The position numbers and the translations under genes were made by a program. Source: Candidatus Culexmicrobium thermophilum (GTDB lineage Archaea; Thermoproteota; Methanomethylicia; Culexarchaeales; B10-G16). From it: DNA of 64,000 nt. The first letter of the stretch is position 1. Every line of letters begins with the position of its first letter. Of this stretch, positions 1 to 64,000 are shown piece by piece. The notes below the pieces were generated by a model. The model saw only the letters and a list, made by a program, of their open reading frames with translations. It was not told the origin of the DNA and ran no database searches. The DNA is taken from the NCBI GenBank assembly GCA_025061095.1, contig JANZKB010000001.1, forward strand, positions 1,078 to 65,077. The letters are read 5' to 3'.

Positions 1-1
1 C

Positions 2-379
2 ATTACTGAGGAAAAAATGATAATTCTATGTTTAATTGACGCCATATTCACAAAGCAACTAAGCAATTTCGTATCTGCACTGCTTTTAGCAACATCGGTT
101 CAGTATAGGTTTCTAAAGCCACAAATAAACGTCATTTCAAAATCGGATATGTTATCATTAAATGAAAAACGGAGAATAGAGAAGTGGATAGAAAATCCGG
201 AGATTCTTGAAATAGAAGTAACTGTAGAACCCCATGTAATGCGCCGCGAATTAGGTAGAAAAATAATACATGCCATAAAGGATGAAATTCTGTCAGATAT
301 AGTATTCACATCTTCAACAACTTGTGAAGGATTCGACGAGCTATATGCATTAGTAGAGCGGATAGTGGCGGAAACATAA
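2..379 (+). CDS. C-terminal part of a P-loop GTPase (GPN-loop/XAB1-like?), 5' end outside window
   Basis: ORF open to window start; SKSD (NKxD-like G4) motif; C-terminal acidic tail. Confidence 0.35.
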   Translation: MTEEKMIILCLIDAIFTKQLSNFVSALLLATSVQYRFLKPQINVISKSDMLSLNEKRRIEKWIENPEILEIEVTVEPHVMRRELGRKIIHAIKDEILSDIVFTSSTTCEGFDELYALVERIVAET

Positions 380-439
380 AGAGCAAAAATATTTAACCAA
401 GGATGGAATAATGAGTTACTGCAAAGAAGGTGATATGTA

Positions 440-1135
440 TTGAAGAACGCGGAACACATAATCGAAAAAGCGCTGAAAGAAAATAGAAAGTTTCTATTGG
501 AAAGTGAATCGAAGAATATCTGTAAATTATATGGAATTCCAGTAACGAAATTCAAAGTGGCGGAAAATTTGGAAGAGGCATTAGAATATGCTGAAGAGAT
601 AGGTTATCCAGTAGTGTTCAAGATAGTTTCCCCTGATATAATACATAAAAGCGATGTGGGAGGGGTTATAATAAATATAAAAAACAGAGAAGATGCTGAA
701 AAAGCATACCACAAAATAATTGAAAATGTAAAGAAAAATAAGCCAGATGCAAGAATTAAAGGAATCTTCGTCCAGGAAATGGCGCCTGAAGGATTAGAAG
801 TCATAGTTGGTGCAATAAAAGATCCGCAGTTTGGACCTGCCATAATGTTCGGACTTGGAGGAATATTCGTGGAAATATTAAAGGATGTAACTTTCAGAAT
901 TGCGCCAATAACGAGAAAGGATGCTGAAGAAATGTTGAGAGAAATAAGGGGATATCCATTATTGAAAGGATTTAGGGGAAGCCCTCCCAGCGATGAGGAG
1001 GCGATCATAGACATCATGATGAAGGTCTCTAAACTCATAGTCGATCTTCCACAGATCAACCAGTTGGATCTGAATCCCATATTTGTTTATGAGAAAGGCG
1101 CGAAAGTTGTAGATGCGAGGATAATTTTAGAATGA
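440..1135 (+). CDS. ATP-grasp domain protein, ADP-forming acetyl-CoA synthetase beta-subunit-like
   Basis: ~230 aa; ATP-grasp glycine-rich region GYPVVFKIVSPDIIHKSDVGGV typical of AcdB/succinyl-CoA-synthetase beta N-domain. Confidence 0.55.
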   Translation: MKNAEHIIEKALKENRKFLLESESKNICKLYGIPVTKFKVAENLEEALEYAEEIGYPVVFKIVSPDIIHKSDVGGVIINIKNREDAEKAYHKIIENVKKNKPDARIKGIFVQEMAPEGLEVIVGAIKDPQFGPAIMFGLGGIFVEILKDVTFRIAPITRKDAEEMLREIRGYPLLKGFRGSPPSDEEAIIDIMMKVSKLIVDLPQINQLDLNPIFVYEKGAKVVDARIILE

Positions 1136-2010
1136 AAATCACCGATGAAATAGCGGAGATCAAAAGGAAGATTCAAAAGTTAAAAGAAGAGAGCATTAGA
1201 CTTGAAAAAGAGAAAGGAAAGCTAAGAGATAAGTTAATGGAAAATTTAACTGAAATAAGGAAGATAAAGATAAAGTTAAACGAATTTTTTTCTGAAGAAA
1301 AGAGAATTAAAGGAGAAATAATAGAAAAAGTGAAGGAAAAAAGAAAACTTGTCGAAGAGGCAAGGAAGATAAGAGACGAACTAAAGAAGAAGAGAGAAGA
1401 AATGGAGAAACTTAAGGAACAATATTTGAAGAAGAGAGGAGAGATAAGAGGAACTGTGAAAAAAGTGGAGGAGGAGATAAACAAGCTGGAATGGTATTAT
1501 CAGACAACACCGCTAAGCAAGGAAGAAGAAAGGGAAGTTGTGGAGAAAATAGCGAAGCTTAATAGAAGAAAGAAGGCTTTAGAAAATTTAAGAAAGATGA
1601 GAGATAGAATATTAGAGGTTCAAATAGATAGGCAAGCTATCCTCGCAAAATATAAAAGTATAAAGGAGAAGATTGATGAAATAAACGAAAGTATAAGGGA
1701 ATTAGATGAAGAAAAGAAGGAAATAATTCAGAGGATTATCGAACTTAAGAAGAATAAAGACGACTTGGGAAGAGGAATAGATGAGATTAAGAAGAAACTC
1801 AGCGAAATTTATTTGAGAATACGAAGAATAAATGACGATCTGATAAATCTGCAAGCTAAAAGGAAAGCGATAACATTGCTGAGCATGAAGAAAAGGGAGA
1901 GAGAAGTAAAAATAAAGTTGGCTGAAATAGCTAAAGAAAAAATGAGGAGAGGAGAGAAGCTAAGTTTCGAAGAATTCAAGGCATTAATGGAAATAGATAA
2001 GAAACTCTAA
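1132..2010 (+). CDS. Lys/Glu-rich coiled-coil protein
   Basis: 292 aa, heptad-like K/E/R-rich sequence; ATGA overlap with upstream gene. Confidence 0.5.
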   Translation: MKITDEIAEIKRKIQKLKEESIRLEKEKGKLRDKLMENLTEIRKIKIKLNEFFSEEKRIKGEIIEKVKEKRKLVEEARKIRDELKKKREEMEKLKEQYLKKRGEIRGTVKKVEEEINKLEWYYQTTPLSKEEEREVVEKIAKLNRRKKALENLRKMRDRILEVQIDRQAILAKYKSIKEKIDEINESIRELDEEKKEIIQRIIELKKNKDDLGRGIDEIKKKLSEIYLRIRRINDDLINLQAKRKAITLLSMKKREREVKIKLAEIAKEKMRRGEKLSFEEFKALMEIDKKL

Positions 2011-2050
2011 AATAAATATTCAAGTGGAATACCATTTCAAGTGAGAGAGA

Positions 2051-3169
2051 ATGGAAGATAAAAATGAAGGAAAGAAGATATTAATTCTCTGTGTGGATCG
2101 AGATAACGATATAGGGCGAATAACAGGAGAGAATACGCCTATAATAGGTAAGGAACGAAACTTAAAAGTTGCTGTGAAATTTGCCGTAAACTCTCCTGAA
2201 GATTCCGATGTAAACGCCATTTTTGCTGCAATAGGAGTTTACAATAAATTAAGGGCTGAGGGAATCAACTGCGAAGTGGCAACTATAGCAGGTTCACCTG
2301 AAGGTGGATTGAAGGCTGATATGAAGATCTTGGAGGAACTGGAAGAAGTTATCAATCATTTTTCAGCTTCTGGAGTAATACTTGTAAGTGATGGAGCAGC
2401 AGATGAAGCGGTGATTCCAATAATACAATCAAAACTGCCAATAATATCGGTTAAGAGAATATTAATTCAACAGGAGAGAAGCGTAGAGGAAACATACATA
2501 GTCATTGCAAGATATCTTAGGAAGATCGTTGAGGAACCTCAATATGCAAGGATCTTTCTAGGAATACCTGGAGCAATATTTCTTCTATTAGCTATTTTAA
2601 GTATTAGTGGTTATGCTCAATATACGATGATAGGGGCGCTGATAATAATAGGTTCAGCATTCACAATTAGAGGCTTCTCAATAGATAAAGTTATTATGCA
2701 ATGGTGGAAATCATCACCAATAATATTCTTTTCAGGACTTATGACTTCCATTACCATAATAGTCTCATTATATGAAGGGGCTAGAAGAGTGCTCTCAGAG
2801 TTGAACATAGAACCTGCTATAATCACAAATATACCTAAAATGATAGGACTCTTTCTCATTCAATCCATGGATATATTTTTAATAGGACTAGGAATTCTCA
2901 TAGTGGGCAGAATGATAGATAAATATTTGGGGGAAAAAAGGAAAATTTGGCATGATTTTGTGGGTTTGGTCTTTCTAATAACGGTGAGACCCCTACTCCA
3001 AAATATGGCTTTACTTTTCACGGTAGCGGAATTCAACCAGCAGATCCTAATATATTCTATAATAACCACCGCAGGAATAAATTCCAGTCTAATAGTAATC
3101 TTCACATTGATAGATAAAATAAGGGAGAGGAGAACTCGGAGGGAAGAGAAAAGTGAAGAAAGAAGTTAA
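2051..3169 (+). CDS. membrane protein with N-terminal cytoplasmic domain (DUF373-like)
   Basis: soluble N-terminal ~170 aa followed by several hydrophobic helices. Confidence 0.45.
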   Translation: MEDKNEGKKILILCVDRDNDIGRITGENTPIIGKERNLKVAVKFAVNSPEDSDVNAIFAAIGVYNKLRAEGINCEVATIAGSPEGGLKADMKILEELEEVINHFSASGVILVSDGAADEAVIPIIQSKLPIISVKRILIQQERSVEETYIVIARYLRKIVEEPQYARIFLGIPGAIFLLLAILSISGYAQYTMIGALIIIGSAFTIRGFSIDKVIMQWWKSSPIIFFSGLMTSITIIVSLYEGARRVLSELNIEPAIITNIPKMIGLFLIQSMDIFLIGLGILIVGRMIDKYLGEKRKIWHDFVGLVFLITVRPLLQNMALLFTVAEFNQQILIYSIITTAGINSSLIVIFTLIDKIRERRTRREEKSEERS

Positions 3170-3890
3170 GGTAGGTGTTATAGGCGGATCTGGACTGGAG
3201 AAACTTGTAGAGGGGAGGGAGCTAAATGTTATTACACCATATGGAAATGTGAGGCTAATTCTCGGAAAACTAGGAGAATGCCCCATAGCTTTCATAGCGA
3301 GACATGGTTTAAAACATGAAATACCACCTCACAGAGTAAATTATAGAGGAAATATTTGGGCTTTAAAAAAGGTAGGAGTGAAATATATTATTGCTTCCAA
3401 TGCTGTAGGCGGTATAAGGGAAGGTTTAAAGCCTGGGGATCTCATTGTTCCACATGACTTCATAGATTTTACGAAGAAACGACCTTTAACTTTCTATGAA
3501 GGGCCTAAAGTGAAACATGTAGATATGACGTTGCCTTACTGCCCAAAATTAAGAAAAATCTTGATAGAAAGTGCAGAAAAACATTTTAAAAGAGTTTGGA
3601 GAGAGGGAATTTATGTTTGTACGGAGGGACCTAGATTTGAAACTCCGGCAGAGATTAAGATGTTCAGACTGTTAGGTGCGGATGTCGTGGGTATGACAAC
3701 GGTGCCGGAAACCATTCTAGCGAAAGAAATGAATATCTGTTATGCCACTCTATGTGTAATTACAAATTATGCTGCTGGAATGCAGGATAAGATATCTGCA
3801 GAGGAAGTATCGGAAATTATGGAAAAAAGGATTCCCATAATAGCGGAGATCTTTAAGGATTGTGCGGCGAGACTGCTAATTGAAGAATAA
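3153..3890 (+). CDS. 5'-methylthioadenosine/purine nucleoside phosphorylase (PNP family 2)
   Basis: [10 protein letters not shown]-terminus, GMTxVPE motif. Confidence 0.7.
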
Positions 3891-3902
3891 AGCTTCTAGA
3901 AA

Positions 3903-4991
3903 TTATTGGAGAATTCGAGGTATAGAATTTAGGACTTTGCATCCGCTACTTGTCACTAAAACCATCTCCTCTATTCTTACACCGCCGAAACCAGGAATAT
4001 ATATTCCTGGTTCAACAGTCACCACATTACCTTTCTCCAATATATCCCCGCTTTGAGAAGAGAGGCTGGGTGCTTCATGGACGGAGAGTCCTACACCATG
4101 CCCTAAACCATGGTTAAAATATTTTCCATATCCATAGTGCTCAATAATTTTCCTAGCAGCCATATCGATGTTTGAGGCAGGGATACCTTCACATATTTCA
4201 TCTACAGCTATACTTATAGCTTCTACAATACAATCAAATATTTCTTTGAATTTGCCTTGAATCCCGTTTCCCACCACTCCGCTTCTAGTAATGTCAGAGC
4301 AATATCCACAATATTTTGCGCCGAGATCAATTATAACTGTTTCATTTTTATGTAAGGGTTTACTTGTGGGGGTGCCATGAGGATATGCTGATCTAGTACC
4401 TGAGGCAACTAGGGTTTCGAAGGAAAATGCTTCTGCGCCAGCCTTTCTCATCGCATATTCCGCTTCACCTGCAAGTTCAATTTCGGAGATACCTTCATTA
4501 AGATTTTGAAATGCTGCTTCAACCCCTTTCTCAGCAATTCTCAAGGATTTTTGTATAAGATTTATTTCCTCCTCGTCCTTCACCATTCTTAACTTTCTAA
4601 CTAGATTTGAACAGTCAACCAGCTCTTTGGAGATTTTCCCTTTAAAGTTTAAATATGAATTATAGGGTATGGCGGAGAGTTCTAACGCGATTTTCCCTTT
4701 AATTTCAATTCTTCTAATACACTGTAATATTAAATTTGCAAGTTCACCTCTCCGTTTCAGGGAGACTATTTCACCAAGCTTAAAGATGCTCTTAGCCTCC
4801 TCATATTCGAGTTCGGGAACTATGAGAATAGGTGCTGAAGAGGACGATACTATTAGTGCGCGGCCCCTAGGAAAACCTGTCAGATAATATATATTGGTGG
4901 CTTGAAGTATTATTGAAAGGTCTATGTTCTCTTCATCCATAAGCCCCTCTAATTTAGAAAACCTTTTTTTGAAAGAAAGGCTAGTAAGCAT
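3903..4991 (-). CDS. Xaa-Pro dipeptidase / M24B metallopeptidase
   Basis: creatinase N-domain plus M24 C-domain with HGxGHxxGLxVHE motif. Confidence 0.7.
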
Positions 4992-5030
4992 GTTAAGAAC
5001 ACCGCCTAAAAGTGATCAATATTGATTAGT

Positions 5031-6047
5031 ATGGAAGACATTTTAAATATTATTGTTAAAGTTAGAAAAGAACTGGGATATTATTACAAGAATATTCCCA
5101 AGATAATTTCAGTTAGACATGATGAACAGGAGAATAGATTATATATTTTATGTGGTGATCGTCCCGATAAGGCTGTGTTGATGGGGCCTGGTGGAAGGGT
5201 GTTATTTGAGCTGACGAGAAGGTTAAGTGTAGACTTGATAGTTGTTCGAACATACACTGATCTTTTAGTTAGAGAGGAGAGGATGGTTCAAGCTATTCGA
5301 AAAGCTAAAAGAATTGCTGAAAAATGTAAGTCTAAGAAAATTTCAAAATATATTTGGAATAGGCTTATACCGTTGGCGGAGGAGGAGCTAGCCGACTTAT
5401 TGAGGAGGAAAATTCGGAAAAGAAATGTGATCGATGTTAAAACTATCGTGGCATATTCAGGTGGAATTGACAGTTCAGCCACAATCGTATATGCGAAGAA
5501 CTTGGGAGGCGAGGTTATCCCTGTAACTGTTGATCCAGGACCTTTTATAATACCTAGAAGACTCAAAGAAAAGATAATTTCCTTTACTAATAATAACGAT
5601 TTGAAGGCATTTTTCATTAAGCCATCAAATGATTTCAAAGAGATAATCGAGAACTCTATGGATGGGAGATACGCTCCCTGTAAGAGGTGCCATAACATTA
5701 TAGTTGAGACTACGTATAGAGCGGCTGGAAAATTTCAAAGCGAAATAGTGTTTTTCGGCGATCTTTTACCCACAGGAAGCCATTCCATAAAAATTGAGAA
5801 TGAATTATTGCATGTCAATCTTCCAGCATATCTAGCTTTGTCTAAGAGTGACACTATAATAATCTCCAAGTTAAATGGTTATAATGTGGGAAAGCTTAAA
5901 TATGGATGTCCACTCTTCAGAGCTGTTGTAAGGAGGAATAAGCATCTCAAATTAGCAGCATATCAGAGAGTATTGAGAGAGACAAGGGCAGGGGTGCTTG
6001 AACCAAACCAGGCGTTAAAATTGATAAGAAGCATTGAGAAGCTTTAA
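5031..6047 (+). CDS. PP-loop ATP pyrophosphatase family protein with N-terminal KH-like domain
   Basis: SGGIDSS PP-loop; GPGG KH-like motif; CxxC pair; track start 5022 is TTG, ATG at 5031 preferred. Confidence 0.5.
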   Translation: MEDILNIIVKVRKELGYYYKNIPKIISVRHDEQENRLYILCGDRPDKAVLMGPGGRVLFELTRRLSVDLIVVRTYTDLLVREERMVQAIRKAKRIAEKCKSKKISKYIWNRLIPLAEEELADLLRRKIRKRNVIDVKTIVAYSGGIDSSATIVYAKNLGGEVIPVTVDPGPFIIPRRLKEKIISFTNNNDLKAFFIKPSNDFKEIIENSMDGRYAPCKRCHNIIVETTYRAAGKFQSEIVFFGDLLPTGSHSIKIENELLHVNLPAYLALSKSDTIIISKLNGYNVGKLKYGCPLFRAVVRRNKHLKLAAYQRVLRETRAGVLEPNQALKLIRSIEKL

Positions 6048-7072
6048 CAGATTCTGGGCAAAGGCATACCTACAGGAGATTCCAATATTCTCTTTCCACC
6101 AATAGAAGTTTCTAAGACTACATATCCGGGATTTTCGGATCGAACCTCACCAATTATAGCTGAAGTTCTAGCGATTTCAAAGTTACGAATAGCCTTTAGA
6201 ATTTCATCTGCACGTTCACAATCAACTCCTAGGATAGCTCTACCTTCACAGGCCAAGTAGAGCGGATCTAAACCGAGCATTTCACATGCAGCTTTAACCT
6301 CAGGTTTTATTGGAATATTTTCTTCATAGATCCAGATGCTTACATTTGATTTTCTAGCCATCTCGTTTAGAGCTGCAGCGAGGCCTCCTCTGGTAGGATC
6401 TTTCGCTGCTCGGAGACCACCAATCTTCATAGAAGCTTCGATAAGAGGCCATATGGGAGCAACGTCAGAAGCTATTGGGCTTTCAAATGACAATCCTTCT
6501 CTTACTGAGATTAATGAAAGTTCATGTTCACCTATGGTTCCAGTAACTATTATTTTATTGCCGGGCTTTAACCCTGAATCTGTAATTATCGAATTCTTCT
6601 TGGCGATACCGATACCGGAGGTGGAAATTATTATCTTATCCATTTTCCCCTTAGGCATAACTTTGAAATCTCCACCCACAATGGCAACATTATTCATAGA
6701 GGTAACCTCAACTAGAGACTCAATTATTTCGTTGAGTTTAGATATTGGAAATCCCTCTTCAACAATTATGGAATCCATGAGCGCTAGAGGTTTGGCACCC
6801 ATAACTGCAAGATCGTTGATGGTGCCACATGCTGCCAACACTCCTATGTTTCCTCCAGGAAAGAATAACGGTTCAACCGTATAGCTGTCTGATGTGAAGA
6901 CTAGCTCTAAATCTCCAAGTGGAATAGAGGCACCATCATCCATATCCTTTAATCCTATGCCCCCAAATACATTGCCCAACTTTACTTTTTTAACTATGAG
7001 AAAATCTATTAGTTCATTCATGGCTCGACCGCCACTTCCATGGATAAGTTCAACCTTATTCTTGATGAACAT
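6044..7072 (-). CDS. AIR-synthase-related protein, HypE-like (C-terminal PRIC motif)
   Basis: N-terminal HGSGGRAM, PurM-like fold, extreme C-terminus ...LPRIC as in HypE. Confidence 0.55.
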   Translation of the reverse strand: MFIKNKVELIHGSGGRAMNELIDFLIVKKVKLGNVFGGIGLKDMDDGASIPLGDLELVFTSDSYTVEPLFFPGGNIGVLAACGTINDLAVMGAKPLALMDSIIVEEGFPISKLNEIIESLVEVTSMNNVAIVGGDFKVMPKGKMDKIIISTSGIGIAKKNSIITDSGLKPGNKIIVTGTIGEHELSLISVREGLSFESPIASDVAPIWPLIEASMKIGGLRAAKDPTRGGLAAALNEMARKSNVSIWIYEENIPIKPEVKAACEMLGLDPLYLACEGRAILGVDCERADEILKAIRNFEIARTSAIIGEVRSENPGYVVLETSIGGKRILESPVGMPLPRIC

Positions 7073-7153
7073 TTATCGAACCCCAAGACCATAATGTTTA
7101 ATAGTAAGCGATAAAACTACCGTTTTGAATATTCGGATAAAAGGTGAAAGGAT

Positions 7154-7549
7154 GTGAGCTATTATCAGGGTAGAGATCTACGTAAACCTAGTGGGGGAAG
7201 GATAAGGCCATATAGAAAGAAGAGAAAATATGAGCTTGGTAGACCTCCAACAGAAACCATTCTCGGCAGAGAGGAAGTGAGGAAAGTTCAGAGAGTGAGG
7301 GGAGGAAATATCAAAGTCAGAGTGAAATATGCAACATTTGCCAACGTATTTGACCCTGAAACTAAGAAAACTCAAAGAGTGGAGATTTTAAGGGTTAAGG
7401 GTAATCCAGCAAACCCCGACTATTCGAGAAGAGGAGTTATAACTAGGGGGGCTATCATAGAGACCCCGCTTGGAGAGGCAAGAATCACATCTAGACCAGG
7501 CCAAAATGGAATAATAAATGCGATATTAGTAAAGGGGAAGAAAAGTTAA
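7154..7549 (+). CDS. rps8e: 30S ribosomal protein S8e
   Basis: MSYYQGRDLRKPSGGR... characteristic S8e N-terminus. Confidence 0.8.
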   Translation: MSYYQGRDLRKPSGGRIRPYRKKRKYELGRPPTETILGREEVRKVQRVRGGNIKVRVKYATFANVFDPETKKTQRVEILRVKGNPANPDYSRRGVITRGAIIETPLGEARITSRPGQNGIINAILVKGKKS

Positions 7550-7560
7550 CGGCGAGACAA

Positions 7561-7887
7561 TTGAAGAAAGAAAAATCGATCATCATCTGGCCCATATATT
7601 TTAATCTTAAAGTTAGTAGAAGAAAGGGGAGAAAGGTTCCTAGAGGAATAGCCGTTGAAGATCCAAAGTTGGAGGAAATTTCAGAAGCTCTAAAAAAGTT
7701 GAAATTGAAATTCATCGTAGAAGAGGAAAAAGCTTATCCTAGAATGTGGTGGAGGGAGAAGGGAAGGATAATTGTAGAGAAGATGAATAGTAAGAGTAAA
7801 ATGTTGAAAGAAATAGCGAAGATTATTAAGAATATTCGATTGGCAAGGGAGCATCAAAGGGGAAGAGTTAAAGCAAAGAGGAGATAA
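7561..7887 (+). CDS. srp19: signal recognition particle protein SRP19
   Basis: IWPIYFN...SRRKGRKVP N-terminal SRP19 signature; TTG start. Confidence 0.65.
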   Translation: MKKEKSIIIWPIYFNLKVSRRKGRKVPRGIAVEDPKLEEISEALKKLKLKFIVEEEKAYPRMWWREKGRIIVEKMNSKSKMLKEIAKIIKNIRLAREHQRGRVKAKRR

Positions 7888-7998
7888 GATTAGAAAGCGA
7901 AGAATGTTTTATCATTAATCAAATTAGAGGTTTACATTATATCACAGTAAACTTATAAGTTCATTTTCCCATTAAGCTTATGTCTTGGGGTTGATTTA

Positions 7999-8274
7999 TT
8001 GAAGCGCCTTGGAAGAATCCTCAGGGTTACAAGGCGCAATATGATACTTGCAAGATCCAAAGTAGCGCCTACTACGGATGCCAAAGTATATGACTCCAGG
8101 GGAAAATTTATAGGAAAAGTTTACGATGTTTTCGGACCAATATCAAACCCTTATGTTTTAATTAGGGTTGAGAATGAAGAATTGAATGTGAAGAAGATTT
8201 CCAAGAAGACTGTTTATTTTTATGATGAAAAATTGAGGAGGAATAAGTCTTGGAGAAGAAGGAAGAGAGGATAA
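7999..8274 (+). CDS. gar1: H/ACA ribonucleoprotein component Gar1
   Basis: MKRLG... start, [19 protein letters not shown] core; TTG start. Confidence 0.65.
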
Positions 8275-9176
8275 TTGATAGATGTCCGGAATGTGGAAGC
8301 AGAAATTTAATTCGAGATTATGAAAGAGCAGAAATAACATGTTTAAACTGTGGTTTAGTTATAAGTGAAAGGATAGCGGATCCAGGTCCAGAGTGGAGGG
8401 CTTTCGATCAGGAGCAAAAGGAGAAGAGAGCCCGTGTAGGAGCTCCTATGACATTAACGATCCATGATAAGGGGCTTTCAACGATAATAGATTGGAGAGA
8501 TAAAGATAGCTATGGAAAGGATCTGACACCTAGGAGGAGAGCTCAAATATATAGGCTTAGAAAATGGCAGAGAAGAGTAAGAGTATCCGATGCTACAGAG
8601 AGGAATCTTGCATTTGCACTGCAAGAAATTGAGAGAATATCATCCCAGCTAGGCCTTCCTAGAAGTGTACATGAGGAGGCTGCTTTAATCTATAGGAAAG
8701 CTGTAGAGGAGAGGCTGGTTAGAGGAAGATCAATTGAAAGTATGGCTGCAGCCTCCCTCTATGCAGCATGTAGAAGATATAATATTCCAAGGACTTTGGA
8801 TGAAATGACAAAGGTTGCAAGAGTAGGGAAAAAGGAGATTGGAAGAAGTTATAGGTTTATAGCTAAGGAATTGCTTCGCAAAATGCCTCCAACAAATCCG
8901 GTAAAGTATATTCCTAGACTTATAAGTCAATTGGAGCTGATAGGGGAAGTGCAGATGAAGGCGAAGGAAATCGTTGAGGAGGCAAGTCGAATAGGATTAA
9001 CGTCTGGAAGAGGACCTATAGGAGTTGCTGCAGCAGCAGTATATGTTGCAAGTGTAATTTTGAACAATAAGAGAACTCAGAGGGATATTGCAATGGCAGC
9101 AGGAGTAACAGAGGTAACCATAAGAAACAGGTATAAGGAGCTTGTTGAGAAGATCTCCATAGACATACCGCTATAA
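8250..9176 (+). CDS. tfb: transcription initiation factor TFB (TFIIB)
   Basis: N-terminal Zn ribbon CPECGS...CLNCG, B-finger, two cyclin repeats. Confidence 0.85.
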
Positions 9177-9272
9177 GCAAGGAAAATTAAAATTCCCCTT
9201 CCTTTATCTTTAAATAACACGTTCTGCAAAGAAATCTATGTAACACTTCTAAAATTAAAGTGGGAAAGTAAA

Positions 9273-9653
9273 ATGCCAAGGGCTGTGAGACTAAGCCAGA
9301 TGGAGAGAAAAGCCATTGAGGTTATAAGGAAGGCAGGTGAGAAAGGAATACTTCAAAGTGAATTGTGGAAGATTCTTGGAACGGATAGTAGAGAAGGTTC
9401 AAGAATAGCGATAAGACTTGAAAAGAAAGGATTAATAAATAGGGAGCCGGCGGTCTATGCAGGCAAGAGAACCTTTAAGTTAACACTTATAAAGAGAGAA
9501 GGAAGGAAAGTTTCAATTGAAAATGTTAAGGGTTGTCCCTGTTTCACCTGTCCCAATTTAACTAGATGCGGAGAAGGGCAAAACATCACTCCAATAAAAT
9601 GTGAGAAGTTAACCGATTGGATAATGAAAAACATTATGGAAAGAGGAAAATGA
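9273..9653 (+). CDS. winged-helix DNA-binding protein with C-terminal Cys cluster
   Basis: wHTH-like N-terminus; CPCFTCPNLTRC motif. Confidence 0.4.
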   Translation: MPRAVRLSQMERKAIEVIRKAGEKGILQSELWKILGTDSREGSRIAIRLEKKGLINREPAVYAGKRTFKLTLIKREGRKVSIENVKGCPCFTCPNLTRCGEGQNITPIKCEKLTDWIMKNIMERGK

Positions 9654-10285
9654 AGAGTAAACATAATAATAGAAGGGATTATTACTATTGGAGAGCGAAA
9701 AGGGAAGGATATAGATCAAGAGCAGCCTACAAATTAATACAGATTATAGAAAAATTCAAAGTTATAGGTAGAGGCGACGTAGTTGTGGATTTGGGGGCAG
9801 CGCCGGGAGGATGGATACAGGTTGCTAGGGAGAAGGTAGGTGAAGAGGGATATGTTTTAGGAGTTGATATTGAAACGATTAAGAGATTTCCATGGAGAAA
9901 TGTGAAAACAATTAGGGCAGACGTAACAAGAGAAAATATAGAAAAAATCATAGTTGAAAACTTGCCAAAGAGAGAAGCGGATGTAGTGATCTCCGATCTT
10001 TCACCTAAAGTTACAGGTGTATGGGAATTGGATCATGCAAGACAGATTCACCTTACCCAAAAGGCTTTGGAAATATCTCTGAAAATTCTGAAATCGAATG
10101 GAAGATTAATATTGAAGGTATTTCAGGGCTCTATGATAAATGATGTTTTGAAAAGGGTTAAGGAAAATTTTAGGTATGTAAGGTTATTTAAGCCGCAAGC
10201 CTCAAGAAAGAAGAGCGCAGAGATTTATATAATAGCTAAAGGGAGGATCGGACAACGTCATAGAGAACTTTCAGAGGAGCGTTAG
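9650..10285 (+). CDS. rrmJ: rRNA 2'-O-methyltransferase FtsJ/RrmJ
   Basis: DLGAAPGGW SAM motif, DxS...K catalytic residues; ATG at 9650 overlaps upstream stop. Confidence 0.75.
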   Translation: MKSKHNNRRDYYYWRAKREGYRSRAAYKLIQIIEKFKVIGRGDVVVDLGAAPGGWIQVAREKVGEEGYVLGVDIETIKRFPWRNVKTIRADVTRENIEKIIVENLPKREADVVISDLSPKVTGVWELDHARQIHLTQKALEISLKILKSNGRLILKVFQGSMINDVLKRVKENFRYVRLFKPQASRKKSAEIYIIAKGRIGQRHRELSEER

Positions 10286-11423
10286 TTCTTAAGCCTTTCG
10301 GATGAAAATGAGTTCTAGAAGCAAAGAAGCCGAGAGCTTGCAATTGCTCTATAACTTTCTTCAATTTTGGTGAGGAAACTTTCAGTCTCTTCGTCAATTT
10401 ATCCATAACGTAAAAGGTAGGCGGACCGTCAGCTTCTTCCCCTATAAATTTAAGGAGACGTTTAATCTTTGAGTATTCTTCAGGCTGATATTGCAACAGA
10501 ACATTTTCCATATTCTTTAGAAAGGATTTATTGAAGATTGGCCCACACCAGAGCGGTCCAATAGGCTTTAGGAGGGTTCCACAGAATGGGCAGATGAGAA
10601 AAACATGATGAAATGAAGATTTTTCAATCATTCTATAATTGCAATCATTGCAGAAGACGATATATCCTAAATTCTTAAGAGATTCATCTGCTCTTCTAAC
10701 ACTTCTTCTCAATGTAATGTAAACACGTATGTAATGTCTTGTATAATGGGAGAAAAGCACGTTACATGAGAAATCTAATTGTGCAGCTTTACGTGCAACT
10801 GCACCTACAAGTATTCTAATAGCTAATTCATGAGAAAATTCCGTTGAATAGGAGATTGAACTGTACCTCCTTAGGCAAGTATCCGGATATTTACCGTAGA
10901 GTGGTGGAATATCAGTGGCTGTCAGACATAGGAGGCCGCCATCTTTAATGGCATGAATAGAGGATTCAACAAAGTTTATAGGGGAACCGAAGGGATCTAT
11001 GTCTATTACATCAAATCTTAAATCACCATATGAATTTTTAAGTAGCATTAAATTAGCATCTAAACATGAGATCACGGATAAATGTTCAAGAAGATTTAAA
11101 CGGATATTTCTCTCTATTAGTTCCACTGCTAGAGGATTTTTATCATTTAACCATGTCCTTTGAATTCCTGGAACCTCTAAGGAGTATCTAATTCCCCTGA
11201 CGCCGGTACCTGCCAAGGCGTCACATATATGTAGTTTTTTCCTGAAAATTTTCTGATAAGTACGAAGTACAAGTATTGATAAGCTTCTTCCAAAAGCCAT
11301 TTCAGGATTATAGAATACTGGTGCATATGAGGGTTCATACTTGGCGGAGCCGACTTTACAGTAGTAGTCTAAATCAGGTATGATAAGTTGAGCTTTTCCT
11401 TCATAAATTCTTTTTACCTTCAA
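10236..11423 (-). CDS. trm1: tRNA (guanine26-N2)-dimethyltransferase Trm1
   Basis: Trm1 family layout with C-terminal Cys-rich region. Confidence 0.65.
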   Translation of the reverse strand: MKVKRIYEGKAQLIIPDLDYYCKVGSAKYEPSYAPVFYNPEMAFGRSLSILVLRTYQKIFRKKLHICDALAGTGVRGIRYSLEVPGIQRTWLNDKNPLAVELIERNIRLNLLEHLSVISCLDANLMLLKNSYGDLRFDVIDIDPFGSPINFVESSIHAIKDGGLLCLTATDIPPLYGKYPDTCLRRYSSISYSTEFSHELAIRILVGAVARKAAQLDFSCNVLFSHYTRHYIRVYITLRRSVRRADESLKNLGYIVFCNDCNYRMIEKSSFHHVFLICPFCGTLLKPIGPLWCGPIFNKSFLKNMENVLLQYQPEEYSKIKRLLKFIGEEADGPPTFYVMDKLTKRLKVSSPKLKKVIEQLQALGFFASRTHFHPKGLRTNAPLKVLYDVVRSSL

Positions 11424-11991
11424 TTTTTGATTCCCTCTTTAAGCTTCGAAATAGTTCATTGAAGATTAGAGATGGCAAAAGATCTCTATTTCTATAGGTG
11501 ACTTCGAAAATTTTAAAAGTAACATTCATAGATCTAAAAAGTTTCACAATATAATTTTTTAAACGTTTATGAACAATTATTATCATAGGTTTTTCTGTCT
11601 CTAAAACTTTTAGAAATGCTTGAAAGAAGGCTTTGCTTTTCATCTCCATAGGTCCAAGTTCATCTATGATTATAACATCAGAACATTTCGAAGCTCTATT
11701 TATAGCAGAAATTCCTATGGTCTCTAAATCCCTTATATTAACGGAATATTTTCCAACTTTTATAGGAAAGTTAAAGTTAACATTGGATAACCAGCCTTCA
11801 CTGCCTGATAGGACATCTACAATTTTGAATCCTATTCTAACACCTTTAAATCTAACTTCAGGGCATATGATTCCGCCAACTCTGAAATTTTTCTGCTTCA
11901 ACATGTCGACAACCCGTCTACATACAGTTGACTTTCCGACACCTGGTTTACCGCTGATCAGGATAATCAATCTTCTCCCCATATAAAGCAA
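11401..11991 (-). CDS. nucleoside-triphosphatase THEP1-like P-loop NTPase
   Basis: ISGKPGVGKST Walker A, ~190 aa. Confidence 0.55.
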   Translation of the reverse strand: MLYMGRRLIILISGKPGVGKSTVCRRVVDMLKQKNFRVGGIICPEVRFKGVRIGFKIVDVLSGSEGWLSNVNFNFPIKVGKYSVNIRDLETIGISAINRASKCSDVIIIDELGPMEMKSKAFFQAFLKVLETEKPMIIIVHKRLKNYIVKLFRSMNVTFKIFEVTYRNRDLLPSLIFNELFRSLKRESKIEGKKNL

Positions 11992-12036
11992 TAAAGTTTA
12001 ACTAATAAGAATCATGCACATATAAATTGAAGATTT

Positions 12037-12711
12037 ATGGTGAAGGAGAAATATAAAATAATTGCAGGAGTGGATGATGCAGGCCGTGGACCTGTAATAG
12101 GCCCGCTGATTATAGCGGGAGTAGCAGTGGAAGAGCTGAAATATGAAAAGTTAAGGAAGATAGGGGTTAAGGATTCTAAAAAGCTGAGTGCACATCAAAG
12201 GAGAAGGCTGACCGTTGAAATATTGAACATAGCATATAAATGGGATTACAAGATTATCACTCCAGCCGAAATAGATAGGGCAGTATTCTATAAGCGAAAG
12301 ACAAATGTGGGGGTGTTAAATAGACTTGAAGCAGAAGCTATGGCAGAGATAATCGATAAACTTAAACCAAACATAGTTTACGTCGATTCTTCAGATGTAA
12401 ATGAGAAGAGATTTAAAGAGTATATCATGGAGAAATTGTCACTAAAGAATGTTGAAATAATATCTGAACATAAAGCGGATGAGAAGTATGCGGTGGTTTC
12501 TGCAGCTTCCATTCTAGCTAAAGTTAAGAGAGATGCCATAATTGCCCAATTGCGAAAAAAGTATGGTGACTTTGGATCAGGATATCCCTCAGATCCGAAG
12601 ACCAGATTCTTCATAAAGAAATGCATTCGGGAAGGAGTGTATCCGAAAATCATTAGGATGAGTTGGAAAACTATTGGCAAACTGAAGAGAGGTTATGATG
12701 AAGAGGTTTGA
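12037..12711 (+). CDS. rnhB: ribonuclease HII
   Basis: GVDDAGRGPVIGPL, DSK motif. Confidence 0.8.
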   Translation: MVKEKYKIIAGVDDAGRGPVIGPLIIAGVAVEELKYEKLRKIGVKDSKKLSAHQRRRLTVEILNIAYKWDYKIITPAEIDRAVFYKRKTNVGVLNRLEAEAMAEIIDKLKPNIVYVDSSDVNEKRFKEYIMEKLSLKNVEIISEHKADEKYAVVSAASILAKVKRDAIIAQLRKKYGDFGSGYPSDPKTRFFIKKCIREGVYPKIIRMSWKTIGKLKRGYDEEV

Positions 12712-12786
12712 GAAAAATCAACATACATGACTTTTTTGTTAAATTTATAATAGTATAATTAAAAAAATAAGTTTATTTTAGATATT

Positions 12787-14421
12787 TTAGTATGTTGGGT
12801 AAGGCCCTTTACCTTTTTCTTCCTTTTCACTTGGCGGTGCCGCTGCAATAACATCATCGATTCTCAATATCATTATTGCAGCCTCTGTTCCCGACTTTAT
12901 GGCCTGCTTCTTTACGCTTGCAGGTTCCAATATTCCTTTACTCCACATATCCGCTACCTTTCCTTTAACAACATCGATTCCCGCCCATTTCTCATTGCTT
13001 TCATGTCTAGCTCTAAGATCCACCATTATGTCTACAGGGTCTAGGCCAGCGTTTTCTGCAAGTGTTAAGGGAACAACTTCCAATGCATCTGCAAATTTCA
13101 GTGCTGCAAGCTGTTCTTTACCTTTCAATGTTCTAGCCCAATCCCTTATTCTATGAGCTACTTCAGCTTCTGGTGCACCGCCTCCAGCAACAATTCTAGG
13201 CTCCCTTACAAGATTTCTTGTCACACATAACACGTCATGTATTGATCTCTCAGCTTCATCAATTAAATGCTTTGATCCGCCTCTGATTAATATTGTCACT
13301 GCCTTCGGATTCTTGCACTCCTCTATGAATACCATCTTGTCTTCTCCTACTTTTCTCTCCTCAACTCTCTTCGCCTCTCCAAGATCTTCTGGCTTTAGGT
13401 CGTCTATACTTGTCACTATTCTTGCTCCAGTTGCTTTAGCTATCTTCGCCATATCTGACTCTTTCACCCTTCTAACGGCAAGTATCTTCTTCTTTGCTAG
13501 AAAGTGTTGGGCAACATCGTCGATTCCTTTCTGGCAGATAACTACGTTTGCTCCTGTTTCAGCTATCTTCTCCACAATTTTCTTAAGAATCTCCGTTTCC
13601 TGTTCTAGGAAAGCTCTCATCTGCTCTGGGCTTGTAATATTTATCTTTGCACTTATCTCTGTCTTCTCAACCTCTATTGGACAATTCAGCAGAGCTATCT
13701 TAGCATTCTCAACCCTTTTAGGCATACCGGGATGTACAACCTCCTTGTCGAGGACTATTCCATAGATTAATGCTGTATCGTTAAGTGATTCGCCTTCCTT
13801 CTTTTCAACTTTTATGTTATCTATGTCAACAGCCCATTTATCATCTTTCTTCTCTGCAACTTGTAGAACAGCGTTCACCGCCATTTGAGTTAATTTATCT
13901 ATAGATCCTATTATCAAGGCCTTACTGTAGAGAGTTGTTAAACCAGCTTTTTTAAGGGTTTCCTTATCGGTTGGATCTATCGTTACAGCTATTTCATCAA
14001 TTATTTCTAAGGCTTTGTCCATTGCTTTCTTATAGCCTTCTATTATTATTGTTGGATGAACATTCTGTAAGAGAAGTTCTTCAGCCTTTTTCAACAGTTC
14101 TCCAGCTAACACTACAGATGTGGTGGTTCCATCTCCAACTTCATCGTCTTGTGCTTTGGCCACTTCTACCATCATTTTTGCAGCTGGATGCTGAACATCC
14201 ATTTCCTTTAGAATTGTTGCACCATCATTCGTCACCACTATGTCTCCGAAACTGTCTACAAGCATTTTGTCCATTCCTCTAGGGCCGAGAGAACTTCTCA
14301 CAGTTTCTGAAAGTATTCTAGCTGCCAGTATATTTGATCTTAGGGCGTCTCGACCAACGGATCTCGATGTTCCCTCCTTCAGTAATAGTACAGGCTGCCC
14401 GCTAAAAGCCGTCATTTTCAA
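12787..14421 (-). CDS. thermosome (group II chaperonin) subunit
   Basis: [17 protein letters not shown] motifs. Confidence 0.9.
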
Positions 14422-14552
14422 TCCTCCTATTCTATAACTGCAAACTCATGTCGATTATTTATTTTTTACTTTATTTTTGATGTTACATTTCCATTTATAT
14501 GTTTGAACATTGATATTAAGGGTGGGGGGAAAGAGTTTAAAAGGTGCTGTAA

Positions 14553-15890
14553 ATGGAGCCTGATGTTAGATCCTTCCTATATGAGCTTGAAGATAAAAAC
14601 TTAGTTAAACATGTCTCCCGAGAATTTTCTCCGAGATATGAAATCGCCGCCATCCTTAAACACTATGATCTTGAATTCACAGTTATCTTTGAGAAAATCT
14701 CAAACTTCAACGGCAAGATTGTCGGTAATCTCTGCAATACGCGGGAAAAGTTGAGCATTGCTTTAAATGCTTCAAAGAGTAGACTTCATGAACATCTTTT
14801 ATATGCATTGAAGAATCCGAGGAAACCTACGATGAAAGACGACGCTGCATTTCTGGATTTTTCATCGCCTCCTAATCTCTCTCAAATCCCCATACTTACA
14901 TATTATGAGAAGGATGCAGGGCCATATATAACTTCAGGAGTTGTGATAAGTAGAGATCCTGATCTAGGTTTTCAGAACATGTCTATACATCGCCTTCTAG
15001 TTGTAGATAAAGATACTCTTGCTATAAGAGTAGTTCCACGTCATCTCCACCATTTCATAAAGAAAGCAGAGAAGCGGAATCAACCACTTCCAGTATGTAT
15101 AGCTATAGGTCTCCATCCCGCAATACTTTTGGCGGCAGCTTCATCACCGCCACTCGGAGTCGATGAACTTCATATTGCAAACACCCTATTGAAAGATAAA
15201 TTATCTGTCTTTAAATGTGAAGGGACAGGTCTAATTGTTCCAGCAAATGCAGAGTATTTATTGGAGGGATTTCTCTATCCTACCTGTAAAGTTGATGAGG
15301 GGCCATTTGTAGATGCAACTGGAACTTATGATGCTGTCAGAAAGCAGCCTATAATAAAGTTAACCAGAATCTTTCATCGTGAAAGACCGATTTACCAAGC
15401 TTTGCTACCTGGAGGATCGGAGCACAGGTTGCTCATGGGATTTCATAGAGAAGCTGCAATAAAGGAAGCTGTGAGTAGAGTTGTCCCAGAGGTTAAATCG
15501 GTGCGTTTAACGTTTGGAGGTTGCGGCTGGCTGCATGCAGTCATATCGATAAGGAAGGTAAGTGACGGTGACGGTAAAAATGCCATACTGGCAGCTTTTG
15601 CTGCTCATCCAAGTTTAAAACATGTTGTAGTGGTGGATGAAGATGTAGATGTAGACGATTTAAATGAAGTGGAATGGGCTCTAGCTACAAGATTCCAGGC
15701 GGAAGAAGATCTCATAGTAATACGTAATGCTAGGGGATCTAGCATAGATCCATCAGCCGATCAGGAGGCTCTGATAACTTCGAAAATGGGGTTAGATGCC
15801 ACTAGACCATTGAATAAGCCTACTCAACATTTCATGAAAGGAAAGATTCCCATCTCCGATAAGGTGAAAAAATTTCTTTTAGGTGAATGA
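14553..15890 (+). CDS. UbiD-family decarboxylase (candidate trans-anhydromevalonate 5-phosphate decarboxylase)
   Basis: UbiD-like fold; sits directly upstream of AcnX pair. Confidence 0.6.
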   Translation: MEPDVRSFLYELEDKNLVKHVSREFSPRYEIAAILKHYDLEFTVIFEKISNFNGKIVGNLCNTREKLSIALNASKSRLHEHLLYALKNPRKPTMKDDAAFLDFSSPPNLSQIPILTYYEKDAGPYITSGVVISRDPDLGFQNMSIHRLLVVDKDTLAIRVVPRHLHHFIKKAEKRNQPLPVCIAIGLHPAILLAAASSPPLGVDELHIANTLLKDKLSVFKCEGTGLIVPANAEYLLEGFLYPTCKVDEGPFVDATGTYDAVRKQPIIKLTRIFHRERPIYQALLPGGSEHRLLMGFHREAAIKEAVSRVVPEVKSVRLTFGGCGWLHAVISIRKVSDGDGKNAILAAFAAHPSLKHVVVVDEDVDVDDLNEVEWALATRFQAEEDLIVIRNARGSSIDPSADQEALITSKMGLDATRPLNKPTQHFMKGKIPISDKVKKFLLGE

Positions 15891-17082
15891 TGTGTTTCTA
15901 AATAGAAATCAAGAGTTAATGCTTAAAGGGGAGTTTGGACCGGCCGTTCAAAAGGCTATGGAATTATTAGTTGCATTGGGAGATGCTATAGGTGCTGAAA
16001 AACTCATTCCCATTAAAAGTGTACACATCTCTGGGATAAGTTACTCCACTATAGGTAATGCTGGATTATCCTTTGTGGAGGATTTCGCCTCCCTGGGAGC
16101 TAGGGCAACCGTTTTGTCAACGATAAATCCTGCTGGTATGGATTTGATTCGATGGAGGGAGATGGGTGTAAAGGAAGATTTCCACAGTAAACAGTTGAGG
16201 ATCATAAACTCCTTTAAAAGGATGAATATAAAAACCACATGTACATGTACACCTTATCTTGTGGGAAATAAGCCGGAGAGGGGATCTCATGTTTCATGGG
16301 CGGAATCCTCCGCAGTCGTATATGGAAACTCCATATTGAACATTAAAACTAACAGGGAAAGTGGACCTTCCACTATAGCTTCAGCTATTACTGGATTAAC
16401 ACCTCTCGCAGGTTACCATTTAGATGAAAATAGAAAGCCCAGCGTCTATGTTAAACTGATTGGAGTTAAAGTTGCTTCTAACCTTACAGCAAGCATTTTG
16501 GGCTATTTGATAGGAAGAGAGATGAATAGAGGGATACCTGCAATTATCGGTTTAAACGTGAAGAATTTAAGCATACTTAAGTCTTTGTCGGCTGGTTTAG
16601 CCACTTCTGGCGGGTTAGCTATGTTCACTCTAATCGAGGAAAAAGGGAATGTGCAGGACGCTCCAACAATGAAAATCGATTATAATGATATAAATCATCT
16701 ATTGATGGATTATCCTTTAATCGAAAAACCTGACTTAATCTTCTTTGGATGCCCCCATTTAAGTCTCCCAGAGATCACCTATATAGTTAATTTGCTTAGA
16801 GGCAGAAGGCTTAAAAAGGGGATGGAAATGTGGCTCTTCACTTCAAGACATGTATACTCCGAATGCCTTAGAAGAGGATATGTAGAAGTCGTCTATAATG
16901 CTGGCGGCAAATTCATTTGCGACACATGTCCAGTAGTTATGCCTACATATCTCATTAAGGGAAGAAAATTTATAACCAATTCAAGTAAGGCTGCTTTTTA
17001 TCTCTCTTCGAAACATGAAGCATCAGTCTCTCTACTCGACATTAAAACATGTATTAAAGAATTTACGGAGAGAAAAATATGA
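15883..17082 (+). CDS. aconitase X large subunit (candidate phosphomevalonate dehydratase large subunit)
   Basis: AcnX catalytic domain architecture; overlaps neighbours by 8 and 4 nt. Confidence 0.6.
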   Translation: MNDVFLNRNQELMLKGEFGPAVQKAMELLVALGDAIGAEKLIPIKSVHISGISYSTIGNAGLSFVEDFASLGARATVLSTINPAGMDLIRWREMGVKEDFHSKQLRIINSFKRMNIKTTCTCTPYLVGNKPERGSHVSWAESSAVVYGNSILNIKTNRESGPSTIASAITGLTPLAGYHLDENRKPSVYVKLIGVKVASNLTASILGYLIGREMNRGIPAIIGLNVKNLSILKSLSAGLATSGGLAMFTLIEEKGNVQDAPTMKIDYNDINHLLMDYPLIEKPDLIFFGCPHLSLPEITYIVNLLRGRRLKKGMEMWLFTSRHVYSECLRRGYVEVVYNAGGKFICDTCPVVMPTYLIKGRKFITNSSKAAFYLSSKHEASVSLLDIKTCIKEFTERKI

Positions 17083-17513
17083 ATAAGATAATTCTATTTG
17101 GAAGAGGATTATCGAAATTCTATGGGGAAGGGGAAGCTTTAGTTTCAAGGGAAGCTATCTCATTCTTCGGAGGAGTCGACCCATACTCTGGAAAGATCAC
17201 GGATATTAGCCATCATTTGAGAGGGCATTCCGTTAAGGGTAAAATCTTAGTGTTTCCGCATGGTAAAGGTAGCACTGTAGGGGCATATACTCTCTATCAG
17301 ATGAGTAAATTAGGCACTGCTCCAGCGGGAATAATAAACATAATTGCCGATCATGTGACCATTGTGGGTTGCATTTTATCGAATATTCCTCTCATCGACG
17401 ATTTCACATTGAATCCGATAGATGTAATATCCAATGGCGACTATGTAAGAGTAGATGGCCGTAGAGGAGTAGTTGAGATAGTACAGAGAAAGTTAAAAGG
17501 AAATTTTAGTTGA
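17079..17513 (+). CDS. aconitase X small (swivel) subunit
   Basis: ~140 aa AcnX swivel-domain protein translationally coupled to large subunit. Confidence 0.6.
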   Translation: MNKIILFGRGLSKFYGEGEALVSREAISFFGGVDPYSGKITDISHHLRGHSVKGKILVFPHGKGSTVGAYTLYQMSKLGTAPAGIINIIADHVTIVGCILSNIPLIDDFTLNPIDVISNGDYVRVDGRRGVVEIVQRKLKGNFS

Positions 17514-18788
17514 GATTGGACCTTCTCCTAACACTTCCCTTGCCGCCTTCTTTACCTTTTCCCTTTCCTCTTGAAATGTATATGCCCTGACAACATCAAA
17601 GTATCCTTTTAAAACGTTCACTATACCTGATATCTCACTCATTCTGTGAATTCTTCTTTTTCCATTGATTTCCTCAAAAACGAAGACTTCCATGGGATCT
17701 ATCTGTCTTGGACTATAGGGGATCGATGGAAGGGTGGGAACATCTATTAGCACGGACTCCTCGTTAACTCCTGCCTTCTCCGCGATTTCCCTTTCAATTT
17801 CCCTTCTCACAGTCTCTTTTGAAAGTAGACTGGCCATCAACTTGTCACGTGTATGAACTGTAACTTCATATGCACATTTCAATAGTTCCCTTTTTTCCAA
17901 CATGTTTATAAGTTTACAAGCCATCTGCAAATTTTTATTTTTATCATTTCTCAGCTCCCTTATCTTTACGAGAACATATGCATCATCCAGCTTTAGATAT
18001 TCCTCTGGAGTTTTGAAATCTGTTAATTCTAGATATTCCCTCGCTAATTCCATTGCCTTGGAGATCATAATATTAGCGCTTCTAACTGTTCTATGATAAT
18101 AAACTGCTTTGAACATTTCATATCTTGCTATTAGAAATGCTTCCAGAGCATATAATGCTCCTGGAACTTCTACAGCTAAATTTCCATCCACCACATTCAT
18201 AGAGTATATTAATCTGAAAATGTCGATTAAACCGTATTGTACCCCAGTGAAATGTGAATCTCTCACTAGAAAATCCATTTTGTCAACGTCAAATGGACTT
18301 GAAATCACCTGGTCTAAGAAATCCTTCTCTTTTACTCTTCTGCCACGAGCCAGGTTGGCTATATCCTCCGGTTTATATCCAAACTTTTTCAGGATCTCTC
18401 CTATTTCACTTTCTTTTATAAGCCAAGTTGTTATGTCTTCATGATTTTTATTCAAATATTTAATTGAAATATCTTCATATACATGTGAGAAGGGGCCATG
18501 TCCAAGATCATGTAGAAGTGCCGCTAACCGTAGACATTGAACATCCTCCTCTTCGATTATTCCATTTCTCAGAAGATGCTCTCCTAGAGCTCCTGCCAAG
18601 TGCATTGTACCTATGGAATGGCTGAAACGTGTGTGTTCTGCTCCAGGATACGTTAAATATGCGCCGCCCAGCTGCTTTATCCTTCTAAGCCTCTGAAAGG
18701 TTGCAGTATCTATGATCTCTCTTTCAAGTTCATTTATAAATATATATCCATGTATTGGATCTCGTATTTCAGCACATTTCTTCCACAT
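17493..18788 (-). CDS. HD-domain phosphohydrolase
   Basis: H...HD...H...D motifs; start probably MWKK (track start further upstream). Confidence 0.6.
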   Translation of the reverse strand: MWKKCAEIRDPIHGYIFINELEREIIDTATFQRLRRIKQLGGAYLTYPGAEHTRFSHSIGTMHLAGALGEHLLRNGIIEEEDVQCLRLAALLHDLGHGPFSHVYEDISIKYLNKNHEDITTWLIKESEIGEILKKFGYKPEDIANLARGRRVKEKDFLDQVISSPFDVDKMDFLVRDSHFTGVQYGLIDIFRLIYSMNVVDGNLAVEVPGALYALEAFLIARYEMFKAVYYHRTVRSANIMISKAMELAREYLELTDFKTPEEYLKLDDAYVLVKIRELRNDKNKNLQMACKLINMLEKRELLKCAYEVTVHTRDKLMASLLSKETVRREIEREIAEKAGVNEESVLIDVPTLPSIPYSPRQIDPMEVFVFEEINGKRRIHRMSEISGIVNVLKGYFDVVRAYTFQEEREKVKKAAREVLGEGPISTKISF

Positions 18789-18863
18789 TTCCAGCCGAAT
18801 AAAATATTTATAAACTACTATATATTTCACTCTAAACGGTTTGAGGGAAAGAAGGGATGCTCA

Positions 18864-19457
18864 ATGAGTCTTGTAGCGTTGGAGGGTATTGACAAGTCGG
18901 GGAAAGCTACACAGGCAAAAATGCTGAAAGAATGGTTGAGCACTAATGGTTTTCCAGTCGAGATCATAGCTTTCCCTGACTATTCCACACCTATTGGAAG
19001 AGAAATCAAAGCTTTTCTGACTGAGAAGATATCCTTTAACGTTGAGGTTAGACAATTACTTTATGCTGCAAATAGATGGGAGAATAAGGAGAAAATTGAA
19101 GGGATGTTGAAGGAAGGAAAGATAGTTATAGCTGATAGATATATTCCCTCTGGTTTGGCATATGGATATGCCAACGGTTTACCTTTGGATTGGATGCTCT
19201 GCCTTGAGAGAGGTTTACCTGAACCTGACATTGTAATAGTTATCGATATTTCTCCTCAGACTTCGATAAAGAGATTATCATGTGGAAAGGATCGATATGA
19301 AAAGGATGTTACATTTTTGAGTAAGGTTCGATCAAGCTATCTTTATCTGGCTAAAAAATTTAATTGGTTTATAGTTGAAGGTGAAAGAAGCGCTTTAGAG
19401 ATATTTGAGGATATTAAGAATATTCTTTTCACCAATCTCAAGCTATTAACCGATTAG
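18864..19457 (+). CDS. tmk: thymidylate kinase
   Basis: ALEGIDKSGK P-loop; internal ATG 18864 chosen to avoid overlap with convergent HD gene. Confidence 0.7.
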   Translation: MSLVALEGIDKSGKATQAKMLKEWLSTNGFPVEIIAFPDYSTPIGREIKAFLTEKISFNVEVRQLLYAANRWENKEKIEGMLKEGKIVIADRYIPSGLAYGYANGLPLDWMLCLERGLPEPDIVIVIDISPQTSIKRLSCGKDRYEKDVTFLSKVRSSYLYLAKKFNWFIVEGERSALEIFEDIKNILFTNLKLLTD

Positions 19458-20909
19458 ATTCTTCCAAATCTTCGGCGGATTACGCCACCTCCATAATCCA
19501 TATCTCAACCATTTCTCATTGAATCCTTTATTTTTCATCCAACATTTCAACGCTCTTTCCCATTTATCCCAGAGATCAGGATGTGTTTTGCTTACATTTA
19601 GAAGATCGGCCATGTCGCTGGCAGGACATAGGAAGCAACCTATTCTAACATAATTTCTGAAATAGAGTGGATTTACCGATAATTTTTGGATTCCAATATA
19701 CGCCCAAACTTCGAGAGCAGTCCAATCTCTAATGGGATTAACCTTTAGTTGCCCTTTAATGTAATGTGTTTCCGCCACTTTGGGTTCATATGCCCTCCAA
19801 TAGGATTCATATTTTCTTTGGCCTAGAAAGGTTAAGCATCGCCCATTTAAATACTCCTTTACAATTTCCTGCATAGATGAAAGTTTGCAGCTTTTACAGC
19901 ACCATCTATAATCTCTTCCAGGAGGACCTAGACGTTCAAAGAGACTCCAGAAATCATTTCGGCTTTTCTTGTAAATTAATAAGTTTTCAACATTGAGGTC
20001 TCTTAAAAAATCATGGATATATCTTATTGTTTCAGGAAATTCGATTCCCGTGTCGAGAAAAACTATCTTGACTTTATCGATCCCAGCTTCTAAGACTAAT
20101 GATAATAGGCATGCACTATCTTTTCCACCGCTGAAAGAAATACTCCTCCCATAACTCCAATATCTATCTACAGTTTTCGAAATGAATTTTATTGTTTTCT
20201 CAGATCTCTCTTCTATTTCACCTTTATTTGCCTTTAGAAAATCGCTCCAAGTACTCTTTGAAGAATTCTCTTTAATCTTGCTTTCATCCACTATTTCTTT
20301 AACTTTGATTGCCATTCCGTTGCGCATCCTCCTGATTTCACGGCTGCTGAATCTCGCTTTCCCCACTGCTACCACGTCACCTCTCCTTGAAACTACTATC
20401 ACATAGTCACCTCTCTCCACGTTTCCATCAATGCTTTTAATGCCTCCAACCATAATGTTCATTCCGTTACGGATTGCTTTTACAGCGCCTTCATCAATCA
20501 GAACCCGTTTTCCACCTCCATAACAGTTTATTCTTTTAGCTCCCTCACTCTTCGGCATAAATCGCCATCGTGTAAGATCAAAGAATACAGCTCCTATCGG
20601 ATATCCATCTACTATTATCTCCTCCATTCTATCTAGCCAAGGTATTTTGTTTATGAGAATTATTTTATCGTCAGGAAGCAGTTTTTTACCTATTCCATTT
20701 CCATATTCGTTGTCAATGATATTTCTCATCAAGTTTAGATCTTCTCTCCAAGCTGGTCTAACATCTCCAGGTAATGAGAGAATAAGTCTTCGTCCCTTTT
20801 CATGACATCTTGGACATAACTGTTTAAGTATAGGCATGTTGCAGTAGTCGCACCACCAAATATTTTTATTGGCTACTTTGAATAGATATCTGCTAATCTT
20901 ACGGGGCAT
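19446..20909 (-). CDS. Zn-ribbon + PUA domain + PAPS-reductase-like PP-loop ATPase
   Basis: N-terminal CxxC...CxxC, PUA-like middle, SGGKDS PP-loop. Confidence 0.55.
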   Translation of the reverse strand: MPRKISRYLFKVANKNIWWCDYCNMPILKQLCPRCHEKGRRLILSLPGDVRPAWREDLNLMRNIIDNEYGNGIGKKLLPDDKIILINKIPWLDRMEEIIVDGYPIGAVFFDLTRWRFMPKSEGAKRINCYGGGKRVLIDEGAVKAIRNGMNIMVGGIKSIDGNVERGDYVIVVSRRGDVVAVGKARFSSREIRRMRNGMAIKVKEIVDESKIKENSSKSTWSDFLKANKGEIEERSEKTIKFISKTVDRYWSYGRSISFSGGKDSACLLSLVLEAGIDKVKIVFLDTGIEFPETIRYIHDFLRDLNVENLLIYKKSRNDFWSLFERLGPPGRDYRWCCKSCKLSSMQEIVKEYLNGRCLTFLGQRKYESYWRAYEPKVAETHYIKGQLKVNPIRDWTALEVWAYIGIQKLSVNPLYFRNYVRIGCFLCPASDMADLLNVSKTHPDLWDKWERALKCWMKNKGFNEKWLRYGLWRWRNPPKIWKNLIG

Positions 20910-20918
20910 TGCTCCTCC

Positions 20919-21470
20919 TCAAAAGATTTCTTTAAGCTCTCTTAGACGGGGTTCTATCCCTTTCTTCCTCATCATTTTTATCGCTTGAAAATATATGATT
21001 TTCGCAAGATCTCTTGGGGATATACGCCTTAAACCCTTTTCATGCAGAATACCTAGGGCGATTATTCCATTGGAGAAAAATATGTCGAGATGATATTTAT
21101 CCGCCCATGCATAACTTCTCTTCTCATCTTTCATATATGTGTATTTTATTATTATATTCACATGTAGAATTCCATCATTCTTAGATAATTTTTTCTTCAA
21201 TGACCTTCTCCTTTTCTCAGTAATTTTTTTCACTTTATGCTTAATTGGCATTCTAACATTTAACCTTGCTTTAGCATCAACCTCTCCTTCCACTCCCGCT
21301 ATGGATGTTTTTAAAGCTAGTTCCATTTCATTCAAGCTGCATAGCGCATCTATAATTATACTTCTAATCTTTCCATAAATCTTTTCATCTGTATAATAGT
21401 ATGCTATGTAATGGTAATATTGAAGGGGTTTTCTAAAATTTTTCCAACGATTACTCTTTGAAAAAGCCAT
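20919..21470 (-). CDS. hypothetical protein
   Basis: 183-aa ORF with host codon usage. Confidence 0.4.
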   Translation of the reverse strand: MAFSKSNRWKNFRKPLQYYHYIAYYYTDEKIYGKIRSIIIDALCSLNEMELALKTSIAGVEGEVDAKARLNVRMPIKHKVKKITEKRRRSLKKKLSKNDGILHVNIIIKYTYMKDEKRSYAWADKYHLDIFFSNGIIALGILHEKGLRRISPRDLAKIIYFQAIKMMRKKGIEPRLRELKEIF

Positions 21471-21473
21471 TTT

Positions 21474-21824
21474 CTATTTTCCTTTTCGGCTTTTCAATTC
21501 ATCCATCAAGTTTAATATTACACTTGCTGTTTCAGCCAGTTTGCATAATTCATCAAGATCCATAGTATTATTAATTTTGTCAGCCAGCATAACTATTTTT
21601 GCAGATAATGCTTCCTCCAATTTCAATTTAGCCATAATTGGCAGTTGGCTTGCATCATCTTCACTTACAAATAGAACTTTTCTTTTACATGAAGGACAGA
21701 TCACGGTTCCATCTTTCAATCTGAACAATGGTACCTTACATTCCGGGCATATCTGATTTAACATGGTTGCACCTTTTCTGAGCATTTCAGCCATTTCCTT
21801 TAATTTTCTCTTATCTTCACTCAT
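21474..21824 (-). CDS. Zn-ribbon protein (UPF0148-like)
   Basis: CPECKVP...CPSCKRK ribbon flanked by helical regions. Confidence 0.5.
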   Translation of the reverse strand: MSEDKRKLKEMAEMLRKGATMLNQICPECKVPLFRLKDGTVICPSCKRKVLFVSEDDASQLPIMAKLKLEEALSAKIVMLADKINNTMDLDELCKLAETASVILNLMDELKSRKGK

Positions 21825-21899
21825 TAGATCACCTAAGATGATTTAACGACTCGTGTAAAATTTATATGAGGATAAAATTAAATTTGCCTATTGTAGATT

Positions 21900-22175
21900 G
21901 TGTTTAGGGAGGGTGACGGAATGGTTGAGGATAAAATTCAACAAGCCATAAATCTGCTTCAGAGAATAGTTGACGATACCAGTGTTCCGAGAAATATTAG
22001 AAGAGCGGCAAGTGAAGCTATAAAAGCCTTACAAACAACGAAGTATACTCCTGGTGTCCGAGCTTCAAACGCCATAACCATACTTGAAGAAATAGCTCAG
22101 GATCCGAATATGCCCACCCATACAAGAGTACAACTTTGGAATATCACTTCAATATTGGAAACTATAAAGGATTAA
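21900..22175 (+). CDS. small conserved archaeal protein (UPF0147-like)
   Basis: 91 aa helical protein; VPRNIRRAA motif. Confidence 0.45.
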
Positions 22176-22237
22176 ATAATCTTAACCACTTTATTTTCCA
22201 ACAAACTTAAATTTTAACTGTAATATCTATAAGATGG

Positions 22238-22311
22238 GCCGGGGTAGCTCAGCATGGTAGAGCGGCGGGCTGTTAACCCGTTGGTCGCAGGTTCAAGTCC
22301 TGCCCCCGGCG
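22238..22311 (+). tRNA. tRNA-Asn (GTT)
   Basis: cloverleaf: acceptor GCCGGGG/CCCCGGC, D stem GCTC/GAGC, anticodon loop CTGTTAA, T loop TTCAAGT; CCA encoded after discriminator G. Confidence 0.85.
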
Positions 22312-22361
22312 CCACATTAAGGGAAAACCTAATAATATGAAAATATGTGAGAAATATATGG

Positions 22362-22435
22362 GGGCCCGTAGCTTAGCTCGGTAGAGCACCCGGCTCATAA
22401 CCGGGGGGTCGTGGGTTCGAATCCCACCGGGCCCA
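22362..22435 (+). tRNA. tRNA-Met or Ile2 (CAT), elongator type
   Basis: acceptor GGGCCCG/CGGGCCC, anticodon loop CTCATAA, T loop TTCGAAT; lacks initiator features. Confidence 0.8.
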
Positions 22436-22568
22436 TTTTTAGCTCATTATGATCCATTTTATTTTCTTAGCTTCTTGAAGTGAAACTGTTTCGCCAAGTT
22501 AACTGTTTCTTTGTTCGATAAATATTTATTATGTTTTTATTGTCATTTTTTGTCGATGAGTGTCTTTA

Positions 22569-22733
22569 ATGGAAGAGCTATTGAAGCCCAGTGAAGTTAT
22601 GAGGTTGTTGAAGATTAGTCGCAGAACTTTCTATCGCTGGATTAGCGAGGGTAAGATTAGGGTTGTTCGTCTTCCTAGTGGTCAGTATAGGGTTCCCAAG
22701 AGCGAAGTTGAAAAGCTTTGCAGAGAGCAGTAG
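22569..22733 (+). CDS. MerR/excisionase-like HTH protein (54 aa), resembles N-terminal HTH of IS607 TnpA serine recombinase
   Basis: MEELLKPSEVMRLLKISRRTFYRWISEGKIRVVRLPSGQYRVPKSEV; below the 60-aa ORF-track cutoff. Confidence 0.55.
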   Translation: MEELLKPSEVMRLLKISRRTFYRWISEGKIRVVRLPSGQYRVPKSEVEKLCREQ

Positions 22734-23820
22734 TTGTTAAGGCTTATAAGGTTCCAGTAAAAGCTCCACTAGACCTTATTGAAGCTTACTTCGAGGTTAA
22801 GAAGAAAGCTTTAAGTGGAGTTTTGAAGCATGTCAAGTATTCTAGTAGTAGAAAAGCACACTTACATTTCAATAAGGATGAGAGGAGAAAGCTGAGAAGT
22901 AAGTTGCTGGAGAAGTGGAAGTACTCTAAGCACTACGTTGACTCAGCAATAAACTCGGTCATAGGCTTAGTCAAGGGGTGGGTTAAGCTATACAATAGAG
23001 GAAAAGCAAAATCAAAACCTGAAATCACTAAGAAAAACGTCTACATCAAGACAACTCTCTTCACATGCAAGAATGAAGTACTGAAAGTCAGTATTGAGCC
23101 GAGAAGAAGATACCTCGTAGTTGACTTAAAGGAGTTTGAGTGGCTACCAAGAGACTATACTTCAATTGGAGGGCTAATACTAAAGGAGGGCGAGCTGATT
23201 ATCACATTTAAGAAGGAAGTTAAATTGAAAGCTGAGAAGTGGAGTAGCTTTGATGTAAACTTAACTAACATAACAGCACTAATCAACGACGAAGTAGTCA
23301 AATTCTGCTTAAAGCCACTATATCACATTCACAGAGTCTATGAAATTAAGAGGAAGAAGATACAGAAGCTCTTTAAAAGCAAGCCAAAGACAGCTAGGAG
23401 GCTAATGGAGAAGTACAAAATGCGTGAAAGAAATAGAGCTAGAGACTTCATGCACAAGTTGACGACTAAGATAGCTAGAATGCTAGTTGAAATTAAGAGC
23501 GAGCAATACTGGAAGACTTGAAAGGAATAAAAGGCAGAACACTCAGCAAGTCCAAGAAGCTCAATCGCAAACTATCAAAGTGAAATGCTAGAACATTTCA
23601 GTTCATGCTTAAATATAAGTTAAAGTGGCTCGGATTACCAGTTAAATATGTTAATCCAGCTAATTCGTCTAAGACCTGCCCCTTCTGTCAGGCTACCATG
23701 GTAGCCTATCGGGGCAGATTGATGAAGTGTAAAAAATGTGAGTTTATTATGGATAGAGACATTGTGGCTGTTTTAAACCTTCAGATGTGGGGCTCAGGGT
23801 TACCCCGAAAGCTCCATTAG
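22718..23820 (+). pseudogene. tnpB: IS605/IS607-family TnpB (OrfB) transposase-associated gene, disrupted by a frameshift (~23520) and a TGA nonsense codon (23581-23583)
   Basis: KAYKV N-terminus; C-terminal Zn-finger segment SSKTCPFC...CKKCEF...DRDIVAVLNL split into a separate ORF. Confidence 0.7.
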
Positions 23821-24066
23821 AGCCTTCAAGCTCGATGATGGAGAAACGGTTGATAGACCAAAATTCACATTTATCTATAAAAGCCTATCAATCATGAACC
23901 CCATCAATTTATATTCCAAATGTTCAGGATATCAATTTAAATTTACTTTTGGTGGTCTTAGCTCAAACAGTACTTACCTTCTCTAATGCGATATTGGCTA
24001 CTTGTTTAGCGGTTAACGAATGTTTTTCCTAATAGGAAGATTAAAGAAGAGAACCTTGCGGTAAAT

Positions 24067-24444
24067 ATGGGGTTTATGAATGTTTTTCTCCCATTTATAG
24101 GGGGTGTTTCGATGTGTCATGGTGCTGGGGACTTTGCTTCTCAATACTTTTGGAGGGAGAACAGGAGAGCTATGATAATGGAGGGATTAATTGAAATTTT
24201 TGCTCTATTTCTATCAGATTCTATAACAACAGTTTTCAAGGTTTTCCAATATCAATATTGGTATAATGCTTCTCTTTGCAAGCTTAAAACTTGGAAAATT
24301 ATGGTTAAACTTAGAGGATTAGTGTTAATTGAAGTATTAACTATTGGAGCAACATCATTTTTCACAAATTTGGCAGTAGGTTTTCTAGCAGGTGTAATAT
24401 TACATTATTTTATAAATAGAATGACAGTTTACAGGGTGAAGTAA
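24067..24444 (+). CDS. small membrane protein, hypothetical
   Basis: 125 aa with 3-4 hydrophobic segments. Confidence 0.35.
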   Translation: MGFMNVFLPFIGGVSMCHGAGDFASQYFWRENRRAMIMEGLIEIFALFLSDSITTVFKVFQYQYWYNASLCKLKTWKIMVKLRGLVLIEVLTIGATSFFTNLAVGFLAGVILHYFINRMTVYRVK

Positions 24445-24457
24445 AATTTAATTATGG

Positions 24458-24559
24458 TGCGGGGGGTGGGATTTGAACCCACGCAGGCCTACGCCACGAG
24501 GGATTTCCGGATTTCTCCTCCTGAACCTCGCGCCTTTGACCTGACTCGGCCACCCCCGC
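24458..24559 (-). tRNA. tRNA-Leu (CAG) with ~18-nt intron in anticodon loop
   Basis: minus-strand cloverleaf: acceptor GCGGGGG, anticodon stem CGAGG/CCTCG, loop TTCAGG+intron, long variable arm, T loop TTCAAAT, CCA encoded. Confidence 0.75.
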
Positions 24560-24590
24560 CACAATACCTTTTATTTTCCCCTGCTATTTA

Positions 24591-25619
24591 TTGTTTAATG
24601 TTGATGTGGCAATGACGCTTGATTGGAGGATTAAATGCTTAATACTTCATGGTAAAAATGATGATGAAATTTTAAGGCTTCTTAGAGGCGTTAAGTTCAA
24701 TTCAACTATTATTAGAGAGAGAATAAAGAGGGTGAGGAGGAAGATTTTACAAGATGTTTTACGTGATTTATTACTGCAAGGATATGGATTAAATGATATT
24801 TTAATGGAGTTAAGTCAATGTAAAAAATGCTTTGAAAACATCGACTTATCGTTTACAGTTAGAAATTTTATGGAATCTCATTTTGCTGTTGAACCTTCCA
24901 TTAAACCGGCCTCTCTGAAAAAACTCATAGAAATGTTTTCGGAAATTTCAAGGGGAAAATTATTTATCTCTATGGAGCAGAGAGGGCTTATATTTTCACT
25001 TAAGATTTATGGCGACCGCACTCCACCTATGTATTGTGATCTTGAAATTAGCATAGAGAAATATGATGTAGCTCAGAGAAGTCTTCTCATCCGCTTCTTA
25101 GATGGAATTAAAGAGTTCTCGTCAAGCGATTTTAAGAAGGAAATGATTAAATTATTAAAGCTTTATGGTGGTGAAGTTGCTAAGTTCGACATTTTAACAC
25201 TAGTTATGAAATATATTGATGATGATATGCGAAAATATTTGCTTAATGGAATGGGAAAGGAGGAGGCAATGAAAAAGTTAAGATTGAAATATTCAGGAAT
25301 TCTTGATAAAATAATGAGGGTTGAGGGTTCTCTATCCCCTGTGGATAGGGAGTTTAGAAAGGCATGGAACTCCATAATGTCTGATGATAGTTTAATATTT
25401 AAGGAGCATGCTCTCCGCAGGATCGGTACAAACCGCTTTATAATTGAAACTCCCCGATGCTATTTTCCAAATTATTCTCTTGATATTGCTGTTTTAATGT
25501 GGACTTCAGATGTTAGAGATTTGCTTTTAAATCTTTTTCACACCTTAGCCGTTCAAGGGTTAAAATCGTTTCATAAATGGATCGATGAATGGCTGGAAAA
25601 GTTAATCTCAAGAAAATAG
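24591..25619 (+). CDS. hypothetical protein (342 aa)
   Basis: long ORF, host codon usage, no motif recognised. Confidence 0.4.
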   Translation: MFNVDVAMTLDWRIKCLILHGKNDDEILRLLRGVKFNSTIIRERIKRVRRKILQDVLRDLLLQGYGLNDILMELSQCKKCFENIDLSFTVRNFMESHFAVEPSIKPASLKKLIEMFSEISRGKLFISMEQRGLIFSLKIYGDRTPPMYCDLEISIEKYDVAQRSLLIRFLDGIKEFSSSDFKKEMIKLLKLYGGEVAKFDILTLVMKYIDDDMRKYLLNGMGKEEAMKKLRLKYSGILDKIMRVEGSLSPVDREFRKAWNSIMSDDSLIFKEHALRRIGTNRFIIETPRCYFPNYSLDIAVLMWTSDVRDLLLNLFHTLAVQGLKSFHKWIDEWLEKLISRK

Positions 25620-25624
25620 TTTAA

Positions 25625-25789
25625 TTATCTTCTCCTTCTCTTCCAAGGCACCCCGCCCATTACAATTCTTCTGAAATAATTCTTTCTGCTCCTTCTCCTT
25701 GGAAACGGATTGGTCCTAGGTTTAGCTGGAATTTTAGGTGTTGCTGATCTGACTTTCCCTGCCTTTGTAAGTGAGCCGTGACTTGGCAT
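25625..25789 (-). CDS. rps30e: 30S ribosomal protein S30e
   Basis: MPSHGSLTKAGKVRSATPKIP... from reverse-strand translation; below the 60-aa ORF-track cutoff. Confidence 0.7.
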   Translation of the reverse strand: MPSHGSLTKAGKVRSATPKIPAKPRTNPFPRRRSRKNYFRRIVMGGVPWKRRRR

Positions 25790-25831
25790 AAATATCACCG
25801 TTACTTGAAATGATAGTTTAGATACTTAAAT

Positions 25832-26650
25832 TTAATGCTTTATTCTTCGTTTTCTTCCTGAAGCATCCCTTCTATATACTCCTAGTTCAGTTAATTTTTC
25901 AAGGATTTCTAGAGGAAATACAGGTCCATCTTTGCATACTCTTAGGCCTAGAGGATCCAATACGCAGGATCCGCAGATGCCTATAGCGCATTTCATATAT
26001 CTCTCCAGGGATGCTTGCATGTGGATGCCGTGTTCCTTGGCTACTTGGATCAGCTCTTTTATCATTAACTCTGGACCACATGTATAGATTTCATCGATCT
26101 TCCATTCTCCACATATTTTTCTAGCTGCATCAACAGCGGTTCCCTTAATTCCCATTGTTCCATCATTCGTAGTGAATATTAATTTTCTTATCTTTCCTCT
26201 ATGCTTCATCTCCTTAAGTGTATTTATAAATAATAATTCTTTAGCTGTTTTTCCTCCATTTATCACAGCAATTTTAACATTTCCGTCTTCTGCAATCTCT
26301 GTAATTAGGGGCATTAAAGGCGCCATGCCTGTTCCTCCTCCAACTATCAGCACATTGCCATCTACTTTTTTAAAGCATGTACCATAGGGTCCTCTAACAC
26401 CTATATAGTCGCCAATTCTCATATTATGAAGCTTTTCAGTTGCTTCTCCGATTTTGTGCACCGTGAAAGATATTTCACATTTTCCAATACGTGATAGACT
26501 CATAGGTATTTCATCTATTCCAGGTATCCATACCATTATGAATTGGCCTGGTTTAGCTCTTCTCGCAACAAACTCATTTTCGACGGTTAATGTTTTTCTG
26601 TATAATGCTTCGTCTACAATTGAGATTATTCTGCTTGGAATCGGTTTCAT
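25832..26650 (-). CDS. pyrK: dihydroorotate dehydrogenase electron-transfer subunit PyrK
   Basis: FAD/NAD-binding domain plus C-terminal CxxxxCxxC cluster; abuts pyrD. Confidence 0.75.
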   Translation of the reverse strand: MKPIPSRIISIVDEALYRKTLTVENEFVARRAKPGQFIMVWIPGIDEIPMSLSRIGKCEISFTVHKIGEATEKLHNMRIGDYIGVRGPYGTCFKKVDGNVLIVGGGTGMAPLMPLITEIAEDGNVKIAVINGGKTAKELLFINTLKEMKHRGKIRKLIFTTNDGTMGIKGTAVDAARKICGEWKIDEIYTCGPELMIKELIQVAKEHGIHMQASLERYMKCAIGICGSCVLDPLGLRVCKDGPVFPLEILEKLTELGVYRRDASGRKRRIKH

Positions 26651-27568
26651 TCAGCCCCCTCCATGTGCTATTCCAACAAGATCCCTTATTTTGCTGTAAC
26701 CTTCTCTTTCCATAAATTTCTTCAATTCATTCTCCAACTCCTTAAATATTTTAAGCCCTCTTATAGCTATTGCAGATCCGATCTGTACAGCGCTTGCACC
26801 TGCCATGAGAAATTCTACAACATCTTCGTATGTTGTTATTCCACCTACACCTATAATTGGTATGCCGACTTCTCTATATAACTGATATACGCATCTAATT
26901 GCTATTGGCTTTATAGCTTTTCCACTCAGCCCTCCATAAATATTTGACAATATCGGTTTTCTCATCTTTATATCTATGACCATGGCTTTTAAAGTATTTA
27001 TGGCTGTTATTGCATCTGCTCCAGCCTTCTCTACGCTCCTCCCTATCTCCGTAATATCAGCCACTTCGGCTGAGAGCTTTGCGAATACAGGGATTTTCAC
27101 GGAGTCCTTTACAGCTTTGACTACTCTATAGGCTTCTTTTGGATTCTGCGAAAAATGTAGGATACCTCCTGCATGTGGACATGAAAGATTAAGCTCTATG
27201 GCATCTGCTCCAGCTTTTTCGAGTTTACATGCCACTTCAACATATTCTTTCTCGTCTACACCGAATATAGATGCTATGACTGGTACACCACCCATTTTAG
27301 CCTTTTTTATTTCATCTACAAATTCATCTACACCTGGATTTGGAAGGCCCATTGCATTGATGAAACCTATATCAAGTTGCACTATCGTTGGATTTGGATA
27401 TCCCCTTCTAGCCTTTATTCCAATGGATTTTGTTGTCACTGCTCCTGCTCCCGCTTCCGCTACTCTTCTGAGGATAGCGCCTGTCGTTCCCAAAATACCT
27501 GACGCTAATATGAATGGATTTTTCAATTTGAGGGATGAAATTAGGATTTTTATTTCAGCGGAAGACAC
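26651..27568 (-). CDS. pyrD: dihydroorotate dehydrogenase catalytic subunit (class 1B)
   Basis: TIM-barrel DHOD motifs (TKSIG, NLSCPH, GGI). Confidence 0.85.
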   Translation of the reverse strand: MSSAEIKILISSLKLKNPFILASGILGTTGAILRRVAEAGAGAVTTKSIGIKARRGYPNPTIVQLDIGFINAMGLPNPGVDEFVDEIKKAKMGGVPVIASIFGVDEKEYVEVACKLEKAGADAIELNLSCPHAGGILHFSQNPKEAYRVVKAVKDSVKIPVFAKLSAEVADITEIGRSVEKAGADAITAINTLKAMVIDIKMRKPILSNIYGGLSGKAIKPIAIRCVYQLYREVGIPIIGVGGITTYEDVVEFLMAGASAVQIGSAIAIRGLKIFKELENELKKFMEREGYSKIRDLVGIAHGGG

Positions 27569-27649
27569 TTATCTTAACCCTTTACATAAATATATTGTAT
27601 AAACTTTAAATTGTTGCTGGTGATTCATTTAAATGGTTGGTGAATAAGA

Positions 27650-28876
27650 TTGAACGGTAATAGAGGCTATTTAATTGAAAGTTTCTTTGCGATATTTCTC
27701 TGCGATGATGATGGAAACATACTTTTACATGAGAAAATGCCGAAAAACATCTATATGACAGCTGAAAAATTGCTGAAATTGGAGAAAGGAGAGGTCATAG
27801 AGGAAGTAGTAGCCCTCTGCAATAAGATGAGAAAACTTAACCTTGATGTGTTGATAGTTGAAGATGATTCAATAGCACCGAAGCTGAAGGATTTGACAGG
27901 TGTAGAAGTAAAGATTATACCTGGAAACGATGTGGCGAAGAAGGTTAGAAATAAATTTGAGGAGACTGCATTGAAATTAGGAATCTTCTCCACCATTAAA
28001 GAATTCAATGAATACCTCTCTGAGATTTCTCTGGTTCTCTCAAAGATGAAGCTTAGAGAGGCTGCTGAAAAAAGAGATCTTCTAGTAGCACAGTCAATTA
28101 ACACGATAGATGATGTAAATAAGACTATAAATCTTTTAGTTTCAAGGTTAAGGGAATGGTATAGCATTCACTTTCCCGAGCTTGACAACATTGTAAAGGA
28201 TCATAAAATGTATGTTAAAATGGTAAAGTTCTTCGGATTGCGAAAAAATTTCTCTGAGAAAAAGCTTTTAAAAATGGAAGTTTCCTCCGATAGAGTTAAG
28301 GAAATTATTTATGCAGCAAACAATTCTATTGGAGCAAATATAGCTGAATTCGATGTTAAACCCATAATGAACTTTGCAAGTATAATTATGCATCTATATG
28401 ATATGCGTGAAGAACTTGAAAAATACATTGATCAAACCATGGATGAAGTGGCACCAAATATTAAAGCCATAGTGGGACCGCTTATAGGTGCCAGATTAAT
28501 ATCACTTGCAGGAGGATTGGAGGAGTTAGCTAAGCTTCCTGCCAGTACAATACAGGTTTTAGGAGCGGAGAAAGCGTTGTTCCGTGCTCTACGTACAGGT
28601 GCAAAGCCGCCTAAACATGGCGTAATATTTCAGTGCCCTGAAGTTCATAGAGCTCCGAGATGGCAAAGGGGAAAGATTGCGAGAGCCTTAGCTGGAAAGC
28701 TGACTATTGCTGCAAGAGTTGATGCTTTCTCAGGAACATATATGGCTGACGATTTAAAGGAGGATTTAAATAAAAGGATTGAAGAAATAAAGAAAATTTA
28801 TGCCAATCGCCCTAAAAAGCATGCTCCAATTATGAAAAGAAAGAAGAGAAGTAAAAAGAAGAGGAAGAGGAGGTAG
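27650..28876 (+). CDS. nop5: C/D box snoRNP protein Nop5 (Nop56/58)
   Basis: coiled-coil + NOP domain, KKRKR tail; directly upstream of fibrillarin. Confidence 0.8.
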   Translation: MNGNRGYLIESFFAIFLCDDDGNILLHEKMPKNIYMTAEKLLKLEKGEVIEEVVALCNKMRKLNLDVLIVEDDSIAPKLKDLTGVEVKIIPGNDVAKKVRNKFEETALKLGIFSTIKEFNEYLSEISLVLSKMKLREAAEKRDLLVAQSINTIDDVNKTINLLVSRLREWYSIHFPELDNIVKDHKMYVKMVKFFGLRKNFSEKKLLKMEVSSDRVKEIIYAANNSIGANIAEFDVKPIMNFASIIMHLYDMREELEKYIDQTMDEVAPNIKAIVGPLIGARLISLAGGLEELAKLPASTIQVLGAEKALFRALRTGAKPPKHGVIFQCPEVHRAPRWQRGKIARALAGKLTIAARVDAFSGTYMADDLKEDLNKRIEEIKKIYANRPKKHAPIMKRKKRSKKKRKRR

Positions 28877-28881
28877 TATAA

Positions 28882-29595
28882 TTGCAAGTCTATCCGCATG
28901 AAAAATTTGATGGTATATATTGGGTGGAGCTTGAAGACGGATCTAAGAAACTTGCAACTGTAAATTTAGCTCCCAGCTTCAAAGTTTACGGAGAACAGTT
29001 GATATCCCATGAGGGGGTGGAATATAGAATATGGAATGCATATAGAAGTAAATTGGCAGCCTCAATATTAAAGAATATCAGAGAAATCGCTGTAAAGCCG
29101 GGCTTTAAAATTCTCTATCTTGGCGCAGCAGCTGGAACTACTGTAAGCCATGTCAGCGATATTGTAGGTGCCGATGGCAAAGTATATTCTGTAGAGTTCG
29201 CTCCCAGAGTATTCAGAAAATTATTAACAGTATGTGAGAAGCGGAGAAACATTATACCTATCCTGGCAGATGCTCGTATGCCTTCCCTATATAGAACAAT
29301 GGTGCCAAAAGTTGATGGTATTTATTGTGATGTAGCTCAACCTGAACAGGCAAAATTGCTAGTTGCAAATGCCGAAATGTTTCTTAAATATGGTGGCATG
29401 ATCATGCTGGCCATTAAAGCGAGAAGCATAGATGTTACATTGGAGCCTTCTGAAATTTATAGAAGGGAAATAAACTATTTAAAGGAAGGGGGATTTGACA
29501 TACTGGACACTGTACATTTAGAACCCTTTGATAAAGCCCATGCAATGGTTTCTGCAAGATATGTTTCAAATATAAAAGAAAACAAGAATAGGTAA
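28882..29595 (+). CDS. flpA: fibrillarin rRNA/tRNA 2'-O-methyltransferase
   Basis: KILYLGAAAGTTVSHVSD SAM motif. Confidence 0.85.
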   Translation: MQVYPHEKFDGIYWVELEDGSKKLATVNLAPSFKVYGEQLISHEGVEYRIWNAYRSKLAASILKNIREIAVKPGFKILYLGAAAGTTVSHVSDIVGADGKVYSVEFAPRVFRKLLTVCEKRRNIIPILADARMPSLYRTMVPKVDGIYCDVAQPEQAKLLVANAEMFLKYGGMIMLAIKARSIDVTLEPSEIYRREINYLKEGGFDILDTVHLEPFDKAHAMVSARYVSNIKENKNR

Positions 29596-29624
29596 ATTGT
29601 AAAAAATAGGTGATTTATTTTATT

Positions 29625-31298
29625 CTAGATGCTTGATTCACTTTCCTCTTCTTCAGGCCCTTTCTTCTCCTTTTCCTTTTCTTCCTCGAACTTTGTGGCA
29701 GCAATTATATCGTCTATTCTAAGGATAAGCCCAGCTGCCTCCACAGCAGAGCTTATGGCGTTAGTTTTCACAATCAATGGTTCAAGCACATTCTTCTCAA
29801 ACATGTCTATGGGTTTACCCTCGAATACGTCGACACCATACCACTTATTCTCCTGAGATTCATGTAATGCTCTCAGCTCTGTCAATATATCTATTGGATC
29901 TAAGCCAGCGTTCTCTGCAAGCGTTCTTGGAATAACCTCTATGGCATTGGCAAACGCCTCTATTGCCAGCTGCTCTCTACCACCGACACTTACAGCATAT
30001 TCTCTTAAAACTTTAGCTACTTCAGCTTCTGGTGCACCGCCTCCAGCAACAATTCTAGGCTCCCTTACAACATCTGCAACTACGTATAAAGCATCTTTAA
30101 TTGCTCTTTCAGCTTCATCGACGAGACGCTCTAATCCTCCTCTGATCAATATGCTGACTGATCTCGGATTTTTACAATCCTCTACAAATACTAGTTTTTC
30201 ATCTGCAACTTTTCTTTCCTCCACTAGGCCTGCTGCTCCAAGATCGCTCTCAGTTAGATCGTCGATGTTAGTTACTATTCTTGCACCTGTAGCTCTGGCC
30301 AGTTTCTCCATGTCAGACTTCTTCACCCTTCTAACGGCAAGTATCTTATTTTTAGCCAAGTAGTGTTGAGCTATATCATCAATTCCCTTCTGACAGAAAA
30401 CTACATTTGCCCCTATATTTTTGATCTTTTCAACCATCGATTTCAGTATTTTCTCTTCCTCTTCTAGGAAAGCTCTCATCTGTTCGGGATCGGTAATTCT
30501 TATTTCAGCATCTATCTCTGTCTTCTCAACCTCTAGTGGACAGTCCAGCAGAGCTATCTTAGCATTCTCAACCCTTTTAGGCATACCGGGATGTACAACC
30601 TCCTTGTCAATGATCATTCCGTAGACCAGTTCCGTGTCTAAGAGACCTCCACCCTTTTTCTTGATAATCTGTATCTGATCGATATCTGCAAAGAGTTTGT
30701 CATCGGTCTTTTCAGCGATCTGTTTAACTGCTTTTACAGCTATCTTCGCAAGGTGTTCCTTTGCAACGGATACTACTTTTCCACTGATAGATGTCATCGC
30801 TATCTTCTTTAAAGTTTCTTCATCGTCGAGATTTACTGGGATAGACATTTTTCTCAGAATTTCTTCAGCCTTCTTCGCCGCTTTTTTAAAGCCATTTATT
30901 ATAACTGTGGGGTGAATGTTCTTTTCCAATAGTGACTCAGCTTCTTTTAGCAGTTCTCCAGCTAAAATGACGGCGGTGGTGGTTCCATCTCCAACTTCCT
31001 TATCTTGTGCTTTGGAAATTTCTACCATCATTTTTGCAGCTGGATGCTGAACATCCATCTCATCCAGAATTGTTGCACCATCATTTGTGATTGTAATGTC
31101 GCCTAAACTGTCCACGAGCATTTTGTCCATTCCTCTAGGGCCGAGAGAACTTCTCACTATCTCGGCAACTGCCCTAGCAGCCATTATATTAACTCTCTGT
31201 GCTTCTTTTCCGAAGGTTCTGCTGGTGCCCTCCTTAAGTATTAGAACGGGTATTCCACCTATTTGGCCAATTGTGGCAGACTTTGCGCCCATTGCCAT
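29625..31298 (-). CDS. thermosome subunit (second paralog)
   Basis: [17 protein letters not shown]; acidic C-terminal tail. Confidence 0.9.
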
Positions 31299-31407
31299 CT
31301 CTATCGCCCCAAGAAAAAAATGATTGGCGATATATATTAATTTCTTTGTATTTCATGTTAAAGTCTATGAAAGATCATATTATTCTGCAATATCGATGTG
31401 GGGCATG

Positions 31408-32718
31408 TTAAAGAATCCATGGAGGCAGCTTTCCCAGCTCCTTTCCATCTCCTGACAATTTTAAGCTTCCAATTGCTATCAGTTTTATTTCACCTCTTAC
31501 TGGAGTGGAAATTTCAATGGTTCTTCTATTAAAGTTGATCTCCTTTATTATTCCTAGCCCGATAAATGAGCCTTCTCCATTATAAAGTCCAGCTAGAACG
31601 CCTCTCTCAAATCCTCTACTCAGTAAGATTACCGTTTCTTTTCCGGTTTTCTTTTTAAGAGAATCTATGAGAGATATTCTATCTTCGTCTTCGATGGGGG
31701 AGGAGAGTACTAGTAGAAGTGAATCTGGAGATGATTCTCCATATATTAGGGGGATTCCTAGCAGTGATTCAAAAGATTTGAGATCTTTTTTGGATAGAGG
31801 GAAGCCTGAGCCTAAAATGGAGTAGAGTAAACCTACCTTATCCAAGCTGAATATTCTAACCTTGGATTTCATGAGATATTTCATATATGCCGATTCACGT
31901 ATAAGTTTCCTTTCACTTTTACTTCTAGCTTTTATGGATCTTATTGGAGGCATTCTGATAATGTTAAACATATTTAAATTCTGTATAGGTTTCAGTATGT
32001 GTTCTAGTTCGCCGGCTCTCTGAATGGCAACAATAACATTCGGGTTCAACGATAAAATTAGGGATGTTTTCAGGGTTCTGGCGCCGATCCCTGTAATCCA
32101 ACCGCTAGTATTTACAATTATTATTTCGTAGTTATTTTTTAACGCCTTATCCAGCATTTTTCGGGCACCTATAATTACACGGTCAATAAAGTTTCTAGGC
32201 GAGTTTGAACCGACGAAGAAGGCATCCTGCAAAGGTATCTCGGAGAGAAGTGTTATATAATTGTTTACGAAGCCTAGGCCGATAGTGGTTGGAGGACCTA
32301 TATCTGATTGTCCCAGATCGTTGTCTATTATTGCAGTTTTATATCCGTGACTGAAAGATTCATTTGCAAGAAAAGTGCAAAAAGTGGATTTTCCGCAGTC
32401 AACATCGCCTAGAACGAGAATTTTGATTGGTTTGTTAAAATTGAGAATCTTCTCAGCAGACAGCTTCCATTCACTTGGAATAAGTATTTCGTCAAGCTCT
32501 TCGAAAGATCCTCCCTCACCCAACTTTAACTCTAGAATGGAATTCTCAACTGCTTTAAAGATCATAACTTTCGAACGCGGAACCACCGTTGAGTCTTTAG
32601 GGGTCAGTTCTCTCCCTAAAACGTATATTCTCCCTTCAAGTACATTGACGAATGCTGGTCCTTCCACTTTTATAATTTTATTTTTGGACAGGTTTAATTT
32701 CATATTTTGGAACCCCAC
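31408..32718 (-). CDS. Clp1-family polynucleotide 5'-hydroxyl kinase
   Basis: P-loop VLGDVDCGKSTF; Clp1 N-, P-loop and C-domains. Confidence 0.6.
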   Translation of the reverse strand: MGFQNMKLNLSKNKIIKVEGPAFVNVLEGRIYVLGRELTPKDSTVVPRSKVMIFKAVENSILELKLGEGGSFEELDEILIPSEWKLSAEKILNFNKPIKILVLGDVDCGKSTFCTFLANESFSHGYKTAIIDNDLGQSDIGPPTTIGLGFVNNYITLLSEIPLQDAFFVGSNSPRNFIDRVIIGARKMLDKALKNNYEIIIVNTSGWITGIGARTLKTSLILSLNPNVIVAIQRAGELEHILKPIQNLNMFNIIRMPPIRSIKARSKSERKLIRESAYMKYLMKSKVRIFSLDKVGLLYSILGSGFPLSKKDLKSFESLLGIPLIYGESSPDSLLLVLSSPIEDEDRISLIDSLKKKTGKETVILLSRGFERGVLAGLYNGEGSFIGLGIIKEINFNRRTIEISTPVRGEIKLIAIGSLKLSGDGKELGKLPPWIL

Positions 32719-33341
32719 TTTATTTTTTCACCTTTACTTAACGCAATATTATATGCGGCTTCAACATCCACGTTAAATGCGAAGTTTCTAGCAGAGATTG
32801 AGGTTAATGATGATTCATCCACCAGTTCGATATTTGACTTTAAGGGGAAGTTTAAAAAATTTTTCTTCAATTTCTTCAGCAAAATCTCAAGGTATTTTCC
32901 CCCACCACGCCCAATTTTAATGATTCTCTCTTTTGAGGGGCAGAAGGTGAGGACGTCTTTAATGAAACTTATTAGATCATCTACTTCATTAAAGGTTTTG
33001 GATATTATGGGGAAGCCGTCTCCTAAAACCATTACGCCATATGTGAAGCCTGGATCAATTCCTATGATTAGATAATTGAAAAATTCTTTGCCGTGAAGGA
33101 GACTTTGAATTTTGAAGATCAACTTTTCAGGTGGATCTTCATTCACCAATACGATTTTGAAGGAAGAATTCAATTTCTCTTTAATAGACGGGTCGTCGAC
33201 CAGCAGGATCTTAACTGATCTTGGAAGTTTATTTAAATCCTCAAAGGAAATGTCGATGAAGGATAGATTAAACTCCTTCATGGCTTTAAGTAGCATGTAA
33301 TGTTTTCTAGGATTCTTCACTAGTAAGCCTATTTTCCGCAA
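32700..33341 (-). CDS. RNase H-fold (RuvC/YqgF-like) nuclease-domain protein
   Basis: IIGIDPGFTYGVMVLGDG motif. Confidence 0.45.
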   Translation of the reverse strand: MRKIGLLVKNPRKHYMLLKAMKEFNLSFIDISFEDLNKLPRSVKILLVDDPSIKEKLNSSFKIVLVNEDPPEKLIFKIQSLLHGKEFFNYLIIGIDPGFTYGVMVLGDGFPIISKTFNEVDDLISFIKDVLTFCPSKERIIKIGRGGGKYLEILLKKLKKNFLNFPLKSNIELVDESSLTSISARNFAFNVDVEAAYNIALSKGEKIKWGSKI

Positions 33342-33434
33342 GGTTTAAATCACCACAAATTCCGATTAGGGAGAACCATTTATAATATTAATGGAATGAG
33401 GATTATATATTCTTTGTAAAGATAAGGTGATATT

Positions 33435-34136
33435 GTGGAGAAGGCTGGAGAAGGAGAAGTTAAAGCAATATCCTTAGGGCTTTCAGAAGTTGATAGAATA
33501 CTTGGAGGAGGAGTTAGATTAGGTGAAATGGTGTTGATCTATGGAGATTCAGGAACCGGAAAAACGTCATTCGCGATGACTACAACCGCTAATTGTATCT
33601 CAATGGGATTTAACGCTATTTATTTTTCAAGTGAAAAACCATTTGCAGCTGAAAGGATTATTGAAATTTTGGGGAAGAACAGAGTGGAAGAGGCTAAAAG
33701 AGTAATAGTATTCATGCTGGATAATTTTGAAAAACAGATGGAGATTATAGATCGGCTTGAATATTTCATAACGCCAAAAGTTAAACTTATAGTTATCGAT
33801 ACGATAACAGGCCAGTATAGAAATGTAATTGCAGATAGAAATGTTGGAATAAAGGCTAATAAGGAATTGAATAAGCAGTTAGCCTTGTTGAAGACAGCTT
33901 CCAAGAAGGGGATAGCGGTCCTAATTACTGGACAGGTAAGAGATATTATGGGTGAGGAGAGAGAGGAGGTTGTTGCCTCAAACGTTTTAAAATATTGGAC
34001 TGACAATATTTTAAGACTTGAAAAATACAGGGATCGAAGATATATAGTTGTGGAGAAGATTGGTGGAAAGATAGTTCCGGAGATTAGAATACCATTCAGA
34101 ATTGTTGGGAGAGGTATATTATATGGAGGCATATAA
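33435..34136 (+). CDS. RecA-superfamily ATPase, RadA paralog (RadB/aRadC-like)
   Basis: GGGVRLGEMVLIYGDSGTGKTS Walker A, VIDTI Walker B, ~230 aa. Confidence 0.6.
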   Translation: MEKAGEGEVKAISLGLSEVDRILGGGVRLGEMVLIYGDSGTGKTSFAMTTTANCISMGFNAIYFSSEKPFAAERIIEILGKNRVEEAKRVIVFMLDNFEKQMEIIDRLEYFITPKVKLIVIDTITGQYRNVIADRNVGIKANKELNKQLALLKTASKKGIAVLITGQVRDIMGEEREEVVASNVLKYWTDNILRLEKYRDRRYIVVEKIGGKIVPEIRIPFRIVGRGILYGGI

Positions 34137-34611
34137 GTTCATTCTATATATCATATGGAAATTTTTTCCAGCATATGTTGCAAATGCTTCACCAGTACTC
34201 TTAATTAAGAAGGGAAAGCCGATAGATTTTAATAAAAAATTCATCGACGGCAAACCCATATTTGGTTCACATAAAACTGTAGAAGGATTTCTCACGGGAA
34301 CTGTTGTGGGAACTATCTTTGGATATCTGCAAGATATGAATAATCCTTTAAGAGGGGTTTCCTTATCTTTGGGAGCGATGATCGGTGATCTTCTAGGATC
34401 TTTCATAAAGAGGAGGATGGGAATAGAGAGTGGAAAGTCTGCACCAATCTTAGATCAAGTAGCGTTTATCATAGGGGCTGTAACATTTTCAAGTTTCTTC
34501 AGCCACTATAGTTTGATGGAAGCTGTAACGATAATTCTTGTAACCATACCAATACATATTGCAACAAATTTAATAGCATATCTTCTAAAAATAAAAGATG
34601 TACCTTGGTAA
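34102..34611 (+). CDS. carS: CDP-archaeol synthase-like membrane protein (UPF0290)
   Basis: ~165 aa polytopic protein with NASPVL...KT.EG motif. Confidence 0.5.
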   Translation: MLGEVYYMEAYKFILYIIWKFFPAYVANASPVLLIKKGKPIDFNKKFIDGKPIFGSHKTVEGFLTGTVVGTIFGYLQDMNNPLRGVSLSLGAMIGDLLGSFIKRRMGIESGKSAPILDQVAFIIGAVTFSSFFSHYSLMEAVTIILVTIPIHIATNLIAYLLKIKDVPW

Positions 34612-34612
34612 G

Positions 34613-35011
34613 TTATATCCATCCTATCTTTATAGCTAACAAATATTGTAGAAGAATGAATGAGAAGATGAAGAGGGCTACTCCAATTCCAAGAATGATG
34701 CTTGCATATTTTGGATCTGAGGATATTCTACTTCCACGCTCGGTAAGGAACAGTCCAAGTGTTCCTCCAAGAAGTAAAATTAATACAACTACGGATTCAA
34801 CGATCGTTTGATAATCGAGAAACGGCATTATGAAAGTGAATCTGGAACCCATAGGATAAGCCCATATTGAAGGTTCAACCATAGAATAAATGGAGCCCCC
34901 TGCAAAAAGTATAAAGAGTATAACGCCTATGATAGGGAAGAAGTTTTTAAGAAGAGAAGTTAAACTATGCAGTTTTGATAATATCTTGGAAAAGTACATG
35001 ATCGCCACCAC
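34613..35011 (-). CDS. small membrane protein
   Basis: 4 predicted TM helices. Confidence 0.4.
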   Translation of the reverse strand: MVAIMYFSKILSKLHSLTSLLKNFFPIIGVILFILFAGGSIYSMVEPSIWAYPMGSRFTFIMPFLDYQTIVESVVVLILLLGGTLGLFLTERGSRISSDPKYASIILGIGVALFIFSFILLQYLLAIKIGWI

Positions 35012-35065
35012 TTGTTAACAGAATGATATATGGCTTAATAACTATGTTCACGAAGAAAAATTAAA

Positions 35066-35842
35066 ATGTTACGATTTTCATTTCCAAGAAGGAGATGGAT
35101 GATGAACGATGTTGAGGCTATATGTGCCGGATATTTTTATAAAAGTAATTTTGGGTTCATAATTCCATCAAGATGGATTTCTCCTGAAAAGTGCATGGAA
35201 ATTCGTAAAATAGTAAATTTAACAGAAAAGATACTAAAGGAGATTATGAGAGTAAGCGGGGATTTCGGATTGAAGATTACTCCTTCAATAGGATGTATCA
35301 ATATAGCTGAAAGCAGGAGGCAGATAGCTTATCTCGCTATAGGGCAGGAATTGAAGGATAAAGAATGTATAATACCATCAATATACAATTATTTAAGCAT
35401 AATTGGATTGGAAAAACCATTAATAGATAATTTCTTTCTATATTATCATCCACCTATAAAAGTAATAGTGGATAACAATATTGTTCAGGTAGTTCCCAGA
35501 GATTGCACATTATTAAAGAAGGATAATTTAGATGTGAAGCCGCAGTTAAAGATAAACACATATAAAGTTGACTTGGAAACCATAAAGTTAATGGTGAGAG
35601 CCATAATAAGACAGTCACTATGGGAGAAGGCGATTTCAGCTCCCTCTGAGAAAGCGGTGGAATGGTATACTGAGGAGATTTTCAGGAGAATTCATGAAAA
35701 AGAGAAGAAGAGCATTATACTGAGAGTTGCAGAGATTAAGGAGATAATTTTGGAGAAGATGCAGAGCCTGATGAATAGGATAAGAGGAGAATTGAAGGAA
35801 GAGATTGATTTAATGGAAGAGTTAATGGATAAATTAGTGTGA
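35066..35842 (+). CDS. hypothetical protein
   Basis: 258-aa ORF with host codon usage. Confidence 0.4.
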   Translation: MLRFSFPRRRWMMNDVEAICAGYFYKSNFGFIIPSRWISPEKCMEIRKIVNLTEKILKEIMRVSGDFGLKITPSIGCINIAESRRQIAYLAIGQELKDKECIIPSIYNYLSIIGLEKPLIDNFFLYYHPPIKVIVDNNIVQVVPRDCTLLKKDNLDVKPQLKINTYKVDLETIKLMVRAIIRQSLWEKAISAPSEKAVEWYTEEIFRRIHEKEKKSIILRVAEIKEIILEKMQSLMNRIRGELKEEIDLMEELMDKLV

Positions 35843-35844
35843 AT

Positions 35845-36228
35845 TTATTTTTTCAGAGGTTGGGCGTAAATGGAATATATGTATAAGTCTCCATTGCATT
35901 TGGGGCATTGGCCAATCCTTTTAAATATGTAATCTCCTACTTTGAATTCTCTTTCCTCTTTGAAATTGCAGGAGGGATTGGAACATTTAACGACTGTGAT
36001 CGTCAGATGCCTTCCTAGCAGGCGAAGCTTCATGATTTTTCTATGCTGATATGATAAGTAAAATGAGAGGGAGAGGCAGACTAAACCCGAAATGAAATAA
36101 TCCATGGAGAATGCGTTGAAGTCGCCTACTCTTTGAAGTTCAAATAATCCCAAACTTAATAGAATTAATGAAAATAATGAGAGAATTACCGATAGGATGA
36201 GGAAAATATTGTTTTTAAGATTACTCAT
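35845..36228 (-). CDS. membrane-anchored Zn-ribbon protein
   Basis: N-terminal TM helices; CSNPSC...CPKC. Confidence 0.4.
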   Translation of the reverse strand: MSNLKNNIFLILSVILSLFSLILLSLGLFELQRVGDFNAFSMDYFISGLVCLSLSFYLSYQHRKIMKLRLLGRHLTITVVKCSNPSCNFKEEREFKVGDYIFKRIGQCPKCNGDLYIYSIYAQPLKK

Positions 36229-36239
36229 TTCATAGCCTC

Positions 36240-37382
36240 CTATTGGGAAATTCCAAGAGTATTACCTATACCAGCTACAATTACAGTTTCACCTTCATGA
36301 ACTCTCTCTTCAATAATTGCGAGAAGTTTGTTTAACGCTTTTTCAGAAGCCATAACTATATTTTTCTTAATGGTGTTAATGGCCTCCTCAAGGGACATTT
36401 TTATTGCAATTGCATCTAGAGGAATTTTATACTTTGTTGCAATCTCCTCTATCTTATATTTTTCAGCTCCAGGGCCGCCTATTGCAGCACCTATACCCTC
36501 AGCCACCCTTCCAGTTTCTTCTCCTTCAAGTTTCAATGCAGCATCTATCATTATAATGCGGCTTATATTTCCTCCATTTTCAGCTATTATTCTAGCTATC
36601 GCCTCCCCCGGTTTACCTACCTCTGCACCTGGACCTTTAGCTTTTAAAGCTATAATTCTCCTACCCTTATAATCGAACTCTGATGCTACGATTTTTTCAG
36701 CAATTTCCCTGTGAGGTTTTCCATAGATAAGCTTGGCTACAACTAATGCTCCAACACCGTCGCCGATAGGCTTGCCATTTGAAAATGCATCTACAGCATT
36801 GTAGAATGCTTCAGCATACTTCATGAGAAGAGGAAGGTTCATTTGAAGCTGCATTATAAATACCATGTTCTTCGTCTTCTTCCCCAGTAATAGTAAATGT
36901 CTTATCTCTCTGTAAAGGGTGTTGAGAACTATGACTGTTTCCAGTAAACCTTCCAGGTTGGGAAGATCTTCAGATGAGACGTTGGGTGCTATACGTTTAA
37001 TGAATGCTTCGATACGATTATCTCTAACATTTAATAGATGATCTAGTTTTTCTATGATTCCTCTAGGATCAAGATCGACGGGTTCAATTATGAAGAAATC
37101 GAGGAAATCTTCGATCATAGGTGACGGATCGAAATCTGGTTTGCCCAGCTCTTTTACACGTTTAATTGCCGTTTGCTTTGCACGTGACAATAGGAAGTTT
37201 AATCTTCTAAGAGCGTTCTCCGCATCTCTCAACCACATCCATATTTGGACACGCTGATTGAGAAAAGTTATCACAAATGCAAACACTAGAAAATATAGGA
37301 TATCTATTATTATTGAGTTGGAAGAATCACCAAATATTGAGAGAGTAGCATCTATGAACTCCACTTCAACGATAGCCTCCAA
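36240..37382 (-). CDS. conserved archaeal protein (DUF1512-like) with N-terminal membrane segment
   Basis: 380 aa; Gly-rich GIGAAIGGPGAEKY region. Confidence 0.4.
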   Translation of the reverse strand: MEAIVEVEFIDATLSIFGDSSNSIIIDILYFLVFAFVITFLNQRVQIWMWLRDAENALRRLNFLLSRAKQTAIKRVKELGKPDFDPSPMIEDFLDFFIIEPVDLDPRGIIEKLDHLLNVRDNRIEAFIKRIAPNVSSEDLPNLEGLLETVIVLNTLYREIRHLLLLGKKTKNMVFIMQLQMNLPLLMKYAEAFYNAVDAFSNGKPIGDGVGALVVAKLIYGKPHREIAEKIVASEFDYKGRRIIALKAKGPGAEVGKPGEAIARIIAENGGNISRIIMIDAALKLEGEETGRVAEGIGAAIGGPGAEKYKIEEIATKYKIPLDAIAIKMSLEEAINTIKKNIVMASEKALNKLLAIIEERVHEGETVIVAGIGNTLGISQ

Positions 37383-37462
37383 CCTGCATTAAAATATAGA
37401 GGATATTAATAAATTTGTTTGTCTCCTGAAAGAATTGTGGAAAATCGTTTTTGTAGTTTAAT

Positions 37463-37587
37463 GCACCGCCAGCACACCCCTTTCCCAGTGCCTCTCGGAC
37501 ACCAGTACTCGGAAGTGCGGCAGTAGGCTTAACTTCCGGGTTCGGAATGAGACCGGGTGTTTCCCTACTGCCTATGGCCGGCGGTGC
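37463..37587 (-). rRNA. 5S ribosomal RNA (stand-alone)
   Basis: reverse complement reads GCACCGCCGGCCATAGGC...CCGGTCTCATTCCGAACCCGGAAGTTAAGC...GCTGGCGGTGC with pairing termini (helix I). Confidence 0.85.
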
Positions 37588-37680
37588 ACAAATTTGAAAC
37601 GGTTAACCGGGTTAATAAATTTTGCTCAGTTAAACTTGAAGTTAAACTTATAAAGAAAAAGAGTAAGCTTTTTACATGGA

Positions 37681-37791
37681 GCCGGGGTCGCCTAGCCTGG
37701 CCCAGGGCGCCGGACTCATAATCAGAAAGGATTGAGGGGTTAAGAAAACGGTGAATTCCGGTTTCCGCGGGTTCGAATCCCGCCCCCGGCA
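37681..37791 (+). tRNA. tRNA-Met (CAT) with ~35-nt intron at/near the anticodon loop
   Basis: acceptor GCCGGGG/CCCCGGC, anticodon stem CCGGA/TCCGG separated by CTCATA+intron, T loop TTCGAAT. Confidence 0.75.
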
Positions 37792-37805
37792 CTACAGGTC
37801 GACTG

Positions 37806-38060
37806 TTACACCATTAATTTCAAGCCATATTTAACGAAAAGTGGAAGTAAAGTTATGGAGACTATGCTCACTAATTTTATAAGTATATATAAGCTTGGGC
37901 CAGCACTGTCTTTTAATGGATCTCCTACAGTATCTCCAATCACTGATGATGCATGAGCTGGTGTGTCTTTACCTCCAAGAAGACCAGATTCTATAAGTTT
38001 CTTCGCATTGTCCCATGCACCTCCAGCATTGAACATAAATGTTGCAAGAATTGCTCCCAC
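37806..38060 (-). pseudogene. C-terminal fragment of membrane H+/K+-translocating pyrophosphatase (HppA)
   Basis: GGAWDNAKK...[22 protein letters not shown] matches the last ~80 aa of V-PPases; the remaining ~600 aa are absent. Confidence 0.6.
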
Positions 38061-38230
38061 TCATTATCACTTTTCTCCTTAAAAGTTAGAGTGACATCAG
38101 CTATCAGCCTTGTCAGAGGCACAGTTGTTCTCGTATCTTCAGCCTTCAAGAAATCAATCAGCCAAGCCATGAAAACTTTACTATAAAATGCAACTCCAAC
38201 AGTAACATCTAATCTCTAAAGTCTTTTATT

Positions 38231-39358
38231 CTAATCCTCGACTCGATTGGAAACTTTGAAGATTGCCCTCTCACGATATCCTGTAACTACTCGATAGTAT
38301 CCACTTAACTCTTTATCCAAAATCTCTGATCCTGTATCGACCAATAATGTCCTTCTACTCAAAGATCTAAGTTTATTTCTTGTCGAGACGATGATGATAT
38401 TATCTTTACCCACTTCCCTAATAACCTTTGGACTGATCTGCTGATTTCCCCTCCCAAAAAGATATCCCTGCCCACCTATGGGGGTGACTATAATCTTTGC
38501 CTTCCGACCTCTTATCGTCTCGAGAATCTCTTTCTCATTTAAATCTTTTCCAACCAGCTTTTTCTTATGAATGATATCTACTCCGAGTAGGGAATAATCC
38601 AGATTTAGAAACTCCATTATCACTTTTGTTGTAGTTCCAGGTCCAATTATATAGTAGTATTCATCAGACATCTCATCTAGGATCTCCGCTGCAATCTCCT
38701 CTTTATTATATCTCTCGCTCATAGGTGTAGTTGACTTGCTGCCTGAGGTATATCCACGTTTAACCGGAATCTTAAGATATCCATATAACCTTGTGGATAG
38801 TTTGCCTCTCCTGAATAGTTCTTCATCAATATCCAACACCTCCGCATCAACAACCTCCCTAATTTCCCCCATCAAAAACAACCTTGCAAGTTCCCCTGCA
38901 ACAACTGGATTAACTGCGAAGACAGCTGAGAAAACTTTGACCCCGGCAGGTATTCCAAGTACAACGAGACTTCGATCAATGGCATCATAGATATCTCTAG
39001 CAGTTCCATCTCCACCAACAAAGAGGAGGAGATCAACTCCTAGCACTCTCATTTCATCTGCAGCCCTCTTAGTATCCTCCGCAGTGGTCTTCTCCCCCTT
39101 TAATTCTCCGATCACTTTAGGGGTGAAGGAGCAGCTGAGAGAGGCGTTCTCACCCATCTTTTTAGGGTAGGTTATCAATTCCACCCTATCCTTTAGAAGA
39201 AGAAGCTGTTTCAACGCTTCTTTCGCTCTATCTTCAGCCCAAGGCTTCGCACCCAATTTCAACGCCATCTTCAAGGTCTCTTCTCCATCTGTTCCTTTAA
39301 GGCCGACTCTACCGCCCATTCCAGCGATGGGATTAATGATCAACCCTAACTTCTTCAA
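38231..39358 (-). CDS. NAD-kinase/diacylglycerol-kinase-fold protein
   Basis: LGLIINPIAGMGG N-terminal motif, GGDGT motif. Confidence 0.5.
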   Translation of the reverse strand: MKKLGLIINPIAGMGGRVGLKGTDGEETLKMALKLGAKPWAEDRAKEALKQLLLLKDRVELITYPKKMGENASLSCSFTPKVIGELKGEKTTAEDTKRAADEMRVLGVDLLLFVGGDGTARDIYDAIDRSLVVLGIPAGVKVFSAVFAVNPVVAGELARLFLMGEIREVVDAEVLDIDEELFRRGKLSTRLYGYLKIPVKRGYTSGSKSTTPMSERYNKEEIAAEILDEMSDEYYYIIGPGTTTKVIMEFLNLDYSLLGVDIIHKKKLVGKDLNEKEILETIRGRKAKIIVTPIGGQGYLFGRGNQQISPKVIREVGKDNIIIVSTRNKLRSLSRRTLLVDTGSEILDKELSGYYRVVTGYRERAIFKVSNRVED

Positions 39359-39395
39359 TTAAGATCCTCCAACGGCATATAGGAGGGATATATGA

Positions 39396-40961
39396 TTATT
39401 CCCACTTTTCACGCTTCTTCAGATATGCCCGCCAAGTAATCGCCCACCTCTCAGGATCTTCTAGGAACTCAGGGCGGATCTTATGGATTGGGCAATTGTG
39501 AGGAGCATTCTTAAGCTTCTCCGGCGTTTCATAAGCCTCTTCCACAACTCTCTTCAACGTTTCAAGATACTTGTCCAAGTCATCCTTCGAGTATGATTCT
39601 GTAGGTTCTATGGTGAATGGTTCTGGAATTATCCATGGATGATGGCTTGTCCAGAGATGGAAGCCGAAATCAGCCATTCTCCTTATAACGTCCTCTGATG
39701 TTATTCCAGTATCCTCCCTGAGCTTTTCAAAGCTATATCTCACTTGTTCAATACGTTGCTTCGTCTTTGGGAAGGAGATACTCGCACATTTCACCTCACT
39801 CAGAATCCTCTTCATAACATAATTATTATTTAACACCGCCACCCTCGCAACCTCCCTTATCCCCTCAGCTCCAAGACTCATTATCCAAGAATAAGCCCTT
39901 AGGATTACTGGAAAGACACCGTAGAACTCTCTAACCTTCCCAATGGAGTGTGACAGATCATAATTCAAATAATACTTTTCACCATTATACTCTACAATTG
40001 GAATTGGCAGAAAATCCACCAACCTATCTGTCACCCCCACAGCACCAACTGCAGGTCCACCACACCCATGAGGAGACGAGAACGTCTTATGCAAGTTAAA
40101 GAAGCCTAAATCGAAGCCGCAGTCCACCGCTCTAATAATTCCCAAAAGTCCATTTGCATTGGCCTGATCATATGCACACAATCCCCCCACACCATGCACA
40201 ATCTTTGTGAACTCCTTAATCCTTGGATTGAAGATCCCTGTATCCTCAGGATTCGTCACAATAAAGCCTGCTGTACGTTCAGAAACAGCTTTCTCCAATG
40301 CTTCAACATCAACCAATCCAGACTCGTTCGGATAGAGACTTATTACGCGATAACCCTTCACAGCTGGAGCAGCTGCATTGGATGGATGAGATAGCAATGT
40401 AGTTATGATCTCATCTCTCTTCTCCCCCTCACCTCTGAGCTCATGATATTTATGTATAATCGAGATTATGGTGAAGATGGCATGTGAGCCACCGCCGGGC
40501 TGAAATGTAAATCTGCTGAATCCGGAGAGCTCCCTCAAAAATAGATCCAGCTTATACATTATCTCAAGTGCACCTTGAATAGTATCCACATCTTGGAGTG
40601 GATGAAGTTCAGTGACCTTCGGAGAATTTGCTAAGAGATCATTTATTATGGGATTATACTTCATTGTACATGTTCCCTGGCCGATATCGATATTGAGGGT
40701 TGCACCCAAAGTCTCTTGAGATAGACGGAGATAATGCCTCAATACCCGTACCTGTGAGATCTCTGGAAGTCTAGGAGGATCCCTACGAATCATATGTTCA
40801 GGTAGGACTGAGACTCCGTCACCAACAAGCTCCTCAATCTCCTTCTCAACCTCTGGAACAATTATGCCACGCTCACCCTTCCTACTCAACTCAAAGATTA
40901 TCGGTTCACTCCATCTAGCCTCATGAAAATTTCTCAACTTGAAATCTCCTTTCCTCATCAT
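39396..40961 (-). CDS. gcvPB: glycine dehydrogenase (decarboxylating) subunit 2
   Basis: PLP-fold with NLHKTFSSPHGCGGP motif. Confidence 0.8.
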   Translation of the reverse strand: MMRKGDFKLRNFHEARWSEPIIFELSRKGERGIIVPEVEKEIEELVGDGVSVLPEHMIRRDPPRLPEISQVRVLRHYLRLSQETLGATLNIDIGQGTCTMKYNPIINDLLANSPKVTELHPLQDVDTIQGALEIMYKLDLFLRELSGFSRFTFQPGGGSHAIFTIISIIHKYHELRGEGEKRDEIITTLLSHPSNAAAPAVKGYRVISLYPNESGLVDVEALEKAVSERTAGFIVTNPEDTGIFNPRIKEFTKIVHGVGGLCAYDQANANGLLGIIRAVDCGFDLGFFNLHKTFSSPHGCGGPAVGAVGVTDRLVDFLPIPIVEYNGEKYYLNYDLSHSIGKVREFYGVFPVILRAYSWIMSLGAEGIREVARVAVLNNNYVMKRILSEVKCASISFPKTKQRIEQVRYSFEKLREDTGITSEDVIRRMADFGFHLWTSHHPWIIPEPFTIEPTESYSKDDLDKYLETLKRVVEEAYETPEKLKNAPHNCPIHKIRPEFLEDPERWAITWRAYLKKREKWE

Positions 40962-42379
40962 TTCGCTATGCCTCCCTCAATAATCTTCTTCAATGCATGG
41001 GCTAGGCGATCCAAACTCTCCTTCGTATGAAGCTCAGTAACACAGTATAAGGCGCTGGCACCTAACTCAGGAAATTTATCGGTGAGATCGATTCCACCGA
41101 AGATATTATAACTTAGCAGATTCCTGTTAATCTCATCAACCGAGAGAGAGGTGCCGTTGAAATCAACCACAAACTCTTTGAAATGTGGTGCTTTAAATCG
41201 CGGGGCTACAACACCTGGAATCTCGGATAAGAGTTTCATGGCATATTGAGATCTCTGCATTATCGTCTTACCAAGCATCTGCATACCATAAGGACCCATG
41301 AGAGAGAGATAGACTCCAGCGGTAATTCCCCATAATGCTGCAGCAGTGCCCACAAACTCCTTCGCCTTCTCCCGCCTCTCAAAGGAGGTCCTCTCAAATG
41401 CTACATCACCGAAACCATACTCACCATCAACAATGGTCTTAGTAATCCCGAAGAGACGTGAAGGATACTCCATCACAAACTTCTCCTCATCAGGAGTAGC
41501 GATGAAACCAGCTAAACCACCACCGAAATTCATATGAATCCCTAGAGGTTGAAGCTCACCGCAGACGATATCAGCATCATAACGACTGGGGGGAACGATT
41601 ACACCGAGAGAGATCGGATCAACACCAACAACAATCAGAGCATCAAACCTGTGGAGAGCATCGGATATCTCAGCGCCATGAGTCTCAATCGGACCAAGGT
41701 AAGATGGATTCTCAAAGTAGACTGCAGCAGTCTCCTCCGAGATCTTAGAATTTAAGTCATCCAAATCCATCATACCGGTCTCAGGATCATGCTTAACCAA
41801 CAAGATCTTCACAACAGGCTCACAATAATTTCTTATAATTGCAAGTCTCTCAGGGGAGATCGTGTCAGATATCAAAACTTCATCCCGCTTCGTGATCCTG
41901 CATGCCATTCTAATGGAGGTGGCGGCAGCCTGACCCCAACTATATGTTGGAACGTTAACAACATCCATCTCCACAAGTTCAGCGACCAAACTCTGATATT
42001 CGAAGAGAGCCTGCCACCTACCATGATCCTCCCACGGCTCACCGGCATATGCAGTCAAGAACTCCGATCTCCGATTGATCTCATCGCATATAGCAGGTAC
42101 ATAATGCTGCCAACATCCACCACCAAGAAAACTAACATAATCATCACACTCCCTATTTTTAGAGAGGATACCCTCAACATGACGCTTCAAATCTGCTTCA
42201 GACTGCAAGGGATCAGGCAGATTTAACACACCCTTAAACTTAAGCTCATCAGGGATGCTTGAGTAGAGTTGATCCATGCTCTCCACGCCTATCTCCCTCA
42301 GCATCTCTTTCTGGATATATGGAGAGGAGTTTGGGATATATGGATGAGCGCACTTCCTTTTAGACCTTTCATTCAACAT
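40958..42379 (-). CDS. gcvPA: glycine dehydrogenase (decarboxylating) subunit 1
   Basis: HPYIPNS N-terminal motif after internal Met; ATGA overlap with gcvPB. Confidence 0.75.
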   Translation of the reverse strand: MLNERSKRKCAHPYIPNSSPYIQKEMLREIGVESMDQLYSSIPDELKFKGVLNLPDPLQSEADLKRHVEGILSKNRECDDYVSFLGGGCWQHYVPAICDEINRRSEFLTAYAGEPWEDHGRWQALFEYQSLVAELVEMDVVNVPTYSWGQAAATSIRMACRITKRDEVLISDTISPERLAIIRNYCEPVVKILLVKHDPETGMMDLDDLNSKISEETAAVYFENPSYLGPIETHGAEISDALHRFDALIVVGVDPISLGVIVPPSRYDADIVCGELQPLGIHMNFGGGLAGFIATPDEEKFVMEYPSRLFGITKTIVDGEYGFGDVAFERTSFERREKAKEFVGTAAALWGITAGVYLSLMGPYGMQMLGKTIMQRSQYAMKLLSEIPGVVAPRFKAPHFKEFVVDFNGTSLSVDEINRNLLSYNIFGGIDLTDKFPELGASALYCVTELHTKESLDRLAHALKKIIEGGIAK

Positions 42380-42398
42380 ATGAATCAACCTCCTAAGA

Positions 42399-43154
42399 TC
42401 AAGCCAACCCTCCACCATCAACAACCAGGATCGCCCCTGTAACCCAACTTGAGAGATCACTCGCAAGGTAAAGAACCGCATTGGCAATGTCTTCAGGCTT
42501 CCCCACACGCTTAATCGGCCTATCAGCAGCCTCCTCCAAAAACTTATTTAAATCAACACCTAACTGACGGGCCTCACTTCGAAGAAGAGGCGTATCTACA
42601 TCTCCAGGACAGATACAGTTAACTCGAATCCCCTCCCTACCATGATCGATAGCCATAGCACGGGTAAGGTTGACAACCCCACCTTTAGAAGCACAGTAGG
42701 CTGCAGCTTTCGGACCGCCCTTTAATCCCCAACCGGAACCAATATTTATGATACAGCCGCCGCCACCCCTAACCATATAGGGAATGAAATGATGGGATGT
42801 AAGATAGATACCTTTAAGATTCACATCTAAGACTAGATCCCACTCCTCCTCACTCATCTCAACGACATTCTTCCTTACGATAACACCAGCACTATTTACA
42901 AGGATATCGATCCTCCCAAAATTTTCATAAACCCTCTCAGCCACCCTCTTACACTGAAGATTCGAAGTAATATCACAACGATAAAATCTCGCATCCACAC
43001 CAACCTCTTCAACTATCTTCAAAGCTTTTCTTCCCCCCTCCTCATCTATATCCAATAGGGCTATGTTCGCACCAGCCTCAGCCAGACGCTTAGCAACACC
43101 CAACCCTATCCCAGAAGCAGCACCAGTAACCACCGCAACCTTCCCATTTAACAT
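42399..43154 (-). CDS. short-chain dehydrogenase/reductase (SDR)
   Basis: GKVAVVTGAASGIG Rossmann motif, YxxxK. Confidence 0.75.
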   Translation of the reverse strand: MLNGKVAVVTGAASGIGLGVAKRLAEAGANIALLDIDEEGGRKALKIVEEVGVDARFYRCDITSNLQCKRVAERVYENFGRIDILVNSAGVIVRKNVVEMSEEEWDLVLDVNLKGIYLTSHHFIPYMVRGGGGCIINIGSGWGLKGGPKAAAYCASKGGVVNLTRAMAIDHGREGIRVNCICPGDVDTPLLRSEARQLGVDLNKFLEEAADRPIKRVGKPEDIANAVLYLASDLSSWVTGAILVVDGGGLA

Positions 43155-43442
43155 TACATGTTTCAATATCTCCTCAGAAACCATAAAATCACACTCCAAG
43201 ATTATATAAAGCTTAAAAGTTAATAACAATTAGTTTAATAATCCCTCAATATCAAATGATAGTGAATGAAGTGAAAGAAATGAAGATAATGATTATACAT
43301 GCTGAGAAGATGTGGTGGAAGATGATAAAACCTGTTAGAATGCCCTTAAAAGATGAAATCAACTCTAAGAATAAAAGAGACATAATACTTGCAGAATTAT
43401 TACGCTAGCATTTCCACCAAAATAAAAAATAGGCCTAACCGC

Positions 43443-43660
43443 TTATTTCGCTCCCCTTTTCAGTCACTTCTTCGGTTAGCGAATCGGTGACCGAAACTGG
43501 TTTTCGCTCACTTTTGGGTAGGAACAAGATTTTTGTTTCTGTCGCCCCGCTTACTTTTCGCTCACCTTCTCGCTCGGTTTCGGTCTCAATTTCGGTCTAT
43601 TTTCGGTCCCCTTTTCGCTCCCCTTTCAGCCCCCGCTCAGTCAATTTTTCGCTCATCTAG
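43443..43660. repeat. degenerate tandem array (8-9 copies) of a TTTTCG(C/G)TC(A/C)C unit plus an inverted repeat TTCGGT-N13-ACCGAA containing GGTGACC
   Basis: direct reading: ...atttcgctcccctttt...ttttcgctcactttt...cttttcgctcaccttctcgctcggtttcggtctcaatttcggtctattttcggtccccttttcgctcccc...tttttcgctcatc. Confidence 0.7.
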
Positions 43661-43756
43661 AAATATTAATAGAAGAATATAAACTTGGAAAAGCATCATC
43701 ATAAACAAAAAAGAGTAAACATTAGAAGATAAACCATAAAGAAAATAATAAAAAAG

Positions 43757-44109
43757 ATGAAGCCCCCCAAACCAGGTGGCGCATATAATCAAGCGGTGGA
43801 ATTTAATGGTCTCATCTTTGTCTCAGGACAACTGGCCAGAGATAAAGATGGAGGAGAGATAATTGAAGGCGACATAACAGCTCAAACAAAGAAGGTAATT
43901 CAAAACATAGAGAAGATACTTAAAGTAGCCGACAGCAGTTTAGATAACATACTGATGTCATTTGTATTCCTAAGAGAGAAAAGACTATTCGATAAATTCA
44001 ACGAAGAGTATAAGAAAAACTTCAAAAGGAATTACCAGCAAGAGTAACAGTCGGAGTAGAACTGGCTCCCAATGCATTGGTAGAAATCGCGGTCATAGCA
44101 CACAAATAG
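43757..44109 (+). pseudogene. ridA: RidA/YjgF-family deaminase gene with a 1-nt frameshift in an A-run
   Basis: frame 0 encodes PKPGGAYNQAVEFNGLIFVSGQ...; the C-terminal ...LPARVTVGVELAPNALVEIAVIA continues in another frame after 'aaaaacttcaaaagg'. Confidence 0.65.
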
Positions 44110-44413
44110 ATTAACAAAATAATGAAAAACAACAACCATTTCGCGGCTAGAATCGTAGAAAATAGAAGCATGAGTATAGCACTGAAAAAGCAGACGAAGA
44201 ACTTGAAGTAGCAATATGCATTAAAAACTCCGTTCCAGTATTGATAGCCGTAGCCACATCATTACCACATGGGATAGATGAACAGATATGAAGCTCAAGA
44301 TCTCTTCAGGATCCCCTCAAATGTAAACCTCTTGTCTAAAAATGTTCATGCCCTGAGAGAATGTAAAAAGTACAAATTATTTAACAATAGTAGTTTAAAA
44401 TATAAAACACGTA

Positions 44414-45424
44414 TTGTTAAGAGATTCTGTGGAGGGTGTGTTGGTGGTTAATTATTTTTTGGTTGCTGTTTCTAATAGGGAGAATTTGGGTTTGTGTTTG
44501 GATTTTGGTATGGCTGGTTTTCCTGGCAGTGTGAATGGTGTTTGGGCTTTTTGTGATGTTGAGGTTGGTGATTTTGTTTCTTTTCTTTACGCTGCTCATA
44601 TTTATAATCTTTATAGGGTTAGTGATAAGATGGCTATTTTGAGGGCTGAGGAGGCTCCTCCCTGGAAGCCTCTTGAGTTTAGGTCTGGTAGGGTTTATTA
44701 TTTTCCTTTTCGTTTGTTGCTTGAGCCTGTTCGTTGGTTTAGGGAGTCTTTGGTTCGTGCTGAGTTTGCCTATGTTGCTGAGAATTTATTGTTGCGTGGT
44801 GGTTATGCTAAGACTCATTTTCAGGCTGATCAGACGACTCTTCAGTGCGCATCTCAGTTAGGTGAGCTTGTTGAAAATTATTTGTTTAAGAGTGTTGACC
44901 TGAAGAAATATGGTGTTTTTACTCCGAAGTTTTCTCTGGATAAGAGTAGGGTGAATATGGTGGATGTCTATCCACTTAGGGAAATGATTTTACAGGCTTT
45001 GATAAGGAAGTATTTAAGTCAAGAAAATAATCTTGCCAGATTCCTAGAACTTATGGAAATTTCAGAAACTCAACCAAGATACTTGGAAGTATTGGGCGAG
45101 AAAGCTTTACCCGAAGGGCATGTAGATATTTTAATTAAGGAACGAACACCAATAGGCAAAGCAAAACTCATAATAATAGAAGTTAAAAGTGGCAGAGCTT
45201 ACCTAAGAGATCTAAAACAGCTTGAAAAATATAGAGCAGAGATCGGATCAGAATGTATTGGGGCATGCTTAATAGCAAAAGATTTTCCACGAAAAATAAT
45301 CAAATCTGAAAACAATATTAAACTACTCAAATATAATTTAGATATCATGAAAAATGAAGCCTACACCTTAAATCAACTACTCAAATCACTAACACTAATA
45401 AAAACAACAAAGCTAAAGCTATAA
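44414..45424 (+). CDS. PUA-like (EVE-type) domain fused to Mrr/NucS-like PD-(D/E)xK nuclease; predicted modification-dependent restriction endonuclease
   Basis: N-terminal ...VEVGDFVSFLYAAHIYNLYRV (EVE-like GD..FYxS strand pattern); C-terminal GHVDILIKE...LIIIEVKSGRAYLRDLKQLEKY (D...E-x-K); 5' ~570 nt uses NNT codons unlike host, 3' part host-like. Confidence 0.5.
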   Translation: MLRDSVEGVLVVNYFLVAVSNRENLGLCLDFGMAGFPGSVNGVWAFCDVEVGDFVSFLYAAHIYNLYRVSDKMAILRAEEAPPWKPLEFRSGRVYYFPFRLLLEPVRWFRESLVRAEFAYVAENLLLRGGYAKTHFQADQTTLQCASQLGELVENYLFKSVDLKKYGVFTPKFSLDKSRVNMVDVYPLREMILQALIRKYLSQENNLARFLELMEISETQPRYLEVLGEKALPEGHVDILIKERTPIGKAKLIIIEVKSGRAYLRDLKQLEKYRAEIGSECIGACLIAKDFPRKIIKSENNIKLLKYNLDIMKNEAYTLNQLLKSLTLIKTTKLKL

Positions 45425-45550
45425 ACAACATTACATACTATATTATCCATAAGAAGTTTGTTTAATGCTTCCCTCAAGTAAGCCATGGTTATGATATTGT
45501 AGATTAATTTAATCACCGCTAAAAAATTAAGGATCAGCAATATTAAATAG

Positions 45551-45853
45551 AGTAGTTTCCTTCATCTTCAAAATTGTCAGCTAGGAGGAATAACATATAA
45601 AAGATATTGGTGTATAGTTACGTCACCTGAAAACTGGGAAATATGTAAAAGAAATAATGTTTGGGGGATGAATGCAAGATATTATGTAACTCTTCAAAAA
45701 TTTCTGAAAACAGGAGGCCAAGCGGTAGTATATACTCATGGTGGAAAATTTGTCGCGGTTATGGAATTCATAGGTAACTGGTTCTATGAAGAAAAGGATA
45801 TAGGATGGACTAAAGGTAAAAGAATTTTTATTTCCGTACAGAATAAAGTTTAA
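45551..45853 (+). CDS. stand-alone EVE/PUA-like domain protein; no canonical start until ATG 45668 (possible pseudogene)
   Basis: in-frame translation from 45551: ...RYWCIVTSPENWEICKRNNVWGMNARYYVTLQKFLKTGGQAVVYTHGGKFVAVMEF...W...IFISV matches the EVE pattern; a GGAGG Shine-Dalgarno-like motif lies upstream but no ATG/GTG/TTG in frame. Confidence 0.45.
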   Translation, partial: SSFLHLQNCQLGGITYKRYWCIVTSPENWEICKRNNVWGMNARYYVTLQKFLKTGGQAVVYTHGGKFVAVMEFIGNWFYEEKDIGWTKGKRIFISVQNKV

Positions 45854-46265
45854 AATCCTTCATGAAGCTAAAACCTGTTAAAATATCTTATTCTATTGTA
45901 GAGGAAGGAAGTAAAGCAAAATGGATCAATCCTAATTTCATTGATGATATTACTTTTATTGCAGATAAAAGGAAAAACATGGAATCAGTATTTACAAGTT
46001 TCAATTATTAGAATAATGAAAGAGGATTTTGACACAATATGTGAAGCGATTAAAAGGAATTGACAAAAATATGCTTGCCAATGATATACTGAATAATCCA
46101 TATTGTGCATTAGTTTATTATTTTGATTACTTTGTTTAGTGTTTCTGCTTTGATGATGGATGCGCTGAGGCTGAAGATCTCTTCCCTTGTTATTATCATG
46201 TTGGGTGTGACTTCTTTAAATATTGAGGCTTTGATGTAGTAGCTCTTTTGATGCTTCTGTTCCTT

Positions 46266-46799
46266 CTAATTCTCTAATAGCTTTAAAATTCGTTCTCCAA
46301 GTTTTTGAGCTTCCTTCAGTGCTTCTTCATCTTTTAGGATGTCGCCTTTTTCGAATGCGTATCCTAGAATGCCTGGAATTTTAGTCATTTTCAATCTTGA
46401 TAGATATTCTTCTATTTCACCTATTGTGGAACCTATTTTTCTTCTTCCAACAACAATGTATGTGCCGATTTTTCCTTCGAGCTGCCCCTTTCTGAGGAAC
46501 CATGTTCTTTCCATGAAAGCTCGAAGCCTGGATGTTACACCTCCCATGTATGAAGGGCTGGACAGGATTATGACGTCGGCTTCTTTGAGCTTGGGGTATA
46601 GCTTTTGCATATCATCCTCTATAACGCATTGGTTGTTCTCCTCACAGTAATGACATCCCTCACAGGGCTTAATGTTATAATCCTTTAGAAAAATAATTTC
46701 TGTCTCATATTTTTTCTTAAGAATCTTCATAACTTCCTCAAGCAATTGTGCAGTGTTTCCATTCTTATGCGGAGAACCAATAATTCCAATAGCTTTCAT
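46266..46799 (-). CDS. NADPH-dependent FMN reductase / iron-sulfur flavoprotein (Isf-like)
   Basis: flavodoxin-like fold GIIGSPHKNGNT; CEGCHYC Cys motif. Confidence 0.6.
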   Translation of the reverse strand: MKAIGIIGSPHKNGNTAQLLEEVMKILKKKYETEIIFLKDYNIKPCEGCHYCEENNQCVIEDDMQKLYPKLKEADVIILSSPSYMGGVTSRLRAFMERTWFLRKGQLEGKIGTYIVVGRRKIGSTIGEIEEYLSRLKMTKIPGILGYAFEKGDILKDEEALKEAQKLGERILKLLEN

Positions 46800-46804
46800 A
46801 ACCT

Positions 46805-47560
46805 TTACTCCCTCATTTGGTTGATTATATGGAAACGGATACCGATGTAGAGAAACAAAGACAAATAGAGAACAAGAATTCCCACATTAACTAAAGGATG
46901 GAAAGTAGTCGTCTCTCCAAGCCCTTTCCTAAGCAATTCTATAGTATGAGTAAGGGGAGAGAAGAATGATATAATCTGTGCCCAAGACGGCAGATCCTTA
47001 ATTGGAATAAAGATACCGCTGATAAAGAGCAGGGGCAATCTGACAAAGTTCAGAGGCATCATAACTTGACCGGGATTCTGACCGGGGATTGAGGCAAACA
47101 TTATCCCCATGGTGGCAAAACAGAGGGCTGAGAGAACCATTCCAGCCAACAATGCTGCAAAATCACTTATTAGAGAATTGAAAAAGAAGAATCCGACGAT
47201 TATTGGGATGATGGAGATCAATAAACCATAAAGAAAGCCTGCAAACGTCTTGCCTAAAAGTACAGTAATAAGAGAAACGGGAGCAGCAAAAAATCGATCA
47301 AAAGTCTTAATTCTCCGCTCAAGAGGGATGGTTACAGGTCCAATAGTGGAAGAGGCGAAGAATAGCGTCTGAGCAACGAGAATTGGAATTGCACTATGGA
47401 CAGAGATCTTCCGACCTATCACAAAAGATAGAAACAAGGAGCAGGGAAAAAGAATACCAAAAACCAAGGAAGGAAACTTAACATAATAGATACGTATATC
47501 CTTCTCACTAATTGCCAAAGCAACACGAATCTCCCTTAAGAGACGCTTAGAAGTTATCAA
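46805..47560 (-). CDS. ABC-2 family transporter permease
   Basis: 6 TM segments; overlaps ATPase gene by 4 nt. Confidence 0.65.
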   Translation of the reverse strand: MITSKRLLREIRVALAISEKDIRIYYVKFPSLVFGILFPCSLFLSFVIGRKISVHSAIPILVAQTLFFASSTIGPVTIPLERRIKTFDRFFAAPVSLITVLLGKTFAGFLYGLLISIIPIIVGFFFFNSLISDFAALLAGMVLSALCFATMGIMFASIPGQNPGQVMMPLNFVRLPLLFISGIFIPIKDLPSWAQIISFFSPLTHTIELLRKGLGETTTFHPLVNVGILVLYLSLFLYIGIRFHIINQMRE

Positions 47561-48585
47561 GACTTCACCCCCTTATTACGTCCCATATCCCGCTTCTTCC
47601 TCTTCCAAGCAGATCCACCTTCAGACCTCTCAGACACCTCAGGTTCAACGCCTGTAAGCTCCAAGAACACGTCAGTTAAACTCGGTCCTAAAGTATTCAA
47701 AGTAATTATCTTCAAATTATTAGCTTTAACATAATCCCAGAGAGCAGAAAGCAGAGCAGAAGGTTCCTCAGTATATAATTTATATTTATCACCATACTTT
47801 ACAACACGAGTAACCGTTGGAAGCTTATTGAGATCACTTAGCAAACCATTAACCTCACGATAGAATGAGACCTCAACAGACTGAAGCCTCTTTGCGGTAC
47901 GCTTCAACCTCTCGGGAGTATCGATGGCCACTATCTTCCCCCTATTAATTATAGCCACTCTATCACACATCTGGTTCGCCTCCTCCAAATTATGAGTAGT
48001 AAGAAAGATCGTCAACCCCTCTTCATTCAACTTGCGAATCAAATTTCTTATCGTCAAAACACTCTGAACATCAAGACCAGAAGTAGGCTCATCCAAAAAT
48101 AAAACGGAAGAATCATTCATAAGAGCCATAGCTATACAGAGACGCCGCTTCATCCCTCTCGAGAAATTCTCAACCTTTACATTACGCTTATCATAAAGAT
48201 TAAATAACTTCAAGAGCTCCTCAGCCTTCCTCTCCCTTTCAGGCTTAGGAATGTCATAAAGCTTACCGATAAAAATCAAATTATCCCATGCAGACAACTC
48301 AGTATAAACATTCGAGATATCCGTAACTATACCAATCAATTCCTTAGCCTCTACAGACTGACGCTGAATATCAAAACCCATAATCTTCGCATAACCCTCA
48401 CTGGGCCTTGAAATACCCGTCAACATCCGAACCGTCGTCGTCTTCCCAGCACCATTAGGCCCAAGAAAACCAAAGATCTCCCCACACTTAACCTCAAAAC
48501 ATATATGATCAACAGCAAGAAGATCCCCATAATACTTCGTAAGATTAACCGCCTCAATAGCAGGCTCCGCAGAAATTCGACTCAT
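47557..48585 (-). CDS. ABC transporter ATP-binding protein
   Basis: Walker A GPNGAGKTT, signature LSRGMKRRL, Walker B LFLDEPT. Confidence 0.85.
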   Translation of the reverse strand: MSRISAEPAIEAVNLTKYYGDLLAVDHICFEVKCGEIFGFLGPNGAGKTTTVRMLTGISRPSEGYAKIMGFDIQRQSVEAKELIGIVTDISNVYTELSAWDNLIFIGKLYDIPKPERERKAEELLKLFNLYDKRNVKVENFSRGMKRRLCIAMALMNDSSVLFLDEPTSGLDVQSVLTIRNLIRKLNEEGLTIFLTTHNLEEANQMCDRVAIINRGKIVAIDTPERLKRTAKRLQSVEVSFYREVNGLLSDLNKLPTVTRVVKYGDKYKLYTEEPSALLSALWDYVKANNLKIITLNTLGPSLTDVFLELTGVEPEVSERSEGGSAWKRKKRDMGRNKGVKS

Positions 48586-48793
48586 AAATTTAATGCCTCC
48601 AATAAAAAGAAATAAATCATTATTTAACTAAATGGGCAAAAATATATTATTTTTGCCCATTCACCAAACCAACAACCGAAAAATTACAAAAATCAATCAA
48701 AACCGACAAAATTGACCATTATCACAGAACTAACCATAACAGGATCTATAAGAATAGAAGATAAGCAACTAGAGGAATTTTGAGGAATATACG

Positions 48794-49966
48794 CTAGAAA
48801 GTATTTACATCATACTTCACTAAACTCTTTAGAGACGCATCCTCACCTCTAAGTTGTAGATATGAGAATATGGAAAAAGCGACATAAGATATCCCTGAAA
48901 TTGTGAATGCTATAGGATAGCCGAATTTTTCTATAAGCAAACCAAATAAAATTAGAGAAGTGAATTCAATAATTCTCAGAGGTATGTGCAAGATTCCTAT
49001 ATCTATTGAAAGTGTCTCATGCCTATCCTTACTCACCTTTGCGATAATTGACTCATAAAAACGTGTTCCAAGACCACCTGCAATGGCTAAGGTAATCACT
49101 AAAACTGGCATAAACGATGGAAAATACGGCAAACTAATGCATGTAACAAGATATATGATACTTTGGATTACTGCACGCATAATGCTCAGTGAAAGTTTTA
49201 AGGTTCCGAAGATAGTAATAGAGGAGATTATATTGAACCCCATAAAGATTATTCCAATAAACATATAGTCATAACCCAATAACTCAGACATAAAGATCGG
49301 TAACACAAAAGAGGCTAACGGATATCTAGCTAAACTATTAAGAGCCAGTATCAAAGAAGTATACCAAAAATCCCTACTCCGACCCCTCGGGTCCAAAGAC
49401 TTCAAAACCCTAAACAAATCAAGCTTCACACGCCTTACACCAGCACTCCAAAGTAACGCTGTAGGGTAAAGAAGAAGCAATGAAGCAAGTATAAGTAAGA
49501 TAAAAGCAGCTCCAGCACCAATCAATGACATAATTAGACCAGTAACAGCACTTCCAAAAGCACCACCCAACGTAACAGTTGCAATCATCCGCGTAGCCTC
49601 TCCAGCCTCCTTATTAGGAGACAACAGATAGGTGGCGGTTCTACTCACAGCCCAATATGCCGAAACTGATATACCCTCCATAATCTTACCCACAGCAAAA
49701 TCGATAGGCGAACTAGCGAACAAATAGATGAAAGAAGCAGAGGAAAGAGTCAACCAATTTACCAAAAAAATTGGAGACCAACCGACCTGATCAGCTAAAG
49801 CTGCAAGTATAATCCTAATGAAAAGAAATACTAATGGAAGGATTGACATGATAACGCCGATTTCAGCTAAACTAACATTCCTATCCAACAAAACAAGTGG
49901 AATGGCAATTCCAAAACCACCTGAAACAAAACTCGTCAAGAAAGATGTGAGCAGCACTCTCCACAT
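48794..49966 (-). CDS. MFS-type transporter
   Basis: 12 predicted TM helices. Confidence 0.6.
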   Translation of the reverse strand: MWRVLLTSFLTSFVSGGFGIAIPLVLLDRNVSLAEIGVIMSILPLVFLFIRIILAALADQVGWSPIFLVNWLTLSSASFIYLFASSPIDFAVGKIMEGISVSAYWAVSRTATYLLSPNKEAGEATRMIATVTLGGAFGSAVTGLIMSLIGAGAAFILLILASLLLLYPTALLWSAGVRRVKLDLFRVLKSLDPRGRSRDFWYTSLILALNSLARYPLASFVLPIFMSELLGYDYMFIGIIFMGFNIISSITIFGTLKLSLSIMRAVIQSIIYLVTCISLPYFPSFMPVLVITLAIAGGLGTRFYESIIAKVSKDRHETLSIDIGILHIPLRIIEFTSLILFGLLIEKFGYPIAFTISGISYVAFSIFSYLQLRGEDASLKSLVKYDVNTF

Positions 49967-50155
49967 AATAAATCACCAAGACAAGAACTAAATACATAGA
50001 GGAAAGATATAAAACATTTATTGAATCATCTTTAAATAATATGCGATAACGGGTTTGAAGTAAAATATAATAATGTTTGGTGTTTTAACAAATTACTTAT
50101 TCTGAAATGAAGTTGGTATCCATCAAATGATAATTGAAAATATCTTTAGATAGCT

Positions 50156-52057
50156 TTACGTTTTAGTCTTCATTTGTTTCCAAATTATGAGGATAATTGT
50201 AATGCTTATTAGTGTTAGGATTATTGGCAGACCCATGGAGTAAATTGTAGATGTTGCCTTTCCTTTTTTGACTTCTAGGATTATTGTTTTGCTTGTGGCT
50301 TTTATATGGTTAACATCTCCTTTCCAGCTGGCTTTTAAATAGAAAATTCCTTCTGTTTGCGATGTCCATTGATAGGTGTAGGTTCCAGTTTGGTCTGTTT
50401 TTATCTCTGTTAGCTTGTTGAAGATCTTTCCATCTGTGGATTTTAGAATGTTTATTGTGGCTTGATTAATAGGTGGATTTATTTTTCCTGTTATAGTAAT
50501 GGTTTCACCTGTTGTAACTGTTGTTTTTGATGCTTCTATGGTTAGGGTGCTTTGAATTTTTAATATGGTTATGGTGTATGTGGTGGTTGCTCCATAGTGG
50601 TCTTGATCGCCTTCCCAGCTTGCTTCAATTACGTATTTACCTGGTGTCGGAGGCTTCCATGTGATGGAGTATTCGCCTTTCATATTGGTAGTTGTGATTT
50701 CAATGGTTGACCAGGATAAACCTTCGTTTATGGTATATCTTAATTTAACGGGGGCCATTGTGTGAGTTGGATTTATAGCTCCACTTATAACTACCTCTTC
50801 GCCAATGGTTATGTTTGATGGAAAAACTATGCATGTGATTGAGCTTGGTGACTTCTCTTCACCATTGGAATAACCTTTTGTTGATTGTTGGAATCTCCAG
50901 TCTGTATCGGAATTATTATCTTGGCCGTTTGGATACCTAGCCCAACACTGATCATCATTAGCAGTATCACTTTTTATGGGTGTTCGGTCCACCTCTCTAC
51001 CTTGAGCATCAAGCAATATTATGGATTCATCCTCATTGTCCAACCACTCTTGACCACGGCTATAAACATAATATCCATATGGTTCTATCACAGTTTCTTG
51101 AGGAATAGTTATGGTAACTGTCTCCCCATGGGTTGTAATTAATTTCCAATTGCTAATATCCACTGAATTTGAAGTTGGATTATAGAGTTCAACCCACTCC
51201 TCCACTGATAGAGATTTATCATTTCCAGGTGGGTTAGATTCAAACTCATTGATTACAATATGCTCTACTGCTTGAGTGGAAAAGGCCTCCAAATACAATG
51301 TATGTAGAACATCTGTAATGTAATTGACAGCAAGATTAAGTGATTCGCCACATCTATTTCTAAATATTGGATTGGACCAATTATAGTTTTGATCCATCCA
51401 TACACATGTCAGATTTCCGTCAACATCAAATGTCGTATCATATGCAAGTTTTACAGCTGCATCATATGCCGAGATAATGTCGAGGCTTCCATCAAAGGAG
51501 AGATAAATATTGAACTCTGAATCATAACTTGAAGTTCTTTGACTAACATACTCCTCATAATCACTGTGATGATGTTCCGCTCCCCAATCGGTATTAGCTC
51601 CCATAACATGACCAAACACGGCCATGTCAGCAATATAGTGACTCATAATCCCCACACACTTAGCTGCTTCAACATAATCTCTTTCCCTCAAAAAATTCAG
51701 AGCTTCATTATAGGTGGCGGCGACTCTAACTGCCGCTGAATCGTCGATTAGAACTTCATGCAAATTGAAATATATATGATGTAGGGCTGTGTCTCCAATA
51801 CCGTCAGGAACTTGGCCATTATCAGGTAACTCTGTTGCATATAAGTACATTGCAAGATTATCCAAGATATATTGCTTCTCTTCAATAGGCAACCAATCTA
51901 AAGCATGCTGGGCAATCCAATCATGAGTACCATACTTTGGATTTGAAGGATCATCACTAAAACCACCATTACTCCAAGCGGAAACTTGAACGAATGAGGA
52001 TACTGAAAGCAAAGATAGAAGAGGAATTAGAAATATGAGACGATTCATAGGAACCAT
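50156..52057 (-). CDS. secreted, membrane-anchored multidomain protein: Zn-dependent phospholipase C/S1-P1-nuclease-like domain + lamin-tail domain + Ig-like repeats + C-terminal TM anchor
   Basis: signal peptide; W-x-tH...H cluster; INEFESNPPGND...EWVELYN lamin-tail-like motif; repeated beta-rich modules; terminal hydrophobic helix + KTKT. Confidence 0.55.
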   Translation of the reverse strand: MVPMNRLIFLIPLLSLLSVSSFVQVSAWSNGGFSDDPSNPKYGTHDWIAQHALDWLPIEEKQYILDNLAMYLYATELPDNGQVPDGIGDTALHHIYFNLHEVLIDDSAAVRVAATYNEALNFLRERDYVEAAKCVGIMSHYIADMAVFGHVMGANTDWGAEHHHSDYEEYVSQRTSSYDSEFNIYLSFDGSLDIISAYDAAVKLAYDTTFDVDGNLTCVWMDQNYNWSNPIFRNRCGESLNLAVNYITDVLHTLYLEAFSTQAVEHIVINEFESNPPGNDKSLSVEEWVELYNPTSNSVDISNWKLITTHGETVTITIPQETVIEPYGYYVYSRGQEWLDNEDESIILLDAQGREVDRTPIKSDTANDDQCWARYPNGQDNNSDTDWRFQQSTKGYSNGEEKSPSSITCIVFPSNITIGEEVVISGAINPTHTMAPVKLRYTINEGLSWSTIEITTTNMKGEYSITWKPPTPGKYVIEASWEGDQDHYGATTTYTITILKIQSTLTIEASKTTVTTGETITITGKINPPINQATINILKSTDGKIFNKLTEIKTDQTGTYTYQWTSQTEGIFYLKASWKGDVNHIKATSKTIILEVKKGKATSTIYSMGLPIILTLISITIILIIWKQMKTKT

Positions 52058-52459
52058 GGTTAATCACATAGATTGAGAACTAAGCAAATAATTCTCTTCA
52101 ATTAATTTATATATTTTTACAAAATTAGTTATGTCGCCATATAAGGCTGAATTGAGCTATACTACTTATCGCTCCTGATTAAGGAAGAATTAAGAGTGCT
52201 TGAATAATAATGAATTAAAAATATTCTTTGAAAACTGTTTATCTCTTTAACGTGGAGAAATGCTCTTTAAGTTTAAGATCTACTTAGAGTTAAATTACGG
52301 TCTCATTCTCACCTTAACATGAACAAGTTAACAGTAAATTAGTAAGTAGATAAAGCTTCATGGCATTTAAGAGATAAAGGATCAATTCACCTAATAGGCT
52401 TCAAAATTTAATTTAAAAAAGCAAAGCTAAAATACATTTTGTAATTTAATGTTCACTGT

Positions 52460-53137
52460 ATGTTAACTGGAGACCCTCTCTCAAACGATCTCGTAGTAGG
52501 CTTAATTGTTGCTGTTCCCATACTTTTAGCTGTCACGTTAACTAAAAAGATAGGTGGCGGGTATTGTTGGGTTAATAGAAAGATCATCCATTTCAGCACA
52601 ATTCCAGCAGTATATGCCTATTTATACATTTTTAATGACATTTATATTTGGACTATTTTTGCTCTAGGTTTTGTACTATACACGTTGATTCCACACTTGA
52701 AGAATAGGGAGAAGGATTGGTTTCAAGTTAAAGGTAATTTTGGCGAAGTTTACTATTGTTTAATCTACTTGATTGTTGGATCAGTTTTCTTCTATATTAA
52801 TCGTCCATTAGCTGCTGTAGCTATGCTTCTAACCGCTATAGGTGATGGTATTACTGGAATTATCCGCTTCTTCCTTTTTAAGAGGAAGGAGGAAGCTATT
52901 TCACTATATGTCTCAACTGATCCAAATGTTCGAAAAGCTTGCAAAACCATTGCAGGTACATTGGGTTTTCTAGCTGTTGGGATTCCATTAACTGCTTTCT
53001 TTTTCGGAGTTTTAAAAGGAGTTATCATTACTTTAATTTCGGCAATTGCTGAAAAGCAGCATTTACTAGATGATAATCTTGCAATTCCAGCTACAGTTTT
53101 AATAACTTACTATATTATGTTACCGTTCCAGTTTTAA
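52460..53137 (+). CDS. polytopic membrane protein, polyprenol/dolichol-kinase-like
   Basis: 6-7 TM helices; AIGDGITGIIR motif. Confidence 0.35.
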   Translation: MLTGDPLSNDLVVGLIVAVPILLAVTLTKKIGGGYCWVNRKIIHFSTIPAVYAYLYIFNDIYIWTIFALGFVLYTLIPHLKNREKDWFQVKGNFGEVYYCLIYLIVGSVFFYINRPLAAVAMLLTAIGDGITGIIRFFLFKRKEEAISLYVSTDPNVRKACKTIAGTLGFLAVGIPLTAFFFGVLKGVIITLISAIAEKQHLLDDNLAIPATVLITYYIMLPFQF

Positions 53138-53218
53138 GCAACTTGAATATCGTTAACCATTTTATATTCTAACTTTCATGGACTAATTTAATCTGCCATT
53201 AAATTGTTGAAGGTTATC

Positions 53219-54523
53219 TCAGCCTACGAGGTATAGTTCTTCTTGTCTTCCATTCATCCAATACATCTTATTATTAGTGAATACGGCATCATCTTCTAAA
53301 GCCATTCGTATTTCCAAGTTATTCCATTCAGGTATTGAGTTATATGTGCATAGTTCTATTGAGTAACATGTATCTTCATAGAGTGGGTAGTCACCTCTGC
53401 CTGGAACACCTTCCTGTTTGTCCCATAAACCTATTGTTGGCCCTGCTCCATGGCCGTGGAAGCCTAGTGGATGTGTATATATTCTTCCCTTAATTCCCTC
53501 ATTTTCAGCTTTCTCTAGAGCAGCCTTCAATATTTGGTTTCCAGTTCTACCTACTTCGAATTCCTCAAGTAGGATGTCTTGCAATCTATTCGTTACGGTT
53601 AGCGCTTCTTTAAGTCCTTTTGGCGCATCGGATTCACCGAGCTTTAGGATGTAGGCGTTGTGTTGTGTATCTGTGCATAGACCTAGATATCTTATTCCTA
53701 CATCGCAGTGTATTAGATCTCCAGGCAATATGAGTTTTCTACGTTCTTTCCGTTTCTCACCGAACTTCATTGGAGGCTGATCTGGGGCTTGAATATCCAC
53801 TGTTGGATGGAACCATGTCTCCAAGCCTAATTCGAGAATTGTTTGACGTATCCACCAAACCACGTCATTTGTGGTAGTTATACCGGGATGGATAACATTG
53901 TTTGAGAAGGCTTCGCGGATTATTGTATGAGCTATTTCAAGGATACCTGGATATGCATCTATCTCAGGTTTGATACGCTTCTCCAGCCATCCGACAGCTA
54001 GACGCTCAGCACCCCTAACCCTACTCATGTATTCATCGCCTAAAGCCTTCCGCAGCAATAGATATTCGGTATGGGTTAATCCATCGCCGAAGGCAAAATT
54101 CTCTGAAATATTTATTCCGATACATTTTGGATCCCTCTCCCTAACCAATCTGGCCAAACAGGTATATTGATCCTCCTTCTCAGGATCCCAGGCAGCCTCA
54201 TAATAGCCCTCAATACCATAACGAGAAAGGACTAGACGCTCAAGACTCCCATCCCTTTTAAGTGTGAAGAGCAATATGGTTCTTCTCCTAGCTGAAAGCA
54301 TGGTTGCAGGAAGAAGGGAGAGCATAACTGGATCCTCATTATACTCCCTGCCAGCAACGATCCACATATCGAAGCCTTCACGCAGCATAATCTCTGGCAG
54401 AACCCTCTGCAATCTCTCCTTCAACCATTCATTAACAATTCTAGCCCTATCCTTTAGAGATAGAATCTTATGGGCAATTGAAGATATACCTGTGGAGCCG
54501 GAAGGCTTAAAAGATTCAACCAA
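53219..54523 (-). CDS. M24-family metallopeptidase-like protein (creatinase/prolidase fold)
   Basis: HCDVG..., HGHGAG..., E...E pattern in C-terminal half. Confidence 0.5.
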   Translation of the reverse strand: MVESFKPSGSTGISSIAHKILSLKDRARIVNEWLKERLQRVLPEIMLREGFDMWIVAGREYNEDPVMLSLLPATMLSARRRTILLFTLKRDGSLERLVLSRYGIEGYYEAAWDPEKEDQYTCLARLVRERDPKCIGINISENFAFGDGLTHTEYLLLRKALGDEYMSRVRGAERLAVGWLEKRIKPEIDAYPGILEIAHTIIREAFSNNVIHPGITTTNDVVWWIRQTILELGLETWFHPTVDIQAPDQPPMKFGEKRKERRKLILPGDLIHCDVGIRYLGLCTDTQHNAYILKLGESDAPKGLKEALTVTNRLQDILLEEFEVGRTGNQILKAALEKAENEGIKGRIYTHPLGFHGHGAGPTIGLWDKQEGVPGRGDYPLYEDTCYSIELCTYNSIPEWNNLEIRMALEDDAVFTNNKMYWMNGRQEELYLVG

Positions 54524-55408
54524 ATAAAACCCCTTTAAAGAAATATGAAATAAAGATTAATTATAGATTTCACTCTCCGATAAATATTTATTTAAATGTT
54601 GCATCAACAGTTAAGTTGACAGAGTTTTTGAACAAACCTTTTCGTTTCCTTGATAGCGGTCAAATAATTTTCTTGTCTCTCTCGTCTATTGGAGTAGCTT
54701 TATAAGAAGAGTGAAATTGTCGTTATGTCTGCAGATTTTAAGGTTCCTAACGGTCCAGTAGCTATGAGACTAGAAAGGTGCATCTAACATTTTTAGAAGT
54801 TAATGAAGAAACTGTACCGTTTGCAACTGCCGGTATTGCTGATGCTACTCTTATAAAGCAAGGTTACATGGTATGTGAGAATATTCTTAGAGACATGGCA
54901 ATTAATAATTGGGATAGTAAAACTCTAAGCTTCCAACAATTTAATGAGGCAGTCAAAAAATTGAGACAGCTCTAGTCACTTTCACTTCAATGGACTCTAA
55001 GAGGAAAATCTTTAATTGAGGGAGTATTGAAGAATCTATACGTTTATGTCCGAGAGCTTGCTGAGGAAAGATTCGGGAAATATCGCTAAAGCTGTAAGCT
55101 AGAAAAGCATGATCTACAGCTTCTACTATAATTTCATAGTTTTTACACACTTAACCTTTTTAATGCAGCGTAGAATTTCCTGTTAAAGAATCATCAATTT
55201 ATACATGGAGGCATGATGATTTGACAATAGTAGTTAAAAGAATAAATTATAAGAGAGTTGACGGATCAAATATTTCCTAATTACTATATTTATAAACAGT
55301 GGAGAGAAGGAAAAAATTAAAACAAAATACATCGGCAAACTAGAAGACATTGTTGACTTTTATTTACCATACTATCCTCTTATATATCAAAATTTTACTT
55401 TTGTAAAG

Positions 55409-55480
55409 AGCCGGGGGAGGGATTTGAACCCCCGTATAGCGGATCTGCAGTCCGCCGCCTAACCACTTGGCTACCCCGGC
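55409..55480 (-). tRNA. tRNA-Cys (GCA)
   Basis: minus-strand cloverleaf: acceptor GCCGGGG, anticodon loop CTGCAGA, T loop TTCAAAT. Confidence 0.8.
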
Positions 55481-55509
55481 GACCGACGAGTAGTTGAATC
55501 TAAAATTAG

Positions 55510-56025
55510 CTAACTAGTTAAATTTTCTATTATTATAGTTGTAGGTACTGATATCTTCGATGAAGCAACTTTGAGAGCGTATTTAGCCTTATCTACGAAC
55601 TCTGGTTTTGTTCTTATTATGATTATTTCTTGGCCTGTTTTAATTCTTGCAGCGGTTCCTATGGGTTTTCCGAATGCTTGGCGCATACCGTCTTGCAGTC
55701 TATCTGCACCTGCAAAGGCCATCATTTTATTCTCCCTTAACACGTGATGTGGGTAAACTTTTATTCTTAAATGGTAGTTCTGCCGTCCATGTTCTTCCAT
55801 AAGTTTGTTAGCGGAGATTCTTGCAGCTTCAAGTGCATTATGCCTTATTTGACCTTTCTCTTTAGAGATTAGTTTTACTACGACTGGAAAAGTGCCCTTA
55901 GGATTCCCCATATCAAATCTAGATATCTTTGGAGGGGGAACTCCGCTGATATATTCCTGTCGAGTATAGGGTGGTCTGCTTATTCGACGGTAACATCTTC
56001 CAGGTCTTAGAGGCATTTTATTCAC
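55510..56025 (-). CDS. rpl10e: 50S ribosomal protein L10e (uL16)
   Basis: [17 protein letters not shown]-terminus. Confidence 0.85.
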
Positions 56026-56072
56026 ACTCCACTACTATTCAGCCTGTTATTAACATAGATTGAATATTAACT

Positions 56073-57146
56073 TTATGCTTTCTCTAAAAGGAAGATATGG
56101 GGGTTTAGGTTTCCATGTCCAACAATTCTTTCACATTTCAATTTTAAACTTCCAATTTCTCCTAATAGATTTTTCATCAATTTTGCTTGTGTAGTAAGCA
56201 AGGTTATCTTTCCATCACTGGATAATACTTTTAGAGTGGAGAACAGAAAATCTGAGTATAATTTTTTTAGAAAACTCTTTCTTCCCACTCTTATTCCATA
56301 TGGTAAATTGCAGATTATTCTATCTATGTTGCAGTTCACAATTTCATCTAGTTTTTTTGCATCCGCCACTTGGAAGCTAATTTTATGATGTACTCCAGCT
56401 GCTAATGCATTCAATTTTGCACCATGTATATGTTTGGGTGAAATGTCGAATCCTTGGATAATCCTTTTTAAATATGGATTGAGAAAGGCACATTCTATGG
56501 GTATTGTTCCACCGCCACACATCGGGTCGACTACTAGAGAATTAGATGAAACCTCTGAGAGGAAGATTAGGGCTGCAGCTAGAGTAGATTTAAGCGCTGC
56601 AGGATGATCATATATGCGGTAGCCGCGTCTATGGAGAGATCTGTCCCCAGTGGTGCATACACCTATGAAGCAGGAGGTGCCTATTACATCTACCCTGAAA
56701 ATTATAGATGGAAAATCTAAATTTACCTTTGGTCTTCTCGTTATGGGAAATGAATCCTGCAAGGCTTTACCAGCCACTCTCGCTATATCAATGGATGTAT
56801 ATTCATGTTTGCCCAGTCTCTCACATCGAACTGCAAAGGTCACTTTAGAATTTAAGTAATCTTCCAGTGAGTTTAACTTTAAAATGTTATGATATATATC
56901 TTCTAGACCTGAACTGTCTCTTCGAATGTTGAATAATGCCAATAATATTACAGCTCTATGTATAGTTCTGGAGAATTTATTTAACTTTTCTGCTGCAAGA
57001 GAGGGGTCTTCATTTAAAGTTAAAATTAGTCTGCCTTGAATACCCATCGGTTTTAAAATGTAATGTGAAAAGAAGATTAAACGTTCAGTTTCGGCTAACG
57101 CTACATCCTCTATGCCTGGACAAGTAGTTAATAGGAGGCTTCGCAT
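56073..57146 (-). CDS. THUMP-domain N2-guanine RNA methyltransferase (Trm14/RlmL-like)
   Basis: THUMP region; DPMCGGGTIPIE SAM motif; NLPYG N-methyltransferase motif. Confidence 0.65.
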   Translation of the reverse strand: MRSLLLTTCPGIEDVALAETERLIFFSHYILKPMGIQGRLILTLNEDPSLAAEKLNKFSRTIHRAVILLALFNIRRDSSGLEDIYHNILKLNSLEDYLNSKVTFAVRCERLGKHEYTSIDIARVAGKALQDSFPITRRPKVNLDFPSIIFRVDVIGTSCFIGVCTTGDRSLHRRGYRIYDHPAALKSTLAAALIFLSEVSSNSLVVDPMCGGGTIPIECAFLNPYLKRIIQGFDISPKHIHGAKLNALAAGVHHKISFQVADAKKLDEIVNCNIDRIICNLPYGIRVGRKSFLKKLYSDFLFSTLKVLSSDGKITLLTTQAKLMKNLLGEIGSLKLKCERIVGHGNLNPHIFLLEKA

Positions 57147-57155
57147 CCAAGCAAT

Positions 57156-58184
57156 TTATACAGCTTCGCCAATGTAAATGTTATCTTTCACTCTGAGCAG
57201 TCTAACGGTAACTTTGTGTTCAAGGGGAATCTCCCCGGCATTGACAAGTGTGATCACCCTGCTTTTAGCTATCGCAAGTTTTTGGCCTTTAAGCCAGCCT
57301 GGAGCTATAGTTCTAGCCTTCACCTTTTCGAAACGTTTAAACATTATAGGAAGCTTTGGAAGCTTAATTATGTTGAAATCTTCAGGTGAGAGTTTAAGTT
57401 TAACTTTAAATTTTTCTTCCCATAACTTAAGCTTTCTATAGAAATGATACCAAGTAAGCCTCTTCACTCCTTTAGGTTTCCTTCCATATTTATGTACCTC
57501 GTATTTCTGTATGCCGAGGGGAGGCCATCTTTTCCCGGCACCTATCGCTAAAGCATATGAAATTATTTTAGGCATCTCCGAATCGTTGATTGGGGAAAGC
57601 CATACAGGAGCTATTAATAGATCAATATTTGATGAAGCAGCAGCATATTCTGCCATTTCTTTCACATAATTAACATTGTAAAGACGAGAGTTAGCTAACT
57701 TTTTGGCGAGCGATGCATCTAGAGCATCTATTGAAAGGTTCAATCTGGATAGTCCGGAGTCTGAGAGTTCATCAATTAAATGTTCAGTTAGCAGAATGCC
57801 ATGGGTTTGCATAGATATTACTTTGATTCCTTTAATCTCCGACAGTTTTTGTACTAGTTCAACTATATGTGGATATGTGAGGGGATCTCCAACAGTATCT
57901 ATATGGGCTTCAATGTTTTTTCCACCTTTATATTTAACTAGATTTCTAATTTCACTGATCAAATAGTCTAGGTCAACTATATATTCTACCTGTCTCCACC
58001 GTGATTTTGGACCGGCGTCGGTGGAGCAAAATATACATGAGAGTAAACATGAAGATGAGGGACGAACCTGTATGATATTGGTTCCCCTATCTATTAATCC
58101 GAAGGCTATACAGCCATATAGAGGAATACCGCTATTTTCATCGATTCTTATTATTGGACGAACGGTATTGCCAGTATGCTGCAA
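57156..58184 (-). CDS. radical SAM protein
   Basis: CLLSCIFC (CxxxCxxC) cluster; C-terminal beta-rich (TRAM-like?) region. Confidence 0.6.
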   Translation of the reverse strand: MQHTGNTVRPIIRIDENSGIPLYGCIAFGLIDRGTNIIQVRPSSSCLLSCIFCSTDAGPKSRWRQVEYIVDLDYLISEIRNLVKYKGGKNIEAHIDTVGDPLTYPHIVELVQKLSEIKGIKVISMQTHGILLTEHLIDELSDSGLSRLNLSIDALDASLAKKLANSRLYNVNYVKEMAEYAAASSNIDLLIAPVWLSPINDSEMPKIISYALAIGAGKRWPPLGIQKYEVHKYGRKPKGVKRLTWYHFYRKLKLWEEKFKVKLKLSPEDFNIIKLPKLPIMFKRFEKVKARTIAPGWLKGQKLAIAKSRVITLVNAGEIPLEHKVTVRLLRVKDNIYIGEAV

Positions 58185-58250
58185 AGTTCAACCTCGAGTT
58201 AAATAAATGAAGTGATAAATTTATTTTCATCTGTCACTTTACCATTATAT

Positions 58251-58456
58251 GGGGACCCACACGCGACGGACCGGGGGAGAGGGAGACTCCATCTATGAAC
58301 CTAGGGGTACCCAAGTGTGGGACATTGATCCCCGCCGGGTGAGGGGGGCCGAGAGCCCAACGTTGAGAGAGCCTATAGAGAGAGAAGCAACTTCTCCCAA
58401 TGAGAATAGGTGATCGCGTTTGGGGGAAAGGTCGCCTCTCACCCGCCAATATAGTC
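58251..58456 (+). ncRNA. unassigned GC-rich structured-RNA candidate (~205 nt); strand uncertain
   Basis: ~65% GC island with no sensible ORF in an AT-rich intergenic gap; local hairpins (GGGCCGAGAGCCC, GGGGTACCC, AGAAGcaaCTTCT), possible terminal pairing ACGCGA/TCGCGT, TATA-like AAATTTATTTT ~27 nt upstream on + strand. Confidence 0.4.
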
Positions 58457-58460
58457 CTTC

Positions 58461-58958
58461 TCAAGAAACAATAATGGAACAATTTGAATTAAAAAATTTA
58501 ATATAGTGGCGTTCATTTCTTCTAATTTTAGTTGAAGAAATCGGCCTATAGTCAAAATCCTTTACCAATGGAATTACTATAACTTTCAATGGTGGAAGCA
58601 ATTTACTTCGCCTTATCCTGTTTATTTCCAATGCTCTTGCCAATGTTTCCTCACTTACAATGATTGCGGAGATTTCCCTCTCAGTTATTGTTGGACCGTA
58701 AGGATCTTCTAAGATCACTATTTCAGCTCTATGTAGCCATCCTTTATCTTTGAGGAAGGATTTCAACTTCTCTATTCTTACGTTTAGTGGAGGAACATAA
58801 TGATTTTTCCCCCTTGCTAAATTGTCGCTTGTAACGCCTATAATAACCTTTTCACCTATTTCAAAGGATTTAGATAACAGATGAATATGTCCTTCGTGAA
58901 GAAAGTCGAAAGTTCCACCTACAGCTACAAGGGGATACTTGGAGGGCATATAGTTCAC
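58461..58958 (-). CDS. archaeal phosphopantetheine adenylyltransferase (cytidylyltransferase family)
   Basis: VGGTFDFLHEGHIHLL nucleotidyltransferase motif. Confidence 0.7.
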   Translation of the reverse strand: MNYMPSKYPLVAVGGTFDFLHEGHIHLLSKSFEIGEKVIIGVTSDNLARGKNHYVPPLNVRIEKLKSFLKDKGWLHRAEIVILEDPYGPTITEREISAIIVSEETLARALEINRIRRSKLLPPLKVIVIPLVKDFDYRPISSTKIRRNERHYIKFFNSNCSIIVS

Positions 58959-59086
58959 TCCAACTGGAATTTAACTAACAAATATTAATAAAATTCTCTA
59001 TGAGAGAATTCATTTCAAATTAAGAGTTCCCAATACAGTTACGACTATGAAGAAAAGCTTATCACTAAAATTTTTAAAATAATTTT

Positions 59087-59250
59087 GGGGCCGAAATTTC
59101 GGGTTGGGACATATGAGAGCAATAAGCCGTAGCTCAGTAAGGGAGAGCGGCGGGCTCCAGAGCTTGCCAGCTTAAAGACCGATAAGGGATGATATAGCTC
59201 TGGAGCGCAGAGAAACCCGTTGGTCGTGGGTTCAAATCCCACCGGCCCCA
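59087..59250 (+). tRNA. tRNA-Trp (CCA) with two introns (one in acceptor stem/position 7-8 region, one in anticodon loop)
   Basis: exons GGGGCCG...TAGCTC AGTAAGGGA GAGC G GCGGG CTCCAG...A CCCGT TGGTC GTGGG TTCAAAT CCCAC CGGCCCC A CCA; 36-nt and ~53-nt intervening sequences. Confidence 0.7.
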
Positions 59251-59338
59251 CCAATTCTGTTCAAATTATAGTTGACGATACAAGTCAAATTGAAAAGAAT
59301 TATTTTTACGTGAAATCTTACATTCATTGGGGAGGTAA

Positions 59339-60034
59339 ATGGGGACAGAGATTGCGAAGAGAAGGGCTGCAGAAGCAGCTTTAAAACATGTTGTAGATGG
59401 CCAAATTATAGGGCTTGGCTCTGGCACCACGATGAAACACTTCATAGATTTATTGAGCAAAAAGATTGAGAGAGAAAAATTAAATGTTGAAGTTGCAGCC
59501 TCTTCATTTCAAGTATATTTAGAAGCAGCTAGGAAGGAATTGAAAGTTTTAGATGCATATAGTTTAAGCGAGGTTGATCTCACAATTGACGGGGCAGATG
59601 AGATAGATAGCTCACTAAATCTCTTAAAGGGAGGAGGAGCAGCTTTAACTAGGGAAAAAATCCTTGCAGAAATGTCTAAAAAATATGTGATCATAGCTGA
59701 TTACACTAAGCTTGTAACTAGAATAGGGGAGAAGCATCCGATTCCAATAGAAATATTGCCATTCGGTTGGAAAGGCACAATAAAAAGGTTAAGTAGATTC
59801 GGCAGGGTGGAAGTGAGAAACTGTAAAGGAGGTAAAGTTGGACCGGTAATAACGGATAACGGAAACCTCATAGTCGATCTTCACCTTGAAAGAGAATATG
59901 TGGAGATCGAAAAAATTGAGAGAAGGATAAAGAATATAGTTGGAGTAGTGGAGGTAGGAATCTTCAGCGGTCTAGCTGATATAGCCTATATTGGATATGA
60001 AGATCATGTTGAAATATTGAATCGTAATCGTTAG
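59339..60034 (+). CDS. rpiA: ribose-5-phosphate isomerase A
   Basis: GLGSGTT, DGADE, KGGGAALTREK motifs. Confidence 0.85.
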   Translation: MGTEIAKRRAAEAALKHVVDGQIIGLGSGTTMKHFIDLLSKKIEREKLNVEVAASSFQVYLEAARKELKVLDAYSLSEVDLTIDGADEIDSSLNLLKGGGAALTREKILAEMSKKYVIIADYTKLVTRIGEKHPIPIEILPFGWKGTIKRLSRFGRVEVRNCKGGKVGPVITDNGNLIVDLHLEREYVEIEKIERRIKNIVGVVEVGIFSGLADIAYIGYEDHVEILNRNR

Positions 60035-60149
60035 CTTAGAAAATTAATGTAACGATATTTGAATGGAGTCTAATATAACTTTAAAACATCGGTTTGAATT
60101 TCGGTTTTCACAACAAATTTTAAGTAGCCTTTGTAGAGTGTTCCGAGTG

Positions 60150-60330
60150 GAAATGGAATCTCTAAATGTGAACAAAAATTGGAAAAGATGAAAAACTTAG
60201 CTTAGAAAATAGCGAAGGAGAAAAAAGAAGAGAAAGATGTCATTGCAATTCTTCTTTTTGGATCAGTGGCTAAGGGTAGCATATACTTTAAAAAGCAGGC
60301 CGCCTTCTCTAATATTCATTGTCTAATTTC
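60150..60330 (+). pseudogene. decayed minimal nucleotidyltransferase (MNT-type) gene fragment
   Basis: translation ...KDVIAILLFGSVAKGS... (LFGSxAxG NTase motif) with in-frame stop upstream and no DxD. Confidence 0.4.
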
Positions 60331-60479
60331 CATTAAGAAAAAGTTCATCTCACTTGTTTCGTGCTTTTTAGTGTGAAATCTTAAGAAATTCTTTGGAGCC
60401 TTGGGCTAGTTTAAATATCCGTTTAAATTTTCGATGTTCTTTAGATTCATAAGAAAATCTAAAGTTAAGAAGATGATCA

Positions 60480-61290
60480 AATTAGAAAGGGTGACAACTT
60501 GATTTATGATAAATACGGGGAATATTATGACCTAGTATACAGCGCGAAAAATCATGATGATGAATATGAAAGTCTCATTAGTTACTTCAAGAGGTTTTGA
60601 AAAACAAGACTAAAAGTATACTCGATGTTGAATGTAGAACTGGTAATCATAGTATACGTTTTGGTTTCTTAAAGTGGCTATAATGTAGTCGGCGTTGACT
60701 TATCCGAAGTTATGATAAATCAAGCTAAAAGAAAAGGTGAGGGGAGAAACTTGCCTGTCAAATTCTTTGTCCAAGACATGGGGAAACTCAGCCTAAAAAG
60801 AAATTTGACGCAGTTTTATGCCTTTTCGGAACATTTGATTACTGTACACGTGACGAAGAGATTCTTAAAACCTTTAAAAAATGGGGAATCATTTGAAAAA
60901 AGACGATTTATTCATCTTTGATTTCTTCCCCCTTCACGCATATGTCGGAAGAGAAAGCCACTGAAGCATTCACGAAGTAGAAAATAAAATATACATCTTG
61001 AGAATAATCGATACTTCCCTTAATCTCGAAACGAATATAGTAGAATTCAAAATAAAATGTAAGGTCATAAAGAACGGAGGTCTCAAGATTCATCGACCGT
61101 TTTGAGGAAGAACATAAAATAAGAATATTCACACCACCGGAAATAGCACATCTATTGAAAGAAACAGGTTTTAAGCCTTTAGGCTTCTTTAATGTTAATT
61201 GGCAAGCCGAAAGACCCTACAGCCTAGACAGCATTACCCTTCAAACCACTAACATAGCATGCGTAGCTAAAAATTTGGGGAAATAGAACA
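60480..61290 (+). pseudogene. decayed class I SAM-dependent methyltransferase gene (multiple frameshifts/stops)
   Basis: pieces across frames: YDKYGEYYDLVY..., ILDVECRTGNHSIRF (motif I GxGxG changed to ECRTG), VVGVDLSEVMINQAKRKGEG, LFIFDFF. Confidence 0.55.
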
Positions 61291-61416
61291 AATACGCGGT
61301 CTCAAGATATATTGGTGCTCCGAAATAGCTTTAGAGGCGGGTTTAAATTTTCTGTTTTTGTAACCACTATACTAAAAATTATAAATCACCCCAATTTTTA
61401 GATATATTGAGGATAG

Positions 61417-62106
61417 TTGATGAGTGCGTTGTTAGGTATTATGAATAAATTATTGAAAGAGGCCTCACTATATTTGGATTTAATCAAGACTAATAAGGGT
61501 GAAATCCGGATTTCTATAGAGCTCTTAGACACCAGAGAAGTTGCAACATTGACGCTAGGAGAGAAAATTGAGGTTATTGATGGTTCTGTAAACCCCGATT
61601 GTAAAATAAGTATGAAAAGGCAAGTTTTGAAAGATATTGTTGAGGGAAGGGCGGATGTCTTTGCGCTGGCTGGTAGAGGTAGAGCAGACGAAGTAAGACC
61701 CATAGAATTTGAAATCTACAACAAAGAACGCTTAAAAGAGATATGGGAAACTGTGAGAGCATTGTTAACTTATTTCTTTATTCCTGGAAGAATCAAAGTT
61801 AGAAATCTTCGTCCAGAATTGGCTGGATATGCCCATGGAGCACATCCTATCCCCATACTTTATTGGAATGGACTGCGATTTGCCTGGTATATAGTAAAAG
61901 CCGGAGAAATCCTCAACAAAGAGAAAACTAAAGATCCATGGCCCCAAATGTTCATAATCCTGAAAGGAAAAGGGAAAGTAATCATACAGGATGAACAATT
62001 TGAAATAAAACCTAACACTGTAATCTACATACCCAGAAACTCCATCCACCAAATAACCGCAAAAGAAGATGTAGAACTATTCTGGATGGCATGGCAAACC
62101 CACTAG
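61417..62106 (+). CDS. SCP2 sterol-carrier-like domain fused to cupin domain
   Basis: N-terminal SCP2-like region ...ADVFALAGRGR; C-terminal cupin region. Confidence 0.45.
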   Translation: MMSALLGIMNKLLKEASLYLDLIKTNKGEIRISIELLDTREVATLTLGEKIEVIDGSVNPDCKISMKRQVLKDIVEGRADVFALAGRGRADEVRPIEFEIYNKERLKEIWETVRALLTYFFIPGRIKVRNLRPELAGYAHGAHPIPILYWNGLRFAWYIVKAGEILNKEKTKDPWPQMFIILKGKGKVIIQDEQFEIKPNTVIYIPRNSIHQITAKEDVELFWMAWQTH

Positions 62107-62198
62107 CAGTAATAGGAACGAAATTTATTCAAAGAATACATTTAAAATGAAATCGCTTTTACAGAAAAAGATCGGTAAGTTGGATAGTTCAATTTTGG

Positions 62199-62271
62199 AG
62201 CCCCGGGCGGGATTCGAACCCGCGACCAACGGCTTACGAGGCCGCCGCTCTAACCGCTGAGCTACCGGGGC
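62199..62271 (-). tRNA. tRNA-Thr (CGT)
   Basis: minus-strand cloverleaf: acceptor GCCCCGG, anticodon loop CTCGTAA, T loop TTCGAAT. Confidence 0.8.
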
Positions 62272-62339
62272 AACATTTATCTAATCAGCTTCTAAATAGA
62301 TTATTGCTCAAAATTTATATTTAATTCCGTTTCCGGTTA

Positions 62340-63539
62340 TTGGAAGATCAAATTATAATGTATGGAGGAGTCAACGTGGGTGGAGCTTCAGTCACAGCCA
62401 AGTATAATATAACAGTTTATTTCGAAGTTGAAGGAATCGTTGAGAAACCTGATGTGATCGGGGCGATCTTCGGGCAAACTGAAGGATTACTTGGAGATGA
62501 GATGGATTTACGTGAACTACAGAGAACGGGGAGGATAGGTAGAATACAGGTTAAATTAGAAACACGTGGAGGGAGAACTACAGGAGAAGTGGTGATACCG
62601 TCAAGTTTGGATAAGGTGGAGACGGCTTTAATGGCAGCTGCCATTGAGACTATAGATAAAGTCGGCCCATGCTCCGCTAGATTTTATTTAAAGGATATAG
62701 AAGATCTTAGAGTTGCAAAGAGGAAGAAGGTTATTGAAAGGGCTAAGGAGATTTTGCGTAAATGGGAGAGGGAAAAGGTTCCTGAAACTAGGGAGATCAT
62801 AGAGAAAATATTAAAGGAAATTAGGATGGCAGAAGTGATAAAGTTTGGCGAGGAAAAATTACCGGCGGGACCGGATGTACCTTACGATGATACTGTGATC
62901 ATAGTGGAGGGAAGAGCCGATGTGATAAATCTGCTTAGACATGGCTATAGAAATGCCATTGCGATAGAGGGAGCATCTATTCCTAAAACGATAATAGAGC
63001 TTACCAGAAAGAAAACGTCGATAGCCTTCGTAGATGGAGATCGTGCAGGGGAATTAATATTGAAGGAACTTCTACAGGTGGCTGATATAGATTATGTTGC
63101 TAGAGCACCGCCAGGTAAAGAAGTGGAGGAATTAACAGCGAAGGAGATAGTTAAATGTCTTTCTAACATGGTTTCCGCTGAGAATTACATTACTCAAATA
63201 GAAAAATCAACATTGGAGAAGCAGAAGTTGAAGAAGACTGCGATCCAAGTAATTCCGGAAAAAGTAAAGGAGAGGATAAGAGAGTACATTGGTACACTTA
63301 AGGCGACAATATATGATGAAAAATGGAACGAGATTAAAGAATTGCCGGTAAGAGATTTAGCTGAAGAACTTCATAAAATAAGAAATGCACATGCTATAAT
63401 ATTTGATGGTGTTATAACTCAGAGAATAGTGGATCTAGCTGGGGATAAAGATGTAAAGATTATTGTTGGAGCGAGGGTGGGAAGTATTACTAAGAGGCCT
63501 GTAAATTTAACACTTTTAACTTTCGATGAAATTCTTTGA
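62340..63539 (+). CDS. dnaG: archaeal DnaG-like primase (TOPRIM)
   Basis: TOPRIM motifs IIVEGRADVINL...DGDRAGE. Confidence 0.75.
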   Translation: MEDQIIMYGGVNVGGASVTAKYNITVYFEVEGIVEKPDVIGAIFGQTEGLLGDEMDLRELQRTGRIGRIQVKLETRGGRTTGEVVIPSSLDKVETALMAAAIETIDKVGPCSARFYLKDIEDLRVAKRKKVIERAKEILRKWEREKVPETREIIEKILKEIRMAEVIKFGEEKLPAGPDVPYDDTVIIVEGRADVINLLRHGYRNAIAIEGASIPKTIIELTRKKTSIAFVDGDRAGELILKELLQVADIDYVARAPPGKEVEELTAKEIVKCLSNMVSAENYITQIEKSTLEKQKLKKTAIQVIPEKVKERIREYIGTLKATIYDEKWNEIKELPVRDLAEELHKIRNAHAIIFDGVITQRIVDLAGDKDVKIIVGARVGSITKRPVNLTLLTFDEIL

Positions 63540-63577
63540 GGTTTATGTAAAATTGGAACAGTCTGTGAGGTTAACAG

Positions 63578-64000
63578 TTATGGAGATCGCTTAATAAACC
63601 AAGAGTCTAGAGTAGAAGTTTTTCTGAGGAAATTTTTCTCAGTTACGTTAAATATGGAAAGTATTCTCAGTGCAGCAGGAATTACTTGTTTTGAAATATA
63701 GTAATCAATGTCAATGTCGCTGTAATTCACCATGAAATATGGTTTCGCCCTTTCAGATAATTTTTTGGAATCTCCTTTAGTGACTACATATCCCACTTTG
63801 TCACCTACATTTATAGCGTATCCCATGTCGATTAGTGATTTTGCAACTGCCACATGTGGCGGAACAACTTCATATTTATCTATGGGTCGAGATATAGTCT
63901 TCCATATAATCAGCTTTTCAAACAGTATTTTCTGTCTTTTCAGATTTGAAATAATGCCATTTACATATTTTATTGCTGGGAGAGGAGATTTAGCTTTGAG
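63578..64000 (-). CDS. polB: family B DNA polymerase, C-terminal end (gene continues beyond window)
   Basis: ...VVPPHVAVAKSLIDMGY...NYSDIDIDYYISKQVIPAALRIL matches archaeal PolB C-terminus; ORF open at window edge. Confidence 0.6.
   Translation of the reverse strand, partial: LKAKSPLPAIKYVNGIISNLKRQKILFEKLIIWKTISRPIDKYEVVPPHVAVAKSLIDMGYAINVGDKVGYVVTKGDSKKLSERAKPYFMVNYSDIDIDYYISKQVIPAALRILSIFNVTEKNFLRKTSTLDSWFIKRSP

Follow-up and report, generated by a model that had tools for sequence, protein, structure and literature searches.

The GC-rich island and its flanking genes

The 64-kb stretch of Candidatus Culexmicrobium thermophilum DNA analyzed here, referred to as the window, contains a GC-rich island at positions 58251-58456, between a radical-SAM gene and a PPAT-like gene. 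The main features of the locus are the following.

57156-58184, minus strand: radical-SAM gene, divergent to the RNA and outside it; synteny anchor
58215-58227, plus strand: candidate promoter, TATA-like box ATAAATTTATTTT; the predicted RNA starts with a G about 24 nt downstream
58251-58445, plus strand: whole predicted RNA, about 195 nt, with two tandem H/ACA-type units, each with a basal helix
58461-58958, minus strand: PPAT-like cytidylyltransferase-like gene (PF01467), convergent to the RNA and outside it; synteny anchor

The GC content of the island is 59.2% (60.1% for its core, 58251-58443), with a maximum of 66% in 100-nt windows, against 37.7% and 34.3% for the 300 nt flanking it on the left and right, respectively, and 38.3% for the whole 64 kb. 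A first-pass annotation, made from the sequence before this study, had placed the island correctly and had set its GC content somewhat too high, at about 65%, where the overall value is about 60%. It had also singled out the island as the only unassigned segment with a stable-RNA-like composition, and this is what we find: among all 80-nt windows of at least 62% GC in the 64 kb, those outside the island match a tRNA or 5S rRNA. The TATA-like box that it noted upstream on the plus strand is present, whereas the single open reading frame that it reported across the island (58234-58482, minus strand) is one of three, the others being 58249-58413 on the plus strand and 58293-58442 on the minus strand. 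When folded as a single sequence, the island is ordinary (z = -1.7 for the plus strand and -0.9 for the minus strand), and the structured-RNA signal described below therefore comes from the comparison of homologs and not from thermodynamics.

Phylogenetic distribution and synteny

The element is conserved in related genomes. It is common to eight distinct sequences, that of the window and those of seven other genomes, where it is found between the same two genes. Its syntenic carriers are Culexmicrobium, Culexarchaeum, and Methanomethylicia metagenome-assembled genomes (MAGs). The assemblies that bear it include GCA_025061115.1, GCA_038879675.1, a Culexarchaeum nevadense MAG (contig JANZKA010000001.1), and the SPET22-1 assemblies ERZ23499514 and ERZ23499525. 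Culexmicrobium cathedralense (L005/L019), a Guaymas contig (L006/L018), Methanomethylicia (L007-L009, L017), and a Verstraetearchaeota MAG (L147) all share the gene order, in which 270-425 nt separate the PPAT-like gene from the radical-SAM gene and the latter is followed by (a THUMP methyltransferase gene) and the L10e gene. Searching the genome collection with a pattern of two conserved blocks matched six species representatives, all of them Culexarchaeia or Methanomethylicota plus one labeled Nitrososphaerota. An AT-rich, TATA-like box is located 20-30 nt 5' of the first basal helix on the plus strand in 8/8 homologous loci.

The radical-SAM protein falls in one cluster of 99%-identical proteins, from metagenomes of the same species, and its next-best matches, only 62-69% identical, are from organisms named Culexmicrobium, Methanomethylicia/Verstraetearchaeota, and Nezhaarchaeales. 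The element has been conserved although the flanking protein has diverged to this extent. These best matches show that the first-pass annotation was mistaken in taking the Thermoproteaceae as the frame of reference, the nearest relatives being Culexarchaeia/Methanomethylicia MAGs. In Nezhaarchaeales and in one Thermoprotei MAG, the radical-SAM gene is kept with only 56-61 nt upstream of it, and so the element is lacking at that position.

Two tandem units with K-turns and ANA boxes

From the outside in, each unit of the predicted RNA consists of a basal helix (P0), an internal loop, a lower helix (H1), a large internal loop (the putative pocket), an upper helix (H2), a K-turn, and an apical loop. 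The parts of the two units in the window sequence are given below.

58251-58255, plus strand: unit 1 P0, 5' strand GGGGA, pairing with 58329-58333 (UCCCC) in the minimum free energy (MFE) fold
58256-58262, plus strand: unit 1 H1, 5' strand CCCACAC, pairing with 58315-58321 (GUGUGGG)
58263-58270, plus strand: unit 1 pocket, putative 5' guide strand GCGACGGA; family consensus AGACGGA plus C
58271-58305, plus strand: unit 1 H2, enclosing the K-turn; 58271-58276 pairs with 58299-58305
58277-58298, plus strand: unit 1 K-turn, with GA at 58277-58278, C-stem and loop at 58279-58293, bulge UAU at 58294-58296, and GA at 58297-58298
58306-58314, plus strand: unit 1 pocket, putative 3' guide strand GGU-ACCCA-A; ACCCA invariant, first three bases lineage-variable
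58322-58324, plus strand: unit 1 ANA box, ACA, 16 nt past the H2 closing pair
58334-58335, plus strand: unpaired linker between the units
58336-58350, plus strand: unit 2 P0, 5' strand CGGGUGAGGGGGGCC, pairing with 58430-58445 in the MFE fold
58356-58362, plus strand: unit 2 H1, 5' strand CCCAACG, pairing with 58417-58424 (CGUUUGGG), with one bulged U
58363-58370, plus strand: unit 2 pocket, putative 5' guide strand UUGAGAGA; GAGAG invariant
58371-58411, plus strand: unit 2 H2, enclosing the K-turn; 58371-58376 pairs with 58406-58411, with a closing G.U
58378-58403, plus strand: unit 2 K-turn, with GA at 58378-58379, C-stem and loop at 58380-58398, bulge AAU at 58399-58401, and GA at 58402-58403
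58412-58416, plus strand: unit 2 pocket, putative 3' guide strand GAUCG, followed by C; UGAUCGC invariant
58427-58429, plus strand: unit 2 ANA box, AAA (ACA in the other seven sequences)

Across the eight sequences and both units, H1 has 6-8 bp, H2 has 5-7 bp, and the strands of the large loop have 7-10 and 5-9 nt. In the seven homologs that were folded, P0 ranges from 4 to 21 bp in unit 1 and from 12 to 16 bp in unit 2, and its sequences are unrelated between lineages. The spacer between the units, 1-2 unpaired nt in the window, reaches about 5 nt in homologs. The K-turn sequence is canonical in most units (5' GA, C-stem, a 3-nt bulge that reads UAU, GAU, or AAU, and 3' GA), with the bulged strand on the 3' side; unit 1 of L017 is K-loop-like, and the GA dinucleotides are invariant in 16/16 units. 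The distance from the large loop to the K-turn amounts to 9-10 stacked layers, compared with 10 in the Pyrococcus model.

In all 16 units, the ANA box and the H2 closing pair are exactly 16 nt apart, or 15 nt if the invariant G.U of unit 2 (or the stacked mismatch of unit 1) is counted; in unit 2 of the window it is accordingly 15 nt past the closing G.U and 16 nt past the last C-G pair. The triplet is ACA in 14 of the 16 units and AAA in unit 2 of the window and unit 1 of L017. Each triplet is directly 5' of the 3' strand of a basal helix, which places the box within an internal loop in both units, and the 3' side of this outer loop reads G-N-A-C/A-A in each unit. From K-turn to ANA, the unit 1 and unit 2 types are colinear. 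Inspection by eye of the four invariant loop strands found no complementarity among them that could form a pseudoknot.

Covariation supports the two-hairpin fold

Overall covariation was assessed on a seven-sequence alignment, and the per-unit counts are from all eight sequences. In the seven-sequence alignment, 95.1% of cells are paired, and compensatory double changes are found in 15 of the 33 pairs. Shuffled controls gave 7.7 ± 1.6 compensatory pairs, with 0/500 reaching the observed 15, and when the pairing partners were slid by 1-3 columns the number dropped to 0-3. RNAalifold finds the same helices independently, and the two-hairpin fold was recovered in independent MFE predictions for 7/7 homologs folded. 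The orthologous regions, whose common fold the first-pass annotation had proposed to examine, share the same two hairpins with strong compensatory covariation.

Compensatory changes affect 9/17 pairs of unit 1 and 6/17 pairs of unit 2. In unit 1, H1 is 100% paired in the eight sequences with four of six pairs compensatory, and five of the seven H2 pairs are compensatory, with GAG and AUGA motifs invariant. In unit 2, H1 is 97.5% paired and two of the five pairs counted are compensatory (for example, CCCAA/UUGGG versus CCCGC/GCGGG); the corresponding number for H2 is 3/6, with GAG and CAAUGA motifs invariant. While the helices vary, the strands of the large loops remain invariant in the eight sequences, those of unit 1 with GACGGAC and ACCCA and those of unit 2 with GAGAG and UGAUCGC.

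Probable assignment to the box H/ACA class

In published descriptions of archaeal H/ACA motifs, H1 has at least 7 bp, H2 has 5-6 bp, each loop strand measures 5-11 nt, and an ANA box is present (PMC2377435), 14-16 nt from the GA stem; the motif carries an apical K-turn or K-loop, and there are one to three motifs per RNA (PMC2377435, PMC4652768). Both units match these published rules, the 16-nt spacing of unit 1 being at the upper edge of the published 14-16 nt. In productive Pyrococcus folds the ANA spacing is 14-15 nt (PMC4652768). The presence of the defining archaeal features leads us to read the RNA as a two-unit H/ACA-type sRNA, and we think it probable that the island is a noncoding RNA gene of about 195 nt on the plus strand, with its own TATA promoter and two tandem box H/ACA-type guide units.

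The motif pattern is weak when taken by itself. Scanning the window with a loose, home-made H/ACA descriptor found no extra units; the descriptor matches random sequence about four times per 128 kb, its rate in real sequence equals that in shuffled sequence, and its scores for the true units did not rise above noise. The assignment rests, therefore, on conservation, covariation, and exact spacing over 16 units. Points that we counted against it include the long spacing of unit 1, the enclosure of the ANA triplets by basal helices, the AAA triplets in 2/16 units, the lack of a match to an Rfam H/ACA family, and the lack of a complete canonical bipartite target in the rRNAs searched.

By analogy with characterized archaeal H/ACA ribonucleoproteins, we infer that the RNA is expressed and assembles with proteins. 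L7Ae would bind the K-turn atop each unit, and Cbf5-Nop10-Gar1 would dock on the lower helix H1 and the ANA triplet. The invariant pocket strands would form duplexes with a target RNA to both sides of a uridine, and Cbf5 would convert this uridine to pseudouridine. The basal helix around the ANA box is apparently atypical and might hinder binding by the PUA domain of Cbf5; no description of an ANA box enclosed by a basal helix was found in the H/ACA literature searched.

None of the Rfam H/ACA families (HgcE, HgcF, HgcG, etc.) matches the island or either unit alone, which argues for a new family rather than a member of a described one, and no H/ACA RNA described for Culexarchaeia or Methanomethylicia was found in Rfam or the literature searched. 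Our verdict is that the island represents a new family within a known kind of RNA, probably that of the box H/ACA guide sRNAs, and that Culexarchaeia and Methanomethylicia have this family in common. It adds a conserved noncoding RNA gene to two recently recognized and barely studied classes, for one of which, the Methanomethylicia, a cultured methanogen now exists. The two units, their invariant pocket sequences, and the syntenic position supply a model for annotation, and the enclosed box raises the structural question of whether Cbf5 could use an ANA enclosed by a basal helix.

Candidate target sites in rRNA

The rRNAs searched for targets were those of E. coli and of 120 archaeal loci (recognized by the Arch915 motif), that is, of lineages other than those of the guide-bearing genomes. 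Neither unit has a complete bipartite target in these rRNAs, with two duplexes flanking an unpaired UN; the candidate sites leave 5-6 target bases unpaired or match just one guide strand. Spurious antisense open reading frames inside 23S genes, represented by 257 annotated "proteins," led to five further 23S loci, which belong to other organisms because their flanking GC content is 44-53%, against 33-42% in the guide-bearing genomes. The window itself, including its 5S rRNA and tRNAs, contains no target, and the UGGGU of tRNA T-arms is unmatched by the 5' guide.

Judged by sequence complementarity, the strongest target candidate is 23S (G)UCCGUCU for the 5' guide of unit 1. This guide, AGACGGA(C), is exactly complementary to that conserved segment, which precedes (U/A)GAAACACGG and in TACK-type 23S is directly 5' of (U/A)GAAACACGGGCC. 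UCCGUCU is present in 16/19 TACK-type 23S loci, and just 0.6% of 7-mers are equally widespread. In several loci GGGU, the complement of ACCC in the other strand of the pocket, is found 6 nt upstream of UCCGUCU, the bases between them being variable and often without a U. The cores of the unit 1 guides, ACCCAG and GACGG, also fit the peptidyl-transferase-center sequence CUGGGU-UUAGA-CCGUC, which is universally conserved and present in 24/24 loci that cover it; two invariant guide bases are noncomplementary there, and this fit leaves the five target bases UUAGA unpaired.

For unit 2, the 3' guide GAUCGC complements 23S GCGAUC-U-A, in which the U is E. coli U688. Most of the archaeal 23S loci examined have GCGAUC at this segment and others have GUGAUC, UCGAUC, or ACGAUC; GCGAUCU is not statistically unusual, since 8.8% of 7-mers are equally widespread. 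The 5' guide of unit 2 fits beside GCGAUC-U-A in two loci only (L135 and L139, which have UUCUU in the rRNA). For both pockets, the partner half lies in lineage-variable rRNA, for which the lineage's own rRNA is needed, and the lack of a full target may reflect the fact that the rRNA searched is not that of the cognate lineage.

Several other sites were discarded. The best E. coli match, CGGGUG/CUAAC/GUCCGUC in helix 39, is in a region where archaeal 23S has a different, longer hairpin. Helix 69 fits the 5' guide of unit 2 alone, the peptidyl-transferase-center segment 2501-2516 offers just 4 + 5 bp, and the 16S decoding-site region offers 5 + 4-5 bp in some lineages only. The candidate rRNA regions are GUCCGUCU(U/A)GAAACACGG, GCGAUCUA, and the equivalents of E. 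coli 2584-2586.

Comparison with characterized archaeal RNAs

The sR-h45 RNA of Haloferax volcanii is an experimentally characterized double-hairpin H/ACA RNA (PMC7075261). Like the island RNA it has two H/ACA hairpins, each with a K-turn and an ANA/ACA box, and in both RNAs the 5' hairpin is followed by an internal ANA. The two RNAs have no sequence homology. Stem-loop 1 of sR-h45 makes Psi2605 at the 23S segment CUGGGU..CCGUC, where the core guides of unit 1 could pair too; sR-h45 leaves UA unpaired at this site, whereas unit 1 would leave the five bases UUAGA. Unit 2 has no match to helix 69, the target of sR-h45 stem-loop 2. The hairpins of sR-h45 are joined by a 56-nt linker, while those of the island RNA in the window are 1-2 unpaired nt apart and each has a basal helix.

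Motif architecture and metrics are also shared with the Pyrococcus H/ACA sRNAs Pab21, Pab35, Pab40, Pab91, Pab105, and Pab160 (Rfam HgcE/HgcF/HgcG and relatives), in which the loop strands measure 5-11 nt, the upper helix has 5-7 bp, and about 14-16 nt separate it from the ANA box. The island RNA differs from them in its 16-nt unit 1 spacing and its ANA box enclosed by a basal helix, and has no covariance-model similarity to them. For the Pyrococcus RNAs rRNA targets have been demonstrated, whereas those of the island RNA are candidates. The Pyrobaculum H/ACA variants are from the same phylum-level group, Thermoproteota, as the island RNA, and their scaffolds deviate from the euryarchaeal canon, for example in having degenerate ANA/NCA boxes. 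The trend there is the opposite one: the lower helix is lost in the Pyrobaculum variants, as is, in many cases, the box, and the island RNA keeps both and has an extra helix below the box.

H/ACA-like readings other than canonical guiding

The main alternative to a guide RNA is an H/ACA-like K-turn RNA that does not guide pseudouridylation and acts instead as a chaperone of rRNA folding or processing (compare eukaryotic snR30/U17) or as the scaffold of an L7Ae ribonucleoprotein; the invariant loops would then be binding sites and not catalytic pockets. Such an RNA would account for the failure to find a canonical target with an unpaired U, and for the fact that the best-supported pairing of unit 1, with GGGU-N6-GUCCGUCU, leaves a 6-nt loop that in several lineages is free of U. 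The target deficit may stem from a search in noncognate rRNA, as noted above. The atypical basal helices that enclose the ANA boxes would also suit a nonguide RNA, and an irregular closed helix with G.A/A.G mismatches (157-209, 159-207, and 160-206) is another way to draw the unit 2 loop. What makes this alternative unlikely in our judgment is that the features of the Cbf5/L7Ae scaffold are kept with exact spacing in 16/16 units, which is hard to explain unless a canonical ribonucleoprotein assembles. To our knowledge, H/ACA RNAs that do not modify their targets are undocumented in archaea.

A reading that we hold to be just as improbable, if not slightly more so, combines the structural and the target peculiarities. 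The units would be "clamped," the basal helix locking the ANA box, and would pair with rRNA noncanonically, with a 5-6-nt loop, acting as a chaperone or in modification with an atypical geometry; this would be an innovation of Culexarchaeia/Methanomethylicia. The sites to be considered for such units are 23S GGGU-N6-GUCCGUCU and the peptidyl-transferase-center stretch with U2585 and U2586.

Strand, known RNA families, and coding potential

The box H/ACA guide reading places the RNA on the plus strand. G.U pairs are invariant in the alignments (for example, columns 16-56 of A6 are GU in 8/8 sequences), and reading the minus strand would turn them into A.C mismatches. The TATA box is kept upstream on the plus strand; from these two observations we take the plus strand to be the RNA strand. 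They also bear on a minus-strand cis element, such as a long structured 3' region or terminator belonging to the PPAT-like mRNA or the 5' leader of the radical-SAM mRNA, for which the island, between the PPAT-like stop (58461) and the radical-SAM start (58184) in a conserved gene order, would be suitably placed. This explanation is very unlikely: besides the A.C mismatches that it would entail, the K-turns, ANA boxes, and conserved TATA box are all plus-strand features, and the Nezhaarchaeales and Thermoprotei genomes have lost the element and keep the radical-SAM gene with its short upstream gap.

The island has no match in Rfam 15 at gathering thresholds, and neither do the seven homologous loci. 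At E ≤ 10, with a 401-nt region and, for each half alone, stretches of 79 nt and 81 nt as queries, only chance matches were obtained (mir-2057, lncRNA fragments, and sR24 at 10.8 bits). An SRP RNA was rejected, Archaea_SRP having no match at the gathering score or at E ≤ 10, as was a box C/D sRNA, a class marked by terminal C (RUGAUGA) and D (CUGA) boxes, internal C'/D' boxes, and a length of about 50-70 nt, for which the sR24 match (E = 3) was the only one and no CUGA partner is present; the GA motifs are those of the internal K-turns at the hairpin tips.

The first-pass annotation had suggested a structured stable RNA, possibly a minimal type T RNase P RNA. The first part is borne out on the plus strand by the eight genomes, the covariation, and the TATA box, and the second is not. 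The models RNaseP_arch, RNaseP-T, and Archaea_SRP are absent even at E ≤ 10, so that the search proposed for a minimal RNase P or SRP RNA gave no covariance-model match. The weak similarity to CR-I that had been seen in GGGGGAAAGGUCGCC does not extend to the homologs, which read GGGGGACAGCUCC, GGGGAACAGGGAAG, and GGGGUACACUCAC and keep the ANA triplet alone. The island RNA resembles the Thermoproteaceae type T RNase P RNA just in its size of about 200 nt, high GC content, and archaeal origin; it has neither CR-I nor CR-V, the conserved regions that form helix P4, nor P4 itself, and both its fold and its lineage differ. We give almost no likelihood to an RNase P RNA that is type T-like, or to SRP RNA or any other known housekeeping RNA: size and GC-rich composition would fit, and the faintly CR-I-like string GGGGGAAAGG is found in the window sequence alone, but there is no model match in the window or the seven homologous loci, the string is unconserved and CR-V is missing, the RNA forms two separate hairpins with no P4-type long-range pairing or pseudoknot, and the host is of a lineage other than Thermoproteaceae. 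This removes a false lead, in that the locus does not hold a new minimal RNase P RNA in these genomes.

The distances between conserved blocks take all values modulo 3, and L018, L015, and L147 have stops in all six frames, from which we conclude that nothing is translated. A small protein gene, either the leaderless 54-amino acid frame at 58249-58413 (plus strand) or an 82-amino acid frame on the minus strand, is accordingly a negligible prospect: frames are open on both strands, and in the window, L015, and L147 an ATG is suitably spaced from the TATA box, yet the ATG is missing in L017, L019, and L014, the spacing of the conserved blocks varies by non-multiples of 3, and the substitutions are those of compensatory base pairing and not codon-like.

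RNA genes near the H/ACA-type RNA

An intron-containing tRNA gene of about 120 nt lies one gene from the predicted H/ACA-type guide RNA, and its position relative to that RNA is constant across all related loci. It matches the Rfam tRNA model at 39.3 bits over model positions 4-67 and was undetected by ARAGORN. Two further long-intron tRNA genes in the window, which score 49.2 bits (plus strand) and 48.5 bits (minus strand) with the same model, likewise received no ARAGORN call. The window also carries a stand-alone 5S rRNA gene, unlinked to 16S-23S, which is 21 kb from the H/ACA-type RNA, whereas the corresponding distance is approximately 2-4 kb in several relatives.

tRNA and 5S rRNA genes in the window and their counterparts in related loci
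Window: 59126-59246 (+), intron-containing tRNA; 37681-37791 (+), long-intron tRNA; 24458-24559 (-), long-intron tRNA; 37464-37585 (-), 5S rRNA
L014: 5457-5579, intron-containing tRNA; 963-1084, 5S rRNA
L015: 3803-3922, intron-containing tRNA; 7136-7256, 5S rRNA
L016: 4763-4891, intron-containing tRNA
L017 (Methanomethylicia): 6366-6485, intron-containing tRNA
L018 (Guaymas): 7018-7137, intron-containing tRNA; 2113-2234, 5S rRNA
L019 (Culexmicrobium cathedralense): 3707-3829, intron-containing tRNA
L147 (Verstraetearchaeota MAG): 1327-1455, intron-containing tRNA; 4648-4768, 5S rRNA

Patches of moderate GC enrichment, with 55-59% GC in 80-nt windows, follow one another at 41295-43644 of the window and probably fall within protein-coding genes.

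Taxonomic label of L018

The L018 contig (CAYWZQ010000013.1) is titled "uncultured Nitrososphaerota archaeon", a label that looks doubtful. Its RNA region is identical to that of the Guaymas contig L006 (approximately 310 nt compared), the two share the same PPAT/radical-SAM gene order, and L018 groups with Culexarchaeia/Methanomethylicia sequences.

Antisense translations of archaeal 23S rRNA and probable insertions in one 23S gene

The public protein collection contains at least 257 "proteins", among them entries P0121-P0240, that are archaeal 23S rRNA translated antisense. Their peptide motifs include ELAITGLDW, GLDRPVS, and ARVSRR. These entries are gene-calling artefacts, and some have hundreds of member sequences. 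The corresponding loci are L140-L144, from organisms other than the guide-bearing genomes. The rRNA of L142 is encoded on the minus strand. In its 23S gene, 3.57 kb separates the peptidyl-transferase-center motif from the conserved motif of domain II, compared with 2.04 kb in L140; the difference implies that the L142 gene contains approximately 1.5 kb of insertions, which are probably introns.

What the first reader, a model, noticed from the sequence alone, without database searches (positions are those of the whole stretch)
59087..59250. tRNA-Trp(CCA) split by two introns, one inside the acceptor-stem/position-8 region
The only way to form the 7-bp acceptor stem with the 3' strand CGGCCCC is to use GGGGCCG at 59087-59093, 36 nt upstream of the D arm. 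The ambiguity of the duplicated GCCG places the splice point between positions 3/4 and 7/8. A second ~53-nt insert sits after CTCCAG in the anticodon loop. Multiple and non-canonical tRNA introns are a known hallmark of Thermoproteales, which supports the taxonomic guess. The anticodon-loop intron contains GGATGATA and CTGGA/CTGA-like elements, faintly like the C/D-box guide found in euryarchaeal pre-tRNA-Trp introns, but the boxes are imperfect.
Basis: partly seen in the sequence, partly recalled or inferred. Interest (0 to 1): 0.5.

Follow-up and report, generated by a model that had tools for sequence, protein, structure and literature searches.

The report
Two-intron tryptophan tRNA gene, re-mapped

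Summary
A tRNA-Trp(CCA) gene lies at 59087-59253 (+), with a 54-nt intron at the canonical 37/38 site (59161-59214) and an interruption in the acceptor stem's 5' strand.

GGG at 59106-59108 joined to GCCG at 59126-59129 gives the same GGGGCCG strand after removal of only 17 nt (59109-59125, position 3/4). It is the only register that forms a canonical bulge-helix-bulge (BHB) motif. In ten distinct Culexarchaeia homologues the 4-bp central helix is always paired and covaries: GUUG/CAAU, GCUG/CAGU, GCCG/CGGC.

On that reading, GGGGCCG at 59087-59093 starts a 19-nt 5' leader that supplies half of the BHB. This heptamer is conserved, and I infer that it temporarily occupies the acceptor 3' strand so the BHB can form.

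The long intron has a conserved K-turn-like motif and a 12-nt antisense to the anticodon loop, placed as in box C/D tRNA-Trp introns. It lacks terminal C and D boxes.

The host is Candidatus Culexmicrobium thermophilum, not Thermoproteales. Position-3/4 introns and boxless long tRNA-Trp introns are both already described, so this is a new member of a known kind. The leader copy is the one possibly new detail.

The parts
59059..59065 (+). TATA-like promoter element TTATCAC, preceded by a purine-rich AAAAGC
   Evidence: AAA(A/G)CTTATCA(C/T) is conserved in the Culexmicrobium homologues and starts 28-30 nt before the distal GGGG. Other tRNA genes of the window have A/T-rich boxes starting 28-33 nt before position +1. 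The transcription start at about 59087 is inferred, not measured.
59087..59093 (+). Here it is read as the first 7 nt of the 5' leader: an exact copy of the acceptor 5' strand and a possible decoy partner for positions 66-72.
   Evidence: Six of its seven columns are invariant, and column 6 is C or U in 10 homologues, while the adjacent linker varies in sequence and length. It pairs 7/7 with the acceptor 3' strand in the predicted minimum-energy fold of every pre-tRNA. No BHB exists for a splice site inside it.
59094..59099 (+). Variable leader linker (AAATTT)
   Evidence: It is 3-7 nt long and unconserved among homologues.
59100..59102 (+). Leader strand of the outer BHB helix h (CGG), pairing with C5-C6-G7 at 59127-59129
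   Evidence: The helix is 1-4 bp long in homologues and 73% of cells are paired. This is the weakest part of the motif.
59103..59106 (+). 5' strand of the central 4-bp BHB helix H (GUUG: three leader bases plus tRNA G1), pairing with 59120-59123
   Evidence: 100% of cells are paired in 10 sequences and two of the four pairs show compensatory changes. RNAalifold recovers this helix unaided.
59106..59108 (+). Exon 1: tRNA positions 1-3 (GGG). The 5' bulge is GG|A at 59107-59109, with the cut after 59108.
   Evidence: Cut position follows from BHB geometry. The columns are invariant.
59109..59125 (+). Intron 1: 17 nt at tRNA position 3/4. It contains a weak h' hairpin (59110-59119), the H 3' strand CAAU (59120-59123) and the first two bases of the 3' bulge AA|G (59124-59126).
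   Evidence: Homologous introns are 14-30 nt. The h' stem covaries (5 pairs with changes on both sides, 93% paired). In the window itself h' has only one contiguous pair, C59110-G59119.
59126..59160 (+). Exon 2: tRNA positions 4-37 (rest of the acceptor 5' strand, D arm, anticodon stem 5' strand, and loop up to G37). The anticodon CCA is at 59157-59159.
   Evidence: Rfam tRNA alignment, ARAGORN, coordinates checked.
59161..59214 (+). Intron 2: 54 nt at the canonical position 37/38. Its BHB has h = the anticodon stem, H = C32-C35 (59155-59158) with AGAG (59209-59212; 3 pairs plus a C-A mismatch), bulges AG|A and AA|A, and h' = GC (59162-63) with GC (59207-08).
   Evidence: H is 4/4 paired in 10 of the 17 homologues tabulated and 3/4 in 7, including the window.
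59175..59195 (+). K-turn-like C'/D'-type motif inside intron 2: AAGA (59175-78), stem CC/GG (59179-80 with 59186-87) around loop GAUAA, then G-AUGAUAU (59188-95). The predicted tandem sheared pairs are G59191-A59178 and A59192-G59177.
   Evidence: The pattern N-GA / CC..GG / (G/A)AU-GA occurs in 17/17 tabulated sequences from Culexarchaeia, the intron-1-less group B and two Bathyarchaeia MAGs. K-turn folding and L7Ae binding are inferred from the sequence rules for K-turns, not tested.
59196..59207 (+). 12-nt antisense element AGCUCUGGAGCG, complementary to G31-G37 plus the first intron bases. G59202 faces C34.
   Evidence: It forms a 9-11 bp helix in all 17 sequences and always starts 3 nt after the GA of the C'-like box. 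The spacing matches the textbook box C/D tRNA-Trp introns of L035, L041, L073 and L080.
59208..59211 (+). CAGA at the place where box D (CUGA) sits in canonical homologues
   Evidence: Not conserved. The same four positions read CTAT, CGGG, GCAG, AGGA, GAGT and others in relatives. It overlaps the H 3' strand of the BHB.
59215..59250 (+). Exon 3: tRNA positions 38-73 (anticodon stem 3' strand, variable loop, T arm, acceptor 3' strand CGGCCCC at 59243-59249, discriminator A73 at 59250)
59251..59253 (+). CCA present in this genome but not conserved
   Evidence: Relatives read TCA at these positions (L126, L132, L137, L143), so CCA is presumably added after transcription.

Best explanation
This is the tRNA-Trp(CCA) gene of Candidatus Culexmicrobium thermophilum. 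It has two introns of the kind removed by the archaeal splicing endonuclease.

Transcription probably starts at or near G59087. That gives a 19-nt 5' leader (59087-59105), followed by G1-G3 (59106-08), a 17-nt intron at position 3/4 (59109-25), positions 4-37 (59126-60), a 54-nt intron at 37/38 (59161-59214), and positions 38-73 (59215-50).

Exon 1 is only three bases long, so the BHB for intron 1 has to be built with the leader. Leader CGG pairs with C5-G7 (helix h). Leader GUU plus G1 pairs with CAAU near the intron's 3' end (helix H). The endonuclease would cut at GG|A and AA|G, a ligase would join the exons, and the leader would then be removed, presumably by RNase P.

Shown here: the gene, the two insertions, the conserved and covarying BHB, and the conservation of the leader heptamer.

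Inferred: the transcription start; leader removal by RNase P; and the role of the leader's GGGGCCG. On the last point I propose that the heptamer pairs with the acceptor 3' strand in the precursor. That would keep C5-G7 and G1 free for the BHB and make splicing precede 5' maturation. After splicing, the leader folds on itself and the rebuilt native strand takes over.

Intron 2 belongs to the long tRNA-Trp intron lineage that descends from, or is related to, box C/D guides. It keeps one K-turn-like motif and the antisense to C34 but has no terminal C/D boxes. Whether it still guides 2'-O-methylation is open.
For: tRNA identity:
- Rfam tRNA match at 39.3 bits covering model positions 4-67 only.
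- ARAGORN calls tRNA-Trp(cca).
- G1-C72 and A73 are read directly from the sequence.

Homologues:
- The gene sits between a nucleotidyltransferase gene and rpiA in conserved synteny in relatives whose RpiA is 56-59% identical.
- A metagenome scan gave ten distinct sequences with the 5' insertion and a sister set without it.

Splice register:
- Among all registers that yield GGGGCCG, only the proximal GGG|A...AA|G has H 4/4, and it does so in 10/10 sequences.

Covariation of the BHB:
- 90.4% of cells are paired, against 32-53% when partners are slid by 1-3 columns.
- 0 of 500 shuffles reach the observed covariation score.
- H is 100% paired with two compensatory pairs; h' has five compensatory pairs.
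- RNAalifold finds H, h' and the 5'-side 3-nt bulge without guidance. It does not place h, so the 3' bulge is not delimited in its output.

Leader heptamer:
- It is conserved next to a variable linker.
- It pairs 7/7 with positions 66-72 in the minimum-energy fold of all precursors.
- Forcing the BHB costs a mean 6.7 kcal/mol with the heptamer and 10.4 without it at 37 C (5.9 against 8.0 at 75 C). The cost is lower with the heptamer in 8 of 9 sequences at 37 C and 9 of 9 at 75 C.
- After splicing, the native register plus a leader hairpin is better than the distal register by up to 3.9 kcal/mol in 8 of 9 sequences at 37 C (one is 1.5 kcal/mol worse), and equal or better by up to 2.5 in all 9 at 75 C.

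Intron 2:
- BHB, K-turn-like motif and antisense are conserved in 17/17 sequences.

Literature:
- Position-3/4 introns exist in Thermoproteales (PMC4090602).
- tRNAscan-SE 2.0 adds 60-nt flanks in order to find end-proximal introns (PMC8450103).
Against: - No transcript data were available, so the transcription start, both cut sites and the mature 5' end are all predictions.
- The promoter spacing (28 nt from TTATCAC to the distal G) equals the spacing to position +1 at other tRNA genes of the window. That is what one would expect if the distal heptamer were the mature 5' end.
- The nearest-neighbour model never makes the full BHB the dominant fold. It still costs 4-11 kcal/mol to form. Without cloverleaf constraints, the model prefers the distal heptamer as acceptor partner even after splicing.
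- Helix h is only 1-4 bp long, and in the window h' has just one contiguous pair.
- RNase P was not looked for, and could not be, in this genome.
- The heptamer-to-acceptor pairing cannot be tested by covariation because the acceptor 3' strand is invariant in all ten sequences.
Confidence: 0.7

Rival explanations
1. The distal GGGGCCG (59087-59093) is the true 5' exon, transcribed without a leader, and a single 36-nt intron is removed somewhere between positions 3/4 and 7/8.
For: - The heptamer is an exact, conserved complement of the acceptor 3' strand.
- It sits 28 nt after a TATA-like box, which is the usual distance to +1 at other tRNA genes here.
- Folding predicts that it pairs 7/7 with positions 66-72.
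- In L132 and L147 the four bases ending at the distal G1 happen to be able to pair with the intron's H 3' strand.
Against: - The known endonuclease cuts two bulges set symmetrically across a 4-bp helix.
- None of the five distal registers gives such a motif consistently: H is 0-3 of 4 pairs in most sequences, and h is 0 in most.
- A 5' site inside the first 3-7 transcribed bases leaves nothing upstream to build H and h.
- This model gives no reason for the covarying BHB whose 5' bulge lies in the middle of the supposed intron.
- A second round of splicing to remove the remaining 19 nt finds no BHB either (checked by hand on the sequence).
Confidence: 0.15
2. Splicing works as in the best explanation, but the distal heptamer has no decoy role. 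It would be a relic of the duplication or insertion that created the intron. Alternatively it is kept for another reason, such as the initiation sequence or a leader hairpin with GGYY that helps RNase P.
For: - The leader hairpin (distal G3-Y6 with GGYY) is 100% pairable in ten sequences and appears in the native-register folds.
- Thermodynamic support for the decoy is modest at 2-4 kcal/mol.
- No covariation can be obtained for the heptamer-to-acceptor pairing.
Against: - A neutral relic should have decayed the way the adjacent linker has. The linker differs completely between genera, whereas six of the seven heptamer positions are invariant.
- The leader hairpin accounts for only four of the seven conserved positions.
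Confidence: 0.25
3. The locus is a decaying pseudogene, or the 5' insertion is an assembly artefact, and the working tRNA-Trp lies elsewhere.
For: - Default tRNA finders miss or truncate the gene.
- Only one 64-kb window of the genome was available to examine.
Against: - The tRNA region is identical over 567 bases in five of the six independent metagenome contigs retrieved; the sixth ends inside the gene.
- The architecture is kept in conserved synteny across two genera, with compensatory changes in the splicing motif.
- The spliced product is a perfect cloverleaf.
Confidence: 0.03

Closest known systems
Non-canonical BHB introns of archaeal tRNAs, in particular the position-3/4 introns reported for Thermoproteales (Sugahara et al. 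2008, as cited in PMC4090602), and multi-intron tRNAs
   Same: A short intron is bounded by a helix-bulge-helix-bulge-helix motif. It lies three bases into the acceptor stem and occurs together with a canonical 37/38 intron in the same gene. Because it is so close to the 5' end, flanking (leader) sequence is needed for the motif. tRNAscan-SE 2.0 adds 60-nt flanks for exactly this reason (PMC8450103).
   Different: The host is Culexarchaeia, not Thermoproteales. The leader also carries a conserved full copy of the acceptor 5' strand. I did not find this described in the papers I could read, and I could not check it in the Thermoproteales examples because the primary paper is not held and no such gene was among the loci I fetched.
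[quoted passage not shown]
   Same: - The intron is long (54 nt here) and lies at 37/38 of tRNA-Trp.
- A 12-nt antisense to the anticodon loop follows a C'-type box and places C34 opposite the fifth base upstream of the box D position.
- The antisense helix and the BHB compete for the same exon bases.
- Textbook versions with GUGAUGA...CUGA...GUGAUGA...CUGA were recovered for direct comparison (L035, L041, L073, L080).
   Different: - There is no box C at the intron's 5' end and no conserved box D (CAGA here, unrelated tetramers in relatives).
- There is no second guide against position 39.
- No Rfam C/D family matches, even at E up to 10.
The 65-nt tRNA-Trp intron of Sulfolobus solfataricus (Danan et al. 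2012, PMC3326292)
   Same: It is from the same broad phylum-level group. It is a long tRNA-Trp intron without consensus C and D boxes, but with stretches complementary to the tRNA around the anticodon. It is a stable circle in vivo, which suggests a retained function.
   Different: That intron is reported to have complementarity to both positions 34 and 39; here only the position-34 antisense is present. The conserved K-turn-like motif noted here was not compared with the Sulfolobus sequence, which I did not have.
Leader-trailer helices of split (trans-spliced) and permuted tRNAs (Nanoarchaeum, Caldivirga, Thermofilum; PMC4090602, PMC3218864)
   Same: Sequence outside the mature tRNA is recruited to build the BHB that the endonuclease needs.
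   Different: Here everything is on one transcript in the normal order. The extra sequence is a 5' leader that would remain attached after splicing and must be removed separately.

Membership tests
tRNA (Rfam RF00005), isotype Trp | Cloverleaf with 7-bp acceptor stem, D, anticodon and T arms | tested here: met
   The Rfam match covers model positions 4-67 on the unspliced gene. After removing 59109-25 and 59161-59214, ARAGORN calls a 77-nt tRNA with a perfect 7-bp acceptor stem.
tRNA (Rfam RF00005), isotype Trp | Anticodon CCA, and the archaeal/eukaryal Trp identity set G1-C72 with A73 | tested here: met
   CCA is at 59157-59159. G1-C72 and A73 are read from the sequence. That these bases are the identity elements is from my own knowledge.
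Archaeal endonuclease-spliced intron (hBHBh' motif), intron 1 at position 3/4 | 4-bp central helix flanked by two 3-nt bulges on opposite strands, with cuts after the second base of each bulge | tested here: met
   GUUG/CAAU with bulges GG|A and AA|G. 10/10 homologues have 4/4 pairs with compensatory changes.
Archaeal endonuclease-spliced intron (hBHBh' motif), intron 1 at position 3/4 | Outer helices h and h' of at least about 2 bp | tested here: inconclusive
   In the window h is 3 bp (1-4 bp in relatives; 73% of cells paired). h' has one contiguous pair in the window but 2-9 bp with covariation in relatives. This would count as a relaxed motif in some members.
Archaeal endonuclease-spliced intron (hBHBh' motif), intron 2 at position 37/38 | BHB formed by the anticodon stem, positions 32-35 with the intron's 3' end, and two 3-nt bulges | tested here: met
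   In the window h is 5 bp, H is 3 pairs plus a C-A mismatch, and h' is 2 bp. H is 4/4 in 10 of the 17 homologues tabulated.
Archaeal endonuclease-spliced intron | Actual cleavage and ligation at the predicted sites | not testable with these tools
   No transcriptome data or enzyme assay was available.
Box C/D guide sRNA (as in euryarchaeal pre-tRNA-Trp introns) | Terminal box C (RUGAUGA) and box D (CUGA) forming a K-turn | tested here: not met
   There is no UGAUGA near the intron's 5' end. The box D position holds CAGA here and unrelated tetramers in relatives. No Rfam C/D family matches at E up to 10.
Box C/D guide sRNA (as in euryarchaeal pre-tRNA-Trp introns) | Internal C'/D' motif | tested here: inconclusive
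   xxGA / short stem-loop / (G/A)AUGA is conserved in 17/17 sequences, which fits the G-A/A-G core of a K-turn. Boxes C' (AUGAUAU) and D' (AAGA) depart from the consensus. Protein binding was not tested.
Box C/D guide sRNA (as in euryarchaeal pre-tRNA-Trp introns) | 10-12 nt guide ending at box D or D', with the target opposite the fifth base upstream | tested here: inconclusive
   The 12-nt antisense places C34 at the fifth base upstream of the slot where box D lies in canonical homologues. Without a box D the ruler is undefined.
Box C/D guide sRNA (as in euryarchaeal pre-tRNA-Trp introns) | Second guide against position 39 | tested here: not met
   No complementarity to positions 38-43 lies upstream of the D'-like box in Culexarchaeia. 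It is partly kept in the Bathyarchaeia homologues L055 and L120 (ACGGGUCUG).
   RpiA, the THUMP methyltransferase, the radical SAM protein and DnaG of the window are identical to proteins named Candidatus Culexmicrobium thermophilum / archaeon GB-1867-097. Culexarchaeia is placed as sister to Methanomethylicia (PMC9723716).
Split or permuted tRNA gene | Exons on separate transcripts or in permuted order | tested here: not met
   All exons are collinear within 165 nt, downstream of one promoter-like element.

The most novel reading that the evidence does not exclude
The 5' leader of this pre-tRNA carries a conserved exact copy of the acceptor 5' strand that works as a built-in conformational switch. 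In the precursor it would occupy the acceptor 3' strand, so that the interrupted native strand is free to form the leader-dependent BHB and RNase P has no substrate. After the intron is removed, the leader would snap into its own hairpin, the rebuilt native strand would take over, and RNase P would remove the leader. That would be an RNA-encoded way of forcing splicing to precede 5'-end maturation. It would also explain how introns can survive only three bases from a tRNA's 5' end.
Probability: 0.3. Interest if true: 0.6.

Novelty: new member of a known kind. Interest (0 to 1): 0.38.

Why it matters
For annotation: the gene is missed or truncated by default tRNA searches. Culexarchaeia MAGs could therefore look as if they lack tRNA-Trp. 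The correct exon map (59106-08, 59126-60, 59215-50) is needed to annotate it properly.

For biology, three points follow.
- It extends position-3/4 introns beyond Thermoproteales to a class-wide, conserved case. Because the splicing motif covaries, this case is a clean test substrate.
- It shows concretely that an intron so close to the 5' end depends on the leader. That implies splicing must come before 5' maturation, and the conserved leader copy of the acceptor strand suggests how the order might be enforced.
- It adds a well-sampled lineage in which the tRNA-Trp intron has lost the terminal C/D boxes but keeps one K-turn-like motif and the C34 antisense. This bears on whether such boxless introns, like the one in Sulfolobus, still guide methylation.

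Tried and rejected
- **Default ARAGORN** found no tRNA at this locus. The intron option was needed.
It did not return the window's own species. It did yield canonical C/D tRNA-Trp introns and the Bathyarchaeia homologues.
- **A permissive single-sequence BHB scan** produces dozens of chance motifs per locus. Single-sequence BHB matches are therefore worthless on their own, and I relied on register-restricted comparison and covariation instead.
- **Distal splice sites** in all five registers were rejected for lack of H and h.
- **Other processing routes**, checked by hand on the sequence and found not to fit BHB geometry:
  - a nested second intron removing the residual 19 nt after the first splicing;
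  - a BHB using the leader hairpin as its central helix;
  - a leader-internal BHB that would let the endonuclease make the 5' end.
- **A K-turn in intron 1** (GGGA-hairpin-CAGUAA) was rejected because there is no GA on the second strand.
- **Complementarity of the leader's CGGGUU to positions 37-42** (a possible guide for position 39) was considered. It is not conserved (CGGGCU, UGGGCU in relatives) and no box follows it, so I dropped it.
- **Minimum-energy and pair-probability folding** did not predict the BHB as the dominant structure. Only the constrained-cost comparison was informative.
- **A search for other tRNAs cut at model position 4** in 16 Culexarchaeia and Thermoproteales loci found only the tRNA-Trp homologues. 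I could not test whether other 3/4-intron genes carry leader copies.
- **Literature access:** the primary C/D paper (PMC92551) is not held, and the Sugahara 2008 paper could not be read.
Full report
**The observation**

GGGGCCG lies at 59087-59093, and 36 nt later GCCG-TAGCTCAG begins the body of a tRNA. Default ARAGORN misses the gene. The Rfam tRNA model matches 59126-59246 at 39.3 bits, but only over model positions 4-67, so the outer three acceptor pairs are absent from the contiguous sequence. With introns allowed, ARAGORN calls tRNA-Trp(cca) with a 54-nt anticodon-loop intron and a broken top of the acceptor stem. Joining GGGGCCG to T59130 restores a perfect 7-bp stem. The Rfam tmRNA model, which has a tRNA-like end, also pairs 59087-93 with 59243-49.

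**Organism**

Four proteins encoded in the window (RpiA, a THUMP methyltransferase, a radical SAM protein and DnaG) are identical in sequence to proteins that NCBI names Candidatus Culexmicrobium thermophilum / archaeon GB-1867-097. The Culexarchaeia paper describes these as Guaymas Basin MAGs of a class that is sister to Methanomethylicia, with about 38-40% G+C (PMC9723716).

**Relatives**

Six metagenome contigs carry the identical RpiA. In five of them the tRNA region is identical to the window over 567 bases; the sixth ends inside the gene. RpiA homologues at 56-59% identity lie in the same gene order: L10e, THUMP, radical SAM, nucleotidyltransferase, gap, RpiA, DnaG. The gap holds the same tRNA-Trp architecture with diverged intron sequence.

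One metagenome scan with the D-arm and anticodon-arm pattern returned 18 loci. Together with the synteny loci, these fall into two sets.
- Group A has ten distinct sequences with the 5' insertion. It includes L140, from the 1,082,165-bp scaffold, and L150, from the 843-kb scaffold. Both scaffolds match sizes reported for Culexarchaeia MAGs (PMC9723716), so group A spans both described genera.
- Group B has the contiguous acceptor strand GGGGGCG and no 5' insertion, but an anticodon-loop intron of the same family.

**Which GGG is exon 1**

It is not. GGG at 59106-59108, immediately before AC, joined to GCCG at 59126-59129, gives the same GGGGCCG.

I listed every pair of cut sites that yields a strand complementary to positions 66-72. 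For each I scored the geometry the archaeal endonuclease needs: a 4-bp helix H between the four bases ending 2 nt before the 5' cut and the four bases ending 2 nt before the 3' cut, plus outer helices h and h'. In all ten group A sequences only the proximal register has H at 4/4, with h of 1-4 bp and h' of 1-9 bp. The five distal registers mostly have 0-3 H pairs, and h is 0 in most.

In window coordinates the motif is:
- h: CGG 59100-02 with CCG 59127-29
- H: GUUG 59103-06 with CAAU 59120-23
- 5' bulge: GG|A 59107-09
- 3' bulge: AA|G 59124-26
- h': a weak hairpin within 59110-19 (coordinates checked)

**Covariation**

On a MAFFT alignment of the ten sequences (A1) the named BHB structure has 90.4% of cells paired, against 32-53% when the 3' partners are slid by 1-3 columns. 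None of 500 shuffles reaches the observed covariation score or the observed number of double changes. H is paired in 100% of cells, and its two inner pairs switch together: U-A/U-A, C-G/U-A and C-G/C-G. h' has five pairs with changes on both sides. RNAalifold, given only the alignment, returns H, h' and the 5'-side 3-nt bulge. It does not return h. A permissive scan shows that single-sequence BHB-like matches are common by chance, so the argument rests on register and covariation, not on the window alone.

**Consequence for the exon map**

Both cuts are fixed by the symmetry of the motif. The 5' cut therefore falls after G59108 and the 3' cut before G59126. Intron 1 is 59109-59125, 17 nt at position 3/4 (14-30 nt in relatives).

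The stretch 59087-59105 would then stay attached to exon 1 as a 5' leader, and this leader supplies three of the four H bases and all of the h strand. A 3/4 intron has only three exon bases upstream, so it cannot form the motif in any other way. tRNAscan-SE 2.0 adds 60-nt flanks to find such end-proximal introns (PMC8450103). Position-3/4 introns have been reported in Thermoproteales (PMC4090602, citing Sugahara 2008).

**The distal heptamer**

It is not noise. Six of its seven columns are invariant and the seventh is C or U, while the 3-7 nt linker next to it differs completely between lineages.

A TATA-like element (TTATCAC, with a purine-rich stretch before it) starts 28-30 nt upstream of the distal G in the Culexmicrobium sequences. 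Other tRNA genes of the window have A/T-rich boxes starting 28-33 nt before position +1. The primary transcript therefore probably begins at or next to G59087. This is an inference from spacing.

That fact cuts both ways. The BHB decides between the two. A 5' cut inside the first seven transcribed bases has nothing upstream to form H and h. No second motif is available to remove the 19 nt that would remain after the first splicing (checked by hand).

**A proposed role for the heptamer (inferred)**

In the precursor the acceptor 3' strand could pair with the interrupted native strand (3 + 4 bp). That would consume G1 and C5-G7, which are the bases the BHB needs. A contiguous 7-bp partner in the leader would prevent this.

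The modelling is consistent with the idea but weak:
- The heptamer pairs 7/7 with positions 66-72 in the minimum-energy fold of all ten precursors, at both 37 and 70 C.
- Forcing the BHB costs a mean 6.7 kcal/mol with the heptamer and 10.4 without it at 37 C (5.9 against 8.0 at 75 C). The cost is lower with the heptamer in 8 of 9 sequences at 37 C and 9 of 9 at 75 C.
- After splicing, with the cloverleaf arms enforced, the native register plus a leader hairpin (distal G3-Y6 with GGYY, 100% pairable) is better than the distal register by up to 3.9 kcal/mol in 8 of 9 sequences at 37 C (one is 1.5 kcal/mol worse), and equal or better by up to 2.5 in all 9 at 75 C.

Against the idea:
- The BHB is never the predicted dominant fold.
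- Unconstrained folding still prefers the distal register after splicing, though it does so with a misfolded tRNA body.
- The acceptor 3' strand does not vary, so covariation cannot test the pairing.

I rate the exon map at about 0.7-0.75 and the decoy role at about 0.3.

**The anticodon-loop intron**

By BHB geometry it is 59161-59214 (54 nt), which leaves the loop CUCCAGA. ARAGORN's alternative boundaries give CUCCAAA, but the bulges AG|A and AA|A place the cuts after G37 and before A38. In the window H is C32-C35 with AGAG, that is, three pairs plus a C-A mismatch. H is 4/4 in 10 of the 17 homologues tabulated.

Inside the intron, all 17 sequences examined (Culexarchaeia, group B and two Bathyarchaeia MAGs) share the following, in this order:
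- N-GA, a short CC..GG stem-loop, and (G/A)AU-GA
- exactly three further bases
- a 12-nt stretch complementary to G31-G37 and the first intron bases

The first element has the sequence signature of a K-turn (tandem G-A/A-G next to a helix with a 3-nt bulge) and corresponds to a C'/D' pair. The second element sits exactly where the D guide sits in the textbook box C/D tRNA-Trp introns that the genome scan also returned (L035, L041, L073, L080: GUGAUGA-12 nt-CUGA-AGU-GUGAUGA-12 nt-CUGA). In both cases C34 lies opposite the fifth base upstream of the box D slot.

However, the slot holds CAGA here and unrelated tetramers in relatives. There is no box C, there is no guide against position 39, and no Rfam C/D family matches at E up to 10. 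This is the situation described for Sulfolobus solfataricus, whose stable circular 65-nt tRNA-Trp intron lacks consensus boxes but keeps antisense stretches (PMC3326292). I would call it a half-degenerate relative whose activity is unknown.

**Verdict**

This is a genuine two-intron tRNA-Trp gene. Both intron types are known kinds, so it is a new member of a known kind, and it is useful for annotating Culexarchaeia. The conserved leader copy of the acceptor strand is the one feature I could not find described. It is worth an experiment, but it currently rests on conservation and modest thermodynamic modelling.

Noticed in passing
window 37681-37792 (+) and 24455-24559 (-): Two further intron-containing tRNA genes that default ARAGORN missed. 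One is tRNA-Met(CAT) with a 35-nt intron, lying divergently next to the 5S rRNA gene (37464-37585, minus strand). The other is tRNA-Leu(CAG) with a 17-nt intron. ARAGORN places both introns a few bases 3' of the usual site. I did not check their exact BHB positions, or whether the Met intron carries a guide.
   Followed up: partly
L035, L041, L073, L080 (MAGs titled 'uncultured archaeon'), tRNA-Trp loci: Textbook box C/D tRNA-Trp introns of 61-62 nt (GUGAUGA-guide-CUGA-AGU-GUGAUGA-guide-CUGA). Their guides place C34 and position 39 at the fifth base upstream of D and D'. I used them as the reference for spacing. Their lineage is not named in the records.
   Followed up: partly
L055 (match at 4805) and L120, Bathyarchaeia MAGs: Their tRNA-Trp introns look like an intermediate state. 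The position-39 guide is still recognisable (ACGGGUCUG) and is followed by a degenerate D' (CUUA-GA). A 5-bp stem closes the K-turn, the C34 antisense is kept, and there are no terminal C/D boxes. ARAGORN miscalls these genes as tRNA-Arg(ccg).
   Followed up: partly
L112, Candidatus Geothermarchaeota MAG, about 230 nt upstream of the pattern match at 5104: An apparent tRNA-Trp gene with at least two insertions, one in the D/anticodon-stem region and one after CTCCAG that contains GGGGATGA. ARAGORN miscalls it as tRNA-Tyr.
   Followed up: no
L042 (Bathyarchaeota), and L050, L081, L113, L018, L118: tRNA-Pro-like genes with several non-canonical insertions that ARAGORN cannot call. In L042, GGGGCCG is separated from TCGTCTAGC by about 25 nt, which looks like an insertion at position 7/8.
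   Followed up: no
L029 (second match, minus strand) and L107, Desulfurococcaceae MAGs: Only a tRNA 3' half (T arm plus acceptor 3' strand) is recognisable, preceded by TTATATC...GGAGC repeats. These may be split tRNA halves.
   Followed up: no
window 59251-59253, and the same positions in L126, L132, L137, L143: The CCA after A73 is present in the window but reads TCA in several relatives, so the genomic CCA is not a conserved feature of this gene.
   Followed up: yes
window 59045-59254 (-) and 59266-59460 (-): Mechanical ORFs of 69 and 64 aa that overlap the tRNA gene and the rpiA start on the opposite strand. They are almost certainly not genes, and no gene is called there in the homologous contigs.
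   Followed up: partly
window 60035-62340, compared with L126 and L128: Between rpiA and dnaG the window has about 2.3 kb extra, containing small ORFs and a cupin-domain gene. The relatives L126-L130 lack this stretch; there dnaG follows rpiA within about 220-330 nt. It is an insertion or deletion difference and I did not examine it.
   Followed up: no
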